Source: Chrysemys picta bellii (lineage: Eukaryota). Taken from it: a stretch of 64,000 nt of DNA. Positions 1 through 64,000 of this stretch are shown here, piece after piece (within the stretch, counting starts at the first letter, position 1; the number at the start of each line of letters is the position of its first letter). The position numbers and the translations under genes are program-made. The notes under the pieces are model-generated. The model had not been told where the DNA came from, searched no databases, and was given only the letters and a program-made list of their open reading frames with translations. The stretch covers positions 6,014,001 through 6,078,000 of the forward strand of contig NC_088814.1 of assembly GCF_011386835.1 (NCBI RefSeq), written 5' to 3'.

Positions 1-51002: not shown

Positions 51003-54000
51003 AAACCCCATTGACCTCAATAGCAGTTTTATCTTAAGCCAGAATTGAGTAAGGATTGTAGGATTTGATCCAGGATTTCTGAGCCAAGAGGCCAATATGG
51101 CGTCTGTGCACAATATGTACCCTATATTGTCATTTAAGAGAAATTCACTGTGTCATGCAGTTTTTCTTTTCAATAGATAAGGGCAATATAGAGTGAATAA
51201 AAAGTTGGGAGTGAACTTCATAGCTACCGAGAGATTGAAGGGCGAGATTCCAAGATAACCCCAAATATCCTAGCGTTCATTCTGCAGCTGTGAAGAACAT
51301 TCAGCATTAAATAATTATAACCAAGCTAATAACTGATTGAAAAGGAATAAAAAGAGACAGGAAACAGAAATCAAAACTCAGCATGAAACAAACAGGATGT
51401 TTACATTTACACAAGTCTAAGAGGTTATGAAAGGAAATTCAGTCAGGGGTGCTTGCAAAACTGACGAGGAGGGCGAATAACCATCATCATCATCATCATC
51501 ATCAAAAAGGTCCCGAAGAGTAAAACATTTCTTTAAAAAAGTGAAATAAGTTTCTGTAGCCTAAAAGCAGAAGGATCTACCTTTACCATTTCCTGTGCTG
51601 CCTCTGAGTCTGAATACCGCCGTCTGTTCAAAATCCGCAAGTGGTGAGAGGGGGGGAAAAAATTCCTGGTCTGAAGAGAAGCAAAACAACTTACACATGT
51701 GGGCAATTTTCCAAGAAACGAAACTTTACTCTGGCTAAAAACACAATCCGAAATGAGGTTTGTAATCTTAGCAGTTAATAACGCATTTAGACGCCTGGTA
51801 CAGTAAAACCTTGTGTGCCTTTTAAAGGACAAGCTGTGGGAAAGAAAATTAAAATAAAGTGGCATTGTTGCTTTGAACCAGTAGTGTGGATGCTAGAATC
51901 TTTCGCCCTTTGAAATAATATTATAAAGTGTTTGAAATAAGTGGGGGTCTGCGTCTCCTCTGGTTGCATACGGATTTCCACACGCATGGAACTCCATTGA
52001 CTTCAGTAGAGTGGCTGCTGGGTTAGTGGGATCCGAATTGGGTCTTGGGATATAATTGGGACCCAGACATATTATTGGAGGGGAAGAGGGAAATGGAATT
52101 AACAAGCCGTGGTAGTGAGAGAAGGCCGGTGGCTTCCACCCAGGGACAGAAGGAAAAGAAAAGCACACTAGAATTAGGTCGTTAAATAATTGCTTCAATA
52201 AAATCTATGGCATGAGACCTTGCAAAAAAAAAAAGGGGGGGGCGTCTTTCAAATAGCTATTTTTACAGCACTTTGCCAACAGCTTAGACTCATACTGAAT
52301 GGAGTTGAGAGAATTTTAGGCAGGCTGGAACGCTGCGAAAGAATAAGAAGTTGGGGTTTATTGTTGCATTTAAACAAGAGTTGTTCATTGTCATTCGTGT
52401 TTGTGGCGGGGTGTGGGGGGTGGAGAGCAGGAGTTGATGTTATTTTGGAAACGAATCAGTTATTATACGGAGCTTTCTGTAGCAATCCCAACATCGCTGC
52501 TTCTTCAGGTGAAGTCGCTCTGATCCTTCTGATTTGGAATGAAAAGAAAACAAATCGCTTCAGATACAAGCCAGGCAAATCAGATGCATCATGGCAACTA
52601 GTTTTTAATTCACAAATAGGATGTTTCCCCTTTTTCCTTCCCACCGCCCTTTGGAAAATAGACTCAGTTCTGTTTTCAACCAAGTGGGGGGGGGGAGGGG
52701 GGAGCAGATTCTGATCTCAGTTACAGCACTTGCATCAGCTGCAATGAACCTTGCTGCTGTCTTTACATTGGTACAAGTGAGATCAAAATCTGGAGGCCAT
52801 GCGTTTACAAGACAGGTTAGTGTTCGCCTTATGGGGAGACTATTACCTAATCGTTGATTATTAACTTTGCAAGATTGTTCATTTCCGGCGTGATGTTCTG
52901 GTGATAATATAAATATCACCTTGTTTCTATTATAAAGACTCACAGAACTTGTTAAAAGTATGGACTGCAGATCGTTTTATGCTGACTCCCCCCCCCCTTT
53001 TTTTTTCTCTCAATGGCTGCTGGTTTAATAGGGAAGATGGGCACATTGCCTACAACAATCACTAGTTGCAGGGATAAAGCATGCCCCCGGTTAAAGGCTA
53101 TAAAACAGTTTTTTACCATTCCGACCCTAGAATAAACTGAATTCACAGCAATCCCTCTGCTACAGAAGAAATAGCAGAGGATATTCTAAACTTGGATATC
53201 ACCTCTATCCTTAGTCATTCGAAACTCAAAGTATGAGGCAAGCACAACTAAAAAATAAATCTCGTCCCAGACGATATAATATTTACTTTTATGCTCATTT
53301 CATAATCTGACATGCAGAAAGGTATTTCCCTTCTTTGATATCATTACATAGTATAGATATAGTTTTTAGGAGCCTACTAACGTGGAATATCTTAGGTTAC
53401 CGAGAAATAACTTTGATCAATATTTCTACCCCAGTGGAAGGCTTGTCTTTACAGACTTTTGCATGCATTGTTCTTGGTGGGCTTCATTTGAAGATCATAT
53501 GTTTTAAGTTAAACGATAAACTTTTGTTTGACTACTAAAATGAAAGCAAATTATCTACAGCCACACATGGAGGCGCGTGTGTACCCACCTGTATCAATAT
53601 TTTTCATTTACCAGTATCGAAAACACCAGTGTGTTGCATAGCATCTGGAGTACATAAGTAGCATCTTATATATTCCATATTGTGTTAAACTGATATAGTA
53701 GCTATCATGTCTATTTCGAATTTAGGTAGAGAAGAAACAGGAGAACTCACAGACAACCGACTGCACGTTATCATTCGAACTATGTATGATCATAGTGAAA
53801 TAACTGAAATAGAAAGTTATAGTTGTATAGCATTTTTGCAATAGGGTTTATAATGAACATAACTTAATAATATGGGGCCACTGAAAAAACCTGGAAGGAA
53901 TTTTAGTGTGTTCCCTGAACTAATATTTTATAATTTAAGCATAGGTGTGGATTTCTTATTCCAAAAATAAAAAAAACTTCCTTCCCTTTATATACATAAA

Positions 54001-54390
54001 GGAATTAGAGAATATCTTTGTAAGAAGTCTCCCGTCGGGAACTGATCCTGATCCCATTGAATTTAGCAGGAGCAGGATGGAACCCTTCATAAGTTGTTAA
54101 TTGTTTTGTGCGTCGTTATACATTCTTGCAAACTGGCACTGATAAAATAGAATTTTTTGGGAAAAAACAACAACCCTGCATACATAATCTCTGGTTTTTA
54201 TTATTATTTTTTGCAAAACTAATAGGGATCCTTGCCAACTTGCTTAGCCCCTAGGTGCTAAAAATTCGTTAATATGGCTTGAGCTGAAAATAAATAAATA
54301 AATAAACAAACAAACAAACAAACAAACGTACCTATCATTTTCCTCTGATCCAACTGCCCTGAATAAACAAAATCGAGGAGAATAACTGGA

Positions 54391-54460
54391 GTAAATCAGG
54401 TAGTTTTATGTTCTTGTGTTTAAAAATAAAACCCCAACAACATGAAACTACCTAATTCAC
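54391..54460 (-). ncRNA. MIR196A1: miR-196 precursor hairpin (mir-196a-1 position); mature 5p TAGGTAGTTTCATGTTGTTGGG at 54454-54433
   Basis: Exact mature miR-196a sequence with a complementary arm forming a stem-loop, at the canonical location upstream of Hox9. Confidence 0.97.
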
Positions 54461-57293
54461 AAAGCAGTTCTAGTTCATTCCTGGGTCAAAGGCTAAAATT
54501 ACCAAGAAAGGCGCCTGGGCGGCCATTTTGTTTGACATCACTTGCAATCTGAACTTTTATAAAAGAAAACAGTTGCTAGGAAACAAAAGCAACAAAAGGA
54601 TCTTTTCAAAGACAAAAAACCCCTACGATTTCACGAAATATCTATTCAGATTATTTCCTATGTACAGTGTCTAGAACGGATCTCTCCTGCAGGAGTTTAC
54701 AAATAGTTTACAAATAGACTAGAGGAAACAGTAAAATACTATTGACTTTGAGAAACAAACGATTATCTCAGCTATAAATAGAGCACAAAAATTTCTCAAG
54801 CTTTTAATAAAAGCAATTGAAAGCATCTTTTTCCATGTGAAAATGTTTTTTGAATAATCTGATTTTTGTTTAAAAAAACCCAAGTATTTGGATAACTTCC
54901 TTTTGACAATAACATTAAAATAAAACCAGTGAATTCTGGAAATCAAAAAATCATAATTAATTTCTCTCTCACCCCCCCCCCCAAAAAGTAAGTATAACTT
55001 GATCCAAGATTTTCAAAGTTTGAATCGATGGGAACAATAGAAAAAGCACCGCCACATCTATTCTATCGCTATAATTTAGCAACTCTAAGGAACTCGTCCC
55101 TTTTTTGCATTGAATATATAAATGATGTGTTTATATAAAATAATTACCAATTTTATAAAGGGGAAGTATTAAACCTAGCAAGCTGAGGAGAGGGTGAGGA
55201 AAGATGGTTGGATAACAGCCCCAAACGGAGTTTTTGCTGAGGTTCAAGGTTCTGTGAGATTTCCTTAATTCTTAGAAGACTTTTAGAACTTTTCAAGCAC
55301 ATGAAACAATTTAAATTTAGATTCCCTTAAAAATATATAACACTGAGATTTTCTACTTCAGTTTTCCCGCTGCCATCATTTTGAAATGTCATAAAATATA
55401 AATTAAATGTCTTACCTCGTGTGCTGTATACTTTTATAAGTGGATTAAATAAATCAACTCACTCGAAAGGCAATAAAGCAAAGATAGCCGTGTTTCTAAA
55501 GGGCAAGTTTCCTAGCGTTTAAAAGTTCATTAGAAGAAAAACCAAACAAACCAAACGCACCACAACAACGAGTCCGAGTTCAAGAGACGCAGGGAGGAGC
55601 CTGAAACTTGACTATAACTTAGTTTGATTTCATTAGCAAAGCCTTTAAAAGACTGGACGGGATGGTATATAAATCTATTGTACCGGAAATACAATAAAAC
55701 TTAGCCCTGTTGTTGAACTTCAAACAGTTTACATCACATCAGGCGGTGAAGAGAAAGAAAACACAGATTTAAAAGAAAACACCACACCACCACCATCCTA
55801 CCATACATCATAAAAGGAGAAATAACTTAGGATCCGAATATCAAGCATGCTAGGTTTTTATTTTTGTGCAATATTAGACCTCTTTTTGAAAATTACAAGA
55901 CAGAGGAAAAAATATTAGTAGACATCTTTGGCGGCGACTGCGATTTAAAATCAAGATGTATTTTTTTATTTCAAATGCATCATTTCACTTTTGACCACAG
56001 TCATGACTGTGCACCAGAGAAGGGGCAGGTTCAAGTTTAAATCAAACTCTGGGGGGAAAAAAACCAAAAGGCTATATTACTATCAAACTTTATTTGCGTT
56101 TCATTGACAAATAATCCACACCCCACACGTGTCAAAACGTCTTATATTGAATTCTATCTGCTGCACCGACTTTTTAAAATTTGAAACCACGAGGTCAGAC
56201 ATTTTCATTCCCCTTCTTCGAAGCTTCCAGCACTAGAGTGACTTTGGTATTGAGAGCTCATCCACTTATACAAAACAACAAACTGGAAGAATATGTTTAT
56301 AATTGAGCTTTCGCTGCTCAAATTTGGAAATTAAAGACCCCCCCCCATTAAATGACAGACTGAAACATTAATTAGACGACCTAGATACGTGTGAAATACA
56401 AAGCTTCGTGTGCCATATAATTTCAAGGCCAGGTTTAAAATAAATAACGCAGAGTTTAATAATAATAATAATAAAGCGACATAAGCTATATATTGGGTTT
56501 AATCCTTGAGCTGCAATAACATTTTACAGTAATGGGACTCCCCCCTCCCCCCTTTCTGGCTGTTGCGAAAGTTCTTCAAAATGTTTTAAAATTAGGCGTC
56601 ACAGACCAGCTAGTGCTCTTATATAGTTAATGGATATCTTAGCTATAGGACAACTTCCACTCATCAAGAGATACGTGCTAAAATTAATAGGCAAGGGGAA
56701 ATGAAAGTCTATGCGTATATATCAATATATGTATATCTGTGTATGTATCTATTTTATATATATGCTTTTGACTCTTAAGTTCTCATTATGGGTTTCCTTG
56801 TGCTTTATTTAGACCTTCACAACGCTATGTTTTTATTAAAATATTGTTATAACAGCTGTTTGTCAGGGTTCCCATCCATCAGAAATGGCCTCTGGGAGTA
56901 TTTGTCATCAGTTCCGTAAGAGTGGTGAAATATTTTCAACCAGAATGTGTTACATATGGAAGGCGCTTATCGCATTTATATGGATAAGATTAAAAAGTTG
57001 GCTTAAAAAACCCTTACAGTCTAGCGTTGTACGAGCTCCATTCCAAAGAAATGTCAGTGGGGCTATTACTTTAGAGTGAATTCTTTTTAACTCTGTTTGA
57101 GCCTAAAGGATATATCACAAACAAAAAAACCCTACGTCGGAATATTTCTTAACCACGTGGTTTAGAAGATAATAAAATATATATTTGAAACCCCTTAACA
57201 TTGTTACAGCCGCGGTAACAAAGGAAAAAATAAATATTACCCCTCCTTTTCTTCCCCCCAAATTGATTTGCGTTGGTTTTATTTAGTCACTTG

Positions 57294-57571
57294 TCACAAT
57301 GAGAACTGAGCTGTTAAATTCTGGTAGTACCCTATTATCTCTAGTCGTTTTTTTTCAGTTTCATCCTGCGGTTTTGGAACCAGATTTTGATTTGTCTAAT
57401 CTGTGAAGTTGACACTTCGTCTGACCTCTAGGCGGCGCTCTCTGGTTAAATACATAAAGAAGAATTTCTTTCCCAGCTCTAGCGTCTGGTATTTAGTATC
57501 AGGGGTTCTTTTTTTCTTTCCACCCTTTGCAGTCAGCCAGCTGCCAGTTATAGGTTCAGCTTTTGTATCCT
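57294..57571 (-). pseudogene. Hoxb10: HoxB10 relic, exon 2 (degenerate group-10 homeobox with frameshifts)
   Basis: Acceptor acttggcag|AG, then [57 protein letters not shown], a +1 T (creating TAG), then [16 protein letters not shown] and further slips, then [25 protein letters not shown] and RMKLKK are group-10 signatures. It sits in the Hox10 slot just 5' of miR-196. Confidence 0.9.
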
Positions 57572-57612
57572 CTGCCAAGTATAAGACAAACATGTGTAAC
57601 TGTGTTTTGATG

Positions 57613-57614
57613 GA

Positions 57615-57668
<54 letters not shown>
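57613..57668. repeat. (GAAA)14 microsatellite, reading (TTTC)14 on the minus strand just upstream of the relic acceptor
   Basis: Direct reading. Confidence 0.95.
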
Positions 57669-57670
<2 letters not shown>

Positions 57671-60600
57671 ATTGGACAAAATTAGATTAATTTTCTATTC
57701 ATTAAAAAAAAAACAGAAAAAGCAACTAATTTGTCCACTTAAAAATCAAAACTAGTTCTCTGTGGACCAAATTCAGAGGAAGGTTCTTGAATTTAGACTG
57801 CCAGTAACAGTCTGTTAGCTCCTTTTTCACTGAACTCAGGTATCTGTTGTAAATCCAAGATAAACGAAATTGAATTATGCTTTTAAAAAAAGTTTCTGTA
57901 AGGCATGGAATAACCAAGATTTTCCAGTCACAAGCAGTTTTACATGAGATAGCAACCCAGGAATGACATTAAAACCAGAAGCCTTTATATTACACAACTG
58001 CATATTTGTACCTTGTTCTTATTACCAGCGCAACCCACTTTATTATATTATTATTCACTGATGTTCAGACGTACATAAAGTAAGCACATGCATCACATTT
58101 TGCCAGGCTTACAATACAGACTCAAAGACTAACGCCGCAGCATCACAAATGGCGATTAGCAAATGAATACAAGGTGCGCAGGGAAATAACCATGATCAGA
58201 GATAATGACGCGACACAGCCTTCATCTCCGAAATTTAGAAGAGAAAGCGATTGGCTGGAAATGTCCACAGGCTATGTAAGACTCCAAGGACCAGTGAAAA
58301 TCATATCCAGTATAAAATGTCATATCCCACCTTTAGGTGAGCATGTACCAGAATAAAAGCGTGGTGGAAAAAAATTAAGGGGGAAAAAGATACAATATCA
58401 TCATATGAAAGAGACACCATCAATTTGTAATTTATGGTCAAATTTTTTTTTAAGCTAACGGTAGCTTCAGGTATTAGACCTACTCCTGAATCCCCCTGCC
58501 AAATTTTTTGTGGTTTTACAATTACATGTTAACAATTTATTATTTAGTATTATTATTAACAATAATAATATTTGACCTCCTGTGGTGGGAAAGTTTCCCA
58601 CAAAGCAAAGGAGAAATTGACTATGAAAAGTGAACCTGACTAGACACAAGTTGGTGCTGTCAAATGCGCCCAGTTAAAAAACAATTCTCAGTCTAATCTC
58701 TTTCAGTCATTTTAGGAGATAGGTGCAACAATAGAAAGTCAACATGAAAAAAGAGTGATTTAAAAAACAAAATCGACGGTGTCCATTTAAGTGAGTCAAA
58801 GAACTCAATAGGAAGCCATTCGACACGCCATTTTGGTCCGTCCAGCATACACCTGAACATATTGAAAAACAGCTGTCAGTAAATATGTTTCCAGGGACTA
58901 AAATCATTTCTAGACTGAGTCATTTTCTGGATAGAAAATCCTAGTATCCGACCCATACTTTATATGTCACGATAGCATGATCACGTCCCCCCAGTATCTA
59001 AAGAATTAAGCAAATCGAAATGTAGGAGCAAATTCTGCTCTCCGTGATATAGAGCCTTGTACTTAAGAGCAGAATCAGGTCTCCCAACTGCGGAGGGGAA
59101 TTTTTCAGACACTAAGAAATATATAAAAAAACCTATGGACGTGGTTCCATTACAGTTAAAAGTTTTCTCAAAATACATCTCTTACTGTCTGCAGACGCTA
59201 AATATAAGTGAACGCTTTGTAAGGAAGATAAAAAACAAACGTGTTCCTCTGTAGCAAGGCACAAACACTAAACTTCAGGTTTTGTTTGCTGCTTTCTTTT
59301 TAATGTATTAGAGGTCAATAGCCTTGCTTCTGTGGCTAATATGGACATATTTAAACACAATAATTGAGTTTTAAATACAGTTGGGGTTAAATTGATTATC
59401 ATATGAACTCCAATCCTTAAATTCAGCACCTAACTTTAGTCACATGAACAATCCCTTAGACAACTCACGTGAGTAAAGTCTTTCATGTGCTTGGCAGGAT
59501 CGAGCTCTCAGTGTGGAAAAAAAAAACAACCAAACTTTATTTTTAAATCTTTATTGGTCTCTGCAGATGCTGCAAAGTTACTGACTCAGTCAATTGAAAT
59601 GTTCTTTAATTAGTAGTAGAGTATTTTGGCAGAGTGGCTAAGCCTTAAAAAGTAATTTAGCAGCAGGTACAGCATAATATAGGAAACATTAGGTTGATTG
59701 CCATTAAATAATGGAAATTACCAAAATGTTTTAAACAAACTTATTTTATGATCCAATGAGCAGTCAATCTGTATATGCACATTTAACTTTACCAAATTAA
59801 ACTTTTAGTCTAGTTGCTTCACATATAGCCTCAAGGGATCATAGTGTAGACCTTTTTTTTCCAGGCATTCACCTACCCCCCCCCAAAAAATCGAAAGATC
59901 ACAGCATTACCTATTTTCAGGGTTGGGTTTTTTGCTTCTATTACTTTCATCCAGTTACATTGATTCCAGGGATATTTTTTAAAGAGGTTTAAATCTTTCT
60001 AATAATTCCCCGTTGTCAAGAATTAGAAATGCTGACTGGCAAAGGCAGTCAAGGAAACATACAAAACTATGCTCTTATTTCAATAAAACATTCAAATTGC
60101 CCATATCAGGTTAGTTTCAGAGGGGAATACAGTTAAAAATTCATAGATTAATGTGTTTAAATAAGCCGGTTGCACTAATAGGTCTTTTTCACGGTTTTCA
60201 ACACTTAGTAGAAAACTATAAAAAGTAGGGAACTGCCAGGAAATTGAATTTAAAGTTACAATAATTATGAAGCAAATGTATATCGATCTATCTAAGCTTT
60301 ATGGAGAAGCGGCACTATAGACGTGGAGAGGAACATAAACCGGACTAGTTCTCCCGAAGTAAGTGGACTTGGCAGTCCTGTTGAAATGACCGCATAGTTT
60401 CAAGTCTAAACTAAGAGACAGCCCTTCTTGTCCACTAAAATGATAGCAATTAAATAACCAATATAAACAGCGTCGTTAAAAATATATCAGGAAGCAAAGA
60501 TATTAGGATGGCTTTGTGAAAATAAAAAAGGTAACTTAGTTAAAGCTAGGTACCTCGTTAAAAGTGCAACCTCACAATTTCTTATTTGGTATTTTTATTC

Positions 60601-61500
60601 TGAAGATCCTGGTTGCAGTTTAAGAAATCCCCACCCTCACATACACCCCGCCGTAGAAAAGTGGCATTTAAATAGTTGGGACGAGTCCACATTTTTGCAT
60701 AGCCTTGATTATTTCATTTTAATTCGATGTCTAGGGTCGAAAGAGATAGTTGTGTTTTTTTTAAAGCCATGCTTGATTATGGACTGGAACGATAACCTCC
60801 CTCTCCCCAAATACAGACATGCTAAGGGAGACAAACATGGGGTGGGGATTTTGCCTCAGATCCTGACATTGGGGGGAAAGGAAGGCAAGGCTGTCTTTAG
60901 GTAAATATTTCAGAGGATTGGAATGAAATGCTAATTAAAAAAACCAGGTCTAACTGGCAGTGCACGTGGCTTAACTGCCTTGGAGTTTCCTACACAGGTG
61001 TCTGAAAGTCTGATGAAAAGAATGCAACATTTTTTGGACTCTACACATGGGAAATGACCAGCGCTCAGCAGGTTTTGAAAGAAACCCTCCAAATTAGTTC
61101 TCCGGTCGCCTACCCACCTTTATTCCAAACTGACTTACCTGTCTGTCTATGACTTTGGACCTCTTAGCTAGAAGAATATCTAAAAAGAATGTTTTTTTCG
61201 TTCAGGGTACCTCTTAGCCATCGCGAAAAAAATTAATCTTTCCAAGCTCTGGGTTATTTTATTTTTAAATCTTTCCTATGGGCCCACTCAGGAATGAGGG
61301 CTGTAATTGAGTCTGGCATGCATGCTTGGGTGCTGTAAATTAATTTTTAACTAAAGGGTCATTGTGTTAGTGAGGGGGGGGCGCCCCCCTTCCCCCACCC
61401 CACCCCCAGCTCCTTGGCAGTCTGGCTAAAAATCACCTTGTTTTGACTGCAAACCTGCTTTTTACCTATACAGTTGCTTTTCTTTTCTTTCCGTACCCAC

Positions 61501-62325
61501 CTTGTATTTCTTGCGACGTTTGGTTGTCTGTAGGCCTGTCTAACAGTGGAGCCTCCTGGAGAAAAAAACGCTGCTCTTCCGTTTTATCCTTCCCAGATGA
61601 CCCAGAGCCGGGTTTCAGTTTAATGGACGCTTCATAATCCCCCTTGACAGTGTCCGAGCAAGATGACGCAGGGCTACTTTCTCGCCGATGTCCATGAGCA
61701 GCAGGGGGGGTGAAATCAGTAGGCAACGAAAGCACCTGGGAACCTGCCGGCTTGATGCCTACCTGAGGCTGTGACGAGCTGTCGATGCTTTGACAAGGTC
61801 CAGTCCCGGGGCTGGTGGTGGACTCAAGCCTGGAGAAGGAGGACCCCTCTGGCTGGGGGGCTGGATAGTTCTTAGCATCAAATCCCAAACTGGACGCCTC
61901 GTCTTTGCCTCTGGGTGCGCACCCACAGGGATCTCTGTGCTGGGGACCACCGTGCCCTGCCGGGTCCCCCCAACCTGGGTGGAAGGGAGGAGGAAGGTAC
62001 CGCAGCAGTCCTGGCTGGTGGCGACTCATCTCACTCCCAAAGGAGGTAAGGGAAATGTTTCCCCCCAGTTTGCAATGGGAAGAAGGGGAGGGTGGAAGGG
62101 GGGGGGAAGATGGGGGCCGAGAAGCAGCTGTCACTGATTGCTTTGGGGACTAGCACTGAGGGGAGGGTAGCCTGCACCAGGAGCTGCACCGGGAGCTGTG
62201 GGGCTGAGGCTGTGACAAAATATACTTTTGGGGGAAGGGGAAAAGGGTCTCTGGCAGTTGACTTATCTGTTAGAAAAGGCGTCTGCGAGCAACTTCCGGT
62301 GAGCGAACCAATCCGAGGTGGACAT
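61501..62325 (-). pseudogene. Hoxb10: Candidate HoxB10 relic, exon 1
   Basis: GC-rich island. ATG at 62325 gives MSTSDWFAHRKLLADAFSNR*, with the same spacing as the group-10 N-terminus MSCSxSPAANSFLVDSLIS. A 211-codon open stretch (62134-61502) ends at donor CAA G|GTGGGT, phase 1, matching the acceptor at 57571. Confidence 0.6.
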
Positions 62326-64000
62326 GACCGCTAGGGCCATCCCCATGGTGTCAATTTTAATGGGAAACTTTACTGGGTTTTTTTCAGAGGACTGGGGTGT
62401 TTCCCCTCCCCAAAAGCAAACATCTGTAGCTAAAGTTGAGCTTTTCCTTGTCTCTCCCGCCAAACCCGTGACTCCAATACAATTATTATTAACCTCCCCA
62501 ATAATATTATGGGATGTTAGTGAGGGTTTTTTAGGAAAGGCTTACGGCGTGAAATCTTTGATGGGCAAGGGAGAAGGGATCTGAGCCGTGAAGAGGGCGG
62601 GAATGTATATCTGATCATGGACGGCAGACCTCTTCCCTATACACAGAACTAAATCTTAACAAGAAGTTGATTTCACAATTACACGTTTTTAACCCTGCCT
62701 TTGGAAGTTTAGGGTTAAAGGAACTGAATGGAGAAGGTAACCTAACCAATCCATTAGCTTTATGCACACATACAAAGAGAGAAATATACATACACCTATG
62801 GTATAGCTATTAAAATATATGTACAACTGGAACATACATTAAATATATACTCATCTGGCACATACAAACGGTACCTAGCACGTTAAAGACAAGATGACCT
62901 GGCCTCCTACTCTGAATTTGTCTTCTATTTTGTTCAATTTTCATACTGATGGGGACTATATACATGAACCAATAAGTAAATAATTGTATTTTAAAAACTA
63001 ATTCCCCTTCGGAAAGTTTTTCACTGTAGAAAAGGCGGGGTGACTCGTCCGGCATTCCATGATGTTGCCTTTTTCTGGATCACCTCGCTGGTTTTTCCAC
63101 CGTTGTTAGTCACGAGCAGCTGGAATTGAGCATGTCAGCAAAAAAAAAAAAAAAAACTAATACTTTTGGGGCAGGCCATTATGTATTTACGATCTCTGGA
63201 CTGTGAAATGAAACAAGTGTTAAATTCCAGTATAAATATTTGTGGTGACAGTACGTAGATTTTAGTCCCTAATAGACTCACACAGAGAAATGGTCTCATT
63301 TGGTATGTACATATTTGTTCCCATTGGTTTTTGCAATAGGCTAACTTTCTTGATTAACTTCCCCCCACAGAAATTCAAGGTCTTGGCCGATTGTCCAAGA
63401 CATAGCGGAATAAGAACATTGTCTTCATAAGAAAAGTTCAATGCTCTAGCAACGGCAAACGCTGCGGGCCTGATTCTGACCTCCGATGTGTGTAAATCAC
63501 CAATAACCCCGATGAAATAGATGGAGTAATGGAGGTGTAAACCCACTAACACTGGATCAGAACCAGCCCCTGTGAGAAACGCATTTATTGCATAAACTGT
63601 TTTAGATTGCACCTTTCCTTAAAAAAAATAGAAAATCTTCCTTTGGAAGAACAAAGAAGCCAAGTTCTGCACTTCCCACCTCAGTATGTATTATACATGT
63701 ACATTTTTTTGGAATGAATTATATGTAGGTTTCGACGAGGGGCCGCACAGGACATTTTTAAAAAACATTCGGCCTGAATCCTAACTCTGCTATTGAGAAA
63801 AAAAAAATGATGTTATCTGTGACAAAATCCTCCCCCTGCTCTCATTGAAAAACCTTTAGGTTTTCAGGTGGTTGAATGGCCACTTTCCAAACGCAGCAGT
63901 TTGGATCAGAGAGTTATAAACTACAGGATGGAGGCAATCTTTGGAAACTGCGTATCCAATTTCGTCTTGAAATACAGCCGCTCTCTAAGGAATGAGCTGG

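Follow-up and report, generated by a model that had tools for sequence, protein, structure and literature searches.

A working HoxB10 gene occupies the group-10 slot of the HoxB cluster in lungfish, coelacanth, ray-finned fishes and sharks. In the lungfish (Protopterus, P0291) and the coelacanth (Latimeria, P0188), this functional gene is located 5' of Hoxb9 and mir-196 and is made up of two exons that are separated by a phase-1 intron. HoxB10 has been reported to be lost in tetrapods or amniotes (PMC7875771, PMC3038165, bioRxiv 10.1101/2024.07.20.604409), and a preliminary description of the present locus was in line with these sources in considering the gene lost in tetrapods. The tetrapod ancestor is likewise given without HoxB10 by Liang et al. 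and Pascual-Anaya et al. (PMC3038165, PMC3707753), and a 2024 preprint describes Hoxb10-12 as absent 'as in all amniotes' (bioRxiv 10.1101/2024.07.20.604409). The papers that could be searched contain no description of such a relic in a tetrapod. Among the best 120 protein matches to coelacanth HoxB10, every HoxB10 comes from a fish, tetrapods are present only through HoxD10 and HoxA10, and no intact tetrapod HoxB10 protein was found; the earlier suggestion that an intact copy may survive in relatives was therefore not borne out by these matches.

Related cases of decay are known from several systems. The Hox pseudogenes of teleosts and other fishes (PMC7057633, PMC4166920) resemble the relic described here in that they decayed in place within the cluster and are recognized by a broken homeobox. 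However, the fish pseudogenes followed recent genome duplications and have a second copy remaining, whereas the turtle relic represents a tetrapod's only HoxB10 copy. The ENAM, AMBN and AMEL pseudogenes of the painted turtle (PMC3562159, PMC4054807) are, like the relic, unitary and in their original synteny, and have been kept for more than 145 My in a slow-evolving genome. The loss of these enamel genes is fossil-dated and expected, whereas HoxB10 had been considered gone some 150 My before turtles existed. In the mouse, the transcribed non-coding units Gm53 and Mir196a-1 are found, like the relic locus, between Hoxb9/mir-196 and the long spacer that precedes Hoxb13.

The relic lies in a stretch of turtle DNA of 64,000 nucleotides (the window), and positions beyond its upper end are given here as window-equivalent numbers. 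Taken as a whole, the locus is very probably best explained as a unitary (unprocessed) HoxB10 pseudogene in a turtle genome, which is still transcribed and whose loss of constraint would date from around 90-210 My ago. The two exons constitute physical evidence of HoxB10 within a tetrapod genome, and they make the date of its loss measurable. The surrounding cluster contains the following features.

About 12.2, 16.6, 27.9, 33.8 and 43.3 kb, minus strand: Hoxb5, Hoxb6, Hoxb7, Hoxb8 and Hoxb9, respectively (homeoboxes and tails).
43230..47043, minus strand: Hoxb9, intact, the 3' neighbor of the relic, with exon 1 at 46525-47043 and the homeobox near 43298.
54388..54463, minus strand: mir-196 precursor, the landmark between group 9 and group 10 (RF00256, 78.2 bits, E 9e-17).
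Window-equivalent 112071-114296, minus strand: Hoxb13, with the homeobox at 112071-112307 and exon 1 at 113943-114296.

The relic is thus placed between Hoxb9/mir-196 on its 3' side and Hoxb13 on its 5' side, with a strand that is common to all. The spacer between the relic and Hoxb13, about 50 kb in length, was searched over window-equivalent 64001-119000 (contig positions 6078001-6133000) and holds no other homeobox; no recognizable trace of a HoxB11 or HoxB12 homeobox is present in the 50 kb up to Hoxb13. HoxB11 and HoxB12 are not known from any jawed-vertebrate HoxB cluster. A scan for the CTCF consensus gave no site near the relic, and relic exon 1 cannot be told from intact Hox first exons by its ratio of observed to expected CpG. 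The window contains three runs of N (1181-1320, 7720-7979 and 19811-19994), which amount to 584 bases.

The nature of the host can be read from the first exon of Hoxb9. This exon shares 90-92% identity with the better-preserved bird sequences, with Neoaves, Phasianinae, Rhea and dove all alike, around 80% with lizards and a caecilian, 76% with the coelacanth, around 72% with mammals and 65-69% with frogs. On this identity pattern the host is a tetrapod, which upholds the earlier wording of an apparently tetrapod HoxB cluster, and the cluster is, as judged from sequence comparison, that of a non-avian archelosaur, a relative of birds and hence an amniote. Blocks of non-coding DNA are also kept between the turtle and Rhea (L022) or Columbina (L032), at 54374-54800, 55452-55758, 56285-56813 and 47845-48074. 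Their identity amounts to 89-92% around mir-196, 79-81% at 55.5-55.7 kb, 85-87% upstream of Hoxb9 and 67-82% at 56.3-56.8 kb, close to the 3' side of the relic. The bird Hoxb9 loci used for this comparison reach window-equivalent 56526 (Rhea) and 56813 (Columbina), which leaves 770 and 480 bp, respectively, between their ends and the relic; a walk along Logan contigs extended to 7 kb upstream of Hoxb9.

The features of the homeobox exon are as follows.

57286..57571, minus strand: HoxB10 relic exon 2, the homeobox exon (lungfish HoxB10 matches at 72% over 58 aa plus 15/16, E 1.7e-24, tblastn).
57399-57571, 57350-57397 and 57286-57348, minus strand: the three successive frames of relic exon 2, followed by TAA at 57283-57285.
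57572..57573, minus strand: ancestral splice acceptor AG, intact, with a pyrimidine-rich tract ahead of it, in phase 1 and matching the frame of the exon 1 donor.
57398..57399, minus strand: an extra T (TT in place of the expected single T), a +1 frameshift that leads to TAG before helix 3.
57348..57355, minus strand: a run of eight A with the second +1 frameshift.
57603..57677: a (CTTT)n microsatellite in the old intron, immediately upstream of the acceptor, at which the contigs of all runs break.

The first piece of the exon (57399-57571) encodes the (N/S)WLTAK motif and helices 1 and 2 of a group-10 homeodomain. Helix 3 is found in the next frame (57350-57397), one base past the extra T, and the C-terminal tail, which reads TTRDNRVLPEFNSS.., continues in a third frame after the slip in the A run, up to the TAA at 57283-57285. 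In the alignment, the relic has both the tail motif KK.xRExR and the upstream (N/S)WLTAK by which group-10 homeoboxes are recognized. A phmmer search with the first piece against 1.84 billion representative proteins returned 266 matches at E<=1e-3, the best of which, a few multi-homeobox fusion gene models aside, are Hox10 proteins (E ~1e-15), with Hox9 proteins next at ~1e-9. The same piece, with its damaged helices 1 and 2, matches no Pfam family at E<=0.01, including Homeodomain PF00046; helix 3, of 16 aa, sits in another frame. The preliminary description of a minus-strand exon with an intact AG acceptor and a group-10 homeodomain is thus borne out by the sequence, phmmer and tblastn.

The damage that had been listed there was also found in every instance, namely the replacements Y8D, E17G, E19K and L40F, the deleted codon N23, the extra T with its TAG and the slip in the run of eight A. 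Further replacements are R2K, L21F, I34V, S35R and V45I, at sites that are invariant across 44 Hox10 sequences. In total, the relic homeodomain has nine replacements of invariant residues, two +1 frameshifts and one deleted codon, lesions by which the turtle copy differs from the functional HoxB10 of lungfish and coelacanth. The homeobox exon is no longer able to encode a homeodomain. The neighboring genes Hoxb5 to Hoxb9 have intact homeoboxes and open first exons, and so are free of such lesions, as had been noted before.

The second part of the relic is a first exon, which lies upstream across an intron of 3.9 kb.

61501..62029, minus strand: HoxB10 relic exon 1, from an ATG shared with the gene models of coelacanth and lungfish down to the donor G|GT; 176 codons without a stop or an uncompensated frameshift.
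62030..62230, minus strand: 5' part of exon 1, with coverage from an RNA-like run; its frame stays open as far as 62134, and weak similarity to the N-terminal region of the fish proteins persists (..GSEM..).

In a translated search with named HoxB10 proteins, the region 61501-62029 is matched in a single frame by coelacanth (E 7e-10), bowfin (2.5e-9), lungfish (2e-9), sturgeon (7e-8) and bichir (1e-7). Altogether, seven bony-fish HoxB10 proteins match relic exon 1 with 30-46 bits (E 7e-10 to 1e-4), whereas 21 of 22 HoxA10, HoxC10 and HoxD10 proteins score no higher than 23 bits, the remaining one being reedfish A10b with 29.6. The match is collinear from the conserved Met to the donor at 61501/61500, and the motifs GKDEAS, KPxP..SF.RL and F.QE are held in common with the collinear first exons of lungfish and coelacanth HoxB10. 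The exon 1 donor and the old exon 2 acceptor are both in phase 1 and join the two exons in one frame, with an intron phase that is shared with the lungfish and coelacanth genes. Exon 2 in turn contains residues of HoxB10 type, including AKGG, S or T in place of Cys6, TKYQ as in lungfish, ISR and VN, and its C-terminus, TRDNRV, corresponds to the TR(D/E)NR(V/I) of coelacanth and lungfish. In a maximum likelihood tree of exon 2, the relic falls inside a B10 group (92/99), with the limits set by the AU tests given below. It is the combination of synteny on both sides, the first exon as the decisive part, the intron phase and the B10 residues that makes HoxB10 orthology secure, and the earlier claim of a HoxB10 fossil in the group-10 slot is sustained by the two-sided synteny, the intron phase and a first exon that is specific for HoxB10.

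Upstream of the conserved Met the outline of the exon fades. An ATG at 62325 was considered as the start codon and discarded, as it is out of frame with the conserved part and its own frame meets a stop. The motif MSCSE..SLI, present at the N-terminus in fishes, has no clear remnant upstream of relic exon 1. A weak match of FSSF..AG..T.NC to the N-terminal motif of bichir and sturgeon HoxB10 is found on the minus strand at 62675-62734 (E 0.02 in a 1-kb target), around 650 nt upstream of the conserved Met, and may represent either a vestige of the lost N-terminus or chance. In the protein collection, a 65-aa open reading frame of the relic has only two matches, both of which resemble teleost HoxC10, with no relic reading frames from other species among them, and an exact look-up of the relic reading frames gave no match.

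Two readings would deny that the locus is a dead HoxB10 gene. According to the first, the gene is intact and its lesions are errors of sequencing or assembly, such as homopolymer slips; both frameshifts are indeed located in short runs (TT and A8), which are error-prone places. However, contigs from runs X13, X8 and X18, which belong to three studies with three organism labels (B, C and D), cover 56800-57602. Among the differences listed between them and the window, a list short of 14 indel and 27 substitution rows, there is no indel difference at the three lesion sites. Since the lesions are identical in these independent data, assembly error is ruled out as their source, which reinforces the earlier view that it could hardly explain all of them. 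Read errors also do not account for nine changed invariant residues and the loss of a whole codon, and we regard this reading as having next to no chance of being correct. Organism C (run X8) has, moreover, a 2-nt insertion at 57347/57348, immediately adjacent to the relic's run of A, as expected of a frame that is no longer constrained. A separate 2-nt deletion in the same organism, at 62097 and upstream of the exon 1 ATG, is a sign of ongoing indel turnover between close relatives. The other reading holds that the exon came from HoxA10, HoxC10 or HoxD10, reached the HoxB cluster by transposition or gene conversion, and decayed there. The N-terminal flank IKAENTTGNWLTAK resembles the turtle's own HoxC10, which is also the top DNA match with 75% identity, and AU tests on the 90-column alignment of exon 2 (B10 p 0.53, A10 0.34, D10 0.40, C10 0.077) do not reject A10 or D10, so that the homeobox comparison proposed in the preliminary description places the relic with B10 in the tree but leaves these two paralogs standing in the tests. 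Against such a copy, the DNA identity of exon 2 is equally low, at 71-75%, whether it is compared with the turtle's own HoxA10, HoxC10 and HoxD10 or with the HoxB10 of bowfin and elephant shark, and it does not extend beyond the exon, which rules out a recent copy. The collinear first exon 3.9 kb upstream fits HoxB10 well and HoxA10, HoxC10 and HoxD10 barely; the intron phase, the strand and the slot between mir-196 and Hoxb13 are all HoxB10-like; and the flank matches shark HoxB10 as well (TKAEN.. NWL). A transposed copy is therefore highly improbable. The turtle's own HoxA10, HoxC10 and HoxD10 are located on other contigs, and a search of the genome gave no further group-10 gene besides the relic. 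With its intron and splice sites kept, no intact copy elsewhere in the genome and its lesions present in independent data, the locus has the marks of an unprocessed pseudogene.

The pseudogene also appears to be transcribed. In run X18 (organism D), the depth is around 8-11 over 61456-62231 and over 56800-58933, near zero and patchy in between, and zero above 62232. One X18 contig joins 61501 directly to 58852, with a GT..AG intron on the minus strand (CT..AC on the plus strand) in which 2648 nt are skipped and the cut is at +3, whereas the genomic contigs of X1 and X8 are continuous over most or all of 58853-61500. The corresponding features are listed below.

58853..61500, minus strand: intron removed in the RNA-like X18 contig, with GT at 61500-61499 and AG at 58854-58853.
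56486..58852, minus strand: long downstream exon of the spliced transcript, which begins at a new acceptor and is unspliced through the dead homeobox exon (X18 contigs 17-19); its lower end, calculated from the length of X18 contig 17, is at least at about 56486.

The donor used in X18 is the exact ancestral HoxB10 donor, whereas the acceptor is new and lies 1.3 kb upstream of the old one, so that, in the one spliced contig seen and in contrast to lungfish and coelacanth HoxB10, the old acceptor of the homeobox exon is bypassed. In at least eight small RNA-like runs, drawn from four studies, 54-84% of the words of 56800-58200 are present, and for 54300-56000, towards mir-196, the share is 30-55% in some RNA-like runs, including those of related organisms. 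These data, in which the RNA status of the runs is given by a tool's guess and the reading of the splice, and the strand by GT..AG only, suggest that the locus is still transcribed and spliced from the old exon 1 donor through the dead homeobox. In the spliced X18 form, an open frame joins the 176 codons of exon 1 to 47 codons of the new exon (61501-62029 with 58712-58852), from which a 223-aa protein without a homeodomain might be predicted.

The date of inactivation can be approached from the extent of decay. The replacement of nine out of 54 invariant homeodomain residues corresponds to ~0.08 neutral substitutions per site (95% interval 0.04-0.15), and the addition of zero nonsense substitutions in 268 codons lowers this d to 0.06 (0.03-0.12), so that the decay of the relic can be put at 0.06-0.08 substitutions per site with an overall 95% interval of 0.03-0.15. 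With the crocodilian and turtle rates cited below, this suggests inactivation around 90-210 My ago, later than the origin of tetrapods, on a basis of about 10 events, borrowed rates and assumed neutrality. There are two rough cross-checks. The relic has two frameshifts in 807 nt, or 2.5 per kb, and exon 9 of painted-turtle ENAM, which died with the Jurassic loss of teeth, has about 10 in 3840 nt, or ~2.6 per kb (PMC3562159). The other is provided by HoxB11 and HoxB12, which have vanished. On the strength of the decay estimate and these cross-checks, a late inactivation is likely, and we infer that HoxB10 was functional in the turtle lineage well after the origin of tetrapods and that other tetrapod lineages lost the gene separately.

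This account competes with the published and most parsimonious view (PMC7875771, PMC3038165), in which HoxB10 died only once, at or before the origin of tetrapods some 350 My ago or more, and has stayed readable through slow mutation in turtles or through non-coding constraint within the cluster. Turtles evolve at around one third of the human rate (PMC4054807), the painted-turtle enamel pseudogenes remain recognizable at an age of more than 145 My, and the upper 95% bound of d, 0.15, translates into 350-395 My at the crocodilian rate of 3.9e-10 per site per year (PMC4299795). Hox intergenic DNA is widely constrained, so slowed decay could make the relic look young; turtle-bird blocks with 69-92% identity, at 54.4-56.8 kb, are found 500 bp to 3 kb away from it, and the relic itself is inside a transcript. 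On the other side, the point estimate of decay is only about half of what 350 My would need, even at the slowest published amniote rate. A 350-My-old death has, at the crocodilian rate, a relative likelihood of 0.23 with the homeodomain data alone and of 0.03 with the combined data, in which the lack of nonsense substitutions is included, and turtles are probably somewhat faster than crocodilians (PMC9299637). Moreover, between close relatives the relic stretch diverges to the same extent as its flanks (0.5% and 1.1-1.4%) and has acquired a new indel, so that no special constraint is visible on it, and HoxB11 and HoxB12 left no trace at all. A single ancient loss is on balance unlikely. The earlier proposal of late and parallel losses in place of one ancestral loss is plausible on a decay that fits ~90-210 My, although a date of 350 My retains the relative likelihood of 0.03-0.23.

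A separate matter is whether the remains of the gene have been put to a new use. Following the loss of HoxB10 function, the homeobox exon would have decayed in place, with the two-exon structure, its phase-1 intron and both splice sites retained, and the HoxB10 promoter and first exon may persist as the head of a non-coding transcript. Any present role of the locus would be that of a non-coding transcription unit, placed upstream of mir-196a-1 and Hoxb9 at the position of mouse Gm53. In its stronger form, this proposal holds that the promoter and exon 1 were kept as the head of a functional spliced RNA, be it the primary transcript of mir-196a-1, a Gm53-like lncRNA that acts on Hoxb9 and Hoxb13, or the message for a short protein without a homeodomain. 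Splicing leads from the ancestral donor to a new acceptor, after which the transcript reads on in the direction of mir-196, and part of 54300-56000 is present in RNA-like runs of several related organisms. In the mouse, Gm53 and Mir196a-1 are located within 19 kb 5' of Hoxb9 (bioRxiv 10.1101/2024.07.20.604409; PMC8920890), and the knock-down of Gm53 alters the levels of Hoxb9 and Hoxb13 (PMC8920890). Exon 1 also has no stop or uncompensated frameshift in its 176 codons, as against three indels in the 286 nt of exon 2; given the decay estimate, the chance of finding no stop is ~0.19 and that of finding no frameshift, roughly estimated, ~0.07, and the intactness of exon 1 exceeds the prediction from exon 2 at a chance of about 2%, again roughly estimated. 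However, the six differences in exon 1 between organism D and the window comprise four non-synonymous and two synonymous changes, as is expected without coding constraint. The spliced contig can be followed to at least ~56486, short of mir-196 at 54388-54463, and transcription of a pseudogene inside an active Hox domain may be a mere by-product. Such a takeover is rather unlikely.

The fullest version of the late-loss account can be offered tentatively, as possible rather than probable. It would have HoxB10 working in amniotes and in the turtle stem until ~100-250 My ago, with independent losses in amphibians, mammals, lepidosaurs, archosaurs and turtles, and with the promoter and exon 1 living on as the 5' end of a spliced ncRNA upstream of mir-196a-1 and Hoxb9, the reptile counterpart of mouse Gm53. 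That Gm53 itself might have descended from HoxB10 is only an idea, although the relic does provide a candidate origin for a poorly understood transcription unit beside mir-196a-1. If a late death is true, the ancestral amniote had one posterior Hox gene more than has been assumed, and the 'empty' spacer between Hoxb9 and Hoxb13 was emptied repeatedly, which bears on why the spacer exists.

Finally, some observations concern the names and models of neighboring or related genes. The longer Hoxb9 isoforms of lizards and pheasants (P0009, P0018, P0039 and P0003) have exon 1 and the homeobox exon separated by ~25-35 additional residues, which implies a further coding exon within the intron of Hoxb9. 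The African lungfish protein P0291 is named 'Hox-A10-like' but aligns as HoxB10 and is probably encoded on the same contig as lungfish Hox-B9 (P0049), with which it has the length of the longest contig in common, so that its public name looks wrong. Several HoxB10 proteins of sharks and rays likewise carry the name 'A10-like'.

Follow-up and report, generated by a model that had tools for sequence, protein, structure and literature searches.

A transcribed exon 1 of HoxB10 in the turtle HoxB cluster, probably retained as an alternative coding exon of HoxB9

The stretch of DNA analyzed here, hereafter the window, comprises 64,000 nucleotides of the Chrysemys picta bellii genome (GCF_011386835.1 NC_088814.1:6014001-6078000, with positions counted from its first letter) and carries the HoxB cluster on its minus strand. 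HoxB5 to HoxB9 are recognizable by their open frames, exon 1 of HoxB9 matching the Hox9 activation region of Pfam (Hox9_act, E=1.8e-55), and HoxB13 lies outside the window. Proceeding 5' from HoxB9 on the same strand, the order is a mir-196 hairpin, a relic homeobox exon at 57.4 kb and, at 61.5-62.0 kb, the exon that is the subject of this report (Table 1); this slot, 5' of both HoxB9 and mir-196 and on their strand, is that of HoxB10. In the HoxA cluster a mir-196 gene likewise lies between HOXA10 and HOXA9. The hairpin sits within a block of 513 bases that shows 92% identity with alligator and is the best-conserved stretch between the relic homeobox exon and HoxB9. Runs of N occur at three places in the window, i.e. 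1181-1320 (140 bases), 7720-7979 (260 bases) and 19811-19994 (184 bases).

A first-pass annotation of the window, made from its sequence, had drawn attention to a GC-rich block 3.9 kb upstream of the relic homeobox, and the GC profile bears this out, with values of 0.54-0.61 over 61500-62500 versus 0.33-0.40 in most of the flanking sequence. The block does not qualify as a CpG island, its observed/expected CpG ratio being 0.35-0.43. It is present as a single copy in the 2.37 Gb genome, and Trachemys DNA is 98% identical to the window.

Table 1. Features of the interval from HoxB9 exon 2 to the region upstream of HoxB10 exon 1 (window coordinates; a slash marks an exon boundary)
Feature	Coordinates	Strand	Evidence or remarks
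HoxB9 homeobox exon (exon 2)	43239..43474	-	acceptor tgtctttcag/CC, phase 1
Alternative acceptor exon	52440..52528	-	..tccaaatcag/AAGGATC; joined to the exon-1 donor; frame stops after 29 codons
mir-196 hairpin	54388..54463	-	Rfam RF00256, 78.2 bits, E=9e-17; between the relic homeobox exon and HoxB9
Relic HoxB10 homeobox exon (ancestral exon 2)	57294..57571	-	ttggcag/; acceptor AG at 57573-57572
Non-conserved downstream exon	57765..58852	-	acceptor AG at 58854-58853; spliced contigs of runs X1, X4, X13 and X9
Splice donor GTGGGT, phase 1	61495..61500	-	conserved in 6/6 species; used in spliced contigs
HoxB10 exon 1 (by sequence comparison), conserved coding part	61501..62029	-	homology, open frame in six species, RNA contigs
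Leader region	62030..62242	-	transcribed; no conserved reading frame
Deeply conserved non-coding block, putative HoxB10 promoter-proximal or 5' UTR element	62243..62370	-	alignment

The conserved frame of exon 1 opens with an ATG at 62029-62027, the same start point (an internal Met) as in the coelacanth and lungfish HoxB10 models, and extends over 176 codons and one further base, the first of a split codon, giving an exon of 529 bases that ends in phase 1 at a junction reading CAAG/GTGGGT (61501/61500); RNA contigs cover it. The first-pass annotation had described a frame of 211 codons running up to this donor. Such a frame is indeed open, from 62134 to 61502 (227 codons from stop to stop), although the conserved coding part comprises only 176 codons. 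Its length exceeds chance (P about 0.01 for 227 codons) as judged by 2000 dinucleotide-preserving shuffles read in six frames, in which the longest frame had a mean of 133 codons and a maximum of 333; a Pfam scan of the exon-1 frame returned no match.

The leader region upstream of the conserved ATG occupies the position taken in sturgeon HoxB10a by the first 56 codons (MSCSERS..), and is covered by RNA contigs that reach 62273-62434. Among the six species compared (five turtles and alligator) its gaps measure 2, 9, 3, 4, 7, 4, 2, 6 and 3 bases and are thus not all multiples of three, implying that a reading frame has not been kept there. The sturgeon ATG aligns near 62205, where the turtles and alligator have no ATG, and an in-frame stop, TAG, lies some 50 bases 3' of the aligned position; at the start of the turtle exon the N-terminal MSCSE..S(V/L)xSLI motif is lacking.

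Beyond the leader lies a segment of approximately 130 bases (62243..62370) over which turtles and alligator are better conserved than anywhere else in the six-species alignment. It includes GATTGG at 62313-62308, CCGGAAGT at 62299-62292 and AGATAAG at 62268-62262, which by their consensus are putative CCAAT-box-like, ETS-like and GATA-like motifs, respectively. In sturgeon, its aligned counterpart lies roughly 50-110 bases before the hoxb10a start codon, with the motifs GATTsG, GCTCgCmGGAAGT, GAwAAGTC and GACCCTTTT almost invariant. The first-pass annotation had assigned to this segment the start of the protein, in the form of a Hox10 N-terminal motif (MSTSDWF..) beginning at an ATG at 62325. 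That frame can be read in the window, giving MSTSDWFAHRKLLADAFSNR before a TAA at 62265-62263, but its interpretation as coding fails on several counts: the ATG is replaced by ACG in both sea turtles and by TTG in alligator, whereas all six species have the TAA; in a tegu model this DNA motif is read in another frame; and the sturgeon alignment places the segment outside the hoxb10a coding sequence. We read 62243-62370 as probably an old HoxB10 promoter-proximal or 5' UTR element, i.e. as conserved non-coding rather than coding sequence.

Comparison of sequences indicates that the block from 62029 to 61501 is the orthologue of HoxB10 exon 1. Exon 1 on its own matches coelacanth HoxB10 in BLASTP (E=1e-10), with collinearity from the first Met onwards, beginning at MSRHQPGLLRYLPPPFHPG in the turtle versus MNHHERLGLLPHQLHPG in the coelacanth and, in the multiple alignment, persisting through the end of the exon; significant similarity to HoxB10 exon 1 was found with coelacanth, lungfish, sturgeon, bowfin and shark. 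The two-exon protein model of Natator aligns with HoxB10 of lungfish, sturgeon, coelacanth and paddlefish with E values from 5e-30 to 9e-18 (5e-30 to 1e-19 for lungfish, coelacanth and sturgeon) and coverage of 83-100%, the matches of the same protein to other Hox10 paralogues being confined to the homeodomain. An exhaustive search of 1.84 billion proteins with a profile of exon 1 alone gave 13 matches, none to a bird, mammal or amphibian protein. The fish among them are bowfin, white shark, anchovy and carp, with all of the named entries called Hox-B10a, and the remainder are reptile models and two weak clusters of HoxD10 exon 1 (4.5e-4 to 6.4e-4). Since fish sequences were present in that profile, the test was redone with reptile sequences only; against the fish HoxB10 exon-1 profile hhalign then gave 97.9% and E=3.5e-13 over 173 columns, compared with 0.3% and E=0.22 against HoxD10 exon 1. 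Exon 1 is therefore closer to HoxB10 than to other Hox10 paralogues by BLASTP, by hhalign and by profile search.

The intron provides a further line of comparison. Its position at the aligned residue, its phase (1) and much of its boundary sequence are as in sturgeon hoxb10a, i.e. CAAG/GTGGGT .. ttggcag/AG in turtle and CAAG/GTGGGT .. ttggcag/TG in sturgeon, as would be expected for a HoxB10 orthologue with its single intron. The survival of both splice sites is upheld by this positional homology, and the donor at 61501 and the acceptor at 57571 join in frame as read from the sequence. The two-exon architecture that had been put forward recurs exactly in a RefSeq model of Natator depressus (P0005) and a Caretta model (P0083, 'Hox-B10a-like'), and the relic exon is likewise joined to exon 1 in a Lepidochelys model.

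Relative to HoxB10 of fish (coelacanth, lungfish, sturgeon, bowfin, sharks and teleosts), the turtle locus is thus alike in cluster slot and strand, in an exon 1 that is collinear over about 175 residues and shares the motifs LPxxFxPG..W, KDE, CS/TD..K.D and DDKT..Q, in a phase-1 intron with near-identical donor and acceptor, and in a second exon with ..SWLTAK.. and a homeodomain of Hox10 type. It differs in that the homeobox exon is disabled, and, from the ray-finned fish and sharks, in that the N-terminal segment beginning MSCSE.. (56 codons) has no conserved frame; the fish HoxB10 proteins are only 24-28% identical to the turtle exon 1.

The homeobox exon of turtles carries a one-base T insertion after ..NFTD, leading to a stop after helix 2, and a one-codon deletion in helix 1, both of which are common to five turtles; Trachemys and Mauremys have acquired private frameshifts in addition. 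Neither turtle lesion is present in alligator, whose homeobox exon has its own 8-base deletion and a CAA to TAA change. The Pfam Homeodomain model scores 13.9 bits on the turtle relic, compared with a cut-off of 22.9, and an intact 60-residue homeodomain is lacking, so the locus is not a functional HoxB10 gene and only exons of HoxB10 remain. The different lesions in turtles and alligator argue for a late and independent loss, and, as no disabling lesion is held in common, the common ancestor of turtles and crocodilians probably still had an intact homeobox. The exon retains some conserved stretches: turtle and alligator agree at 88-90% over its acceptor and first 52 bases, above the 74% of exon 1, and the acceptor, the first 52 bases and the helix-3 segment together range from 82 to 90% (57294-57620; alligator L002, 14490-14830), with helix 3 (16 residues) still readable past the frameshift.

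Evidence on transcription comes from RNA contigs of four public runs (X1, X4, X9 and X13, from four studies and two organisms, this species and a relative), which were placed on 57000-62800. In all four runs contigs pass directly from 61501 to 58852 on the minus strand, leaving out 2648 bases bounded by GT..AG; these joints identify the contigs as RNA and show that exon 1 is still transcribed and its donor still used. The acceptor at 58852 is the sole exon-1 acceptor common to all four runs, it agrees with the Trachemys and Caretta models P0001 and P0003, and the exon that it opens adds a short unconserved tail (GVCWTDQNG..). A contig of run X1 has a loose end at donor 61501 that maps uniquely to 52499-52528, next to a strong acceptor; the translation of the exon beginning at 52528 is identical to the tail of 'Hox-B9 isoform X3' of Chrysemys picta bellii (P0088). 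Because the joint from 61501 to 52528 spans mir-196, transcripts of exon 1 carry mir-196a-1 in an intron, the spliced host transcript being represented by that one X1 contig and by RefSeq isoform X3.

The junction from 61501 to 57571, which the first-pass annotation had proposed, did not appear in the contigs of the four runs, which can miss rare forms. The relic exon is itself covered by RNA contigs over 57131-57565, beginning six bases from its acceptor. Directly upstream of that acceptor is a (CTTT)n microsatellite (57603-57677), at which the RNA contigs break. Two runs also have short loose ends at 57357 and 57390-57391; these resemble contigs of other Hox mRNAs, matching the conserved helix-3 bases only, rather than transcripts of this locus.

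Whether the exon-1 frame is under constraint was assessed over 62029-61502 in five turtles and alligator, in all of which it is open, using a GY94 codon model with F3x4 frequencies written for the present test. Omega over the six species is 0.58 (likelihood ratio test 12.3, p=0.0005); on the turtle-only branches, which postdate the shared homeobox lesion, it is 0.53 (p=0.003), and on the alligator/stem branch 0.65 (p=0.05). In the shifted frames omega is 1.17 and 1.25, neither value being significant. Third codon positions diverge 1.5-2 times faster in 5 of the 6 species pairs. A mutational artifact behind the values below 1 was rejected: GC1, GC2 and GC3 are 0.61, 0.57 and 0.56, third-position CpG enrichment is absent, and polarized third-position changes show no A/T bias. 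The four indel events inside the frame among the six species are all multiples of three, unlike those in the leader upstream, and between the window and Caretta there is 1 gap in 528 coding bases versus 31 gaps in 2551 bases of intron. Neutral simulation on the fitted tree left all six species stop-free in 0.025% of runs (P=0.00025). Protein models from more than ten squamates have the frame open over 160-193 codons with 34-43% identity to turtle. The exon-1 frame is hence under weak purifying selection (omega about 0.5-0.6), with the caveat that it looks near-neutral against an intron yardstick: dN between emydids and sea turtles is 0.08-0.10, about equal to the mismatch rate of 0.078 in the adjacent intron, and the 74% turtle-alligator identity of exon 1 is no higher than that of neighboring alignable non-coding blocks.

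These results support the interpretation in the first-pass annotation that the homeodomain was lost but exon 1, with most of its frame and its two splice sites, persisted. The label 'relic', as applied there to exon 1, is too weak a term for an exon that is transcribed, uses its donor and has a frame under purifying selection.

A possible reason for the survival of the frame lies at HoxB9. Exon 1, at 529 bases, ends in phase 1, and the HoxB9 acceptor at 43474 is also phase 1, so that the two join in frame; in the window the resulting chimeric frame is open. The join corresponds to 'Hox-B9 isoform X1' of Chrysemys picta bellii (P0087, 254 aa), which is the protein nearest to exon 1, differing from that of the window by one residue. 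Models in which exon 1 is joined in frame to HoxB9 exon 2 occur in about 15 reptile species, all as unreviewed predictions: in turtles (Chrysemys picta bellii and Caretta), in crocodilians (two alligators and gharial) and in more than ten lizards (lacertids, geckos, tegu, an anguid, Sceloporus and two Anolis). Our contigs were placed on 57000-62800, a range that excludes HoxB9 exon 2, and their sole loose end at the donor leads to 52528. Judging from the gene models and the constrained frame, exon 1 probably lives on as an alternative coding exon of HoxB9. Against this, the junctions seen in RNA contigs lead to short unconserved tails with a non-coding or decay-prone look.

Overall, HoxB10 exon 1 has stayed in its ancestral slot (in the order HoxB9, mir-196, HoxB10) and the HoxB10 homeobox exon has died, with different disabling lesions in turtles and alligator; we consider it likely that exon 1 has been kept as a first exon spliced to HoxB9. 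RNA contigs show the donor joined to the exon at 58852 and to that at 52528 beyond mir-196, and in gene models only it is joined to HoxB9 exon 2 and to the dead homeobox exon. A splice to HoxB9 exon 2, which is in frame, would yield a chimera of the HoxB10 N-terminal region and the HoxB9 homeodomain, and it may be because of this isoform that the exon-1 frame has remained open and weakly constrained in turtles, crocodilians and lizards. With the HoxB10 homeobox dead, the chimera would be the sole homeodomain-containing product of exon 1. A second role is also proposed, in which the shared promoter and donor would drive a transcript with mir-196a-1 in its intron, as is partly shown by one contig and one model. 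The stronger proposition, that a functional chimeric factor has been kept since the ancestor of turtles, crocodilians and lizards and that a complete HoxB10 survived past the turtle/crocodilian split, is in our judgment evenly balanced.

The placing of the mir-196 hairpin in an intron by a contig and by isoform X3 would also be accounted for if the block were purely non-coding, i.e. the promoter and first exon of a mir-196a-1 host transcript or lncRNA, with the open frame a by-product. Conservation of the promoter-proximal block, which exceeds that of the frame and extends out to sturgeon, and the non-coding-looking tail provided by the only acceptor common to the four runs, are both consistent with such an origin. 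Nevertheless, we regard it as unlikely, because a promoter and a donor would suffice for this purpose, leaving unexplained the three-base periodicity, the in-frame indels and the maintenance of 176 stop-free codons across reptiles. Moreover, a host-transcript role is compatible with a coding one and forms part of the explanation that we prefer, namely retention of exon 1 as a first exon of HoxB9.

A different possibility, which we rate as quite unlikely, is that exon 1 is a dead pseudogene exon that has stayed open through the slow evolution of turtles and crocodilians, its transcripts being noise that a leftover promoter produces and the 'isoforms' of HoxB9 non-functional read-through. Selection that is specific to the frame and persists on turtle branches after the homeobox lesion is difficult to reconcile with a fossil of this type, as are the exclusively in-frame indels, the paucity of gaps relative to the intron, the low probability of six stop-free species under neutrality and the open frame in more than ten fast-evolving squamates. 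The arguments in its favor are that, at every junction seen in RNA contigs of this species, the frame closes shortly after exon 1, that omega is but moderately below 1 with dN about equal to intron divergence, and that identity with alligator does not rise above that of neighboring alignable non-coding DNA. A chance open frame unrelated to Hox10, as the blank Pfam scan and the frequency of long frames in GC-rich DNA might suggest, has a negligible probability, being refuted by homology, i.e. by collinear similarity over the full length to HoxB10 exon 1 of coelacanth, lungfish, sturgeon, bowfin and shark and by a common intron position, as well as being disfavored by the shuffles.

The mechanism proposed for the chimera has a precedent in the human HOXA10-HOXA9 read-through locus, where the coding regions of two Hox genes are joined in frame (PMC4584094). 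As there, a Hox10 coding exon is spliced in frame to a Hox9 homeobox exon, in the turtle according to gene models; the systems differ in that the upstream gene is intact in HoxA, whereas the turtle HoxB10 homeobox is dead.

The published accounts that we found credit turtles and crocodiles with the same 39 Hox genes as mammals and describe amniotes as without Hoxb10, and HoxB10 is listed as lost in tetrapods or in amniotes. A search of the literature found no description of a HoxB10 relic, or of a HoxB10-HoxB9 chimera, in reptiles. That both HoxB10 exons are recognizable in a turtle, despite this listing, is of interest given that Hox inventories are a standard character in studies of vertebrate evolution; if our reading is correct, the textbook loss of HoxB10 at the fish-tetrapod transition, or its absence from all amniotes, would be wrong in both timing and completeness. 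The locus may also represent a case of the exon of a dying gene being salvaged by a neighboring gene, thereby providing a candidate promoter for mir-196a-1 and a way, open to testing, in which HoxB9 proteins could have diversified by lineage among animals whose axial plans differ as much as those of turtles and lizards.

In some of the lizard models, such as P0066 of Podarcis raffonei and P0076 of Anolis sagrei, an extra in-frame cassette of 33 residues lies between exon 1 and HoxB9 exon 2. Its sequence (AP.LKIDKNL.QE...GRPV..SLE) is conserved between lacertids and anoles, and neither the turtle window nor the alligator locus contains a significant match to it.

The practical gain is modest, in that database names could be unified. 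Automatic RefSeq and Ensembl models already contain exon 1 and its junctions, albeit unreviewed and inconsistently named, and none of the annotated models that we found there names it as HoxB10 exon 1. Many are entered as 'Hox-B9 isoform X1/X3' (Chrysemys, Caretta, Alligator, Gavialis and many lizards), a Caretta model is 'Hox-B10a-like', and the frameshift-corrected model of Chelonia mydas (P0080) is 'LOW QUALITY PROTEIN: Hox-C10-like'. Some models are called 'uncharacterized protein', the copy in Varanus komodoensis (P0067) bears the name 'Ryanodine receptor 2', and a HoxB10-like protein of lungfish (P0008) is named 'Hox-A10-like'.
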